Shown: positions 1 through 29,394 of the stretch, one piece after another
Numbering within the stretch: the first letter of the stretch is position 1
How the letters are laid out: each line of letters opens with the position of its first letter
DNA from: a virus
Lineage: Duplodnaviria > Heunggongvirae > Uroviricota > Caudoviricetes
DNA: 29,394 nucleotides
Virus record (IMG/VR): IMGVR_UViG_2690316131_000018
Strand: one strand, 5' to 3'
Program-made: the position numbers and the translations under genes
The notes under the pieces: generated by a model
The model's database searches: none
Told to the model about the DNA's origin: nothing
Seen by the model: the letters and a program-made list of their open reading frames with translations, nothing else

Positions 1-117
<117 letters not shown>

Positions 118-140
<23 letters not shown>

Positions 141-1359
141 CTAATGCTTTCAGTTCTTCATCTGGCGGCAATAAACCAAGCTTTTGCATTTCAACCTTCA
201 CCCGATTTAATACAGTTCGCATCGCCTGCGCCGTTTCCTGAACAACAGGATTAGCATGCACATCACCGCTTCGCATAGCATTCCCAACCTGCTGACGAAA
301 TGAATCAAAACTCATGTCACCACCATCAGCTTTATACTTTGCGTATGCCTGTTTATTTCCGACAACAACAGCAGCTTCTTCACGCTGCCATCCACGTGTA
401 CGGGTTTCTACAGCTACCGGTGTTTCAATCCCCCTTTCATTTCCTTTAAGGGTGAAATTATTTTCGGCTAACTCCAGCGTTGTTTTTCGCACTGTCTTGG
501 ACGGAGACTCCATTAACCTTGTCAAAGGAGTAAGATAGCTCCCTGCTTTCCATGCAGCCTTTCCAACCACCCCACCGGAAACAGGGGTTAAATCATCCAG
601 AGTCGCTGTATCAATTTTCATAGCACCAACACTACCACCATCAGAAAGCGAAGCGGCAGCCCTGTCAGTCGCTGATGTAATGCTCATATTATCAAGAGCA
701 TCAGCAACCTCACGCGTGGCTGCAGCCCGGACGGATGGCGAAAGCGCAACACCAGCACTGGCAAACACGCCGCTCATCATCGCACCCGCTGCAATGTGAG
801 CGGCACTTTCACCCCATGAGCGTGTTATTTGCTGATTATTCAGCACAACCTCGCTTAATGCTGTACCGGCTGCACCAATCGCAATCTGTGAGCCAATACG
901 CGCCAGTGCCCCTCCTTGAGCACCAGGGATAAACATTGACGCAACAGTAACCGGATCCATTCCCGCAGCAATACTGGCAAGGGTTCCAACTACGCCAGCA
1001 TCAGACAATAAACGTCTGTCTTCATTTTCATCATCTATCTGCTGCTTAATCCACGCCGTTTCCTCTGGCGATCGGGAATCTGCAAATTTCGCCCCCCAGT
1101 ATTCATAACCGTGCAACTCATTTTTATCAGCATATGGGTTATAACCTTCGACCGGTTCAAACTGTCTGGCTGGTCGGAAAAAACCAGCCAGAATATTGTT
1201 CTGTCGCATTGCAGCCCCCCATACGGAAGGCTCCGGTGGCAATGGCTCAGGATTAGCCCCTTCCGGAAGGGCAACATCAAACCCAGTTTGTTCCGGCAAA
1301 ACATTACCTGACGGGATCAGTCCGTTATTAAGATCTTCAGCTTGTGCATAAACTGGCAT
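118..1359 (-). CDS. internal virion/ejection protein; 3' end replaced by IS5-derived sequence (probably truncated)
   Basis: 413-aa ORF whose start overlaps the stop of the upstream gene (TAATG). The last ~7 codons and the stop lie inside the IS element (<=140). Confidence 0.55.
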
Positions 1360-4076
1360 TATTTAGATCCCCACGAAAAGTAATCTTTAAATTTGTCCAT
1401 ACGTTCGTTATGCAGGCGCTGATACTGCTCATCCAGAGCGCGATGCTTGTCTTTGAAGTTTCGTATAGCCTGTCCACGCATAATTTCTTCCTGCTCGTAC
1501 TGCTCCCGTTCCTGCTGCATTTTCTTATAAGGTTCCCAATCTTCTAGTGATGGTTCCCAACGCATAGGACGCCCATGTTTGTTATAAAACGGCTGGACCC
1601 GATCGATGCCATTTTCATCCTTAGTTCTTACCATAATGGCGTAATCACCATTACGAGGTGTTAACACGTCAGGGGTTATGAATAATTCTCCATTAATACG
1701 ACTCTCAGGGGTTTTTGTCTCAACTACAGGAGCATTACCTGACGTGATCCCAAGCAACGTCGGACTGGTTGTTATAATCTCTTTGCGCTCACCGTACATC
1801 AGCCGTTCTTTTTCAGCTTTCCACTGCGCCGCCTGCCAGCCTGACGGCCCATATTGATAAAGCGCCTCCGGTGCATATTTCATAAACTGCGCTTCTCCGT
1901 TAACCTCGCTGATACTCCAGGTGCGGGCTATCTGCTGGTTGGTCATTTGCTTCGCTACGTCAGCGTTACCACCAGCAACGCGGTAGTTAATGTCATACAG
2001 CGTCTGATAGTCATTACGGAATCTAGCTGCTTCCGGCGTCTGGTCATCCGCAGACGGATCCCAACGGAACCACTGCGCCATATTGCTGACAGCAGAATTC
2101 ATCGCCTTGCTGCGATTATTTTTGTACTCTTTTGAACTCTGCGTTGATGCCAATTGAGCTTTAAGAGCATCGGTCTGGTTGTACGTCAGGTTCTGCGCCT
2201 GCTCGATAGCCGCATCAGCAGACATGCCAGAATCTGTTAGTTGCTTAACAGTCAGATAAAAACCCTGCATATCCTTCGGCATATTTCCAATAGATGCATT
2301 GTCTGTTTCATATAACCGACTAAACAAATTCGCTGCATTTTTAACCACTTCCTGATTGCTGGATCTGGATACTGCTGAAAGCTGCGTGATGACCTGCGAA
2401 GGCATGATGCCAGTCTGAGCCACAAGCCGAACAACCCCATCATGAGTGGAGGCATCATTAATACGAAAGTTCTGCGCCATTTCTGTGTAATCAGCAGCTT
2501 TCTGCATTGATTTGTTGCTTGGGTCTAATTTTTCACCTATTGTCAGCGCCTCATTGAATCTGCGTGAATCACGTTGCGCCTGAATTGCTTCATTTGATCG
2601 CTGAAGCAATGCAGACAATTTTCCGTAAGCATCGAGTTTTAACGCATAGTGAGGATCGTTAACCTCAGGCTTCACTTTCTGCATTTCTTCTTGCTGCTGA
2701 GAAGGAGGTAAATACTGAATTGCCTGGAATATTCTCGCGTTATCAATCGCTATATCCAGTTGATTGATTATTTTATCTGCATTTTTTCCATACCCCCTGA
2801 TGATAGTCTCCTGAGCCGGTATATAATCTGGAACCTCACCGTTATATAGCTGGGCCATGGTGTTATTAATAGCTGGCTCAAGCTGTTCTAATATTAACTT
2901 CCTTTGCTTTTCTATCTGACTATTAGCAAGGTTATCTATTTGATAAATAGTCAGCGGATCCATTCCAGTTTTATTTTTTCTATATCGGGAAAGCCACCCT
3001 TGTGTTTCTGATGGAAGATTTCGGATAAATTCTTCTTCTGATATTTCACCTTTACGTGGATCACCGACTTTGGCGATCAGTTTATCCACGTTACCCATCC
3101 CCCAGTTATATGCTGCTCCGGTCAATATTTCGGAGCCGTACTTACCATACAGTTGATTTACATAGTCACTGGCGAGCATTTCATGCTGTTGTTCGTCCGT
3201 AGGGTTGTATTTAACGCCACGCTTGGCCGCCAGTTCTTTCCCTGTGCCCGGCATTAACTGGTATTTCCCCTGGGCTCTCTCTCCAGAAGATGTTATCGGT
3301 CCTTCAAGAAGACTACCATCAGGATTAAAATGTCGATCACCTGATTCAACAAGGCGTATGGCACGCATGTCCATGCCTCCAGAATCATTTTTCTGAAACA
3401 GACCATTTAGCCATCCTTCTGGATTGGCAGCGGCATAATTCTTCGCCCGCATTTCTGTGGCACGGCGATCATCACTTTCTATTTCTTCCAGAATGCGTTC
3501 TTGTGACCATCCCCTGGCAGCTCCATATCTGGCAATGGCTACCATTCTGGAATTTCTGGCTAAAGTGGCAGTTTGCGGGTCATTCCAGGCATCCGCTTCA
3601 TTTTGTATCCATAATTTTCTCGTTGCCTGATATTGCTCATCTTCATAGGCATTTGTCTGCCCTATCTCATGTCTGAGAACTCCAGTACTGAACTGAATTT
3701 TCTGTGTTCTGGCTTGTTGCAAAAACATATTTCTTGCTGCTTCATCAGTCAATGAAGCAGCTATTTCTTCCACATCCTGATCAAATCCAGATATGTACTC
3801 TTGCCCCTTACCAATCGCATTTTTGCCTTGTTGTGCATAAAAACCGGTTTGAGGGTTATAAAGACGTTCATTGCTGCGCTGATTAAGCTGAAGGATGGCA
3901 TCCTGAGACAATGCAACATTCGCTTTCTGCCTGGCTTCACCATATGCCACCGCATACTGATCTGCGACATTCGCCAGCACCTGACCTGCTTGAGGAACAT
4001 CGAAGATCTGAAAACCACCGGTTTGCACACCACGACTTTGCACCTGGCGTCCGGATGTAGTAGGAACAACAGGCAT
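1359..4076 (-). CDS. internal virion protein with lytic transglycosylase (SLT-like) domain
   Basis: 905-aa ORF. Contains an ES...GKYQLMPGT...AAYNWGMGN pattern typical of SLT-family transglycosylases. ATGA overlap with the upstream gene at 4076. Confidence 0.7.
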   Translation of the reverse strand: MPVVPTTSGRQVQSRGVQTGGFQIFDVPQAGQVLANVADQYAVAYGEARQKANVALSQDAILQLNQRSNERLYNPQTGFYAQQGKNAIGKGQEYISGFDQDVEEIAASLTDEAARNMFLQQARTQKIQFSTGVLRHEIGQTNAYEDEQYQATRKLWIQNEADAWNDPQTATLARNSRMVAIARYGAARGWSQERILEEIESDDRRATEMRAKNYAAANPEGWLNGLFQKNDSGGMDMRAIRLVESGDRHFNPDGSLLEGPITSSGERAQGKYQLMPGTGKELAAKRGVKYNPTDEQQHEMLASDYVNQLYGKYGSEILTGAAYNWGMGNVDKLIAKVGDPRKGEISEEEFIRNLPSETQGWLSRYRKNKTGMDPLTIYQIDNLANSQIEKQRKLILEQLEPAINNTMAQLYNGEVPDYIPAQETIIRGYGKNADKIINQLDIAIDNARIFQAIQYLPPSQQQEEMQKVKPEVNDPHYALKLDAYGKLSALLQRSNEAIQAQRDSRRFNEALTIGEKLDPSNKSMQKAADYTEMAQNFRINDASTHDGVVRLVAQTGIMPSQVITQLSAVSRSSNQEVVKNAANLFSRLYETDNASIGNMPKDMQGFYLTVKQLTDSGMSADAAIEQAQNLTYNQTDALKAQLASTQSSKEYKNNRSKAMNSAVSNMAQWFRWDPSADDQTPEAARFRNDYQTLYDINYRVAGGNADVAKQMTNQQIARTWSISEVNGEAQFMKYAPEALYQYGPSGWQAAQWKAEKERLMYGERKEIITTSPTLLGITSGNAPVVETKTPESRINGELFITPDVLTPRNGDYAIMVRTKDENGIDRVQPFYNKHGRPMRWEPSLEDWEPYKKMQQEREQYEQEEIMRGQAIRNFKDKHRALDEQYQRLHNERMDKFKDYFSWGSK

Positions 4077-4651
4077 CAGTAACCTCCTATTTTGAATCGG
4101 GAGTCAGAATTCATAAAACCTGAGTTAGATAACATTGGCGTCCCACCACTAGATGTACTTCCTTTAGAGAACGGACTCCACGTCCCACCAAACATCTGGT
4201 ACGCACCGTATGCCTTCAGAGGCGCGGTGAGCAATGTTGTTGCTGCTCCCACATTCCCCTGTTTACGGGCTGAACTGGCTTCTGCTTTATAGTTGGCAGC
4301 CTGAACCTGATAACCGTAAGCCTCGCGTTGCGCGTTATTCACCGTCGTCAGAGAATCAAGAGCGCCAAACTGGGCAGTGTCGCCAAATATATCCAGCGCG
4401 TTACCTGTAGATAAATCAGCGCCGGTAGCCCCCATTGTCGCCGCCTGTGTACCAAGCCGCTGTCGGGTCTCTCTGCGCCGTTGCTCAGCTTCAGCGTTAC
4501 CTCTGTTTATTGCATCATTTGCCTGAGCTGTGGCTATATCTGCGTTCGCTTCTGCAACCTTCGAGGCATACTTTCCCTGTTGGTACTGGGTGTATGCCTG
4601 AATGCCACTCATGGCGAGCATTGCGCCACCAGCAATAACCGGATCGCACAT
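4076..4651 (-). CDS. internal virion protein (gp14-like by size and position)
   Basis: 191-aa ORF, Gly/Ala/Gln-rich. GGAGAG ribosome-binding site upstream. Stop/start overlaps on both sides. Confidence 0.55.
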   Translation of the reverse strand: MCDPVIAGGAMLAMSGIQAYTQYQQGKYASKVAEANADIATAQANDAINRGNAEAEQRRRETRQRLGTQAATMGATGADLSTGNALDIFGDTAQFGALDSLTTVNNAQREAYGYQVQAANYKAEASSARKQGNVGAATTLLTAPLKAYGAYQMFGGTWSPFSKGSTSSGGTPMLSNSGFMNSDSRFKIGGY

Positions 4652-5115
4652 TATTTTCTCTCCATGTGAAATCTGTGGAAATTAAGACCAAGAGCACCAT
4701 AAGGCGCGGCTTCTTCAAGCCTGAATCCAAGCCAGTGCAGCCATGCTTTGGCAACATGGTTTCGCTCGTCGACATAGTTTTCCAGGCGCGGATAAACTGC
4801 CAGCATCTGCTGCAATACAGGGCGGCAGTGGCGAAGAAATGTCTTCTGATATTTTTCGATACGGCTGGTTCCGACCAGCCAGGGCGTACCATTGCCACCG
4901 ATCATTGACGCCGGAGATACGCCAAACATGGTTACCAGTTCTCCGTTCGCGAACCCTGACCAGGCCATAGTCGCAGTACGCAGGCCAACACGCAGTGCAT
5001 CTTCGGTAGTCATCAGCGATACCGCATACAGTTCTTCAATATCAGCCTGACGAATATCCGGCAAAATCATCTGAAGATGCTCTTCGGTAGCGGGAATAAT
5101 TCGAACATCGATCAT
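4651..5115 (-). CDS. hypothetical virion-associated protein (gp13-like position)
   Basis: 154-aa ORF, ATG start with ATGA overlaps at both ends, inside the structural operon. Confidence 0.5.
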   Translation of the reverse strand: MIDVRIIPATEEHLQMILPDIRQADIEELYAVSLMTTEDALRVGLRTATMAWSGFANGELVTMFGVSPASMIGGNGTPWLVGTSRIEKYQKTFLRHCRPVLQQMLAVYPRLENYVDERNHVAKAWLHWLGFRLEEAAPYGALGLNFHRFHMERK

Positions 5116-7586
5116 CAGAATCCCCCAACAGTAAGGCGAGGAATAACGGCAAGAACAGACAGCGGCAACGGGTCAAGCTGACGGATTTTTACACGTCCGT
5201 TTTTGCCCCAGTTACTGTCCAGTTTCACTTCTACCTTTCCGGTAGCATCATCAACAGGATCATCGTAGAACTCGAATTCACGCTGTGGATATTCGTACCA
5301 TTTACCGCCGGGCGTAGTCGCCCAGATGCCGCGGCTGGCATTCACAACCAGAGTAACGGACGGGATCACCTGTTTTTTGTCCAGCAGCGTTTCCTGTCCG
5401 TTAATGTTGATATCCAGTGTTTCGAATTCAGCAGTTATTGGCAGGCCGATGTGAACTACAGCCCCCGGAGATTCCAGCGTGACGGCACCTCCGGAAACCA
5501 CTTTCTGTGGTTCCACGTTCGCATCAGAGAGAATGTTTACGGTCTGGCCTTCAAGATGAGACAGGCCTCCAAATGTCCGGCGCGCCATCTGCCAGTTCGT
5601 GGTGGCCACATTCCTGAGGGATGGCGGGACGTTCCTGTTAGCACGAACCACTACAGCGGTATTGCTGGTTACAGAAATAATGTCGCAACGTAATTCTTTT
5701 GACACCTCATCACCAGTATCAGGATCAGTTCCGGTATAAGGGAACTGTAGTTGCGCGCCGACATCACTACTGGTGAAGTACGCACCACCAGAAACACTGA
5801 TTGTATATTCCGCGCGGTAATCCCATTCACCAGAACCACCAGTGATGGTCATCGTTCTGTCAGACGTATTTCTTCCATCATAGCTAAGGCCAGAATCAAC
5901 AAAGAAAGCATCTTCATCGCTGGTAAATAAACGGCTGGACAGTCGCTCGATGTATCTCACTGTTTGCCCGTTAACGGTTCGGTTAACGACGAAATACACC
6001 GCATCTTCATTTCCTTCGCTGATACTGCATGTGCTTTCATATTTTCCGGTACTGGATTGTGGTGCCCATGCAAAAACCTGCTGATCACGCAAATAGGTCA
6101 TCACCAGTAATTTACCGTCATCACGAATGCAGAAGGCGCTGGAGTAAGGGACAATAGAGAAGCACCAGTCAACAATACTGTGCTTCTGAAAAAGATGATT
6201 GGCAAGGATGGTCAGGTCGTTCCCCTGATAGCCGTCAACATCGAATGAGTAGGCCAGATCACGGACAACACTGCCTTTCTCCTGGACGAACAGAGCAATA
6301 TTCGCCACGGCAATTGGTGGGACATTGCTCGAGCCATTTGATCCCTGAGAGCTGAATGCAAATGATGATGGGGTAAGCACTTTGTTCTGGTCGCCAGTGA
6401 TGACGTACTCACCTCCGGAAGTCAGCGCCACCAGCGAACCAACATCAATCAGGTGACGGATCTCATTAACCTGACGCCCGGCATAGGTGTAGATAATTCT
6501 GTCGTCATCCTGCGTAGGATTGCTTTTGCCAAAATCCTTATAATCCCCGGTACGGCTGGCCCAGATAGTCTGAGGAAACGCAGTCGATGCGGCGAAGTAA
6601 AGACGTTGTTGATAATAAACAACAGTGCCAGGATAACCATTAACACTGTTCCAGGCATATTTAGCCCATTTATAGCTGGCATTATCCTCGCCCACGACCT
6701 GCGAAGGGATATAGGAAATCACCTCGGCAGTTGCAGTAGTTCCATTTGCAGCAGTGATACGGGCAATGCCAAAACCACTGTGCAGATATTCCCACTCAAT
6801 GCCAGTATCATCATCACCGGATCCGCCCCAGCCATCTCATGATGTGCCTTCTGTATGCGAAGGGCGCAAAGTACCTGTTTTGCCTGCTGTAACGGCGCGA
6901 TAGTAGTTACTGTCTGCACGGCGAATATCGCCAATCGACGTACTCTTACTGGTTTCCCATACCGGCACTGAATCCACTGCAGGCTGTTCCAGATAGAACA
7001 ATTTGCCTACCTGCTCCGCGCCAAAAATAGAGGCGCTTGCCGTTAACGTAATTGTCCCGGTGCTGGCGCTGGCATAAACCGTCACTGACTCGTCAATATT
7101 GATATCTTCAAATGGCCCGTTCTTCGTTACCACATCAACCAGTTGCCAGTTGTCATGAGCATATCGGCGCAACTCTTTCGGCGGGTATGCCGGGTGAACC
7201 AGCGTAAGCACGTCGGCGCTTTGCGTGAATTTAATTCGGAACAGATCGGCTTCAGTATATGGCGTGGCAATTTCATAAATAACATTGCTGCTGTTCAGCA
7301 CCAACGCACCATCTTTGATAACGCGCATGTACTGGTGTCCGAACTCCAGAGCATAGGTCTGAACCGTCGAGAACTCGAACGGGATCAGGCGGCATTTCCG
7401 ATTTGGGTATTTGGCGGCACCGACAAAACGCGTACCAGGTCGATTCTCAACGCCGCCATACTGCCGCACGATAAAGTTATCGCACTTGCGCAATGCTACC
7501 TGGTACTTCGCCATGTCAATACGCCCGTACAACGACGGTCCAATCTCACCACCGGCAAAGCTGGGCTGGATCCAACTGATAGCCAT
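5115..7586 (-). pseudogene. tail tubular protein B-like (T7 gp12-like) gene interrupted by an in-frame TGA
   Basis: ORFs 6837..7586 (249 aa) and 5115..6722 (535 aa) are in the same frame. The 38 codons between them (6723-6836) are all sense; only TGA at 6837-6839 separates them. No ATG or usable ribosome-binding site precedes the second part. The N-terminus (MAISWIQPSFAGGEIG) resembles the start of T7 gp12 from memory, and combined length is ~820 aa. Confidence 0.6.
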
Positions 7587-8194
7587 CAGGACAACCTCGC
7601 AATGGTAAACTCATCAACCGGTGGCTGTGGTTCCTGTGATTCATTCTGGCTATGCGAGCCAGCACTAAGAATCACGCGATTGTACATATTGAGGGCAAAC
7701 GTACCGAGGTCTGCATTCCCAGTCAGCGCCATGTTAATAGCTGCCGCAAGACGCCAGGCCAACGCCTCCATAAAAATGGCATCAAACATGTTCACATCTG
7801 TAACGCGAGAGACATACTTGAGCCATGCCTGAGGCTGGTCTGTGTAGATCAACTTTCCTGTTCCGTTGGTGTCTGCACCAACTTCGTACTGAACGCGCAT
7901 TGCTGCTGTTGGATTGCGTACACCAGGAAGCATAATTTCAGTAATGCGCAGACAATCTGACGGGTACTGGTACGCATATTCCCAGTCAGGCGGTGGATTG
8001 CTCGTATCTGCAAGCGCCACGCGTTTGGTAGCAAAGTTCCAGTCAAAATCAGAAAGCACAGCATCACGACAGGCCTCAAAGTGCAGCGAACATTCCCCCG
8101 CTTCCTTGCTGGCTTCCGTCAGGCTGTTAATGCTGCGGCTGTTGCCAATATTGGACAGCGCACGATTACAGATCTCTACTACAGAGGCCATCAC
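7586..8194 (-). CDS. tail tubular protein A-like (T7 gp11-like) protein
   Basis: ~200-aa ORF. N-terminal pattern ALSNIG...SLTEA resembles gp11 from memory. GGAGG ribosome-binding site; probable ATG at 8191 overlapping the upstream stop. Confidence 0.55.
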   Translation of the reverse strand: MMASVVEICNRALSNIGNSRSINSLTEASKEAGECSLHFEACRDAVLSDFDWNFATKRVALADTSNPPPDWEYAYQYPSDCLRITEIMLPGVRNPTAAMRVQYEVGADTNGTGKLIYTDQPQAWLKYVSRVTDVNMFDAIFMEALAWRLAAAINMALTGNADLGTFALNMYNRVILSAGSHSQNESQEPQPPVDEFTIARLS

Positions 8195-8520
8195 TCACCT
8201 CCGTTACCGTACAGAGTTTCAGCCGCTGATTTTTCTACATCCCCGGAAACAGGAGCGATCGCCATATCAGTGATCTGCAGATCGGCGCTGCGATTAACGC
8301 CATCGTTAGTTTCTCTGGCAGACAGGCCTCGAATAACAGCCTTTGCAGTTATCATCACTTCCGTTCCGACGCCCTTAGGTTGCGCCTTCAGCTTATTCAA
8401 TGTGTCGTTATTAAGAGTGATGCACAGCCCCCACGGGTATTCATCGCGAGTTCTGGTTTCTCCGCTCTCATCCTGGTAGCTGTCAGTGCCGGTTTTGAGG
8501 TTTACGAGTTCCATATACAC
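8191..8520 (-). CDS. hypothetical structural-module protein
   Basis: ORF in the operon; likely true start is the ATG at ~8514, preceded by GGAG. Confidence 0.45.
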   Translation of the reverse strand: MYMELVNLKTGTDSYQDESGETRTRDEYPWGLCITLNNDTLNKLKAQPKGVGTEVMITAKAVIRGLSARETNDGVNRSADLQITDMAIAPVSGDVEKSAAETLYGNGGE

Positions 8521-8564
8521 TCCTGCAATAAAGGGGCCGAAGCCCCTTGTCTGATCCGCGAGGC

Positions 8565-8909
8565 TTACACGCCCAGTTCTTTACGCTTATCTGCGATCTT
8601 CTCGCGGAGCGTTTCGGCTTTGGCGTTATGGTGTGGCTTCTCGTTAAAGAGCAATTCGTACTCTTCACGGAGCTTATCCAGCTCACCATCATCTGACACA
8701 TCGTTGATGATTTTGGTACTGGTTGCTGCCATTGACACCTTTCCTGCTACCTTTGCTTTTGCCTGTCTGGCTGCATCGTTAACAGGTTCCAGTGCGCTAC
8801 CTGGCTCACCTTCGTATTCGATTTCTGCCCCCTCCGGCCACAGAGTGTTATGGATATGAGAGAGGCGCAGAACGCGGTATCTTGGTTTCTCACCTGACAT
8901 CGATATCAC
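8565..8909 (-). CDS. hypothetical structural-module protein
   Basis: ORF; likely start is the ATG at ~8900, with AAGGTGA upstream. Confidence 0.45.
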   Translation of the reverse strand: MISMSGEKPRYRVLRLSHIHNTLWPEGAEIEYEGEPGSALEPVNDAARQAKAKVAGKVSMAATSTKIINDVSDDGELDKLREEYELLFNEKPHHNAKAETLREKIADKRKELGV

Positions 8910-8910
8910 C

Positions 8911-9348
8911 TTAACCAGTTACTTTTGAGCGGATCGGATACGGCGTATTGGCATCAACATCAAGACTGATACCAGCAGTGAATTCGCCAGCCGTTAGTGG
9001 GCCAGTTGCGACGGAGTAGTTAACACGCAGATATCGCTGAACACCGGCAGGCACCTTTGCAGAAACAACTCGTTTACCTGCTGTCAGGGCGGTCTTTGCC
9101 AGTGCACCACTATCATAAATAGTGGTCCATGAGCTGTTATTCTCACTCGTCTGCAACTGGATGTTTACAGTTGCCTCACCACTTGCCGTGGCGGCTTCGT
9201 TAACCAGCGCCCAAAACTCAAGCGGGTAACCCACGCCGATATCACGACGTTTTCCGTCAATTGGACCGAGATCGATTACGTCAGTAGAAGCCGCGGTATT
9301 CGTAACCGCCTGAGCTTCGGAGAACATCAACAGTTTGTCGGTGATCAT
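8911..9348 (-). CDS. hypothetical virion protein (possible minor capsid or decoration protein)
   Basis: 145-aa ORF with ATG start, immediately downstream of the capsid gene and its hairpin. GGAGAAAG ribosome-binding site. Confidence 0.5.
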   Translation of the reverse strand: MITDKLLMFSEAQAVTNTAASTDVIDLGPIDGKRRDIGVGYPLEFWALVNEAATASGEATVNIQLQTSENNSSWTTIYDSGALAKTALTAGKRVVSAKVPAGVQRYLRVNYSVATGPLTAGEFTAGISLDVDANTPYPIRSKVTG

Positions 9349-9363
9349 CTTCTTTCTCCATTA

Positions 9364-9383
9364 GTGGGTCTGTTACGACCCAC
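9364..9383 (-). other. stem-loop just after the major capsid gene
   Basis: Inverted repeat GTGGGTC / GACCCAC between the capsid stop (9400) and the next start (9348), with no T-tract. Position is analogous to the attenuator after the capsid gene in T7-like phages. Confidence 0.4.
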
Positions 9384-9399
9384 AGGTTAATAACAGGCG

Positions 9400-10392
9400 T
9401 TACACCACGCGGGCTTCTGTTTCCAGAAGCGCATCAGTTTCACGGATTGGTACACCACGGAATGAAGTCCACCACTCGCCTTCAGTCTCTTTTACGCTGA
9501 TAGCCAGAGATGTTTTCTCCAGAGATTGCAGATCAAGAGCCTGGCCTACAGTGCGGTTCATGTAGAACACCGGGCGGCCCATTCCACGGTTTGGAATGCG
9601 ATGCAGTGCTTTAACCATCAACTTCGCAATATTTGCGGCAGAGGAAGGTTCTGAAAGATTGCTGACATCGATGTTTGCAATGCGAACAACATAACGCCAG
9701 TCACGCAGAGCAAGTCCGTTGTCCCATTTGTAATGGGTGCGATAGCCTTCGTACTTGCCGCCATTAGCATCTTCCAGTGTCACCTGGCCTTTATCTTCCA
9801 TCTGGATGCCAGCCTTCTGCCCTTTCGGGAAGATGCCATGCACGGTGTTTTCGCCCCACACCACTAACCAGATTGAGGTGTTATCTGTACCCGTGCCACC
9901 AGCATCAATGATGTTCTGAGCATTACCCGCAGACAGGCTGGAATAGCGGGAGGACAGTCCCATAAACTGCTGAGGGTTAACGCTGGAATCACCATAAAAC
10001 AGCGTCTGCGCCATCTGCTGATTCATCGCTTCAATAAATGCGCGGTCTTCAGACAGGCGGAATTCAGCGGTATTGCCGTTCAGATCAGCCAGTGACTTAT
10101 CGACTTCAGCATAGGTTTCCAGCATGCCAACGGAATCGGTTACCTGCACTGTGGTTGATTTGCTTGGCTGTACGCCATAGTTCAGCAAACGCCATGTAGC
10201 TGAAGGTAAACCAGAACGAATGGTGGTTCGGTGTCCGGTAGGAAGGTTCCCTTCGACAAAAGGCATATCCTGAAGGATCGGGTTAGTTTGACCGAGAAGC
10301 TCGATAATCTTATCGACTTTCCCGTTTGGATCGACGCGCTTACCCCAGTCAGCCAGCGTTAGCGCAGTTAAGCCTTTAACAGACATTGTCAT
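9400..10392 (-). CDS. major capsid protein
   Basis: 330-aa ORF following the scaffold gene, in the order portal-scaffold-capsid. Start is probably the ATG at 10386, which has better spacing from the GAGAGGAA ribosome-binding site. Confidence 0.7.
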   Translation of the reverse strand: MTMSVKGLTALTLADWGKRVDPNGKVDKIIELLGQTNPILQDMPFVEGNLPTGHRTTIRSGLPSATWRLLNYGVQPSKSTTVQVTDSVGMLETYAEVDKSLADLNGNTAEFRLSEDRAFIEAMNQQMAQTLFYGDSSVNPQQFMGLSSRYSSLSAGNAQNIIDAGGTGTDNTSIWLVVWGENTVHGIFPKGQKAGIQMEDKGQVTLEDANGGKYEGYRTHYKWDNGLALRDWRYVVRIANIDVSNLSEPSSAANIAKLMVKALHRIPNRGMGRPVFYMNRTVGQALDLQSLEKTSLAISVKETEGEWWTSFRGVPIRETDALLETEARVV

Positions 10393-10400
10393 TTCCTCTC

Positions 10401-11102
10401 TTATTTGCCATAGAGCACTTCGGCCGCACTACGCTGGCCTTCATTACCACCGGTGACCATGCCATCTTCAGACATCGCCTTTCCGATTTTCACGAACGTT
10501 TTGACCAGATCAGGGTGATTACCCAGCCCGGTGGTGTTCAGATATTCTTTGAGTTCAGGTGTCCCGAACTGGTCAAGCGCACGCTGTGCGGCGCTAAGGT
10601 TAGAAATCAACTTGTCGCCACCGATTTCTTTGTCAGCTTTTACATCCGCAGCCCACTGCTCGGTTGTTTTCTGCCAGGCTTCTGCCTGGCGCTGCTGAAC
10701 ACCTGCCAGAATCTTCGGATAAGCATCAACCAGCTTTTGCGCTTGCTCGTTGGTCAGGTTAAGTTCTCGCGCCACCGGCTCGAATTCATTCAACGCTTCT
10801 GTATCCAGCTCTACGCCTTCGGCAGCCTGAAACTCGTACTTCTCAGGCGCACCCTCTGGTTTATCGCCGTCCTTTTTTTCATCCTGCTTATCGTTTTCAG
10901 GCTTTTTGTCATCAGCAGGTTTATCGCCATCAGCAACAGGTTGTGGCTTATCACCTTCCTGTTGTGATGGATCACCAACTGGAGCAGGGTTATCACCTGC
11001 AGGCGCTGACGGTTCTGACGCAGCCGGAGCTGCTCCACCATCGACTGGTTGCTCATTGCAAAGACGGCTATACAGCAAACGCTCAAATAAATTCATGATC
11101 AC
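10401..11102 (-). CDS. scaffolding protein
   Basis: 233-aa acidic, low-complexity protein (Pro/Asp/Lys-rich N-terminus, helical C-terminus) between portal and capsid genes. Confidence 0.6.
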   Translation of the reverse strand: MIMNLFERLLYSRLCNEQPVDGGAAPAASEPSAPAGDNPAPVGDPSQQEGDKPQPVADGDKPADDKKPENDKQDEKKDGDKPEGAPEKYEFQAAEGVELDTEALNEFEPVARELNLTNEQAQKLVDAYPKILAGVQQRQAEAWQKTTEQWAADVKADKEIGGDKLISNLSAAQRALDQFGTPELKEYLNTTGLGNHPDLVKTFVKIGKAMSEDGMVTGGNEGQRSAAEVLYGK

Positions 11103-11395
11103 TCCTGTTCACTGGCCTCTTTGGCCATCTTCAAATACTGTTCAGGGCAATGCGCCATAACGCGCTGAAACAGTTCCAGCGCCAGATTGCGTTGCCCCTC
11201 ATTAAATGCCATTGCCATAGCGTCCATCGGTGAGATGGCGGAAAACACACGGCCTTTCTCCAGCACCGACCAGACAACGCGACGCCCCTGTTCACTGCTC
11301 ATGACAAAGCGAATGTCATCAATTTCACGCTGCGCCATGTCACGTTGCTTACGGGCGTTTTCTTCTTTCAGTTGATCGTCTTCGTAATCTGTCAT
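11099..11395 (-). CDS. hypothetical small protein between portal and scaffold
   Basis: 98-aa ORF with ATG start; overlapping stop/start with both neighbours. Confidence 0.5.
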   Translation of the reverse strand: MTDYEDDQLKEENARKQRDMAQREIDDIRFVMSSEQGRRVVWSVLEKGRVFSAISPMDAMAMAFNEGQRNLALELFQRVMAHCPEQYLKMAKEASEQE

Positions 11396-13071
11396 TGTGA
11401 TTGCCCACCCTGACCACTAACTGCATTCGCCATAGCTGACAACACACTCGGATCCGAAGTTTTAGCTTCGCTTAGCGTCTTGGCCCCCTGTGCCGCCGCC
11501 ATCCCCATCGCCATCATTTGTTGCTGCTGTTGTTGCTGTGCCCGTTGCTGGCGAGCCTGCTCAACCTGTTCCTGCGGAACAATGACGGTTGGAGACACTC
11601 CGGACATATCAGCGAATGCATCGATCGCCTGATCAACGTTGAGTTTGTCGAGAGCTTCTGGTTTCGCTTGCGCAAGTTGACCAATGAAGTTGACCGTAGA
11701 CGCCAGACTGGACAGGCCGATAGACTTCTGCGCCTGAGCCATGACGGAAATGTATTCGACCTTCAGGGGCATACCTTCCATCGCGTCAGGCGGTGGCGGC
11801 AGCATGTTTTTACGCACCATCATCGAGAAAGCGCGGTCAATGAGAGGATTAAGACATTCGTCGTTCAGACGCTCCAGAACCGGCCCCAACATCAGAAGTT
11901 TTTCTTCTTTCATTTCGATCACCGCTTCAACAGGCATCGAGCGGGTATTGATGTTCTGCAACATCATGAACAGATCGACAAAGTAGGCGCTGTTAATAAT
12001 TTGGCGAGTGTCCTGAATGTCTGCTACCAGATCTGCTGTACTGGGGTTAACCAGATAAGCAGGCCTGAAACCATCCTGACCAGTAATCTGATCGATATAC
12101 GTGATGTCGCCAGGAAGAAGGGAGGCGCGCTGATTCTTGAGGGAAGTCGGAGCAACCATCGGCGGATTGGTGGCTTTATCAATCAACTGCGACTTGCGCT
12201 TCTGGAGAAGCTGCAATGCCTTAACAGGTCCAAGCGCCAGCATACCCGGGCATGATGATCCATAAACATCTTCGCCGTTAACTTCCCAGCGCGGAGCCAT
12301 AATTGGAAACTCATCGAATCCGGACTCACGCAACAACTTGTCGTTATCGCCGCCAACCTCGTAATAAACCGATTTGAATGGCTTGTTCTTGCTATCCAGC
12401 TTCGATGTATCGCGGTCAATGTTCGGGTAAACCGAATGCATCACTTCGATCCACTTCTCGTAGGTGCCGCTTTCCCACATGCTTTTTACGGATTCGCTGA
12501 CGTTATTTAGCCCGAACTCCTGAACAAGCTGACGAACAGTCATAGAGAACTTGCGAAAACAGGTGTCAACACTGCCACGAGGTGAGTTAGCCAGGTAGTA
12601 ACTGCCTATCGGGAATGGCATTGTGCGAATGATGTCCTCGTCATCCTCCAGCACTGCCATTGCACCAGTGCTGTATGTGCCGAGGCTTCCGTATAACTGC
12701 GGAAGAGACTGGTAGAGATTCGACTTATTGAACATATCGTTCATGCGGTTCTGCACCGCCTCAAGCCACAACTTAACAGGGCCATAATCCATCATTTCAG
12801 GATCTGGCGTAGCCAGGCGAAACCACGGACGCGCGGGGCTTGTGATGCCTGACATCATGCCGCTGGCGAGAGTGCGCGCCGCCATAGTCCCGGTCGAATC
12901 AATAATGCGTGTATTGCGTCGATCGTTACGGTTGACCTCTGAAGTCAGAAAGCGGGAACCACGCGGGTTGATGTAATCACTCAACTCGCGCCAGTGCGGC
13001 TCGAACGACTGACGCTCGCTTTCAAGTTGTGCGAACTGTTTGTTCAATCGCTCTTTAGTTGTTTCCGCCAT
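11392..13071 (-). CDS. portal protein
   Basis: 559-aa ORF downstream of terminase. Gln-rich C-terminus (QQRAQQQQQQQMMAMGMAAAQG) resembles the T7 gp8 C-terminus from memory. ATG at 13071 with CGGAG ribosome-binding site. Confidence 0.75.
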   Translation of the reverse strand: MAETTKERLNKQFAQLESERQSFEPHWRELSDYINPRGSRFLTSEVNRNDRRNTRIIDSTGTMAARTLASGMMSGITSPARPWFRLATPDPEMMDYGPVKLWLEAVQNRMNDMFNKSNLYQSLPQLYGSLGTYSTGAMAVLEDDEDIIRTMPFPIGSYYLANSPRGSVDTCFRKFSMTVRQLVQEFGLNNVSESVKSMWESGTYEKWIEVMHSVYPNIDRDTSKLDSKNKPFKSVYYEVGGDNDKLLRESGFDEFPIMAPRWEVNGEDVYGSSCPGMLALGPVKALQLLQKRKSQLIDKATNPPMVAPTSLKNQRASLLPGDITYIDQITGQDGFRPAYLVNPSTADLVADIQDTRQIINSAYFVDLFMMLQNINTRSMPVEAVIEMKEEKLLMLGPVLERLNDECLNPLIDRAFSMMVRKNMLPPPPDAMEGMPLKVEYISVMAQAQKSIGLSSLASTVNFIGQLAQAKPEALDKLNVDQAIDAFADMSGVSPTVIVPQEQVEQARQQRAQQQQQQQMMAMGMAAAQGAKTLSEAKTSDPSVLSAMANAVSGQGGQSQ

Positions 13072-13085
13072 TTCAATGACTCCGG

Positions 13086-13292
13086 TTACTGACCAAGCAG
13101 CGTTTTACCGCTGGTATTAGCGGTTGATGTGTCGCCCTGAGAACCAGTAAGCAGCGTAGAACTACGACCAGCAGCAGCGCGACGGCGACGTGTTTCTTCG
13201 TCGCGGGCATCAACAACGGCGGCATCCTGCTCCTGTGGTGCTGCCTGAACTTCTGGTGTTGCAGGCACTGATGGTGAGCTACCCATGCACAT
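13086..13292 (-). CDS. hypothetical small low-complexity protein upstream of portal
   Basis: 68-aa ORF with ATG start. Its ribosome-binding/start region (TCAATGACTCCG) nearly duplicates that of the portal gene. Coding status uncertain. Confidence 0.3.
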   Translation of the reverse strand: MCMGSSPSVPATPEVQAAPQEQDAAVVDARDEETRRRRAAAGRSSTLLTGSQGDTSTANTSGKTLLGQ

Positions 13293-13382
13293 ATCAATGA
13301 CTCCGTACGCAATTAAATTATTACCAATTTAACCACATATGATTTATTTATCGTAGGTAGTTGACATTTACCGCACGAATTA

Positions 13383-13397
13383 TTACCTTCAAGGTAA
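13383..13397. promoter_or_regulatory. operator-like palindrome TTACCTTCAAGGTAA, with a TTGACA hexamer at 13361-13366
   Basis: Perfect TTACC-N5-GGTAA in the intergenic region between the portal operon and the tRNA island. A degenerate copy (TTACCAATTTAACCA, 13321-13335) lies ~62 bp away. Confidence 0.45.
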
Positions 13398-13720
13398 CCA
13401 AAGAGCTCATTCCGGTTACTAACCTGACTGGCTTGTCGTTAAATTGAACAGGTGGAGTGAGCTTTTATTTTGAGCAGTACGGCGTATGGCACATGCGACG
13501 ATAGCGGTCTGGATACGTTTAAGGGGGCACCCTCCCTTGCTCGGGCAAACGAACCAGGTAGCCGGAATGTGCAAGTCGAGCGGTTTTATTCCGCGCACGG
13601 GGATACACCATCCCGGCGATTCGGTGTGACGCCTCGGAAGAGACGAGGGTACAACGATGAGAGCATTTATGGAGCCGCGACAAAGTGTGGTGCCTTAACA
13701 GGCTAAGTGCTCTCAGCGTT

Positions 13721-13797
13721 GTGGCATTAGCTCAGTCGGACAGAGCAACCGCCTTCTAAGCGGTTGGTCGCAGGTTCGAATCCTGCATGCCACGCCA
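13721..13797 (+). tRNA. tRNA-Arg (anticodon UCU), phage-encoded
   Basis: 77-nt cloverleaf folded by hand: acceptor stem GTGGCAT/ATGCCAC, D-stem GCTC/GAGC, anticodon stem ACCGC/GCGGT with loop CTTCTAA, T-arm GCAGG-TTCGAAT-CCTGC, discriminator G and encoded CCA. D- and T-arms resemble host argU; acceptor and anticodon stems differ. Confidence 0.85.
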
Positions 13798-13840
13798 GAA
13801 TCACGCCTAAGGACCGTGATGCCAGAAGTTCCAGGTGCTT

Positions 13841-13884
13841 GGCGGTGATGGTTTCCCTTGAAGGGCTATCACCGCCCTTTTTAC
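13841..13884 (+). terminator. rho-independent terminator after the tRNA
   Basis: 9-bp stem GGCGGTGAT / ATCACCGCC with a structured loop, followed by CTTTTT. Confidence 0.6.
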
Positions 13885-13960
13885 AGCAGGACGCCATTGC
13901 GATGACTTCATGCTGTAAACCCGTACAGCCACGGAAGGCATAACTCATTGCTTCCAGTTC

Positions 13961-13985
13961 GCCCGGTTCGCCGGGCATTTTTTTG
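13961..13985 (+). terminator. second rho-independent terminator-like hairpin
   Basis: GCCCGG-TTCG-CCGGGC followed by ATTTTTTT. Confidence 0.5.
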
Positions 13986-14019
13986 CCTGATGACCGCAAA
14001 CTACCTTAAAGGTATAATC

Positions 14020-14838
14020 ATGAAAAAATTCAAGGTAATTAGCATGTTTGAATCGTTCAAAGAGCTGTTTTTATCTACTGCCAATACTGCCGTGAATCGA
14101 GCCAAAAACCCTGTGCTTGGTGCTTTTGTTATGTCCTGGTGCGCCTTCAACTGGAAATCAATTCTTTATCTATTTTTTAGCAAATCAAACATAATAGATA
14201 AAATTTCATATATCTCAGATAACAGCACATGGAAAACTGTTATGTTTTATCCATGCTTATCTGTAATTGCTATCTGCTGCCTATTACCATGGGTAAACAA
14301 TATCATTAACGTATGGCAAGCAAAGCCTCTTGATAATAATGACTCAATCGAAAATCACCTGAAGGCAAGAAAAATCCAGCGTGAAACAAGACTGCAGAGG
14401 TTATTGGCTAAAAAAGATGTTACATACGACAAAGTTAAGACTGGCGCGGAAAAAGACATCCAAGAGATGAAAGAAGAGATTATTCGATCAAAGAATAGTA
14501 TGGGGGAATTGACTGCCGAGTTGAAAGCTAAAGATGACGAATTGAGATCCGCCAGTGCTCAGTTAGCAGCTCTAAATCATTCATTAAAAGAGATATCGGA
14601 AACTCTTGGAAGAATGAATGAGGCATATAAGACCCTCCAAAATGATTTCGACGAATACAAACTCAAATACCCTGAAAAATCTCAAATAAAAAGCCTTGCA
14701 CTTGGCAACGGCCAAACAATTAGCAACTTTTTGGAGCAACACAACTTATCCGGATTAAAATCTGGTAAGCCAAACGTTTTTAATAACTTTGGTGTTCTAT
14801 CTGGATTATCAGGTTTCGAGGATAAAAATAAAGACTAA
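14020..14838 (+). CDS. AT-rich cargo gene: predicted membrane protein with long C-terminal coiled coil, unknown function
   Basis: The track ORF starts at 13948, but the probable start is the ATG at ~14020 (MKKFKVISMF), just after a TATAAT. Two hydrophobic segments near the N-terminus, then a charged heptad-like region. AT-rich versus the rest of the window. Convergent with the terminase gene, stops overlapping. Confidence 0.6.
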   Translation: MKKFKVISMFESFKELFLSTANTAVNRAKNPVLGAFVMSWCAFNWKSILYLFFSKSNIIDKISYISDNSTWKTVMFYPCLSVIAICCLLPWVNNIINVWQAKPLDNNDSIENHLKARKIQRETRLQRLLAKKDVTYDKVKTGAEKDIQEMKEEIIRSKNSMGELTAELKAKDDELRSASAQLAALNHSLKEISETLGRMNEAYKTLQNDFDEYKLKYPEKSQIKSLALGNGQTISNFLEQHNLSGLKSGKPNVFNNFGVLSGLSGFEDKNKD

Positions 14839-16310
14839 GCATATGGATCGTACTCGGTAAGCGCCTTGCCTTGCTGGTTCTGCTGCCCGGGAAGTCGCAG
14901 GCGCTTTGACACCGGGAAAGCAAACGTCAGCAGTAGCGCATCGCCTTTACCAGGAGAACGCCCAAGACGCTCTTTGATATCTTCCTTCGGTTCGATAACG
15001 ATTTTACCGTCCACACGAACTTTGTACTCTGCCGCCGACAGGTCGTCTGCAGTTTCCTGGTCATCCAGCATGCCGCCCAGCCTCAGCCATGTCTTACATG
15101 AGTTGAACATCTCCCCACGCTTGTTAAGCATCTGCGGGTCAGTGGACGCACCGCCGAACGGAACAAGTTGCCATGTACGCCCCCAGCCATCACCGATTGA
15201 CTTCAAACCGGTTCCGTAACCGAAGTCGATGAACACCGCGTCAGCCTGATACTGGTCTTCAAAGTCAGCGATACGCTTCGCCATAATCAGATCGTCAGTG
15301 GTCTTGTTGCCAGTCCACAGCACCTTACTGTGCAGCCCCTGCCGCAGGTATATCGCAGCGTCATCAACACCGGAGTATGCCGGGTCAACGCCGATTATCA
15401 CCGGAGCATGTACCACCTGCGCAGCGGTTACCACCCGTTTCATTGCCTCATCAGTAAGACCGGTAGGGATAAACTGCAATTCAGATGCATCAGGGAATAT
15501 GCCGCGCACACGGATTTTAACGAAGTCGCTGTCTTCCCCGTAGTCATCAACCCATTTCTGCAACTGCTATTTGTTAGTGCCTTCCACCGTCCGGCTGTCA
15601 ATCTGCGCAGTTTTCCAGCGGTGTTTGTATTTGCGGAAACATTCGCGAAAACGCCCGGTGTTACGTGTAGGGTTTCCGAACGCCACCCAGATAATCTCAG
15701 TGTCTTCGTCCGTAAGAGCACCCTCAGCAACTTCCCACACCAGATCCGCAATGTTCGACGCTTCATCAAATACCACGATGATGCGTTTGCGCTCGTTGTG
15801 TAGTCCGGCGAATGCCTCAGTGTTGTGCTCAGACCAGGGTATTGCGTCAGCCCGCCACCGCTTGTCGTGCCCAGGGTCATTGCTGTACATCGCGGTAGCG
15901 GTACAGGTAAACCAGTCTTTCGTGATGGCAAGGTTCGACCACTTGATAATTTCCGGCCAGGTCTTCGTTCGTAGCTGGTTGTCGGTGTTGGCGGTCACCA
16001 CGACCTTACAATCCTCGCAAGTGGACATGCCCCAGTTGATCAGCATTGAGATGAATGCGGATTTACCAATACCGTGACCAGAAGCGCGTGCCAGCATAAG
16101 CGGCTGATAGCGCGTCTCTGGATTCTGCAGGTGATCACGTATCTCTCGGAACGCATCGGCCTGCCACTGACGTGGACCGGTAGCATGTGCCAGTTCAGTC
16201 CCCTCTTCCCCCCAAGGGAACGCATAGAGGGCATAGCCAAGCGGATCGTGAGTGAACCCTGCAATATCTTCGATTAACTGCTCTTCAGGAGATAACGCTG
16301 CATCTGTCAC
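14835..16310 (-). pseudogene. terminase large subunit interrupted by an in-frame TAG
   Basis: ORF 15567..16310 has Walker A (GHGIGKS) and Walker B (IIVVFDEAS) motifs; ORF 14835..15563 has a nuclease-like Asp-rich region. Both are in one frame, separated only by TAG at 15567-15569 plus one sense codon. The second ORF starts at TTG, not ATG. Confidence 0.7.
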
Positions 16311-17017
16311 TGATTACCATCCTGACGTTCTTTGAGTCGCTTCCTGGCTGCTGCTATGCGATCAGCAATTGTCACATTCACATTAACATCCAGGCGTTCT
16401 TTGAATGCGTTGACGTCGACGTGCTTACCGATGAGCTCGAGGTTTTTCACCTTGTCGGGCCATTTCACCTTCTTCAGGATATGCTCGACATCCTCAACAG
16501 AGAGATCCGCCTCGCCATTCTCTTTTTGCAGGGAAGCCTGGGTTGTCTTGATGGTAGCGATATCCATAGCACTGAGAGAGGTACGCCAGACCTTCGGCCA
16601 TTCAGTGATCGGCTTCATCCCGCCGTCATCGTTCAGTATATCCAGCACGTCCATCTGGTCTATTTCCACCAGGCGCATGAGAACGTAATCAGCACTGACG
16701 CGCATTCGTTTGTTGCGCTCCTCCATCAACTCGGCAATCCGTTTTTGAATGCGTTCATCGCGCATCATGACACTGGCTTTAACTGCCGCTGTATTTGGAG
16801 AGAATCCTGCGTTAATCGCTGCCTGAGTCTGGTTTTCAGGCGTTTTGATGTATGACTGGCAATAAGCCTCCTGCATTGCTGTTAGTGGCTTAAATTGCGT
16901 TGATTTGCGTTTATAGGTTTTAGGTTCAGCAGGCATCATAACCACCCTGGTAATTGTTACCGTCGTGGTAATAGTAACATGCAAAATAAAGCCGCCATAG
17001 TTGGCGGCAGTATTCAA
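16307..17017 (-). CDS. terminase small subunit
   Basis: Motif AYCQSYIKTPENQTQAAINAGFS is typical of phage small terminases. Probable start is the ATG at ~16939 (MMPAEPK); the longer track N-terminus would run through a terminator and operator. Confidence 0.65.
   Translation of the reverse strand: MNTAANYGGFILHVTITTTVTITRVVMMPAEPKTYKRKSTQFKPLTAMQEAYCQSYIKTPENQTQAAINAGFSPNTAAVKASVMMRDERIQKRIAELMEERNKRMRVSADYVLMRLVEIDQMDVLDILNDDGGMKPITEWPKVWRTSLSAMDIATIKTTQASLQKENGEADLSVEDVEHILKKVKWPDKVKNLELIGKHVDVNAFKERLDVNVNVTIADRIAAARKRLKERQDGNQ
16957..16971. promoter_or_regulatory. operator-like palindrome TTACCGTCGTGGTAA just upstream of the terminase genes
   Basis: Perfect TTACC-N5-GGTAA between the terminator (16981-17008) and the small terminase start (~16939). 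Confidence 0.45.
16981..17008 (-). terminator. rho-independent terminator between the nin-like block and the terminase genes
   Basis: GCCGCC-N6-GGCGGC hairpin followed on the - strand by TTTATTTTG. Confidence 0.5.
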
Positions 17018-17057
17018 AACCCATCAAATTCATCATGCATAATCTACTCGTGACATG

Positions 17058-17405
17058 TCACACTATTAATTTCGTTTCATGCCAGCCTTTAGTCACCCAG
17101 CATTGCGAGTCACCATTACACGGGCATGAATTAACTGGAACTCTCTCGCCGCACTTACCGCAACGTTTTCTGCTGATCGATTTTATACGCCCGCGCACAC
17201 GTGCATCATCCTGGCGGATCAGCAGCGCGATGTACTCGGCCATTTCATAGGGATCGCGACCAGGGCGCCGGGCGGCGCAGTTCCGCGCTAGCATTTCCTG
17301 CTCCTGCTTATCCAGCACCAGTTCAATTTTGCGCTCACCGGCGGCGGACTGCCGAGCGCGCTGCGCGGCTTTGCGTTCTGCGGGGGATTTAGCCACGAAT
17401 CGCAC
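17058..17405 (-). CDS. hypothetical basic protein with Cys-rich C-terminus (possible DNA-binding regulator)
   Basis: 115-aa ORF with GTG start. Arg/Lys-rich N-terminus and a CGKCG...CPCNGDSQC cluster. Last gene before the terminase terminator. Confidence 0.4.
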   Translation of the reverse strand: MRFVAKSPAERKAAQRARQSAAGERKIELVLDKQEQEMLARNCAARRPGRDPYEMAEYIALLIRQDDARVRGRIKSISRKRCGKCGERVPVNSCPCNGDSQCWVTKGWHETKLIV

Positions 17406-17511
17406 TCCACGCCAGATTGATTAATGACTCCCAGGTAATATAAACCCGGATACCAGCAGCCAGGCCGAAACCAATCACCATGGCATAAAGCAGAGCGTTG
17501 CACTTGTTCAT
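17389..17511 (-). CDS. possible small hydrophobic protein (~40 aa)
   Basis: ATG at ~17511 overlaps the stop of the DUF551 gene (ATGA). MNKCNALLYAMVIGFGLAAGIRVYITW is a single hydrophobic segment. Not independently supported. Confidence 0.25.
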   Translation of the reverse strand: MNKCNALLYAMVIGFGLAAGIRVYITWESLINLAWSAIRG

Positions 17512-18410
17512 CACTTCACCTCCTGCGGCGGTTCTGGTAGAGGCATCCAGTGTGATGGTATCCACGACGCACCAGGTATTACCCACCCATCATTAGCGTC
17601 AGGATGCCCCGGGATGTAAGTCGCCCATTTCATTCGCCAGTCACCTTTCCTGTCAAACTCCCTGGCAACAAGAACGGCTGTTTTGGTATCCGGCATTCGC
17701 TCACTACAGCTTATCCAACCATCCGGAGTTGCCGGAGAGTTGCCCGATAGTGCATTCTGCTCCAGTGATGCTTTTACAAACCACGCTGCCTGAACTATAA
17801 CGCCATGAATCCAGCGCAAATCAGCATCGCGATCTTTCTTTTTCATCTTTTCGCCACTTAAGGCCTTGCTTATGTGGCTGCGTACCAGGTCTTCATGTAA
17901 TTCCTTCGCCTCCTCAATGGTGAAACCACCAGGCAGAAGAGCCGGAGTTACCGGAGAGCTGGTTGACGCTTCCGGGATTTCCCGAAAATTATTGGTTGAC
18001 GAATTCTTGCTTTCCCGAAAGTTTCCGGACTGAAGCATGGCGGTGCGGCAGGCGTTCCATATTTCGGCAGCAATATCGCGCTCGCTATCGGTTAATTTGT
18101 ACGTGGAAACATAGCCAGAGAGCATTTCTACGTTTTCCGGAGTTGCTTCTTCCGGCACTACCGGCGCTGGCGGGGCGATGCGTCCAAGCAACTTATTTAC
18201 CTCTTTCGCCATCGCGTCATATTTATCTAAATGGCGATTAGCTTCTAAGCAGACTCGGCGCATCTGATCTGAGTTAACTCGTTTAACTGGATCTGCTTCC
18301 AGCGATGCCAGCGCAATCCGTGCCAGTTCCATTTGTTCACCACGGGTAAGCCCGTTTTCAAGCGGATTTTTAATGAACAATTCAATACGTTCTTTGGTAA
18401 TAGTGGTCAT
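17511..18410 (-). CDS. DUF551-domain phage protein
   Basis: 299-aa ORF. The C-terminus (...WISCSERMPDT...HWMPLPEPP) matches the DUF551 signature common in prophage nin regions. Confidence 0.55.
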   Translation of the reverse strand: MTTITKERIELFIKNPLENGLTRGEQMELARIALASLEADPVKRVNSDQMRRVCLEANRHLDKYDAMAKEVNKLLGRIAPPAPVVPEEATPENVEMLSGYVSTYKLTDSERDIAAEIWNACRTAMLQSGNFRESKNSSTNNFREIPEASTSSPVTPALLPGGFTIEEAKELHEDLVRSHISKALSGEKMKKKDRDADLRWIHGVIVQAAWFVKASLEQNALSGNSPATPDGWISCSERMPDTKTAVLVAREFDRKGDWRMKWATYIPGHPDANDGWVIPGASWIPSHWMPLPEPPQEVK

Positions 18411-18649
18411 GTGTTAATCCTCAAAACTTTATGCCCGGGCGCAAAAGTACGTGTTTTGTCTTTGCTTATTCGCCAGCCATCCTTGCGCGCCTCTTTTGCA
18501 CAGCCAGCCCATGACGTACCTATATACTCACCGAAGTCTGGCACTGGATATACACCTTCCGTGCACTGACGGCAGTCACAATAGAGATGCATGGTGTAAC
18601 TTGCAGCGATAGCCATATCACTCTCCTTTGATGCGAATGCCTGTTGCAA
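18407..18649 (-). CDS. small Cys-rich hypothetical protein
   Basis: Probable start is the internal ATG at ~18616 (MAIAASYTMHLYCDCRQC), which avoids overlap with the upstream gene. Confidence 0.4.
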   Translation of the reverse strand: MQQAFASKESDMAIAASYTMHLYCDCRQCTEGVYPVPDFGEYIGTSWAGCAKEARKDGWRISKDKTRTFAPGHKVLRINT

Positions 18650-19061
18650 TGCTGTTTATGATGCTGTCAGTGCATGGGGTAGAAAGCTGGGCATCTCCAG
18701 CAATTTTCATGACCTCAACATCTGCATATCGAATACCGAGGTGTATCAGACCGGCTATGCCTGACTTAAGCCGAGCATTTTCCATAAATAGAACTTTTGC
18801 CCGCTGTTTTTCTGCTTCAAGCTCAACGCGCAGCTTCCCTACCGTTAGCGCAATATCCTCGTTCTCCTGATCGCGGCTTTTGATGTATTTCTGGTTTCTT
18901 TCCCGTTCATCCAGAAGCGCCAGCACAATGTGTGGCGTTATCAGGGACTCAAATTCGGCAACAGCTTGCTCGCCTCGCTTGTAATTCTTAATCCCACCTA
19001 AATCTTTCGCGTTCTGCGCCGCCTCACGCAGTACCTGATAGTCAATTGTCATTCTCGCCAT
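18618..19061 (-). CDS. Ead/Ea22-like coiled-coil protein
   Basis: 147-aa ORF with a coiled-coil core containing ENARLKS, also present in the ORF at 19690..20136. Confidence 0.5.
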   Translation of the reverse strand: MARMTIDYQVLREAAQNAKDLGGIKNYKRGEQAVAEFESLITPHIVLALLDERERNQKYIKSRDQENEDIALTVGKLRVELEAEKQRAKVLFMENARLKSGIAGLIHLGIRYADVEVMKIAGDAQLSTPCTDSIINSIATGIRIKGE

Positions 19062-19693
19062 CCTTCACAGTTGTAATCACTACAGCCTTCAAAATCATAT
19101 GGGCTGTACTGCCAGGTGATTTTTCCGCAATGCGGACAATTCCAGCGCACCTTCCCGCTTCGTGACTTCTTTCTTCTGTTTTGCTTTTTCAACCAGTCAG
19201 GCATGATCAAACCTGCGCCCTGAACCATTGTTCTGCGGTTAAAATTATTGATATTGAACGTCCGCCGCTTTGCTGCATCGGCAATGGAAAATGGCAACCA
19301 AACTATTCCTGGTTCGTTTTTGTTGGCGACGCTAAAGATGGTCGCTTTACTGAAGTCATCTGTTGGCAATCCACCGTGTTGAAGCCAGTAAACATCGTTG
19401 CCGTTCCAGCTACCTTTTTTGTAGGCCACATACGCAGTGCAATCTGACTCAATCAGGCTTTCTGTAGGGATGTACTGGCAATCAACGTGCCACACAGCCA
19501 TTGCATCCACGCTATCAGCGCAAACAGGCTGATCGATATCTCGTCCACAATTCCAGGCTTTTTGGGCTTCTTCCAGCGTGTAAATATGAGCGCGATCGAT
19601 ATCAGAACTGTAACCATTGCCGTTATGGCAATGGAATGAGGCGTTATTACCCACAGTTTCACGCAAGCACATCATGTAAAAACGGTTACTCAC
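19049..19693 (-). CDS. hypothetical Cys-rich protein with C-terminal zinc-ribbon-like motif
   Basis: 214-aa ORF ending CPHCGKITWQ...CSDYNCEGW. Confidence 0.45.
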   Translation of the reverse strand: MSNRFYMMCLRETVGNNASFHCHNGNGYSSDIDRAHIYTLEEAQKAWNCGRDIDQPVCADSVDAMAVWHVDCQYIPTESLIESDCTAYVAYKKGSWNGNDVYWLQHGGLPTDDFSKATIFSVANKNEPGIVWLPFSIADAAKRRTFNINNFNRRTMVQGAGLIMPDWLKKQNRRKKSRSGKVRWNCPHCGKITWQYSPYDFEGCSDYNCEGWRE

Positions 19694-20136
19694 TGGTTGC
19701 CTCCTTTGCGAAGCTCAGCGGCGAAGGCTACTGCGTGATCATGATGTTCAAGTGTGTATGCACACTTGAACATCTCCACGCCCTGCGCCCGTACTTCAGC
19801 TAGGAAAGCATCGGTGGCTGGGGTGTCAACACGGATACTGTCGCGCAAGATGAAAAATGCATTGAGCATCCCAGTCTCCGGCACTTCATCCTGATACTTC
19901 TCATACGCATCAAGAGCCTTCATCATCTCAGGTCCGAATGGTTGAGGGTGCGCAGATTTCAGTCTCGCATTCTCCGCCGCCAGCGCATTAGCACGCACCA
20001 GTTGCACTTCCAGTTGCGTTGCCAAATCGCTGATCAGCTTTGCCACACTGCGCATATCAACGGCACCACATTCTGCTTTCAGTTCCGAAGCCATCTCATG
20101 CCCGGCGGCAACTAACCCTTTGATATTACTTTCCAT
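19690..20136 (-). CDS. Ead/Ea22-like protein (paralog of 18618..19061)
   Basis: 148-aa ORF sharing the ENARLKS coiled-coil motif. Confidence 0.5.
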   Translation of the reverse strand: MESNIKGLVAAGHEMASELKAECGAVDMRSVAKLISDLATQLEVQLVRANALAAENARLKSAHPQPFGPEMMKALDAYEKYQDEVPETGMLNAFFILRDSIRVDTPATDAFLAEVRAQGVEMFKCAYTLEHHDHAVAFAAELRKGGNQ

Positions 20137-20197
20137 CTTTACCCTCGCTTATCCACATAACTTATTGATTACATTGATAACTAAAAAGATCGTCGAT

Positions 20198-20542
20198 TCA
20201 GAACTCTTCGATGTTCCAGCCACCACCTGCTTTCTTTGGTTTAACCGTTACCCCGATGATTCGGAACGGATACTGATCTGCGGCGACTTTGGTTTTCACC
20301 CTGGCGTCGTCGGTCCAGAAACCTTTCACTTCGTGCAGTTCCATCTCTCCGGTGGCGAGCATCACAGCGAAATCGGGCGTATAGAACGTGTTATCAGCTA
20401 ACCGCAGCTTGATACCCTCAAATCGATACCAGACGATTTCTCCTGCACGTTTACGCAGCTCAAGGTGCTGGCAATACGCAGATTCTGTTTTGTTCATCTG
20501 ACCTGTTTTGAGTCGACCAAGAGCCTGTATCTGTTTTCTCAT
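20198..20542 (-). CDS. DUF1064-like phage protein, putative PD-(D/E)xK nuclease
   Basis: 114-aa ORF with ATG start. The YTPDF...E.HEVKG pattern fits a restriction-endonuclease-like fold. Confidence 0.5.
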   Translation of the reverse strand: MRKQIQALGRLKTGQMNKTESAYCQHLELRKRAGEIVWYRFEGIKLRLADNTFYTPDFAVMLATGEMELHEVKGFWTDDARVKTKVAADQYPFRIIGVTVKPKKAGGGWNIEEF

Positions 20543-20545
20543 GAT

Positions 20546-20622
20546 TTACCTCTGAGGTAATTAAAAACCACATAAGACACGAAATCAATAGATTTTAGAA
20601 TATTTTATTACCTAACAGGTAA
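20546..20622 (-). promoter_or_regulatory. repressible promoter for the nin-like block, flanked by two operator palindromes
   Basis: On the - strand: operator TTACCTGTTAGGTAA (20608-20622), then -35 TTGATT (20583-20588), 17-nt spacer, -10 TTTAAT (20560-20565), then operator TTACCTCAGAGGTAA (20546-20560) abutting the -10 and containing the ribosome-binding site for the ATG at 20542. Confidence 0.5.
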
Positions 20623-20659
20623 TTGTCGAGGCGTAAAAAAATGCGCTATCGCGCTGGTA

Positions 20660-21460
20660 TTACTTGATAAATCCTGCCGCCTTTCCTCGCCTGTATTCCT
20701 CCATCAGCCACTGCGCCGGTGTTATTCCACCAAGGGTGGCGGCGTTAGGCATGCACCCGAAACTTCGCCCTGGTGGATGGTAAACGTCTCTCCCTGTGTC
20801 CGGAGGTGTACTCATGGGTTCTGGCTTTGCCTGTATGCTGATCACCGGATCGGGTATCTGCTGTCCGGAAGCCACCTTTTTCGCCCAATCATCGAGCAGC
20901 TTGCGCGCGTGTTTCTCAACCTCAATCTCGCTAAGCTGGCGCTGATACATTGCACGGCGGGTATCACATACGACCCAGTACATAACCGGATGTCGCCACG
21001 GGAATCTTTCGGGACCACCAGGATATAAACTTTTTTCCTTGCTGTACCGGTTAAACTCCGCCATCACATCGTCAATGGTGACGCCAAGAACCATCTTGCT
21101 GTCTTTACACCACTTGATGAATTGCCCAGGCGACGGCCAGAACGGAGATTCACTGGCGCGGGCGTGGCGCATACCAGCAGAAACCTGTTCACGGGTTCGG
21201 ATCCCCCCTTCGGCAAACGCAGCAATCCACTGCTGTTTTGCAGCAACTTCCTGCTCTGGCGTCTTCAGGTTGGTTACCACTGCCGCCGGAAACAGTTGTT
21301 TCAGCTGTTTGAAAAGGGCATCAACAAGCCTCTCTGCTGACATGTTCACCACGTTATCATTGTTGGTGTACTGATGCTCATAACCTGACATGCGAGAAAG
21401 GGCTTCTCCGTCACGGTTTTGTATCGCGGTAAAAACGTTGTTCACAAGAAATCCTCCCAT
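20660..21460 (-). CDS. lambda P-like replication protein (helicase loader)
   Basis: Central region closely resembles lambda P from memory (WIAAFAEGGIRTREQVSAGMRHARASESPFWPSPGQFIKWC; LYPGGPERFPWRHPVMYWVV). Probable start is GTG at ~21445, preceded by GGAGGA and overlapping the O-like stop. Confidence 0.75.
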   Translation of the reverse strand: MGGFLVNNVFTAIQNRDGEALSRMSGYEHQYTNNDNVVNMSAERLVDALFKQLKQLFPAAVVTNLKTPEQEVAAKQQWIAAFAEGGIRTREQVSAGMRHARASESPFWPSPGQFIKWCKDSKMVLGVTIDDVMAEFNRYSKEKSLYPGGPERFPWRHPVMYWVVCDTRRAMYQRQLSEIEVEKHARKLLDDWAKKVASGQQIPDPVISIQAKPEPMSTPPDTGRDVYHPPGRSFGCMPNAATLGGITPAQWLMEEYRRGKAAGFIK

Positions 21461-22257
21461 GCTTCAGGGCTGTTCCTGTGCGGAACGTTGTTATCAGGTA
21501 ATGTTGATTGCTTCTGTCTGCTAATCTGCAGCCTCCTTGCCAGCTTCTGCTCCCACTGTGCCTGATGGTATGCCTTACCCTCAGCCATCCAGTAAATTCT
21601 GAACTCTGCAAGTTCCTGTGCCGTTGGCAGACTGTCCAGGTAGATCCCCTGCAATGAGCTTTTCCGAAGAAAGTCATCTGATGGCTGCCATTGTTCATGC
21701 ATGACAAATTTGCCTAATTGCCCTGGCCCACCAGGAGGAACAAAGTTATTCATCACGGCGTTGTTTGCGCCGGGGTCATGAGGCACAGAATCCCCGCTTT
21801 TTGTCCTGCTCTCCCTCTCTTGGTTAAATGACTGGTTATATGACTGGTTCTGGATCCCGTTTTTGGGATCATTCAACATCCCGTTTTTGGGATCATTCAA
21901 CATCCCGTTTTTGGGTATATTCCCGTTTTCGGTAACATTACCGTTTTCGGGTTCATTGCCCCCCTCCAGGTTGCCTTTAATGTTCCCGTTTTTGGTTATA
22001 TTAAGAGAGAAAACCCGCACTCTTTTTGTCGCTCCCTTTCTCTCTCCGGTATCTGAAATAAGCCCCATTTTCATGAGCGATATAAGCCCGGCCTGCACGG
22101 TTTTTTTATTCAGGCAAGTGTCTTTAACGAGGCGTTCTATGCTGGGGTAGCAGAGGTTATATTCATCGGCTCTGTCAGCCATCGAGAGCAGTATGAGCTT
22201 TAATGATGAGCTACCTGGATCTGTCTCCCAGGCCCAATCTGTTGCATGTCTGCTCAT
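21442..22257 (-). CDS. lambda O-like replication initiator
   Basis: 271-aa ORF with an N-terminal HTH-like region, internal repeats (NGMLNDPKNG) encoded by iterons, and position directly upstream of the P-like gene. ATG at 22257 with GGAG ribosome-binding site. Confidence 0.7.
   Translation of the reverse strand: MSRHATDWAWETDPGSSSLKLILLSMADRADEYNLCYPSIERLVKDTCLNKKTVQAGLISLMKMGLISDTGERKGATKRVRVFSLNITKNGNIKGNLEGGNEPENGNVTENGNIPKNGMLNDPKNGMLNDPKNGIQNQSYNQSFNQERESRTKSGDSVPHDPGANNAVMNNFVPPGGPGQLGKFVMHEQWQPSDDFLRKSSLQGIYLDSLPTAQELAEFRIYWMAEGKAYHQAQWEQKLARRLQISRQKQSTLPDNNVPHRNSPEAWEDFL
21854..22002. repeat. origin-type iterons inside the O-like gene
   Basis: Two tandem 24-bp copies of ATCCCGTTTTTGGGATCATTCAAC followed by degenerate copies. 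Each has an internal inverted repeat (ATCCC...GGGAT) and resembles lambda ori iterons. Confidence 0.65.
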
Positions 22258-22272
22258 GATTAATCTCCGCTA

Positions 22273-22536
22273 TCAGCTTGAGTGTTGTGGGGAGGAATTA
22301 ATCATGATCTGCTTAATCTCTGCCCTGATGCGACGGTTTGATTCCATGGTGCACTCAACACAGTGTCCGTTGTAAACCCAGCGTTCACTGTCATGTCCGT
22401 GCTTACATGGTTTTCCGGTGTAGTAGCGTTTAAGTCCGCGCTTTGCGGCATCAATACGTGTAATGATTTCCATGGTAAGCCCTGTTATTAGTATTGGGAT
22501 TACGGTTATTTTGTGCTGACACAAAAAAAAGATCAA
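22273..22536 (-). CDS. small zinc-finger-like hypothetical protein (cII position)
   Basis: Probable start is the ATG at ~22473 (MEIITRIDAAK...CKHGHDSERWVYNGHCVEC). Located between the Cro-like and O-like genes. Confidence 0.4.
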   Translation of the reverse strand: MIFFLCQHKITVIPILITGLTMEIITRIDAAKRGLKRYYTGKPCKHGHDSERWVYNGHCVECTMESNRRIRAEIKQIMINSSPQHSS

Positions 22537-22553
22537 CCATATTTGGTTTTTTA

Positions 22554-22568
22554 TTACCTTTGAGGTAC
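22554..22568. promoter_or_regulatory. operator-like palindrome TTACCTTTGAGGTAC
   Basis: Imperfect TTACC-N5-GGTAA between the Cro-like gene's terminator hairpin and the next gene. Confidence 0.4.
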
Positions 22569-22583
22569 GAATAGATATGAAAA

Positions 22584-22601
22584 GACCGCCGGATGGCGGT
22601 C
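22584..22601 (-). terminator. possible terminator after the Cro-like gene
   Basis: GACCGCC-GGAT-GGCGGTC hairpin followed on the - strand by TTT. Weak T-tract. Confidence 0.35.
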
Positions 22602-22623
22602 TACAGAGGGTTGTGGCTGGATA

Positions 22624-22854
22624 TCATGAGTAGAAGAAGTATGCCAGTTCTGCTTTTGAGCGCAGCCATTGTCTTGTTTTACAGGCTTTAAAAAGCCCAT
22701 TCATCAATACCTTACCTGGGATTTTGCGCTTACCTGTTAAGTGAGTCTGGATATAGTGACTCGTCGTTCCGGCTTCCTGTGCGAAGGCTTCACGCTCATC
22801 CGGAGTAAGTGCAAGCCAGTGCTTTTTGAAATCGAAATGTCCGTTATCGCTCAT
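22624..22854 (-). CDS. Cro/CII-like HTH regulator, first gene of the rightward-equivalent operon
   Basis: 76-aa ORF with ATG start, divergent from the repressor gene. HTH-like segment EAGTTSHYIQTHLTGKRKIP. Confidence 0.55.
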   Translation of the reverse strand: MSDNGHFDFKKHWLALTPDEREAFAQEAGTTSHYIQTHLTGKRKIPGKVLMNGLFKACKTRQWLRSKAELAYFFYS

Positions 22855-22890
22855 AGCTATTGCCTGATATTTATTTCAGATAATAAATAT

Positions 22891-22953
22891 TCACCCATAA
22901 GGTAACAAAAATCAAGGATAGTTACCTGTGGGGTGCATTTACCTGTTGGGTAA
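22891..22953. promoter_or_regulatory. tripartite operator region between the Cro-like and repressor genes
   Basis: Three TTACC-N5-GGTAA-type sites: TCACCCATAAGGTAA (22891-22905), TTACCTGTGGGGTGC (22922-22936) and the perfect TTACCTGTTGGGTAA (22939-22953). Confidence 0.6.
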
Positions 22954-23008
22954 TATTGCTTTAAATTGAATCATCTACTGATTCATATATGAGGCGATTT
23001 TCCAGAAA

Positions 23009-23593
23009 ATGAAAAGTATCCAGGACGTCCGCAGGCAAAATCTCAACGACTTGATCGACCGTGAATTCAATGGTGTTCAGACGCGGATGGCAGAAAAACT
23101 TGGAACTCAGGCAAATCTGGTAAACCGCTGGGCTCTTGGCAAGAAGGTTATCGGCGACCAGGTTGCGCGAAAAATCGAAGCTGCCGCCAATAAACCCCGT
23201 AACTGGCTTGATATCGATCGCTCGCTTTCTCAGGAAGGTTTTCAGCCTGTCGGACCAAGCGACATTGGTCAACTGGCGGCTCACAACCTGGAACGCTGGA
23301 TGAGCGAAAGCCGCGACCTTTCAACACAGGGAAAACTTCACCGCGCATCTGGCGTCTCCCAGGTGACAATCAGCCGCCTGTTAAACAATGAGGTCAGCGT
23401 TTCCATTTCCACCCTGGAGAATGTTGCATCCGCATTCGGGCGTCACGGCTATGAATTACTGATTCACCCGCACGACCCTGCGACCATCAACTATGACCGC
23501 TCGCGCTACGCATTGTTACCCGAAACCGAGAAAGCAAAGATCGAAAGTTACATTGAATTTGTCATCAACCAGAACGAAAAAAACAAACAATAA
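23009..23593 (+). CDS. prophage repressor-like HTH protein, no obvious autocleavage domain
   Basis: 194-aa ORF with ATG start, divergent from the Cro-like gene. Two HTH-like segments (QTRMAEKLGTQANLVNRWA and ASGVSQVTISRLL). I see no Ser/Lys peptidase motifs. Confidence 0.6.
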   Translation: MKSIQDVRRQNLNDLIDREFNGVQTRMAEKLGTQANLVNRWALGKKVIGDQVARKIEAAANKPRNWLDIDRSLSQEGFQPVGPSDIGQLAAHNLERWMSESRDLSTQGKLHRASGVSQVTISRLLNNEVSVSISTLENVASAFGRHGYELLIHPHDPATINYDRSRYALLPETEKAKIESYIEFVINQNEKNKQ

Positions 23594-23613
23594 AATCATA
23601 TTTTTCAGTAAGT

Positions 23614-23640
23614 AAGCCGCCTTCTGGCGGCTTTTTTATT
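23614..23640 (+). terminator. rho-independent terminator after the repressor gene
   Basis: AAGCCGCC-TTCT-GGCGGCTT followed by TTTTATT. Confidence 0.6.
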
Positions 23641-23650
23641 GCCTGTTTGA

Positions 23651-23727
23651 TTACCTAAAGGGTAATTTTTTTAACTCATATCTATTGACACCAAACCAAA
23701 TACGCATAATCATTACCTCAACGGTAA
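23651..23727 (+). promoter_or_regulatory. pL-like early-left promoter with two flanking operator palindromes
   Basis: TTACCTAAAGGGTAA (23651-23665), TTGACA (23685-23690), CATAAT-like -10, then TTACCTCAACGGTAA (23713-23727). Operator centres are ~62 bp apart, as at the nin promoter. Confidence 0.5.
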
Positions 23728-23746
23728 CAAGCCGAGGTAACAAATT

Positions 23747-23899
23747 ATGCAGTGGAAAATCATCAACGGTTGGTACTGCGTTACTGCATGCGGATTCATG
23801 AGCTGGAAGTTCCGCACCTTACAGGAAGGCATTAAGTGGGCTTTCGTCAGCAAAGAAGCTCGCGATGTAGCCAACGATAACGAGATATGGGAGGGCTGA
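23747..23899 (+). CDS. possible small protein (50 aa), first ORF of the early-left operon
   Basis: ATG preceded by GAGGTAA at good spacing. My translation: MQWKIINGWYCVTACGFMSWKFRTLQEGIKWAFVSKEARDVANDNEIWEG. Too short for the ORF track. Confidence 0.3.
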   Translation: MQWKIINGWYCVTACGFMSWKFRTLQEGIKWAFVSKEARDVANDNEIWEG

Positions 23900-24201
23900 T
23901 AATGAACGTTAATCAGCAGAAAAATCTTCAAAAAATCATGCTGGCATTCGACAAGGACTACCGCCTGTCAGAACAGCTATATGACCGACAAGTTGAACTG
24001 ATCGAGAGCATCCGGCTTCATCAACTAGCCTCAACTTTCGACGCTGTAACAGGTAAAGGCGTTCGCCAGGAAGTACTGGAGGCCGCTAAAGACAGTCCAG
24101 AGTTCGAAGAACTGATGGATTCCTACCGGCGCGAGGCAATGGCAATTATCGCCCGCTGGGATCTGGCTGATCAGCTTGATGGACAGAGGGACGCGGCATG
24201 A
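23887..24201 (+). CDS. hypothetical early protein
   Basis: Probable start is the ATG at ~23902 (MNVNQQK), preceded by GGGAGGG. Stop overlaps the exonuclease start. Confidence 0.5.
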   Translation: MGGLIMNVNQQKNLQKIMLAFDKDYRLSEQLYDRQVELIESIRLHQLASTFDAVTGKGVRQEVLEAAKDSPEFEELMDSYRREAMAIIARWDLADQLDGQRDAA

Positions 24202-25097
24202 TGCGGAACGCTGGAATCATGGATAGAACAAAATACATCGGAGGAAGCGATGTTGCAGGGATTCTTGGAATTAGCCCATGGCGCACCCCGCTTGAGGTTT
24301 ATCTGGATAAGGTACAGCCACGTGTCAAACCAGTAGACCCAAGCAAGCAGAAAGTTTTCACGCGTGGCCAGCGTATGGAGCCATACGTAATAGACCTGCT
24401 TTCTGAGGAAACAGGGATGGAAATCGTTCATCGCGGAAACCGCTATATCCACCGTGATTACGATTTTATTGCAGCTGAGATCGATGCAGAAGCAGCGTCA
24501 GGCGAGAACATTGAGATCAAAACAGTTAGTCCGTTCAAAGCCAAAGAATGGGGAGAAATCCAGACAGATGCAATTCCTGTGCATTACACGGCCCAGGCCA
24601 TGCACGGGTTGATGGTTACAAACAAACAGGTATGCGTTTTCGGTGTGCTTATCGGTGGCGACGACTTCCGAATCTATCGGGTTGAGCGTGATGAAGAAAC
24701 TATCCAGGCAATCTTAGAAAAAGAAATCGCTTTCTGGGACCGAGTGAAAAATCTTAACCCGCCGGAAGCTACCAGCGTAAGCGATATATCGCTGATGTTT
24801 GAGAAAGATGCCGGGACAAGTATCGAGGCTGACGGAAAGGCACTCGCACTATTCAACGATCTACGAGACATGAAGTCACGCAGAAAATCACTGGAAGAAG
24901 AAATAGCTATATCAGAAGAGAAGCTGAAGATGTACATGCAAGAGCACTCAGTCCTGACCCTGGACGGAAAGCCGCTCTGCACATGGAAATCTCAGATCAG
25001 CAACAGATTCGACCAGAAGCTATTCCAGTCAGTACACCCTGAGTTATTCGAAAAATTCAAAACAACAACGACACAACGCGTCTTCAGAATGAAGTAA
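24198..25097 (+). CDS. YqaJ-like viral recombination exonuclease
   Basis: N-terminal GGSDVAGILGISPWRTPLEVY is characteristic of the YqaJ domain. Directly upstream of RecT. Confidence 0.75.
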   Translation: MMRNAGIMDRTKYIGGSDVAGILGISPWRTPLEVYLDKVQPRVKPVDPSKQKVFTRGQRMEPYVIDLLSEETGMEIVHRGNRYIHRDYDFIAAEIDAEAASGENIEIKTVSPFKAKEWGEIQTDAIPVHYTAQAMHGLMVTNKQVCVFGVLIGGDDFRIYRVERDEETIQAILEKEIAFWDRVKNLNPPEATSVSDISLMFEKDAGTSIEADGKALALFNDLRDMKSRRKSLEEEIAISEEKLKMYMQEHSVLTLDGKPLCTWKSQISNRFDQKLFQSVHPELFEKFKTTTTQRVFRMK

Positions 25098-25106
25098 GGA
25101 GAAAAA

Positions 25107-26129
25107 ATGTCTATCAATGCACTTAAGGCAGCGGCTACCGGTAACCAAGTTGCACATCATAATGAGAAACCAACAACTCTGGCCGGACTTCTGGCAGACC
25201 CAAAAATTAAAGCTCAGATGGCTTTGGCACTTCCAAAGCACATGACAGCAGACCGTCTGGCGCGCATAGCAACCACAGAGATCCGAAAGGTTCCAAAACT
25301 TGCATCATGCGACCAAGCCAGCTTCCTGGGGGCAATTATGCAATGTGCCCAATTGGGTCTTGAACCAGGCGGAGCTCTTGGACACGCTTACCTGATACCG
25401 TTCGACAAACGCCAGAAAGTAAATGGAAGATGGGAAACCGTATCTACAGAAGCACAGCTGATTATCGGCTATCGCGGAATGATTGACCTTGCCCGCCGCT
25501 CTGGGCAGATCCTGAGTATCTCGGCTCGTACCGTACATACAAACGACAAATTCAGCTACTCATACGGCCTGGAAGAAACGCTCGAGCATTTACCTTGCGA
25601 AACAGGTGACCGAGGAGAATTAACGCACGTTTACGCCGTTGCACGACTGAAAGATGGCGGAGTCCAATTTGAAGTTATGAGCCGGGCAGACATTGAGAAA
25701 GTTCGTGCACTGAGCAAAGCCGGTAGCAGTGGCCCATGGGTTGATCACTTCGATGAGATGGCTAAAAAAACAGTAATTCGCCGACTATTCAAATATCTTC
25801 CTGTTTCTATTGAAATGCAGAAGGCTGTTGTTATGGATGAGCGCGCTGAAGCTGGACTTAGCCAAGATAACGCAGCTGTTATCACTGGTGAATATTCCGT
25901 AGTTGACGATGAGCGTCAACACCTGTCGCCAATTTCAGATTCAGAACGAGAAGAAGCTCGAGAATATATCATCGCGATACTTAATAGCCTGGATCCATCT
26001 GCTGAAGATGCAAAAACGATGTTCAAGCGCGCTGAAAATGAGATTAACACCATGGCTGAAAAGCTCGGTGATGAATATCACCAAAAATTCATGATGACGC
26101 TTAACGATATGCGTCCAGAATTCGAGTAA
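25107..26129 (+). CDS. recT: RecT-family single-strand annealing protein
   Basis: 340-aa ORF with RecT-like conserved blocks, paired with the YqaJ-like exonuclease. Confidence 0.8.
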   Translation: MSINALKAAATGNQVAHHNEKPTTLAGLLADPKIKAQMALALPKHMTADRLARIATTEIRKVPKLASCDQASFLGAIMQCAQLGLEPGGALGHAYLIPFDKRQKVNGRWETVSTEAQLIIGYRGMIDLARRSGQILSISARTVHTNDKFSYSYGLEETLEHLPCETGDRGELTHVYAVARLKDGGVQFEVMSRADIEKVRALSKAGSSGPWVDHFDEMAKKTVIRRLFKYLPVSIEMQKAVVMDERAEAGLSQDNAAVITGEYSVVDDERQHLSPISDSEREEAREYIIAILNSLDPSAEDAKTMFKRAENEINTMAEKLGDEYHQKFMMTLNDMRPEFE

Positions 26130-26178
26130 CCACCACCGCGGCGCCACACGCGCCGCACTGCAACCAAGAGAGGTATTT

Positions 26179-26427
26179 ATGAAAGGTGCATTAGGTAAGA
26201 AGGAACTCCTGGCGGTGGTGCCACTGTCATGGAGCACTATCGATCGTATGGAGCGCGCAGGGGAATTTCCTAAACGCTGGTATATCACCGATAAACGCTG
26301 CGCATGGAACCGTGATGAAGTTGAGCGTTGGCTTGATGAACGTCAGGCAGCAAGTCCGGCAGAGTTCCAGGGTAAAAAACCTCCTGTTCAGCAACGTGTA
26401 TATCGTCCCGTGAGCAACGCGGCATGA
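26179..26427 (+). CDS. AlpA-family HTH protein (regulator or excisionase-like)
   Basis: 82-aa ORF; LSWSTIDRMERAGEFPKRWYITDKRCAWNRDEVERWL matches the AlpA/Xis-type HTH pattern. AGAGAGG ribosome-binding site. Confidence 0.6.
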   Translation: MKGALGKKELLAVVPLSWSTIDRMERAGEFPKRWYITDKRCAWNRDEVERWLDERQAASPAEFQGKKPPVQQRVYRPVSNAA

Positions 26428-26540
26428 GTGTGCTGCTAAGGCACTGGAGCAAATGGTCAGGATGGTACTTATTCCTGGCCTCTGTTTCAGCATGGCTTTA
26501 TCTGCTGGCATTAATTTTCAGAGAGGGTTGGATTAAGTGA
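26424..26540 (+). CDS. possible small hydrophobic peptide (38 aa)
   Basis: ATG overlaps the AlpA-like stop (ATGA). My translation, MSVLLRHWSKWSGWYLFLASVSAWLYLLALIFREGWIK, has one transmembrane-like segment. Unsupported otherwise. Confidence 0.25.
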   Translation: MSVLLRHWSKWSGWYLFLASVSAWLYLLALIFREGWIK

Positions 26541-26836
26541 GAAAGTTAAGCCGACTTGAAAAATATCACATGAACAAGGTTTCAATGCGCAGCCCTTCAA
26601 AGGTTGTTGCCGTTACTCCTGCGGCGATAGAGATCGAAAAACGCGCGATTGAAAGAGAGAAAAAAGGGCAGTTCCGCATTGCCGCTCACCTTTGGCTTCA
26701 GTGTATGGATGTTGCTTCTGGTGATGTTGAGCGTGCAAGGATCGCGGTTCGCAGGGACCAATGTATCACAAAAGGTAACGGCCTTCGCCGTGGCGACTAT
26801 AGCGGCATAGGATGTTGTGGGGTGGTTTATGACTAA
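26537..26836 (+). CDS. PerC-like transcriptional activator family protein (tentative)
   Basis: 99-aa ORF with GTG start and GAGAGGG upstream. EREKKGQFRIAAHLWLQCMDV resembles the PerC/Pch signature from memory. Confidence 0.4.
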   Translation: MRKLSRLEKYHMNKVSMRSPSKVVAVTPAAIEIEKRAIEREKKGQFRIAAHLWLQCMDVASGDVERARIAVRRDQCITKGNGLRRGDYSGIGCCGVVYD

Positions 26837-27479
26837 GAAATACACACTAATCTATGCAGATCCACCCTGGGTATACCGGGACAAAGCCGCAGATGGTAAT
26901 CGCGGTGCCGGTTTTAAATATCCGGTTATGAGTGTGCTGGATATCTGCCGCCTTCCTGTGTGGGATTTGGCCGATGAAAACTGTCTGTTGGCCATGTGGT
27001 GGGTGCCAACACAACCACTCGAAGCGCTAAAAGTTGTTGAAGCCTGGGGATTTCGCCTTATGACCATGAAGGGCTTCACGTGGATAAAATGTGGTAGTCG
27101 ACAACCAGATAAACTGGTTATGGGTATGGGACACATGACTCGCGCCAATAGTGAAGATTGCCTGTTTGCGGTAAAGGGAAAACTACCTCCGCGCATTAAT
27201 GCAGGGATCGTTCAGTCATTTACCGCACCGCGGCTTGAGCACTCAAGAAAACCAGATGTCGTTCGTGAAAAACTTGTGCAATTGTTAGGCGATGTTTCTC
27301 GCATTGAACTGTTCGCCCGCCAGTCGTCTCATGGCTTCGATGTTTGGGGTAATCAGTGTGAAGACCCGGCAGTGCAACTACACCCTGGATACGCGTTGGA
27401 TATTGCCAGATTAACAAATGCATTCAGCAATGCTCCGCTGTCACCAACAGACAACCAGGGGCGGGAGCGTGCAGCATGA
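26817..27479 (+). CDS. MT-A70-family DNA N6-adenine methyltransferase
   Basis: Catalytic DPPW motif in [10 protein letters not shown]. Probable start is the ATG at ~26829 with GGGGTGG upstream. Stop overlaps the phosphatase start. Confidence 0.75.

Positions 27480-29394: not shown

What the first reader, a model, noticed from the sequence alone, without database searches (positions are those of the whole stretch)
20546..20622. Repressible promoter after the P-like gene with the same two-operator geometry as the pL-like promoter
A weak hairpin plus T-tract after the P-like stop is followed by -35 TTGATT and -10 TTTAAT with a 17-nt spacer. One palindrome sits ~19 bp upstream of the -35 and one abuts the -10. 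The pL-like promoter (23651-23727) has the same layout, with operator centres ~62 bp apart in both. This suggests the nin-like block is an independent, repressor-controlled unit, unlike lambda, and the spacing hints at cooperative binding.
Basis: partly seen in the sequence, partly recalled or inferred. Interest (0 to 1): 0.6.

Follow-up and report, generated by a model that had tools for sequence, protein, structure and literature searches.

The report
Repressor-gated promoter cassette after replication genes
In this phiV10/epsilon15-type prophage of E. coli, the gap between the replication gene and the next gene block holds a conserved cassette (weak terminator, promoter-like hexamers, two binding sites for the phage repressor exactly 62 bp apart), a known design already partly annotated in phage epsilon15.

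Summary
The window is a phiV10/epsilon15-like (Uetakevirus) prophage. The palindrome TTACC-N5-GGTAA occurs 10 times with at most 1 mismatch (0.47 expected). It lies in the cro/repressor intergenic region, at the pL-like promoter and after the P-like gene. The last two pairs have centres exactly 62 bp apart and the same register for -35, -10 and both sites.

An anchor that ignores the operators recovered 106 distinct copies of the post-replication cassette. The distal site is exact in 106/106, the proximal in 104/106, and there are no indels between them, although the flanking genes differ. The repressor is 42% identical to the SPC32H Rep, a tetramer.

The best reading is a Rep-gated internal promoter for the nin-like block, clamped by operators at about -62 and +1. 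Two caveats apply. In this lineage the proposed -10 (TTTAAT) lacks the key A at -11. A second candidate promoter (TCGACA-16-TAAAAT) overlaps the distal operator. No start site has been mapped.

The epsilon15 GenBank record already marks the orthologous distal site as a repressor site. I rate it a new member of a known kind, of moderate-low interest.

The parts
20660..21460 (-). Replication protein P-like gene, the last gene of the cro-side replication unit
   Evidence: Pfam PF06992 Phage_lambda_P, E 1.5e-56. Annotated 'putative replication protein p' in phiV10.
20635..20654 (-). Weak hairpin GCGC-GATA-GCGC (20654-20643), then A and T7 (20641-20635): a putative leaky intrinsic terminator at the 5' edge of the cassette
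   Evidence: Sequence. Fold centroid -7.4 kcal/mol, z -0.96. The left stem is GCGC in 105/106 distinct cassettes while the loop varies among 9 variants (the right stem and the T-tract were part of the search anchor). Annotated as a putative rho-independent terminator in phiV10. Not listed by the terminator scan, which needs at least 5 pairs.
20608..20622 (.). Distal Rep operator TTACCTGTTAGGTAA, centre 20615, about -62 from the predicted start
   Evidence: Exact motif match. Half-sites are exact in 106/106 cassettes found with an operator-independent anchor, while the central 5 nt has 36 variants and 1.46 bits of entropy. The orthologous site in epsilon15 is annotated 'protein_bind repressor'.
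20602..20629 (-). Alternative promoter candidate: TCGACA (20629-20624), 16-nt spacer, TAAAAT (20607-20602). The distal operator fills the spacer.
   Evidence: Best promoter-scan hit in this intergenic region, 10/12. The TAAAAT/CAAAAT hexamer is common in relatives but the -35 is not conserved. The pair passes the criteria in 28/61 phiV10-type copies and 8/45 other copies.
20583..20588 (-). -35-like hexamer TTGATT, inside the conserved word CTATTGA
   Evidence: Sequence. Same offset from the distal operator as TTGACA at pL. CTATTGA is invariant (6 of 7 columns; the leading C >=90%) in the non-anchored, de-replicated set.
20560..20565 (-). -10-like hexamer TTTAAT, 17-nt spacer. It lacks A at -11.
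   Evidence: Sequence. Not accepted by the promoter scan. In epsilon15 the equivalent TTGAAA-18-TAAATT passes. 40/45 non-phiV10-type copies have A at position 2 and T at position 6 in the 18-nt register; 0/61 phiV10-type copies do.
20546..20560 (.). Proximal Rep operator TTACCTCAGAGGTAA, centre 20553 (the predicted +1). It contains the Shine-Dalgarno GAGG (20552-20549) of the next gene.
   Evidence: Exact motif match. Exact in 104/106 cassettes and 1 mismatch in the other 2. The central 5 nt is restricted to purine-rich words.
20198..20542 (-). First gene of the nin-like block, a DUF1064 protein
   Evidence: Pfam PF06356, E 2.9e-07. In relatives the same cassette precedes a RuvC-like resolvase gene or other genes.
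23614..23727 (+). pL-like cassette with the same geometry: terminator 23614-23633, distal operator 23651-23665, -35 TTGACA 23685-23690, -10 AATCAT 23708-23713, proximal operator 23713-23727
   Evidence: promoter 10/12; terminator with 8 pairs.
23009..23593 (+). Repressor (Rep) gene, whose product is the predicted ligand of the operators
   Evidence: Matches PDB 5D50 and 5D4Z (SPC32H repressor), E 4e-42. 42% identity, with the NLVNRW segment in the N-terminal (DNA-binding) part of the protein conserved. Pfam HTH_3.
22891..22953 (.). Operator cluster between the cro-like gene (22854-22624, minus strand) and the Rep gene: 22891-22905 (1 mismatch), 22922-22936 (2 mismatches), 22939-22953 (exact)
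   Evidence: On the minus strand, TTGATT-17-GAATAT has the first of these operators in its spacer.

Best explanation
The 120-bp gap after the P-like gene is a self-contained regulatory cassette. It makes the nin-like block a transcription unit that the prophage repressor gates directly.

Order of parts (minus strand): a short GC hairpin plus U7 that ends or attenuates the cro-side transcript; a distal Rep operator at about -62; promoter hexamers built on CTATTGA; and a proximal Rep operator centred on the predicted start (20553), which also carries the ribosome-binding site of the first gene.

In a lysogen, Rep occupies both operators. The proximal one blocks RNA polymerase. The distal one, six helical turns away on the same face of the DNA, raises occupancy through cooperative binding, most simply by one Rep tetramer bridging both sites across a 62-bp loop. 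When Rep is inactivated, the unit fires on its own, in addition to any read-through.

Shown: the sites, their identity with the operators at the cro/Rep region and at pL, their exact geometry, their strict conservation, and Rep homology. Inferred: Rep binding here, looping, promoter activity, terminator activity, and which of the two candidate promoters is used in this lineage.
For: 1. The motif TTACC-N5-GGTAA is enriched about 20-fold (10 sites against 0.47 expected). It lies in the cro/Rep intergenic region, at pL and here.

2. The register is the same as at pL. In both, the distal operator end is 19 nt from the -35, the spacer is 17 nt, the last T of the -10 is the first T of the operator, and the centres are 62 bp apart.

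3. A viral-contig scan allowing gaps of 30-60 nt between exact sites gave centre spacings of 62 bp (116 times) and 63 bp (19 times). Every other value from 45 to 75 bp occurred at most 3 times. The 47-nt inter-operator segments fall into 6 single-linkage clusters at 70% identity, about five once a reverse-complement duplicate is discounted, and pairwise identity goes down to 23%.

4. An anchor that ignores the operators (GCGCATTTTTTTAC-N41-CTATTGA) found 118 cassettes, 106 of them distinct. All have the same internal length. Half-site entropy is 0 bits for both distal half-sites and the left proximal half-site, and 0.03 bits for the right proximal one. The distal central 5 nt has 1.46 bits and the 10 nt upstream of the distal operator has 1.03 bits.

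5. The cassette is a mobile junction. Upstream is a P-like or a DnaT-like replication gene. Downstream is DUF1064, a RuvC-like resolvase gene or another gene. It occurs in prophages of Citrobacter, Scandinavium, Erwinia and Superficieibacter.

6. In epsilon15 the equivalent hexamers TTGAAA-18-TAAATT pass the promoter scan. 40/45 non-phiV10-type copies have a TAnnnT -10.

7. Rep is a homologue of the SPC32H Rep. That protein binds palindromic sites as a tetramer and has a p53-like tetramerisation domain of a fold its describers link to DNA looping. Its two pairs of middle dimerisation domains lie about 100 Å apart (PMC9638917; PMC9986798).

8. The epsilon15 record marks the orthologous distal site as a repressor-binding site.
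Against: - In the window and in all 61 phiV10-type copies, the -10 has no A at -11 in either the 17-nt or the 18-nt register. The hexamers match 8/12 and are not called by the scan.
- A different promoter (TCGACA-16-TAAAAT) scores better here.
- The hairpin has only 4 base pairs and is no more stable than shuffled sequence, so the nin-like genes may be expressed largely by read-through.
- No transcription start, footprint or reporter data for this site were found in the papers I could reach. The two primary SPC32H papers and the epsilon15 genome paper are not held.
- Many of the compared sequences are close relatives, so the counts overstate the number of independent events.
Confidence: 0.62

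Rival explanations
1. In this lineage the active promoter is the one that overlaps the distal operator: TCGACA at 20629-20624, a 16-nt spacer, TAAAAT at 20607-20602, with a start near 20595. Rep at the distal site then occludes RNA polymerase directly. The proximal site, at about +40, acts as a roadblock and a cooperative partner. The TTGATT/TTTAAT pair would be a decayed copy of the promoter that epsilon15-type phages use. This variant does not conflict with 'repressible promoter'.
For: It scores 10/12 and is the only minus-strand promoter hit in this intergenic region. The main -10 lacks A at -11 in all 61 phiV10-type copies, while the alternative passes the criteria in 28 of those 61 against 8 of 45 other copies. 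The cro-side promoter also carries an operator inside its spacer.
Against: Its -35 position is not conserved: about 12 different hexamers occur in phiV10-type copies and it is unrecognisable in epsilon15-type copies. The words conserved across lineages are CTATTGA and the AT-rich -10 region next to the proximal operator.
Confidence: 0.22
2. There is no promoter. The operator pair is a repressor-dependent roadblock or insulator behind a leaky terminator. It keeps stray or read-through transcription from the cro side out of the nuclease-encoding nin-like block in lysogens. During lytic growth the block is expressed only by read-through.
For: The hexamers are poor in this window (8/12, no A at -11). 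The hairpin is weak, so read-through is likely. The proximal site sits directly on the ribosome-binding site. Repressor sites that stop elongation are known in mycobacteriophage L5 (my own knowledge).
Against: A roadblock needs neither an invariant CTATTGA at the exact pL -35 offset nor a -10-like hexamer in the exact pL register. Most non-phiV10 copies have scan-passing or TAnnnT promoters. The cro-side promoter is itself repressed in a lysogen, so a roadblock alone would be largely redundant.
Confidence: 0.13
3. The resemblance to pL is a neutral relic of a duplicated pL segment, or a chance match, without a present function.
For: The two cassettes share words (GCCT before the distal site, ATCTATTGA), which is consistent with duplication.
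Against: There are no half-site substitutions in 106 distinct distal sites and only 2 in the proximal sites, while the central and flanking bases vary freely. There are no indels inside the pair, although indels occur just after it. The cassette persists across host genera and with different neighbouring genes.
Confidence: 0.03

Closest known systems
Repressor-binding sites annotated in Salmonella phage epsilon15 (NC_004775.2; genome paper Kropinski et al. 2007, not readable here)
   Same: Same motif (ATTACC-N5-GGTAAT). Site 35906-35922 lies after the replication gene and before the first nin-like gene, and is the orthologue of the window's distal operator. Sites before the small terminase gene, before gp3 and at pL are also annotated, and they match the window's extra sites.
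   Different: The epsilon15 record does not mark the proximal operator (35969-35983), any promoter, or the 62-bp pairing. Its downstream gene is a RuvC-like resolvase rather than DUF1064, and its -10 (TAAATT) is canonical whereas the window's is not.
Rep-Ant switch of Salmonella phage SPC32H (PDB 5D50, 5D4Z; Kim & Ryu 2013; Kim et al. 2016)
   Same: The window's Rep is a full-length homologue (E 4e-42, 42% identity). SPC32H has the same operator layout, including a 62-bp pair after its replication gene at 35972 and 36034. Rep binds palindromic sites as a tetramer (PMC9638917).
   Different: I could not read the primary papers, so I do not know whether they describe this pair. No antirepressor gene or LexA box was found inside this window. 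A later paper states that Rep's structural mechanism of repression 'has not been extensively characterized' (PMC9986798).
Lambda immunity region with tR2 and the nin region
   Same: Gene order is similar (repressor, cro-like, replication, nin-like), and a terminator sits between the replication and nin-like genes.
   Different: From my own knowledge, lambda has operators only at OL and OR, and it passes tR2 by N-dependent antitermination with no promoter there. Here the junction carries two operators and promoter hexamers, and no N/nut system was identified (not tested).
Looping or cooperative repressors whose operators are an integral number of helical turns apart (lambda CI at 5-6 turns, LacI O1-O3, GalR, Rco of pLS20 with a 75-bp loop)
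   Same: There are two operators, one over the promoter and one upstream. The spacing of 62-63 bp is about 6 turns. The repressor is a tetramer with the same tetramerisation fold as Rco (PMC9986798).
   Different: Looping by Rep has not been shown. A 62-bp loop is short. At the cro/Rep region and before the terminase gene, the same operators lie only 16-18 bp apart.
Multi-site prophage repressors (P1 C1 operators; mycobacteriophage L5 gp71 'stoperators')
   Same: One repressor has sites at many transcription-unit boundaries. Here these are pL, the cro/Rep region, after cro, after P, before the terminase gene and before gp3.
   Different: From my own knowledge, L5 sites are asymmetric and orientation-dependent and lie within transcribed regions, and P1 operators are mostly single. 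Here the sites are symmetric, paired and in fixed register with promoter hexamers.

Membership tests
Operator of the epsilon15/SPC32H-type Rep repressor | Palindrome with half-sites TTACC/GGTAA separated by 5 nt | tested here: met
   Both sites are exact. Half-sites are invariant in 106 distinct orthologous cassettes.
Operator of the epsilon15/SPC32H-type Rep repressor | The same motif occupies the divergent promoter region next to a cognate repressor gene | tested here: met
   Sites at 22891, 22922 and 22939 lie between the cro-like and Rep genes. Rep is a homologue of PDB 5D50.
Operator of the epsilon15/SPC32H-type Rep repressor | Physical binding by Rep | not testable with these tools
   This needs EMSA or footprinting. 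The only support is the curator's annotation in epsilon15.
Sigma-70 promoter | -35 and -10 hexamers with a 16-18 nt spacer, including A at -11 and T at -7 | tested here: inconclusive
   TTGATT-17-TTTAAT matches 8/12, has T at -11, and is not listed by the scan. An overlapping alternative scores 10/12. Orthologues in epsilon15-type phages pass.
Sigma-70 promoter | A primary transcript 5' end downstream of the -10 | not testable with these tools
   No start-site data were found.
Intrinsic (rho-independent) terminator | Stable GC-rich hairpin directly followed by a U-tract | tested here: inconclusive
   The U7 tract is perfect and the left stem GCGC is conserved in 105/106 while the loop varies (the right stem and the T-tract were part of the search anchor). 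The stem is only 4 bp, z is -0.96, and it is below the threshold of the scan.
Cooperative or looping operator pair | Spacing fixed at an integral number of helical turns | tested here: met
   62 bp (116 times) or 63 bp (19 times), with almost nothing else between 45 and 75 bp. No indels in 118 cassettes. About five distinct sequence classes.
Cooperative or looping operator pair | A repressor oligomer with two DNA-binding units | not tested
   Taken from the literature on the SPC32H homologue. The aromatic residues at the tetramer interface, F187 and F190, align with Y and F in the window's Rep.
Lambda-type tR2/nin control (N antitermination) | N protein and nut sites, with no promoter or operator at the junction | tested here: not met
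   Operators and promoter hexamers are present at the junction. N and nut were not searched for.
L5-type stoperator | Asymmetric site that is orientation-dependent, single and independent of a promoter | tested here: not met
   The sites are symmetric, paired and in register with the hexamers.

The most novel reading that the evidence does not exclude
Uetakevirus repressors may hold lysogeny by clamping each early promoter between two operators exactly six helical turns apart (about -62 and +1), with one 'trans-mode' Rep tetramer closing a 62-bp micro-loop around the promoter. The same protein would directly gate at least five transcription units, including the packaging and head genes. That would be genome-wide direct repression rather than a lambda-type cascade. 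As a by-product, read-through RNA can pair the two identical palindromes and bury the ribosome-binding site, so only promoter-initiated RNA would be well translated.
Probability: 0.35. Interest if true: 0.55.

Novelty: new member of a known kind. Interest (0 to 1): 0.33.

Why it matters
The cassette shows that this common E. coli prophage type is built from separately gated transcription units. The type is present in 562 of 5426 complete E. coli genomes. Each unit is bounded by a terminator and carries the same repressor sites.

The strictly conserved 62-bp operator pair gives a natural DNA substrate for testing how the structurally solved but mechanistically unclear Rep tetramer represses. 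It also gives a compact terminator-operator-promoter-operator-RBS part that could be reused in engineered phiV10 reporter phages. It does not change the general picture of phage repression.

Tried and rejected
- **Literature.** The epsilon15 genome paper (PMC2698709) and the two SPC32H papers (PMC3807360, PMC4983836) are not held. Full-text searches for phiV10, epsilon15, SPC32H, Uetakevirus and the motif words gave no description of these operators or of start sites. The ZX5 paper only predicts four promoters and speculates about PL.
- **Heteroimmune relative as a natural covariation test.** ZX5 looked partly different (64% coverage), but it encodes a Rep that differs from the window's at a single residue and the same operators. 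No relative with another specificity was found.
- **LexA box or antirepressor in the window.** None was found with TACTGT-N8-ACAGTA at up to 2 mismatches. The antirepressor gene probably lies outside the window, as in ZX5.
- **Known RNA family in the gap.** There is none. The only Rfam hit in the window is a tRNA.
- **A strong terminator.** Rejected. The hairpin has 4 bp and z is -0.96.
- **A canonical promoter in the divergent locus L100.** TTGAAA-17-CAGTAT has A at -11 and T at -7 and the same operator register, but only 3/6 in the -10, so the scan does not call it.
- **A leftward promoter at the pre-gp3 site.** A conserved TTGACA lies on the opposite strand, but the spacing to the operator gives only an 11-nt spacer, so I dropped it.

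Full report
**What the window is.** The region 20100-23800 is 98% identical to Escherichia phages phiV10, PAS61 and phiv142-3, and more distantly related to Enterobacter and Salmonella epsilon15-like phages. It occurs in 562 of 5426 complete E. coli genomes, almost always on the chromosome. The window is therefore a Uetakevirus (phiV10/epsilon15-type) prophage. The relevant genes and their Pfam or PDB matches are:
- repressor (Rep), 23009-23593, plus strand;
- cro-like gene, 22854-22624, minus strand;
- a small gene;
- DnaT-like gene, 22257-21442, minus strand;
- P-like gene, 21460-20660, minus strand (PF06992, E 1.5e-56);
- a 117-bp gap;
- DUF1064 gene, 20542-20198, minus strand, followed by Eae/Ead-type genes.

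**Checking the observation.** Reading the minus strand gives, in order:
- stop codon of the P-like gene, 20662-20660;
- GCGC-GATA-GCGC, 20654-20643, then A and T7, 20641-20635;
- TTACCTGTTAGGTAA, 20622-20608;
- 19 nt, then TTGATT, 20588-20583;
- 17 nt, then TTTAAT, 20565-20560;
- TTACCTCAGAGGTAA, 20560-20546, which holds the Shine-Dalgarno GAGG;
- ATG at 20542.

The operator centres are 62 bp apart. The pL-like region has a strong terminator (23614-23633), an operator at 23651-23665, 19 nt, TTGACA, 17 nt, AATCAT, and an operator at 23713-23727. Its centres are also 62 bp apart.

The motif is not a chance pattern. TTACC-N5-GGTAA with at most 1 mismatch occurs 10 times against 0.47 expected, and 0 of 100 shuffles reach that number.

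**Whose sites are they?** The same motif forms a cluster of three sites between the cro-like and Rep genes (22891, 22922 with 2 mismatches, 22939). One of them lies in the spacer of the cro-side promoter TTGATT-17-GAATAT. Rep matches the crystallised repressor of Salmonella phage SPC32H (PDB 5D50 and 5D4Z, E 4e-42, 42% identity, with the NLVNRW segment in the N-terminal (DNA-binding) part of the protein conserved). SPC32H and epsilon15 use the same half-sites in the same layout: three at the cro/Rep region, two or three at pL, and two after the replication gene, 62 bp apart. The palindromes are therefore operators of the prophage repressor. This is an inference from position and conservation. 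Binding was not tested.

**Conservation.** Two scans of the IMG/VR viral contigs were run.

The first asked for two exact operators separated by any gap of 30-60 nt.
- Among successive exact sites in the fetched loci, spacings were 62 bp (116 times) and 63 bp (19 times). Every other value between 45 and 75 bp occurred at most 3 times.
- About half of the 62-bp pairs are pL-type and half are of the post-replication type.
- The 47-nt stretches between the operators fall into 6 single-linkage clusters at 70% identity, about five once a reverse-complement duplicate is discounted, and pairwise identity goes as low as 23%. The spacing is therefore conserved even where the sequence between the sites is not.

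The first scan selects for exact operators by construction, so a second scan used an anchor that ignores them: GCGCATTTTTTTAC, a 26-56 nt gap, then CTATTGA.
- All 118 cassettes had the same 41-nt gap.
- Among the 106 distinct sequences the distal operator is exact in 106 and the proximal in 104, with 1 mismatch in the other 2.
- Column entropy is 0 bits for both distal half-sites and the left proximal half-site, and 0.03 bits for the right proximal one. It is 1.46 bits in the distal central 5 nt (36 variants) and 1.03 bits in the 10 nt before the distal site.
- The proximal central 5 nt is limited to purine-rich words, as expected for a ribosome-binding site.
- Length changes occur just after the proximal operator (ATCATG, AAAATCATG, ACGTCATG and others) but never inside the pair.
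- The hairpin's left stem is GCGC in 105/106 while its loop has 9 variants.
- In a de-replicated set that was not anchored on it (7 representatives below 80% identity), CTATTGA and most of the -10 region remain invariant.

The cassette is a junction between modules.
- Upstream is a P-like gene in the window, and a DnaT-like or other replication gene in epsilon15 and SPC32H.
- Downstream is DUF1064 in the window and SPC32H, a RuvC-like resolvase gene in epsilon15, or something else.
- Exact copies occur in prophages of Citrobacter braakii, C. werkmanii, Scandinavium, Ca. Erwinia dacicola and Superficieibacter.

**Is there a promoter?** This is the weakest step.

In favour:
- The -35 word and the -10 hexamer sit in exactly the register of pL. 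pL follows a strong terminator and scores 10/12.
- The epsilon15 version, TTGAAA-18-TAAATT, passes the promoter scan.
- 40 of 45 non-phiV10-type cassettes have a TAnnnT hexamer with an 18-nt spacer.
- A divergent phage (L100) has the same operator geometry around TTGAAA-17-CAGTAT, just before a RuvC-like gene. That -10 is only 3/6 and is not called by the scan.

Against:
- In the window and in all 61 phiV10-type cassettes the -10 region reads TTTTTAATT, which gives no A at -11 in any usable register.
- The scan instead lists TCGACA-16-TAAAAT (20629-20602), whose spacer is the distal operator. Its -35 is poorly conserved. The pair passes the criteria in 28/61 phiV10-type and 8/45 other cassettes.

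Either candidate is bracketed by Rep operators, so the phrase 'repressible promoter' survives. The exact start (about 20553 or about 20595) and the promoter's strength in this lineage remain open.

**Terminator and independence.** The hairpin has four G-C pairs (centroid -7.4 kcal/mol, z -0.96). The phiV10 annotators called it a putative terminator. Its left stem is conserved while its loop varies (the right stem and the U7 tract were fixed by the search anchor), which argues for a real RNA hairpin. It is probably leaky. The nin-like block may therefore get both read-through and its own initiation. I cannot tell the proportions.

**Mechanism proposed.** The proximal operator is centred on the predicted +1 and shares a base with the -10. 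The distal operator is centred at about -62, upstream of the core promoter. A spacing of 62-63 bp is about six helical turns, so both sites face the same side of the DNA.

According to secondary sources, the SPC32H Rep binds palindromic sites as a tetramer, each DNA-binding pair drawing its two domains from different dimers (PMC9638917). It has a p53-like tetramerisation domain of a fold its describers (PMC9986798) link to DNA looping, and its two pairs of middle dimerisation domains are about 100 Å apart (PMC9986798). Sixty-two base pairs of straight DNA span about 210 Å, so one tetramer could hold both sites only if the promoter DNA is bent into a small loop. This is inference. PMC9986798 itself states that the structural mechanism of repression by Rep 'has not been extensively characterized'.

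The interface residues F187 and F190 of SPC32H Rep align with Y and F in the window's Rep.

**Comparison with what is known.** The epsilon15 RefSeq record already carries 'protein_bind: repressor, lysogeny' features at six places:
- before the small terminase gene (12-27);
- before gp3 (2931-2947);
- three at pL;
- one at 35906-35922.

The last is the orthologue of the window's distal operator. That record does not mark the proximal operator, any promoter, or the pairing.

Lambda differs. From my own knowledge, it has operators only at OL and OR and passes tR2 by N antitermination. Multi-unit control by one repressor is known from P1 (C1) and from L5 (gp71). Paired operators at integral helical turns are known from lambda CI, LacI, GalR and Rco. 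The finding is therefore a correct and well-supported reading of a regulatory cassette of a known kind, in a phage family where one of its two sites was already annotated.

**Verdict.** Novelty: a new member of a known kind. Interest: about 0.33.

Noticed in passing
window 14835-16310 (minus strand), codon at 15567-15569: The large terminase gene carries an in-frame amber codon (TAG where phiV10 has CAG, codon 248) in an otherwise 98% identical protein. This prophage copy is probably unable to package DNA unless the codon is suppressed.
   Followed up: partly
window 16939-17012 (minus strand): After the last early gene comes a terminator (GCCGCCAACTATGGCGGC plus a T-tract). It is followed by two Rep operators 18 bp apart (16971-16957 exact, 16953-16939 with 1 mismatch). 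The second overlaps the start codon of the small terminase gene (ATG 16937). A -10-like TACTAT abuts the first operator in the same register as at pL. The late genes may therefore be repressed directly by Rep. epsilon15 annotates the equivalent site (12-27).
   Followed up: partly
window 13321-13397 (minus strand): An exact operator (13397-13383) lies upstream of the small gene before the portal gene. Exactly 62 bp downstream lies a lone GGTAA half-site, preceded by TATGTGGTTAAATT. These are the same words as in the -10 region of the post-P cassette. The 55-nt block around it is almost identical in epsilon15, SPC32H and phiV10, which suggests another conserved promoter or control element.
   Followed up: partly
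window 22494-22602 (minus strand): After the cro-like gene there is a good terminator (22602-22583), a 1-mismatch operator (22568-22554) and TTGATC-17-CAAAAT. In epsilon15 and SPC32H the CAAAAT abuts a TTACC half-site in the pL register. This looks like a degenerate fourth copy of the same cassette, in front of the replication genes.
   Followed up: partly
window 13721-13797 (plus strand): A tRNA-Arg (anticodon TCT) gene lies on the strand opposite to the late genes, as in SPC32H.
   Followed up: yes
window 13948-14838 (plus strand): A 296-aa ORF with an N-terminal hydrophobic part and a long coiled-coil-like part sits where phiV10 has the unrelated gp03. It gives only weak coiled-coil-type hits to defence-system models (DndD and LmuB, E about 1e-5 to 1e-4). 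It is possibly a moron of unknown function.
   Followed up: partly
window 20535-20665 (minus strand, as RNA): In read-through RNA the two identical palindromes can pair with each other (MFE -28 kcal/mol, z -2.2) and bury the ribosome-binding site of the DUF1064 gene. RNA starting at the predicted +1 (20553) is unstructured. This may be only a by-product of having two identical palindromes.
   Followed up: partly
loci fetched by the viral-contig scan; window 22922-22953 and 16939-16971: Besides 62-63 bp, the only other recurrent spacing of exact operators is 17-18 bp (30 cases). It is found at the cro/Rep region and before the terminase gene. Rep operators thus occur in two discrete geometries.
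   Followed up: no

What the first reader, a model, noticed from the sequence alone, without database searches (positions are those of the whole stretch)
21854..22002. Lambda-like origin iterons embedded in the O-like gene
The tandem 24-bp repeats, each with an internal ATCCC...GGGAT inverted repeat, resemble lambda ori iterons and encode the repeated NGMLNDPKNG peptide. This marks the probable replication origin and supports the O/P assignment. It could be mistaken for a CRISPR-like or random repeat.
Basis: partly seen in the sequence, partly recalled or inferred. Interest (0 to 1): 0.45.

Follow-up and report, generated by a model that had tools for sequence, protein, structure and literature searches.

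The report
Phage replication-origin repeats inside initiator gene
The repeats are real and are most likely the binding sites (iterons) of the replication origin of a phiV10-like E. coli prophage, sitting inside the gene for the protein that binds them, as in phage lambda: an ordinary kind of feature, but one not yet annotated or described for this phage group.

Summary
Six direct repeats with the core CCNAAAACGG (minus, gene-sense strand) lie at 21854-21998. They are the only six hits in the 29.4-kb window, where 0.3 are expected by chance. They sit in the linker of a 271-aa initiator gene (21442-22257, minus strand; HTH_36 N-domain plus DnaT-like C-domain). A lambda-P-family gene follows.

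In 80 distant homologues from many Proteobacteria the same DNA core occurs 129 times in the initiator genes and 6 times in about 5-fold more flanking DNA. All but one copy are in the sense orientation, always just after the N-domain, and in all three reading frames. Synonymous codon positions are fixed. So the DNA is constrained, not the peptide.

The array travels with the N-domain whatever the C-domain or helicase partner, and its spacer variant tracks N-domain subclades. A second conserved element follows the last iteron: 12/13-nt tandem repeats, then an A- or purine-rich tract (window 21791-21849). This extends the probable origin beyond the reported coordinates.

The initiator is not in the lambda O Pfam family, and the iterons are 3 bp shorter than lambda's. 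It works like ori-lambda but is a different family. I rate it a new member of a known kind, of modest interest.

The parts
21442..22257 (-). Replication initiator gene ('O-like'), 271 aa. It has an N-terminal HTH_36 winged-helix-type domain, a repeat-encoded linker and a C-terminal DnaT-like ssDNA-binding domain.
   Evidence: The ORF is listed. Pfam gives HTH_36 at aa 18-67 (E 1.8e-10) and DnaT at aa 184-252 (E 1.2e-15). PHROG phrog_1032 'replication initiation protein' matches at 1e-106. PDB DnaT C-domain chains match at E about 1e-20.
22000..22257 (-). Coding region of the N-terminal DNA-binding domain (aa 1-86), the presumed iteron reader.
   Evidence: Pfam HTH_36. The domain aligns at 46-58% identity with initiators of Edwardsiella, Vibrio, Acinetobacter and E. 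coli PPompW phages.
21983..21998 (-). Iteron 1 (most distal from the 12-mers): AACCAAAAACGGGAAC.
21938..21953 (-). Iteron 2: AACCCGAAAACGGTAA.
21920..21935 (-). Iteron 3: TTACCGAAAACGGGAA.
21902..21917 (-). Iteron 4: TACCCAAAAACGGGAT.
21878..21893 (-). Iteron 5: ATCCCAAAAACGGGAT, a perfect 5+6+5 dyad that contains a GATC site.
21854..21869 (-). Iteron 6: ATCCCAAAAACGGGAT, a perfect dyad adjacent to the 12-mers.
21816..21849 (-). Tandem 12-mers AACCAGTCATAT / AACCAGTCATTT / AACCAAGAGAGG. This is the second conserved origin element and the candidate start of the unwinding region.
   Evidence: TRF finds a 12-bp unit x2.4 at 21821-21849, with exact copies at 21828-21837 and 21840-21849. Family-wide, the sequence after the last iteron shows 12/13-nt periodicity. 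The stretch is in the 97th percentile of the window for duplex instability.
21791..21821 (-). Purine-rich tract (28 of 31 purines on the gene-sense strand): AAGAGAGGGAGAGCAGGACAAAAAGCGGGGA. It occupies the position of the A-rich tract seen in relatives and in lambda.
   Evidence: Sequence. Composition 0.87 pyrimidine on the + strand. In the family profile, AT is 0.73-0.85 and purine 0.78 at +30 to +50 nt after the last iteron.
21502..21708 (-). Coding region of the DnaT-like C-terminal domain (aa 184-252).
20660..21460 (-). Lambda-P-family helicase-loader gene. It overlaps the end of the initiator gene.
   Evidence: Pfam PF06992 at E 1.5e-56. It is 31% identical to lambda P, E 3e-35.
22880..22908 (-). 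pR-like promoter candidate upstream of the cro-like gene. Transcription from it would run through the origin.
   Evidence: This is a consensus scan only: TTGTTA-17-TATTAT, and the number of promoter-like sites in the region is no higher than in shuffles. The cro-like ORF 22624-22854 matches phrog_35, transcriptional repressor.

Best explanation
The array is the iteron part of the replication origin of a phiV10-like (Uetakevirus) temperate phage or prophage of E. coli. It is embedded in the linker-coding part of the phage's own initiator gene.

Shown by computation:
- Six same-orientation repeats share the core CCNAAAACGG. The best copies form a 16-bp dyad, ATCCC-AAAAAC-GGGAT.
- The core is constrained as DNA, not as peptide.
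- The array is inherited as one module with the N-terminal HTH_36-type DNA-binding domain encoded just upstream.
- The array is followed by 12/13-nt tandem repeats and an A- or purine-rich tract.
- The initiator ends in a DnaT-like ssDNA-binding domain.
- The next gene is a lambda-P-type helicase loader.

Inferred mechanism, by analogy with ori-lambda and iteron plasmids:
- Dimers of the initiator bind the dyad iterons through the N-domain.
- Several bound, A-tract-bent iterons form an 'O-some'-like complex.
- The stress opens the adjacent 12-mer and purine-rich region (about 21791-21849).
- The DnaT-like C-domain holds the exposed single strand and/or docks the P-DnaB complex, and P delivers the host DnaB helicase.
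- Transcription from the early rightward-type promoter through the gene probably assists opening.

The encoded N/G/P/K-rich peptide is a tolerant linker. That is why the copy number drifts (4-9 cores) by slippage in units of 24 and 18 bp without breaking the frame.
For: 1. The repeats are statistically real and unique in the window.
2. They lie between the HTH_36 domain and the DnaT-like domain of the initiator, and a P-family gene follows.
3. In 80 homologous loci, from one genome per species across gamma-, beta-, alpha- and delta-proteobacteria, CCNAAAACGG occurs 129 times in 68.5 kb of initiator ORFs (128 in sense orientation). It occurs 6 times in 330 kb of flanks. In the ORFs it always lies at about nt 260-650, just after the N-domain.
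4. Of 144 sites across 85 genes (those loci plus the window and four phage genes), 103 are in frame 1 (PKNG), 29 in frame 2 (TQKRD) and 12 in frame 0 (PKTE). The flanking 'AA' at positions -7/-6 is conserved in all three frames.
5. An unbiased codon test selected sites by peptide. In 65 unique P[KE]NG sites the Pro codon is CCC in 65/65 (14% elsewhere in the genes). The K/E codon is A-ending in 65/65 (63% elsewhere). The Asn codon is AAC in 62/65 (51% elsewhere). Fisher p is about 3e-13 to 5e-13 for the last two.
6. The module behaves as a unit. The same N-domain plus iterons is joined to a DnaT-like C-domain with P (this window), to a lambda-O C-terminal half with P (Edwardsiella GF-2; 62% identical to lambda O aa 156-299), or is followed by a DnaB-like helicase gene (Acinetobacter AP22). 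Salmonella SPN1S is in the same genus and has the same DnaT-like C-domain but a different N-domain. It has no such motif and no repeat family of three or more copies.
7. CC-N6-GG elements number 3-11 in the 380-nt linker of most genes (none in L117), against 0-3 in the rest of the gene for most loci. The spacer variant (AAAAAC / AACAAY / AAAAGT / AAAATT) follows N-domain subclades, including two different classes within the single host genus Acinetobacter.
8. The second element is conserved. The best self-match offset is 12 or 13 in 43 of 52 loci. The 12/13-mers are read in two frames in 45 of 56 loci. An AT- and purine-rich peak follows.
9. The layout and polarity match ori-lambda: iterons, then an A-rich tract downstream in the sense direction. 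Lambda's own iterons also occupy frames 0, 2, 2 and 1 (coordinates). The general architecture is as described in PMC7466680.
10. Copy number varies among near-identical prophages: 4-9 exact cores, mode 6, and proteins of 271-311 aa.
Against: There is no experimental evidence of binding or origin firing for this phage group. No paper in the searched library mentions iterons for phiV10, and no origin feature is annotated in the phiV10 region examined.

In this window the region after the iterons is not strongly AT-rich. The 12-mers are 61% AT and the purine tract 45% AT. The least stable stretch of the gene lies on the other flank of the array, at 21975-22014, so the unwinding site is uncertain.

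Only two of the six copies carry the perfect dyad. Within the E. coli population, core positions are only marginally less polymorphic than non-core positions (2/54 against 12/97, p = 0.088). The N-domain could not be modelled: the single-sequence AlphaFold2 model has mean pLDDT 38. Dimer binding is therefore inferred.
Confidence: 0.8

Rival explanations
1. The repeats are initiator-binding sites, but they serve mainly for autoregulation, copy control or exclusion (titration or handcuffing). They are not the place where replication starts, and the true origin lies elsewhere.
For: The DNA-level constraint and the linkage to the N-domain show binding sites, not firing. The window lacks a strong AT-rich tract next to the array.
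Against: A conserved 12/13-mer plus A-rich element always abuts the last iteron, as an unwinding element would. No other copy of the iteron exists in the 29-kb window. The layout is the same as in ori-lambda, where the array is the origin (PMC7466680).
Confidence: 0.08
2. It is simply a low-complexity peptide repeat (an N/G/P/K linker) produced by recent slippage. The DNA similarity is a by-product and the DNA has no function.
For: Within this window all six copies are in one reading frame, with spacings that are multiples of 3. Copy number varies among close relatives. The linker matches no Pfam domain.
Against: In distant relatives the same DNA core is read in all three frames and gives different peptides. 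Synonymous positions are fixed. The orientation is the same in 128 of 129 cases.
Confidence: 0.03
3. The repeats are binding sites for some other protein: a host factor (DnaA, IHF, Fis, SeqA through the GATC sites) or another phage protein such as a small terminase (pac site).
For: Three GATC sites lie in the last 2.5 repeats. The A-tracts suggest bent DNA that architectural proteins prefer.
Against: The core is conserved across hosts from four proteobacterial classes. Two different core variants occur within the one host genus Acinetobacter, and each follows the phage N-domain type. The array is found in phages of unrelated genera with different gene neighbourhoods, which argues against a packaging site. 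The core resembles neither the DnaA box nor the IHF consensus (my reading of the sequence against textbook consensus sequences).
Confidence: 0.05
4. It is a CRISPR-like array or a structured RNA element.
For: It has regularly spaced short dyad repeats. The RNA fold z-score is -2.7.
Against: The repeats abut each other with 2-8 bp between the 16-bp dyads (29 bp before iteron 1) and there are no unique spacers. They lie inside a conserved ORF. Rfam finds nothing here. The ssDNA fold z-score is -0.74, and the RNA signal comes only from the iteron dyads.
Confidence: 0.01

Closest known systems
ori-lambda with the lambda O / P replication module (Lambdavirus lambda). The Stx-phage variants 933W and P27 have six iterons.
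   Same: The origin lies inside the initiator gene, directly after the N-terminal DNA-binding domain. It has multiple same-orientation, dyad-symmetric, A-tract-containing iterons (lambda 4, Stx phages 6, here 6). An A- or purine-rich tract lies downstream in the sense direction. A P-family helicase loader is encoded next. Iteron number varies between relatives and changes the protein length (PMC7466680).
   Different: The initiator N-domain is Pfam HTH_36, not Phage_rep_O (hhalign probability 5.9%). The C-domain is DnaT-like, not the lambda O C-domain. The iteron dyad is 16 bp (TCCC-N6-GGGA) against 18 bp (TCCCTC-N5-GAGGGA) in lambda, so the outer span is 3 bp shorter. A 12/13-nt tandem-repeat element lies between the iterons and the A-rich tract. 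In this window the tract is purine-rich rather than AT-rich.
DopC/DopE, a pair of lambdoid O/P genes domesticated in Cellvibrionales and some Oceanospirillales (Brezellec et al. 2017, PMC5509034).
   Same: It has the same reported architecture: an HTH_36 N-domain plus a DnaT C-terminal motif, encoded immediately upstream of a P-family gene (compared).
   Different: The authors report no iteron-like sequences in dopC and conclude that it is no longer an origin. The window gene is phage-borne and carries a full iteron array. I did not compare the sequences directly.
Iteron plasmids with winged-helix Rep initiators (pPS10 RepA, R6K pi, RK2 TrfA) and their 13-mer unwinding elements. This comparison rests on textbook knowledge and was not tested here.
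   Same: Direct repeats are bound by a winged-helix initiator and lie next to short tandem 12/13-mers and an A-rich region that melts.
   Different: Plasmid iterons are intergenic and about 17-22 bp long without a strong dyad. Here they are inside the coding sequence, and the helicase is presumably recruited through P.
E. coli primosomal protein DnaT (C-terminal ssDNA-binding domain; PDB 4OU6, 6AEP, 9ZBT).
   Same: Residues 180-265 of the window protein match the DnaT C-domain at E about 1e-20.
   Different: DnaT has no sequence-specific N-terminal HTH domain and acts in PriA-dependent restart, not at an origin.

Membership tests
Lambda-type origin (ori-lambda / Phage_rep_O module) | The origin repeats lie inside the initiator gene, between the DNA-binding domain and the C-terminal domain. 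| tested here: met
   The repeats encode aa about 87-135 of 271, between HTH_36 (aa 18-67) and the DnaT domain (aa 184-252).
Lambda-type origin (ori-lambda / Phage_rep_O module) | Four or more same-orientation iterons with internal dyad symmetry and an A-tract. | tested here: met
   There are six copies. Two are perfect 16-bp dyads, one is near-perfect and three are degenerate. All have A4-A5 tracts.
Lambda-type origin (ori-lambda / Phage_rep_O module) | An AT-rich unwinding region directly downstream of the last iteron. | tested here: inconclusive
   In the window the 12-mers are 61% AT and the purine tract 45% AT, against a gene mean of 52%. The most unstable stretch is on the other flank. 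The family average shows a clear AT peak of 0.73-0.85.
Lambda-type origin (ori-lambda / Phage_rep_O module) | The initiator belongs to the lambda O family (Pfam PF04492). | tested here: not met
   The window protein hits HTH_36, not PF04492. Lambda O hits PF04492 and not HTH_36, even at E up to 1. hhalign probability is 5.9%.
Lambda-type origin (ori-lambda / Phage_rep_O module) | The iteron sequence matches the lambda consensus ATCCCTCAAAACGAGGGA. | tested here: not met
   The alignment shares only TCCC / AAAAC / GGGA, and the half-site span is 3 bp shorter.
Lambda-type origin (ori-lambda / Phage_rep_O module) | A P-family helicase loader is encoded immediately downstream. | tested here: met
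   PF06992 at E 1.5e-56; 31% identity to lambda P.
Lambda-type origin (ori-lambda / Phage_rep_O module) | Initiator-dependent origin activity of the fragment. | not testable with these tools
   This needs a plasmid replication assay or origin mapping.
HTH_36-type phage initiators with intragenic CC-N6-GG iterons (a grouping defined here from the comparison) | An N-domain homologous to the group, three or more CC-N6-GG repeats in the linker in sense orientation, then 12/13-nt tandem repeats. | tested here: met
   N-domain identity to members is 46-58%. The window has six cores and 12-mers x2.4. The same anatomy is seen in most of the 80 genome loci.
DopC/DopE (domesticated O/P) | HTH_36 + DnaT_C protein next to a P-like gene; chromosomal, not in a prophage; no iterons. 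| tested here: not met
   The architecture is met. However, the gene is in a phiV10-like phage context and carries iterons, whereas the paper reports none in dopC.
CRISPR array | Repeats separated by unique spacers of similar length, non-coding, usually with cas genes nearby. | tested here: not met
   The units abut each other with no unique spacers and lie inside a conserved ORF.

The most novel reading that the evidence does not exclude
The window exemplifies a widespread, so far undescribed class of phage origins in Proteobacteria. These have HTH_36-type initiators with intragenic TCCC-N6-GGGA iterons. A second, frame-independent 12/13-nt tandem repeat (rGAAYCnnYCA) would be a sequence-specific unwinding or single-strand recognition element, comparable to oriC 13-mers, DnaA-trios or the RK2 13-mers. 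The phiV10-type version (HTH_36 + DnaT_C with P) would be the still origin-bearing phage counterpart of the ancestor of the bacterial DopC/DopE helicase-loading pair, which lost these repeats on domestication.
Probability: 0.35. Interest if true: 0.55.

Novelty: new member of a known kind. Interest (0 to 1): 0.35.

Why it matters
The result gives a testable origin for phiV10-like prophages. The initiator gene is present in 424 of 5426 complete E. coli genomes, and these phages are used as O157 reporter and typing phages. It also gives a simple DNA signature for finding origins in many unannotated phages of Vibrio, Acinetobacter, Edwardsiella and other hosts: CC-N6-GG repeats followed by 12/13-mers, just after an HTH_36 domain.

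It explains two practical nuisances. These initiator proteins vary in length, and assemblies often break in the repeat region. It also shows that databases name this initiator 'primosomal protein / DnaT', which hides its role.

Conceptually it is one more case of the lambda solution, with the origin inside the initiator gene and modular exchange at the origin. It is not a new principle.

Tried and rejected
- **Homology to lambda O.** A profile of the N-domain compared with lambda O gave 5.9% probability. Pfam places the two in different families. Homology is therefore not shown here, although PMC5509034 reports it by HHpred.
- **Structure.** Three protein-database searches returned only fragments or near-identical E. 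coli proteins, so no diverse alignment was available. The single-sequence AlphaFold2 model has mean pLDDT 38 and is unusable. I ran no fold search.
- **Population test.** Core positions against non-core positions among 45 in-register alleles give 2/54 against 12/97, p = 0.088, which is only a trend. A first attempt was spoiled by one out-of-register allele.
- **Strand folding.** The ssDNA fold gives z = -0.74 and the RNA fold z = -2.74. These reflect only the iteron dyads, so there is no case for a structured RNA or a special cruciform.
- **Duplex stability.** The scan did not single out one clear unwinding element in this window.
- **Extra binding sites.** Searches for further iterons or 12-mers elsewhere in the window found none beyond chance.
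- **Literature.** Searches for phiV10 or epsilon15 origins, and for the iteron sequence as text, found nothing relevant.
- **Rejected readings.** A CRISPR-like array and a peptide-only repeat are both rejected (see the rival explanations).
- **Scan artefacts.** The 'terminator-like' hits at 21864-21907 on the + strand are artefacts of inverted repeats between neighbouring iterons.
Full report
**1. What is in the sequence**

The window region 21442-22257 carries a 271-aa ORF on the minus strand. Tandem Repeats Finder reports a 24-bp unit repeated 2.6 times at 100% identity at 21854-21915. It also reports an overlapping 18-bp unit at 21903-21957 and a separate 12-bp unit repeated 2.4 times at 21821-21849.

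The repeat finder puts six copies in register at 21854, 21878, 21902, 21920, 21938 and 21983. Read on the gene-sense (minus) strand, all six share CCNAAAACGG. This pattern has six matches in the 29,394-base window, all of them here and all on the minus strand. Shuffles give a mean of 0.30, and no shuffle reaches six.

The full dyad ATCCCAAAAACGGGAT is perfect in two copies and near-perfect in a third. The other three copies are degenerate. The array is in frame and encodes ...ENGNIPKNGMLNDPKNGMLNDPKNGIQNQS....

**2. Context**

The ORF has a Pfam HTH_36 domain (aa 18-67, E 1.8e-10) and a DnaT DNA-binding domain (aa 184-252, E 1.2e-15). The next gene on the same strand, 20660-21460, is lambda P family (PF06992, E 1.5e-56). 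It is 31% identical to lambda P. The C-domain matches solved E. coli DnaT C-domains at E about 1e-20. PHROGs calls the protein a replication initiation protein (phrog_1032, 1e-106).

Upstream on the same strand lie a small ORF of unknown function, a terminator-like site, a cro-like repressor gene and a pR-like promoter candidate. A divergent two-HTH repressor gene faces them. This is a lambdoid early-right operon.

The gene is 97-99.5% identical to those of Escherichia phages EC.W1-9, phiv142-3, PAS61 and phiV10 (genus Uetakevirus). It occurs in 424 of 5426 complete E. coli genomes. In the phiV10 region examined, only CDS and terminator features are annotated and no origin.

**3. Is the DNA or the peptide under constraint?**

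Within this window all six copies are in one frame, so the window alone cannot decide this. Relatives can.

I collected 80 loci from one genome per species that encode a relative of the N-domain (42-87% identity). The hosts include Vibrio, Pseudoalteromonas, Marinomonas, Acinetobacter, Providencia, Edwardsiella, Yersinia, Kluyvera, Enterobacter, and beta-, alpha- and delta-proteobacteria. I added four phages: GF-2, Her, AP22 and PPompW.

- CCNAAAACGG occurs 129 times in 68.5 kb of these 80 initiator ORFs, 128 of them in the sense orientation. It occurs 6 times in 330 kb of flanking DNA counted on both strands. In the ORFs it always lies just after the N-domain.
- With the window and the four phage genes added (85 genes, 144 sites), the sites fall in all three reading frames: 103, 29 and 12. 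They give PKNG, TQKRD or PKTE peptides from the same DNA. The flanking AA at positions -7/-6 is conserved in every frame.
- A test that selects sites by peptide rather than by DNA shows fixed synonymous positions. In 65 unique P[KE]NG sites the Pro codon is CCC in 65/65 (14% elsewhere). The Lys/Glu codon is A-ending in 65/65 (63% elsewhere). The Asn codon is AAC in 62/65 (51% elsewhere). Fisher p is about 3e-13 to 5e-13 for the last two.

This excludes a mere peptide repeat. Lambda behaves the same way: from the annotated coordinates its four iterons start at offsets 348, 368, 392 and 415 in O, that is in frames 0, 2, 2 and 1.

**4. Which protein reads the repeats?**

The array is inherited with the N-domain and not with the rest of the module.

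- Edwardsiella phage GF-2 has this N-domain and a 24-bp iteron array. From aa 137 onward its protein is 62% identical to lambda O aa 156-299, and it is followed by a P gene.
- Acinetobacter AP22 has the N-domain and iterons, followed by a DnaB-like helicase gene.
- Salmonella phage SPN1S is in the same genus as phiV10 and has the same DnaT-like C-domain, but a different N-terminus. It has no motif and no repeat family of three or more copies.

Generalised CC-N6-GG elements number 3-11 in the 380-nt linker of most genes (none in L117). Most loci have 0-3 in the rest of the gene; a few high-GC loci have more. The spacer variant follows N-domain subclades:

- AAAAAC or GAAAAC in the enteric, Vibrio and several Acinetobacter lineages;
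- AACAAC, AACAAT or AACGTT in the large Acinetobacter 'RKTVLKII' lineage;
- AAAAGT in three loci;
- AAAATT in GF-2 and L091.

Two iteron classes occur within one host genus, and each tracks the phage protein. That step is an inference; no binding was measured.

**5. A second element extends the origin**

Immediately after the last iteron, nearly all family members carry 2-4 tandem copies of a 12/13-nt unit, rGAAYCnnYCAnn. An A-rich, purine-biased tract follows.

- Spacing is 12 nt (52 cases) or 13 nt (44 cases).
- In 45 of 56 unique loci the unit is therefore read in two different frames (NQS against EPV, NL against ES).
- Autocorrelation of the 44 nt after the last iteron peaks at offsets 12-13: 0.43-0.47 against 0.23-0.29 in control segments. 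The best offset is 12 or 13 in 43 of 52 loci.
- Mean AT reaches 0.73-0.85 and purine 0.78 at +30 to +50 nt, against a gene mean AT of 0.57.

In the window this element is AACCAGTCATAT / AACCAGTCATTT / AACCAAG... (21816-21849). It is followed by a 31-nt tract with 28 purines on the sense strand (21791-21821). The probable origin is therefore about 21791-21998, wider than the reported interval.

One caveat applies to this window. The tract is purine-rich but only 45% AT, and the least stable duplex stretch of the gene lies at the other end of the array, at 21975-22014. The exact site of opening is uncertain.

**6. Copy number**

Among 77 full-length, near-identical prophage and phage copies the number of exact cores is 4-9, with a mode of 6. 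The 24-bp unit occurs 1-6 times and the 18-bp unit 1-4 times. Database proteins range from 271 to 311 aa. phiV10 has an extra 12-mer, and the copy in the BP9 record lacks one 24-bp unit.

All changes keep the frame, as expected for a tolerant linker. The same is reported for Stx phages, where two extra iterons add 13 residues to O (PMC7466680).

**7. Comparison with what is known**

Functionally and architecturally this is the lambda solution. Iterons with dyad symmetry and A-tracts sit inside the initiator gene. The A- or purine-rich side lies downstream, and a P-type loader comes next.

It does not meet the definition of the lambda O/ori family, however. The N-domain is HTH_36, not PF04492, and the profile comparison is insignificant. 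The C-domain is DnaT-like. The iteron is a 16-bp TCCC-N6-GGGA dyad, against lambda's 18-bp TCCCTC-N5-GAGGGA.

The domain architecture (HTH_36 + DnaT C-motif, next to a P-like gene) is the one described for the bacterial DopC/DopE pair. That pair is interpreted as domesticated lambdoid O/P genes, and its authors found no iterons in dopC (PMC5509034). The window gene looks like the phage-borne, origin-carrying form of that architecture. I did not compare the sequences directly.

I found no paper describing iterons or an origin for phiV10-like phages, or for this motif. The library covers open-access papers only.

**8. Verdict**

Three qualifications apply. The initiator is an analogue rather than a member of the lambda O family. 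The origin extends about 60 bp further downstream in the gene direction. Firing and binding remain untested.

This is an ordinary kind of feature. The family-wide bipartite signature and the DopC link add modest interest.

Noticed in passing
window 13721-13797 (+): There is a tRNA-Arg (anticodon TCT) gene between the structural and early regions. Rfam scores it 73 bits and ARAGORN agrees. The same tRNA is annotated in O157 typing phages 9 and 10 and in phiv142-3.
   Followed up: partly
window 13400-14900, ORF 13948-14838 (+): Only about 44% of this stretch matches phiV10-like phages. The 296-aa ORF appears to be a mosaic insertion relative to phiV10.
   Followed up: no
L003 (Edwardsiella phage GF-2) 1501-2343: This is a hybrid initiator. 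Its N-domain, iterons and 12-mers are of the family described here, and it is fused to the lambda-O C-terminal half (62% identity from aa 137). The junction falls right at the origin, as in classical lambdoid hybrids.
   Followed up: partly
window 21853, 21867, 21891: Three GATC (Dam) sites fall within the last 2.5 iterons, because the 24-bp unit contains GATC. This could link origin use to methylation or SeqA. I did not test it.
   Followed up: no
PP488543.1 (Escherichia phage BP9, L002) 133-137 kb; PP350014.1 (phage PH444): Two large records (138 kb, classified as Vequintavirus; 115 kb, unannotated) contain a phiV10-like repressor/initiator/P segment near one end. This looks like an assembly chimera or a contaminating prophage sequence.
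   Followed up: no
proteins P0001-P0036; loci L009, L012: Many database entries for this initiator are fragments of 47-143 aa; several of the longer ones (about 97-143 aa) are about the length of the N-domain plus part of the repeat region. Some prophage copies have shortened ORFs (182 and 231 aa). Likely causes are assembly breaks or frameshifts in the repeats.
   Followed up: no
L007 (Salmonella phage SPN1S) 1048-2328: This phage is in the same genus as phiV10, yet its initiator has a different N-terminus with no Pfam match. It has no iteron array and no P gene; a DUF1064 gene follows directly. Its origin and helicase-loading route are therefore unclear.
   Followed up: partly
window 22273-22536 (-): This is an 87-aa ORF between the cro-like gene and the initiator gene, with a Cys/His-rich motif (CKHGH...CVEC). 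It matches phrog_1081 (unknown function) and has a weak similarity to endonuclease VII-like families.
   Followed up: no
window 21864-21907 (+): Two 'terminator-like' hits on the + strand are produced by inverted repeats between neighbouring iterons (GGGAT-N8-ATCCC followed by T5). They are scan artefacts on the antisense strand of the gene.
   Followed up: yes

What the first reader, a model, noticed from the sequence alone, without database searches (positions are those of the whole stretch)
23009..23593. Repressor lacks an obvious LexA-type autocleavage domain
The protein at the cI position has two HTH-like segments but I see no serine-lysine peptidase signature, so RecA-mediated autocleavage is unlikely. 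Induction may depend on an antirepressor, not seen in this window, or on another mechanism.
Basis: inference. Interest (0 to 1): 0.45.

Follow-up and report, generated by a model that had tools for sequence, protein, structure and literature searches.

The report
Non-cleavable phage repressor, antirepressor-controlled (known type)
The gene is the lysogeny repressor of a phiV10/epsilon15-like E. coli prophage; it has no self-cleaving protease domain because it belongs to the already characterised SPC32H "Rep" family, which a small SOS-controlled antirepressor switches off, so the finding is correct but ordinary.

Summary
ORF 23009-23593 (+) encodes a 194-aa protein with two helix-turn-helix domains. 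No Peptidase_S24 signal appears by single-sequence Pfam search, by profile search of the PDB, or by fold search. The protein has no Ala-Gly or Cys-Gly dipeptide.

The interpretation (antirepressor-dependent induction, antirepressor outside the window) is supported, but it is already known biology.
- The protein is 99.5% identical to the phiV10/vB_EcoP_ZX5 repressor. Overexpressing the ZX5 repressor blocks the ZX5 lytic cycle (PMC9782041).
- It is a full-length homologue (42% identity, E 4e-42) of Salmonella phage SPC32H Rep (PDB 5D50/5D4Z).
- As later papers describe it, SPC32H Rep binds DNA as a tetramer and a tetrameric antirepressor (Ant), made after the SOS response, pulls it apart.

Of 37 phage records with a Rep homologue, 35 have an Ant homologue. 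In five sampled relatives ant carries a LexA box 39 nt upstream of its start codon.

The window has no ant because the contig ends in an ISKpn26 copy inside a virion gene.

The window also shows a conserved set of TTACC-N5-GGTAA palindromes, probably Rep operators. Three lie between rep and the cro-like gene. Pairs 62 bp apart bracket two promoters.

Novelty: already known. Interest: low.

The parts
23009..23593 (+). rep: 194-aa lysogeny repressor, SPC32H-Rep family. It is 99.5% identical to phiV10p40 and differs only by A117S.
23009..23218 (+). N-terminal domain (aa 1-70), a Cro/YdaS-type HTH. The predicted recognition helix lies around aa 35-43 (NLVNRW, conserved in SPC32H Rep). This is the inferred DNA-binding domain.
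   Evidence: role inferred from 5D50 homology and PMC9638917
23273..23590 (+). C-terminal domain (aa 89-194), an HTH_3-like helical bundle plus a long C-terminal helix. It is homologous to the crystallised Rep(92-198) tetramerisation and Ant-binding domain. It is not an S24 peptidase.
22891..22905 (.). Operator-like palindrome TCACCCATAAGGTAA. It overlaps the -35/spacer of the predicted rightward (cro-side) promoter (-35 at 22908-22903, -10 at 22885-22880).
22922..22936 (.). Weak middle operator-like site TTACCTGTGGGGTGC (2 mismatches). It occupies the position of the second operator in SPC32H and Klebsiella phage BUCT711.
22939..22953 (.). Perfect palindrome TTACCTGTTGGGTAA, 70 nt upstream of the rep start codon.
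22624..22854 (-). Divergent 76-aa cro-like gene (PHROG 35, transcriptional repressor, E 5e-13).
23614..23633 (+). Intrinsic terminator immediately after rep.
   Evidence: also annotated in phiV10
23651..23727 (+). Early-left promoter module. Order: operator 23651-23665, 19 nt, -35 TTGACA at 23685, 17-nt spacer, -10 AATCAT ending at 23713, operator 23713-23727. The two operators start 62 bp apart.
20546..20622 (-). Second copy of the same promoter module (operators at 20608-20622 and 20546-20560, 62 bp apart) in front of the DUF1064 operon.
16939..16971 (-). Two tandem palindromes (18 bp apart) directly upstream of the terminase small-subunit start codon.
13383..13397 (.). Single perfect palindrome upstream of the portal/structural operon. 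An equivalent site exists in SPC32H (3175) and phiV10 (3252).
22554..22568 (.). Palindrome with one mismatch, 455 nt upstream of rep, between the cro-like gene's terminator and the next gene. It is conserved at the same position in phiV10, Tyrion and BUCT711.
1..139 (.). End of an IS5-like ISKpn26 copy (100% identity) interrupting a virion gene. The source contig ends here, which is why the ant/tailspike/lysis part of the prophage is missing.

Best explanation
ORF 23009-23593 is the lysogeny repressor (Rep) of a phiV10/epsilon15-like (Uetakevirus) prophage of E. coli and a member of the SPC32H Rep family.

Proposed mechanism:
1. The N-terminal Cro-type HTH domain reads 15-bp TTACC-N5-GGTAA palindromes (inferred).
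2. The C-terminal HTH-like helical domain assembles the protein into dimers and tetramers (by homology to 5D4Z).
3. The tetramer occupies three operators between rep and the divergent cro-like gene. It probably also bridges operator pairs 62 bp apart that bracket the early-left promoter and a second promoter, keeping lytic transcription off (inferred from conserved site geometry).
4. Rep has no S24 peptidase domain and is not cleaved in a RecA-dependent way (absence of the domain is shown; absence of cleavage is inferred).
5. Induction goes through LexA. An ~85-aa antirepressor gene (ant) lies next to the tailspike gene behind a LexA box. After DNA damage LexA cleaves itself and Ant is made. 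An Ant tetramer then binds the C-terminal domains of two Rep dimers and takes the Rep tetramer off the DNA (published for SPC32H; inferred here).
6. In phiV10-type phages a second protein, a Bro-N protein ending in an Ant-like domain, probably does the same. Its overexpression lowers lysogeny in ZX5.

In this particular assembly the ant region is not on the contig. The prophage also carries an IS insertion and a split tail gene, so it may no longer make virions.
For: - Identity: 99.5% identical to phiV10p40 and the ZX5 repressor.
- Family: full-length match to SPC32H Rep 5D50 (E 4e-42 as a single sequence; 9.6e-65 as a profile). Foldseek top hits are all 5D50/5D4Z.
- No S24 by Pfam, NCBIfam, PDB profile search or predicted fold.
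- Experimental support for the near-identical protein: ZX5 ORF21 overexpression abolishes free phage and lowers endolysin and holin transcripts by 99.99% and 99.97%. The Bro-N ORF4 'anti-repressor' lowers lysogeny (PMC9782041).
- Mechanism in SPC32H as summarised by others: Ant made after LexA cleavage inhibits the repressor by protein contact (PMC7380047). Rep binds DNA as a tetramer, and tetrameric Ant binds two Rep dimers and breaks the tetramer (PMC9638917).
- Co-occurrence: 35 phage records hold an Ant homologue against 37 with a Rep homologue, mostly the same records.
- LexA control: a box TACTGT-N8-ACAGT lies 39 nt before the ant ATG in SPC32H, phiV10, TL-2011b, Tyrion and an E. coli prophage.
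- Operators: 10 TTACC-N5-GGTAA sites in the window against 0.47 expected, with 0 of 100 shuffles reaching 10. Most of the same site positions relative to rep (about -455, -118, -86, -70, +57, +119) recur in five phages whose Reps are 42-99.5% identical. The site at 23713 abuts the -10 of a 10/12 sigma-70 promoter, and 22891 overlaps the cro-side promoter.
Against: - No ant gene can be shown for this genome, because the contig ends before that region.
- Rep is only 38% identical to SPC32H Rep in the Ant-binding C-terminal domain, while Ant is 88% identical. The conserved contact is therefore assumed, not shown.
- I could not read the primary SPC32H papers. The published operator sequence and interface residues were therefore not compared.
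- The assignment of the palindromes to Rep, rather than to the cro-like protein or another regulator, rests on position and conservation only.
- The ZX5 study used overexpression and did not test LexA, RecA or Rep cleavage.
Confidence: 0.85

Rival explanations
1. The repressor is inactivated by RecA-stimulated self-cleavage after all, through a cryptic or non-S24 catalytic site.
For: None found. The only possible cleavage target is a flexible linker between the domains (aa 74-83, pLDDT < 50).
Against: - No S24 match at any sensitivity.
- The predicted fold is all-helical.
- The sequence has no Ala-Gly or Cys-Gly dipeptide.
- None of 86 homologue clusters has PF00717.
- The characterised homologue is reported to work by antirepression.
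Confidence: 0.02
2. In phiV10-type E. coli phages the working antirepressor is not the small LexA-controlled Ant. It is the larger Bro-N (or P22_AR_N) protein with an Ant-like C-terminal domain, possibly under a different control. Induction would then be largely spontaneous or respond to a signal other than SOS.
For: - ZX5 ORF4 (Bro-N) overexpression reduces lysogeny, and ZX5 lysogens release 10^7 PFU/mL spontaneously.
- ORF4 and its homologues end in an ~80-aa Ant-like domain.
- In the E. coli 3908 prophage the small ant is truncated after about 35 codons while the fusions are intact.
Against: - The small ant and its LexA box are intact in ZX5, phiV10, TL-2011b and Tyrion.
- The Bro-N gene lies downstream of ant in the same orientation. 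It may be co-transcribed from the LexA-controlled promoter, although a terminator is annotated between them in phiV10.
- In phiV10 it is the Bro-N fusion that is truncated.
Confidence: 0.1
3. The gene is a relic. The prophage is defective, and Rep now serves only as an immunity or regulatory protein, so no induction pathway operates.
For: - An ISKpn26 copy is inserted in a virion gene at window 1-139.
- An 823-aa tail gene is split into 249-aa and 535-aa ORFs.
Against: - rep, its operators, the cro-like gene and the promoter modules are intact and nearly identical to those of viable phages.
- This reading concerns the outcome of induction and is compatible with the main explanation of how Rep works.
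Confidence: 0.4

Closest known systems
Rep/Ant antirepression system of Salmonella phage SPC32H (Kim & Ryu 2013, J Virol 87:11775; Rep and Rep-Ant structures PDB 5D4Z, 5D50)
   Same: - Full-length homology of 194 aa against 198 aa, with the same two-domain layout and no S24 domain.
- The same gene position: divergent from a cro-like gene and followed by the recombination operon.
- The same operator half-sites and spacing: a three-site cluster upstream of rep and a 62-bp pair downstream.
- In phages with the same Rep as the window, an 88%-identical Ant sits behind a LexA box next to the tailspike gene.
   Different: - Only 42% identity overall: 54% in the N-terminal domain, 38% in the C-terminal domain and an unrelated linker.
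- The central 5 bp of the operators differ, so immunity specificity may differ.
- The middle operator upstream of rep is degenerate here.
- ant cannot be seen for this genome.
- phiV10-type phages add a second Ant-domain protein, fused to Bro-N.
[quoted passage not shown]
   Same: - The repressor differs from the window protein at one residue (99.5% identity).
- Both belong to the same phage type (Uetakevirus); ZX5 integrates at the 3' end of guaA.
- The repressor function was tested by overexpression.
   Different: - ZX5 and phiV10 are viable phages, whereas the window prophage carries an IS insertion and a split tail gene.
- The recombination and moron genes differ (mosaicism).
Gifsy-1/Gifsy-3 repressors with LexA-controlled antirepressors, and coliphage 186 CI/Tum
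   Same: The logic is the same: a non-cleavable repressor, with the SOS signal relayed by a small LexA-repressed antirepressor that binds the repressor (PMC7380047; PMC3121763 listed).
   Different: No homology to these proteins was tested here. The resemblance is functional only.
Lambda cI / P22 C2 / LexA (S24 autocleaving repressors)
   Same: - An N-terminal HTH domain, a divergent cro-like gene, multiple operators and cooperative oligomers.
- SOS is the upstream signal.
   Different: - No S24 domain, no cleavage-site dipeptide and no Ser-Lys dyad fold.
- Inactivation is reversible, by protein binding instead of proteolysis.

Membership tests
SPC32H-type Rep (non-cleavable two-domain phage repressor) | Full-length sequence homology to Rep of PDB 5D50 | tested here: met
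   E 4.3e-42 over aa 1-190. The family profile gives E 9.6e-65.
SPC32H-type Rep (non-cleavable two-domain phage repressor) | N-terminal HTH domain plus a helical C-terminal oligomerisation domain matching Rep(92-198) | tested here: met
   Pfam domains. The AF2 model is all-helical. Foldseek against 5D4Z gives TM 0.68-0.75 normalised to the target.
SPC32H-type Rep (non-cleavable two-domain phage repressor) | Immunity-region position with clustered palindromic operators | tested here: met
   The gene is divergent from the cro-like gene. Sites in this cluster at -118/-86/-70 and a pair at +57/+119 are shared, in most positions, with SPC32H, Tyrion, BUCT711 and phiV10. That Rep binds these sites is inferred.
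SPC32H-type Rep (non-cleavable two-domain phage repressor) | Cognate Ant gene in the same genome | not testable with these tools
   No Ant is encoded in the window. The contig ends in ISKpn26. Ant is present in 35 phage records, nearly all of those that hold Rep, including phiV10.
SPC32H-type Rep (non-cleavable two-domain phage repressor) | ant under LexA control | tested here: inconclusive
   A LexA box lies at -39 from the ant ATG in five relatives, with a one-mismatch version in a Klebsiella phage. This is not testable for this genome, and LexA binding was not assayed.
SPC32H-type Rep (non-cleavable two-domain phage repressor) | Rep tetramer dissociated by Ant binding, with no cleavage on induction | not testable with these tools
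   Needs biochemistry. Known only for SPC32H, through summaries in PMC9638917 and PMC7380047.
LexA/cI-type autocleaving repressor (Peptidase S24) | C-terminal Peptidase_S24 domain with a Ser-Lys dyad | tested here: not met
   No PF00717 match at E <= 1. No LexA, cI or UmuD in the PDB profile search at E <= 10. The model has no beta strands.
LexA/cI-type autocleaving repressor (Peptidase S24) | Ala-Gly or Cys-Gly cleavage site in the linker | tested here: not met
   Neither dipeptide occurs anywhere in the protein.

The most novel reading that the evidence does not exclude
One tetrameric repressor may silence the whole phage directly. Copies of its palindromic operator stand in front of nearly every transcription unit: the early-left and cro-side promoters, the DUF1064 operon, terminase and the structural operon, plus (in relatives) the ant/tailspike region and int. 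At two promoters a fixed module recurs: operator, 19 nt, -35, 17 nt, -10, operator, with the operators 62 bp apart. This spacing would let the two DNA-binding faces of one Rep tetramer clamp the RNA polymerase site. In addition, the Rep-binding Ant fold would be a portable module that phages fuse to Bro-N or P22_AR_N heads, so that several inputs can converge on one repressor. I do not know whether either point has been described for this phage group, because I could not read the primary papers.
Probability: 0.3. Interest if true: 0.4.

Novelty: already known. Interest (0 to 1): 0.15.

Why it matters
- It gives a correct annotation. This prophage repressor should be labelled an SPC32H-type Rep, and its induction should be predicted from the ant/LexA module, not from RecA-mediated cleavage.
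- For E. coli O157 and APEC prophages of the phiV10 type, SOS-inducing drugs would still induce the phage, but by a reversible, titratable route. Antirepressors of co-resident prophages could also cross-induce it.
- The conserved operator map gives a testable picture of how a Rep tetramer might clamp promoters.
- None of this changes current understanding of phage switches.

Tried and rejected
- **AlphaFold2 without an alignment.** The model was unusable (pLDDT 43.5). It was repeated with a 35-sequence alignment.
- **Primary SPC32H and epsilon15 papers.** They are not held in the library. Their content is cited through later papers and through my recollection of the abstracts, marked as such.
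- **LexA boxes inside the window.** Two CTGT-N8-ACAG matches occur (9370 and 13913; 0.32 expected, 4 of 100 shuffles reach two). Both have GC-rich cores. One lies between capsid genes and one downstream of tRNA-Arg, neither next to a promoter or an antirepressor-like gene, so I judged them probably chance.
- **Antirepressor genes inside the window.** tblastn with SPC32H Ant, Bro-N, P22_AR_N and Arc/Mnt-like proteins gave nothing below E 0.01.
- **Recovering the rest of the prophage.** The exact-protein look-up shows the source contig (CYDD01000008.1 of GCA_001284925.1) ends at window position 1. No record in the E. coli or phage collections contains the whole window.
- **A Pfam family for Ant.** None exists.
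- **PADLOC on Rep.** No hit.

Full report
**1. The observation**

The coordinates are those of a real ORF: 23009..23593 (+), ATG start, 194 aa.
- Pfam finds an HTH_3 domain at aa 106-147 (E 1.4e-10; HTH_26, LacI and HTH_31 overlap it). It also finds a Cro/YdaS-type HTH at aa 21-61. There is no Peptidase_S24 match at E <= 1, and NCBIfam adds nothing of that kind.
- To strengthen the negative result I aligned 35 family members and searched the profile against every PDB sequence at E <= 10. The hits are SPC32H Rep, a Neisseria HTH factor, HigA antitoxins, LacI headpieces and two weak unrelated chains. There is no LexA, cI or UmuD.
- An AlphaFold2 model from that alignment (pLDDT 79) is wholly helical. 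It has bundles at aa 4-59 and 83-151, a disordered linker at 74-83 and a C-terminal helix at 172-193.
- Foldseek against the PDB returns only Rep structures at E <= 0.001.
- The protein has no Ala-Gly or Cys-Gly dipeptide and no cysteine.
- None of 86 homologue clusters, all about 190-200 aa and all from Enterobacterales, carries PF00717.

**2. What it is**

The window is a phiV10/epsilon15-like (Uetakevirus) prophage.
- The 1.8 kb around the gene is 96-98% identical to phiV10, the O157 typing phages 9 and 10, TL-2011b, vB_EcoP_ZX5 and others.
- The protein is 99.5% identical to phiV10p40. The single difference is A117S.
- It is 42% identical over its full length to the repressor of epsilon15 and of SPC32H.
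- The PDB holds that homologue as 5D50 (Rep-Ant complex) and 5D4Z (Rep C-terminal domain). The match covers aa 1-190 with E 4.3e-42.

The gene order is the usual immunity layout:
- On the minus strand: a divergent 76-aa cro-like gene (22624-22854), then DnaT-like and lambda-P-like replication genes.
- On the plus strand: a terminator after rep, then a promoter, then two small genes, an exonuclease and RecT.

**3. What is already known about this protein**

- Li et al. 2022 (PMC9782041) state that the ZX5 repressor ORF21 has the same sequence as phiV10 ORF40.
  - Its overexpression removed free phage and lowered endolysin and holin transcripts by 99.99% and 99.97%.
  - Overexpression of the Bro-N protein ORF4, annotated as anti-repressor, lowered the number of lysogens about 1000-fold.
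- For SPC32H, a review (PMC7380047) cites Kim & Ryu 2013. It says that after LexA self-cleavage an antirepressor is made that inhibits the repressor through protein-protein contact.
- PMC9638917 summarises the structural work. Rep exists as dimers and tetramers and binds palindromic DNA as a tetramer. The DNA-reading pairs come from different dimers. Tetrameric Ant binds two Rep dimers and breaks the tetramer.
- I could not open the primary papers. My memory of the PNAS 2016 abstract agrees with these summaries.

**4. The antirepressor**

- SPC32H ant is an 86-aa gene beside the tailspike gene. tblastn finds no copy in the window. Bro-N, P22_AR_N and Arc-type proteins are also absent.
- In the phage collection, 35 records hold an Ant homologue against 37 with a Rep homologue, and they are largely the same records.
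- phiV10p24 is 88% identical to SPC32H Ant, although the Reps are only 42% identical.
- In SPC32H, phiV10, TL-2011b, Tyrion and an E. coli 3908 prophage, a box TACTGT-N8-ACAGT lies 39 nt before the ant ATG. A Klebsiella phage has a one-mismatch version.
- By phiV10 coordinates, ant would lie about 4 kb beyond window position 1.
- The window cannot show it. An exact-protein look-up places window position 1 at the end of contig CYDD01000008.1 of GCA_001284925.1. Bases 1-139 are 100% identical to the end of ISKpn26, an IS5-like element, which interrupts a virion gene that is 1004 aa long in a related prophage.

**5. Operators**

- The motif TTACC-N5-GGTAA (one mismatch allowed) occurs 10 times in the window against 0.47 expected, and none of 100 shuffles reaches 10. 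It occurs 18 times in SPC32H against 0.66 expected.
- Relative to the rep start codon, sites lie at about -118, -86 and -70 and, after the rep stop, at +57 and +119.
  - The pair after the stop recurs in the window, phiV10, SPC32H, Tyrion and Klebsiella phage BUCT711.
  - Upstream, each phage has two or three of the three sites at one mismatch or fewer. A further site at -455 occurs in four of the five.
  - The 62-bp (63 in one case) spacing of the downstream pair is kept although the central bases differ.
- The pair brackets a 10/12 sigma-70 promoter: -35 at 23685 and -10 ending at 23713, where the second operator starts.
- Exactly the same layout (operator, 19 nt, -35, 17 nt, -10, operator) recurs at 20608/20546 in front of the DUF1064 operon.
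- The site at 22891 overlaps the predicted cro-side promoter.
- Further copies stand before terminase (16939, 16957) and before the structural operon (13383). In relatives there are also copies 91 nt upstream of ant and upstream of int.
- That Rep is the protein reading these sites is an inference from position, conservation and the conserved NLVNRW helix of the N-terminal domain.
- Because the Rep tetramer has two DNA-reading pairs, bridging of the 62-bp pairs is a plausible but untested refinement.

**6. Mechanism and confidence**

- Shown here: family membership, absence of an S24 domain, an intact immunity region and conserved palindromes.
- Shown by others for a near-identical protein: repression of lytic genes.
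- Shown by others for a 42%-identical protein: the tetramer, Ant binding and LexA control.
- Inferred here: that the same applies to this Rep, and that the palindromes are its operators.

Overall confidence is 0.85.

The main uncertainties are three. The Ant-binding domain has diverged much more than Ant itself (38% against 88% identity). The roles of the small Ant and of the Bro-N/Ant fusions are not separated. It is unknown whether this prophage still has an ant.

**7. Comparison and novelty**

The system works like, and by sequence belongs to, the SPC32H Rep/Ant antirepression family. It shares only the logic, not demonstrated homology, with the Gifsy and 186 Tum systems. It fails both testable defining features of S24 autocleaving repressors.

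Novelty: already known. Interest: 0.15.

The operator network and the portable Ant domain are the only parts that might go beyond what has been described.

Noticed in passing
window 1-139: The window starts inside the end of an IS5-like ISKpn26 copy (100% identity). It is inserted in a virion gene, leaving a 413-aa ORF (118-1359) where a related prophage has a 1004-aa protein. The assembly contig ends here.
   Followed up: yes
window 5115-7586 (-): The gene for the 823-aa tail protein (intact in another contig, L005) is split here into a 249-aa ORF (6837-7586) and a 535-aa ORF (5115-6722). Together with the IS insertion, this suggests a defective prophage or a sequencing error.
   Followed up: partly
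window 13383, 16939, 16957, 20546, 20608, 22554, 22891, 22939, 23651, 23713: TTACC-N5-GGTAA palindromes stand in front of most transcription units of the phage. A repeated promoter module has operators 62 bp apart. The layout is conserved in five phages, but I could not check it against the literature.
   Followed up: partly
L009 3171-3866 (ZX5 ORF4); L006 4903-5598; L007 2079-2783; L003 4944-5630 and 6804-7748: Bro-N and P22_AR_N 'antirepressor' proteins of related phages end in an ~80-aa domain homologous to SPC32H Ant (about 38% identity). No Pfam family covers it. In the E. coli 3908 prophage the small ant is truncated and the fusions are intact. In phiV10 the small ant is intact and the Bro-N fusion is truncated.
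   Followed up: partly
window 14020-14838 (+): A moron-like gene is transcribed against the late genes: 272 aa with an apparently hydrophobic N-terminal part and a coiled-coil-like rest, judged by eye. It has no Pfam hit and only coiled-coil-level PADLOC hits. It replaces the Gp49-family gene of phiV10 and is preceded by CTACCTTAAAGGTATAAT, an operator-like site fused to a -10 box.
   Followed up: partly
window 9370-9385 and 13913-13928: Two CTGT-N8-ACAG matches have GC-rich cores. One lies between capsid genes and one downstream of tRNA-Arg (13721-13797). The same sequences occur in a related E. coli prophage (L003), but neither is at a promoter, so they are probably not LexA sites.
   Followed up: partly
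window 24198-26129 (+): The recombination module here consists of separate exonuclease (299 aa) and RecT (340 aa) genes. phiV10 has a single annotated RecE/RecT fusion gene, so the early-left operon is mosaic.
   Followed up: no
window 27476-28135 (+): A calcineurin-like Ser/Thr phosphatase gene (Metallophos) lies next to an MT-A70 methyltransferase gene (26817-27479) at the integrase end. phiV10 has a DUF1382 gene at that position.
   Followed up: no
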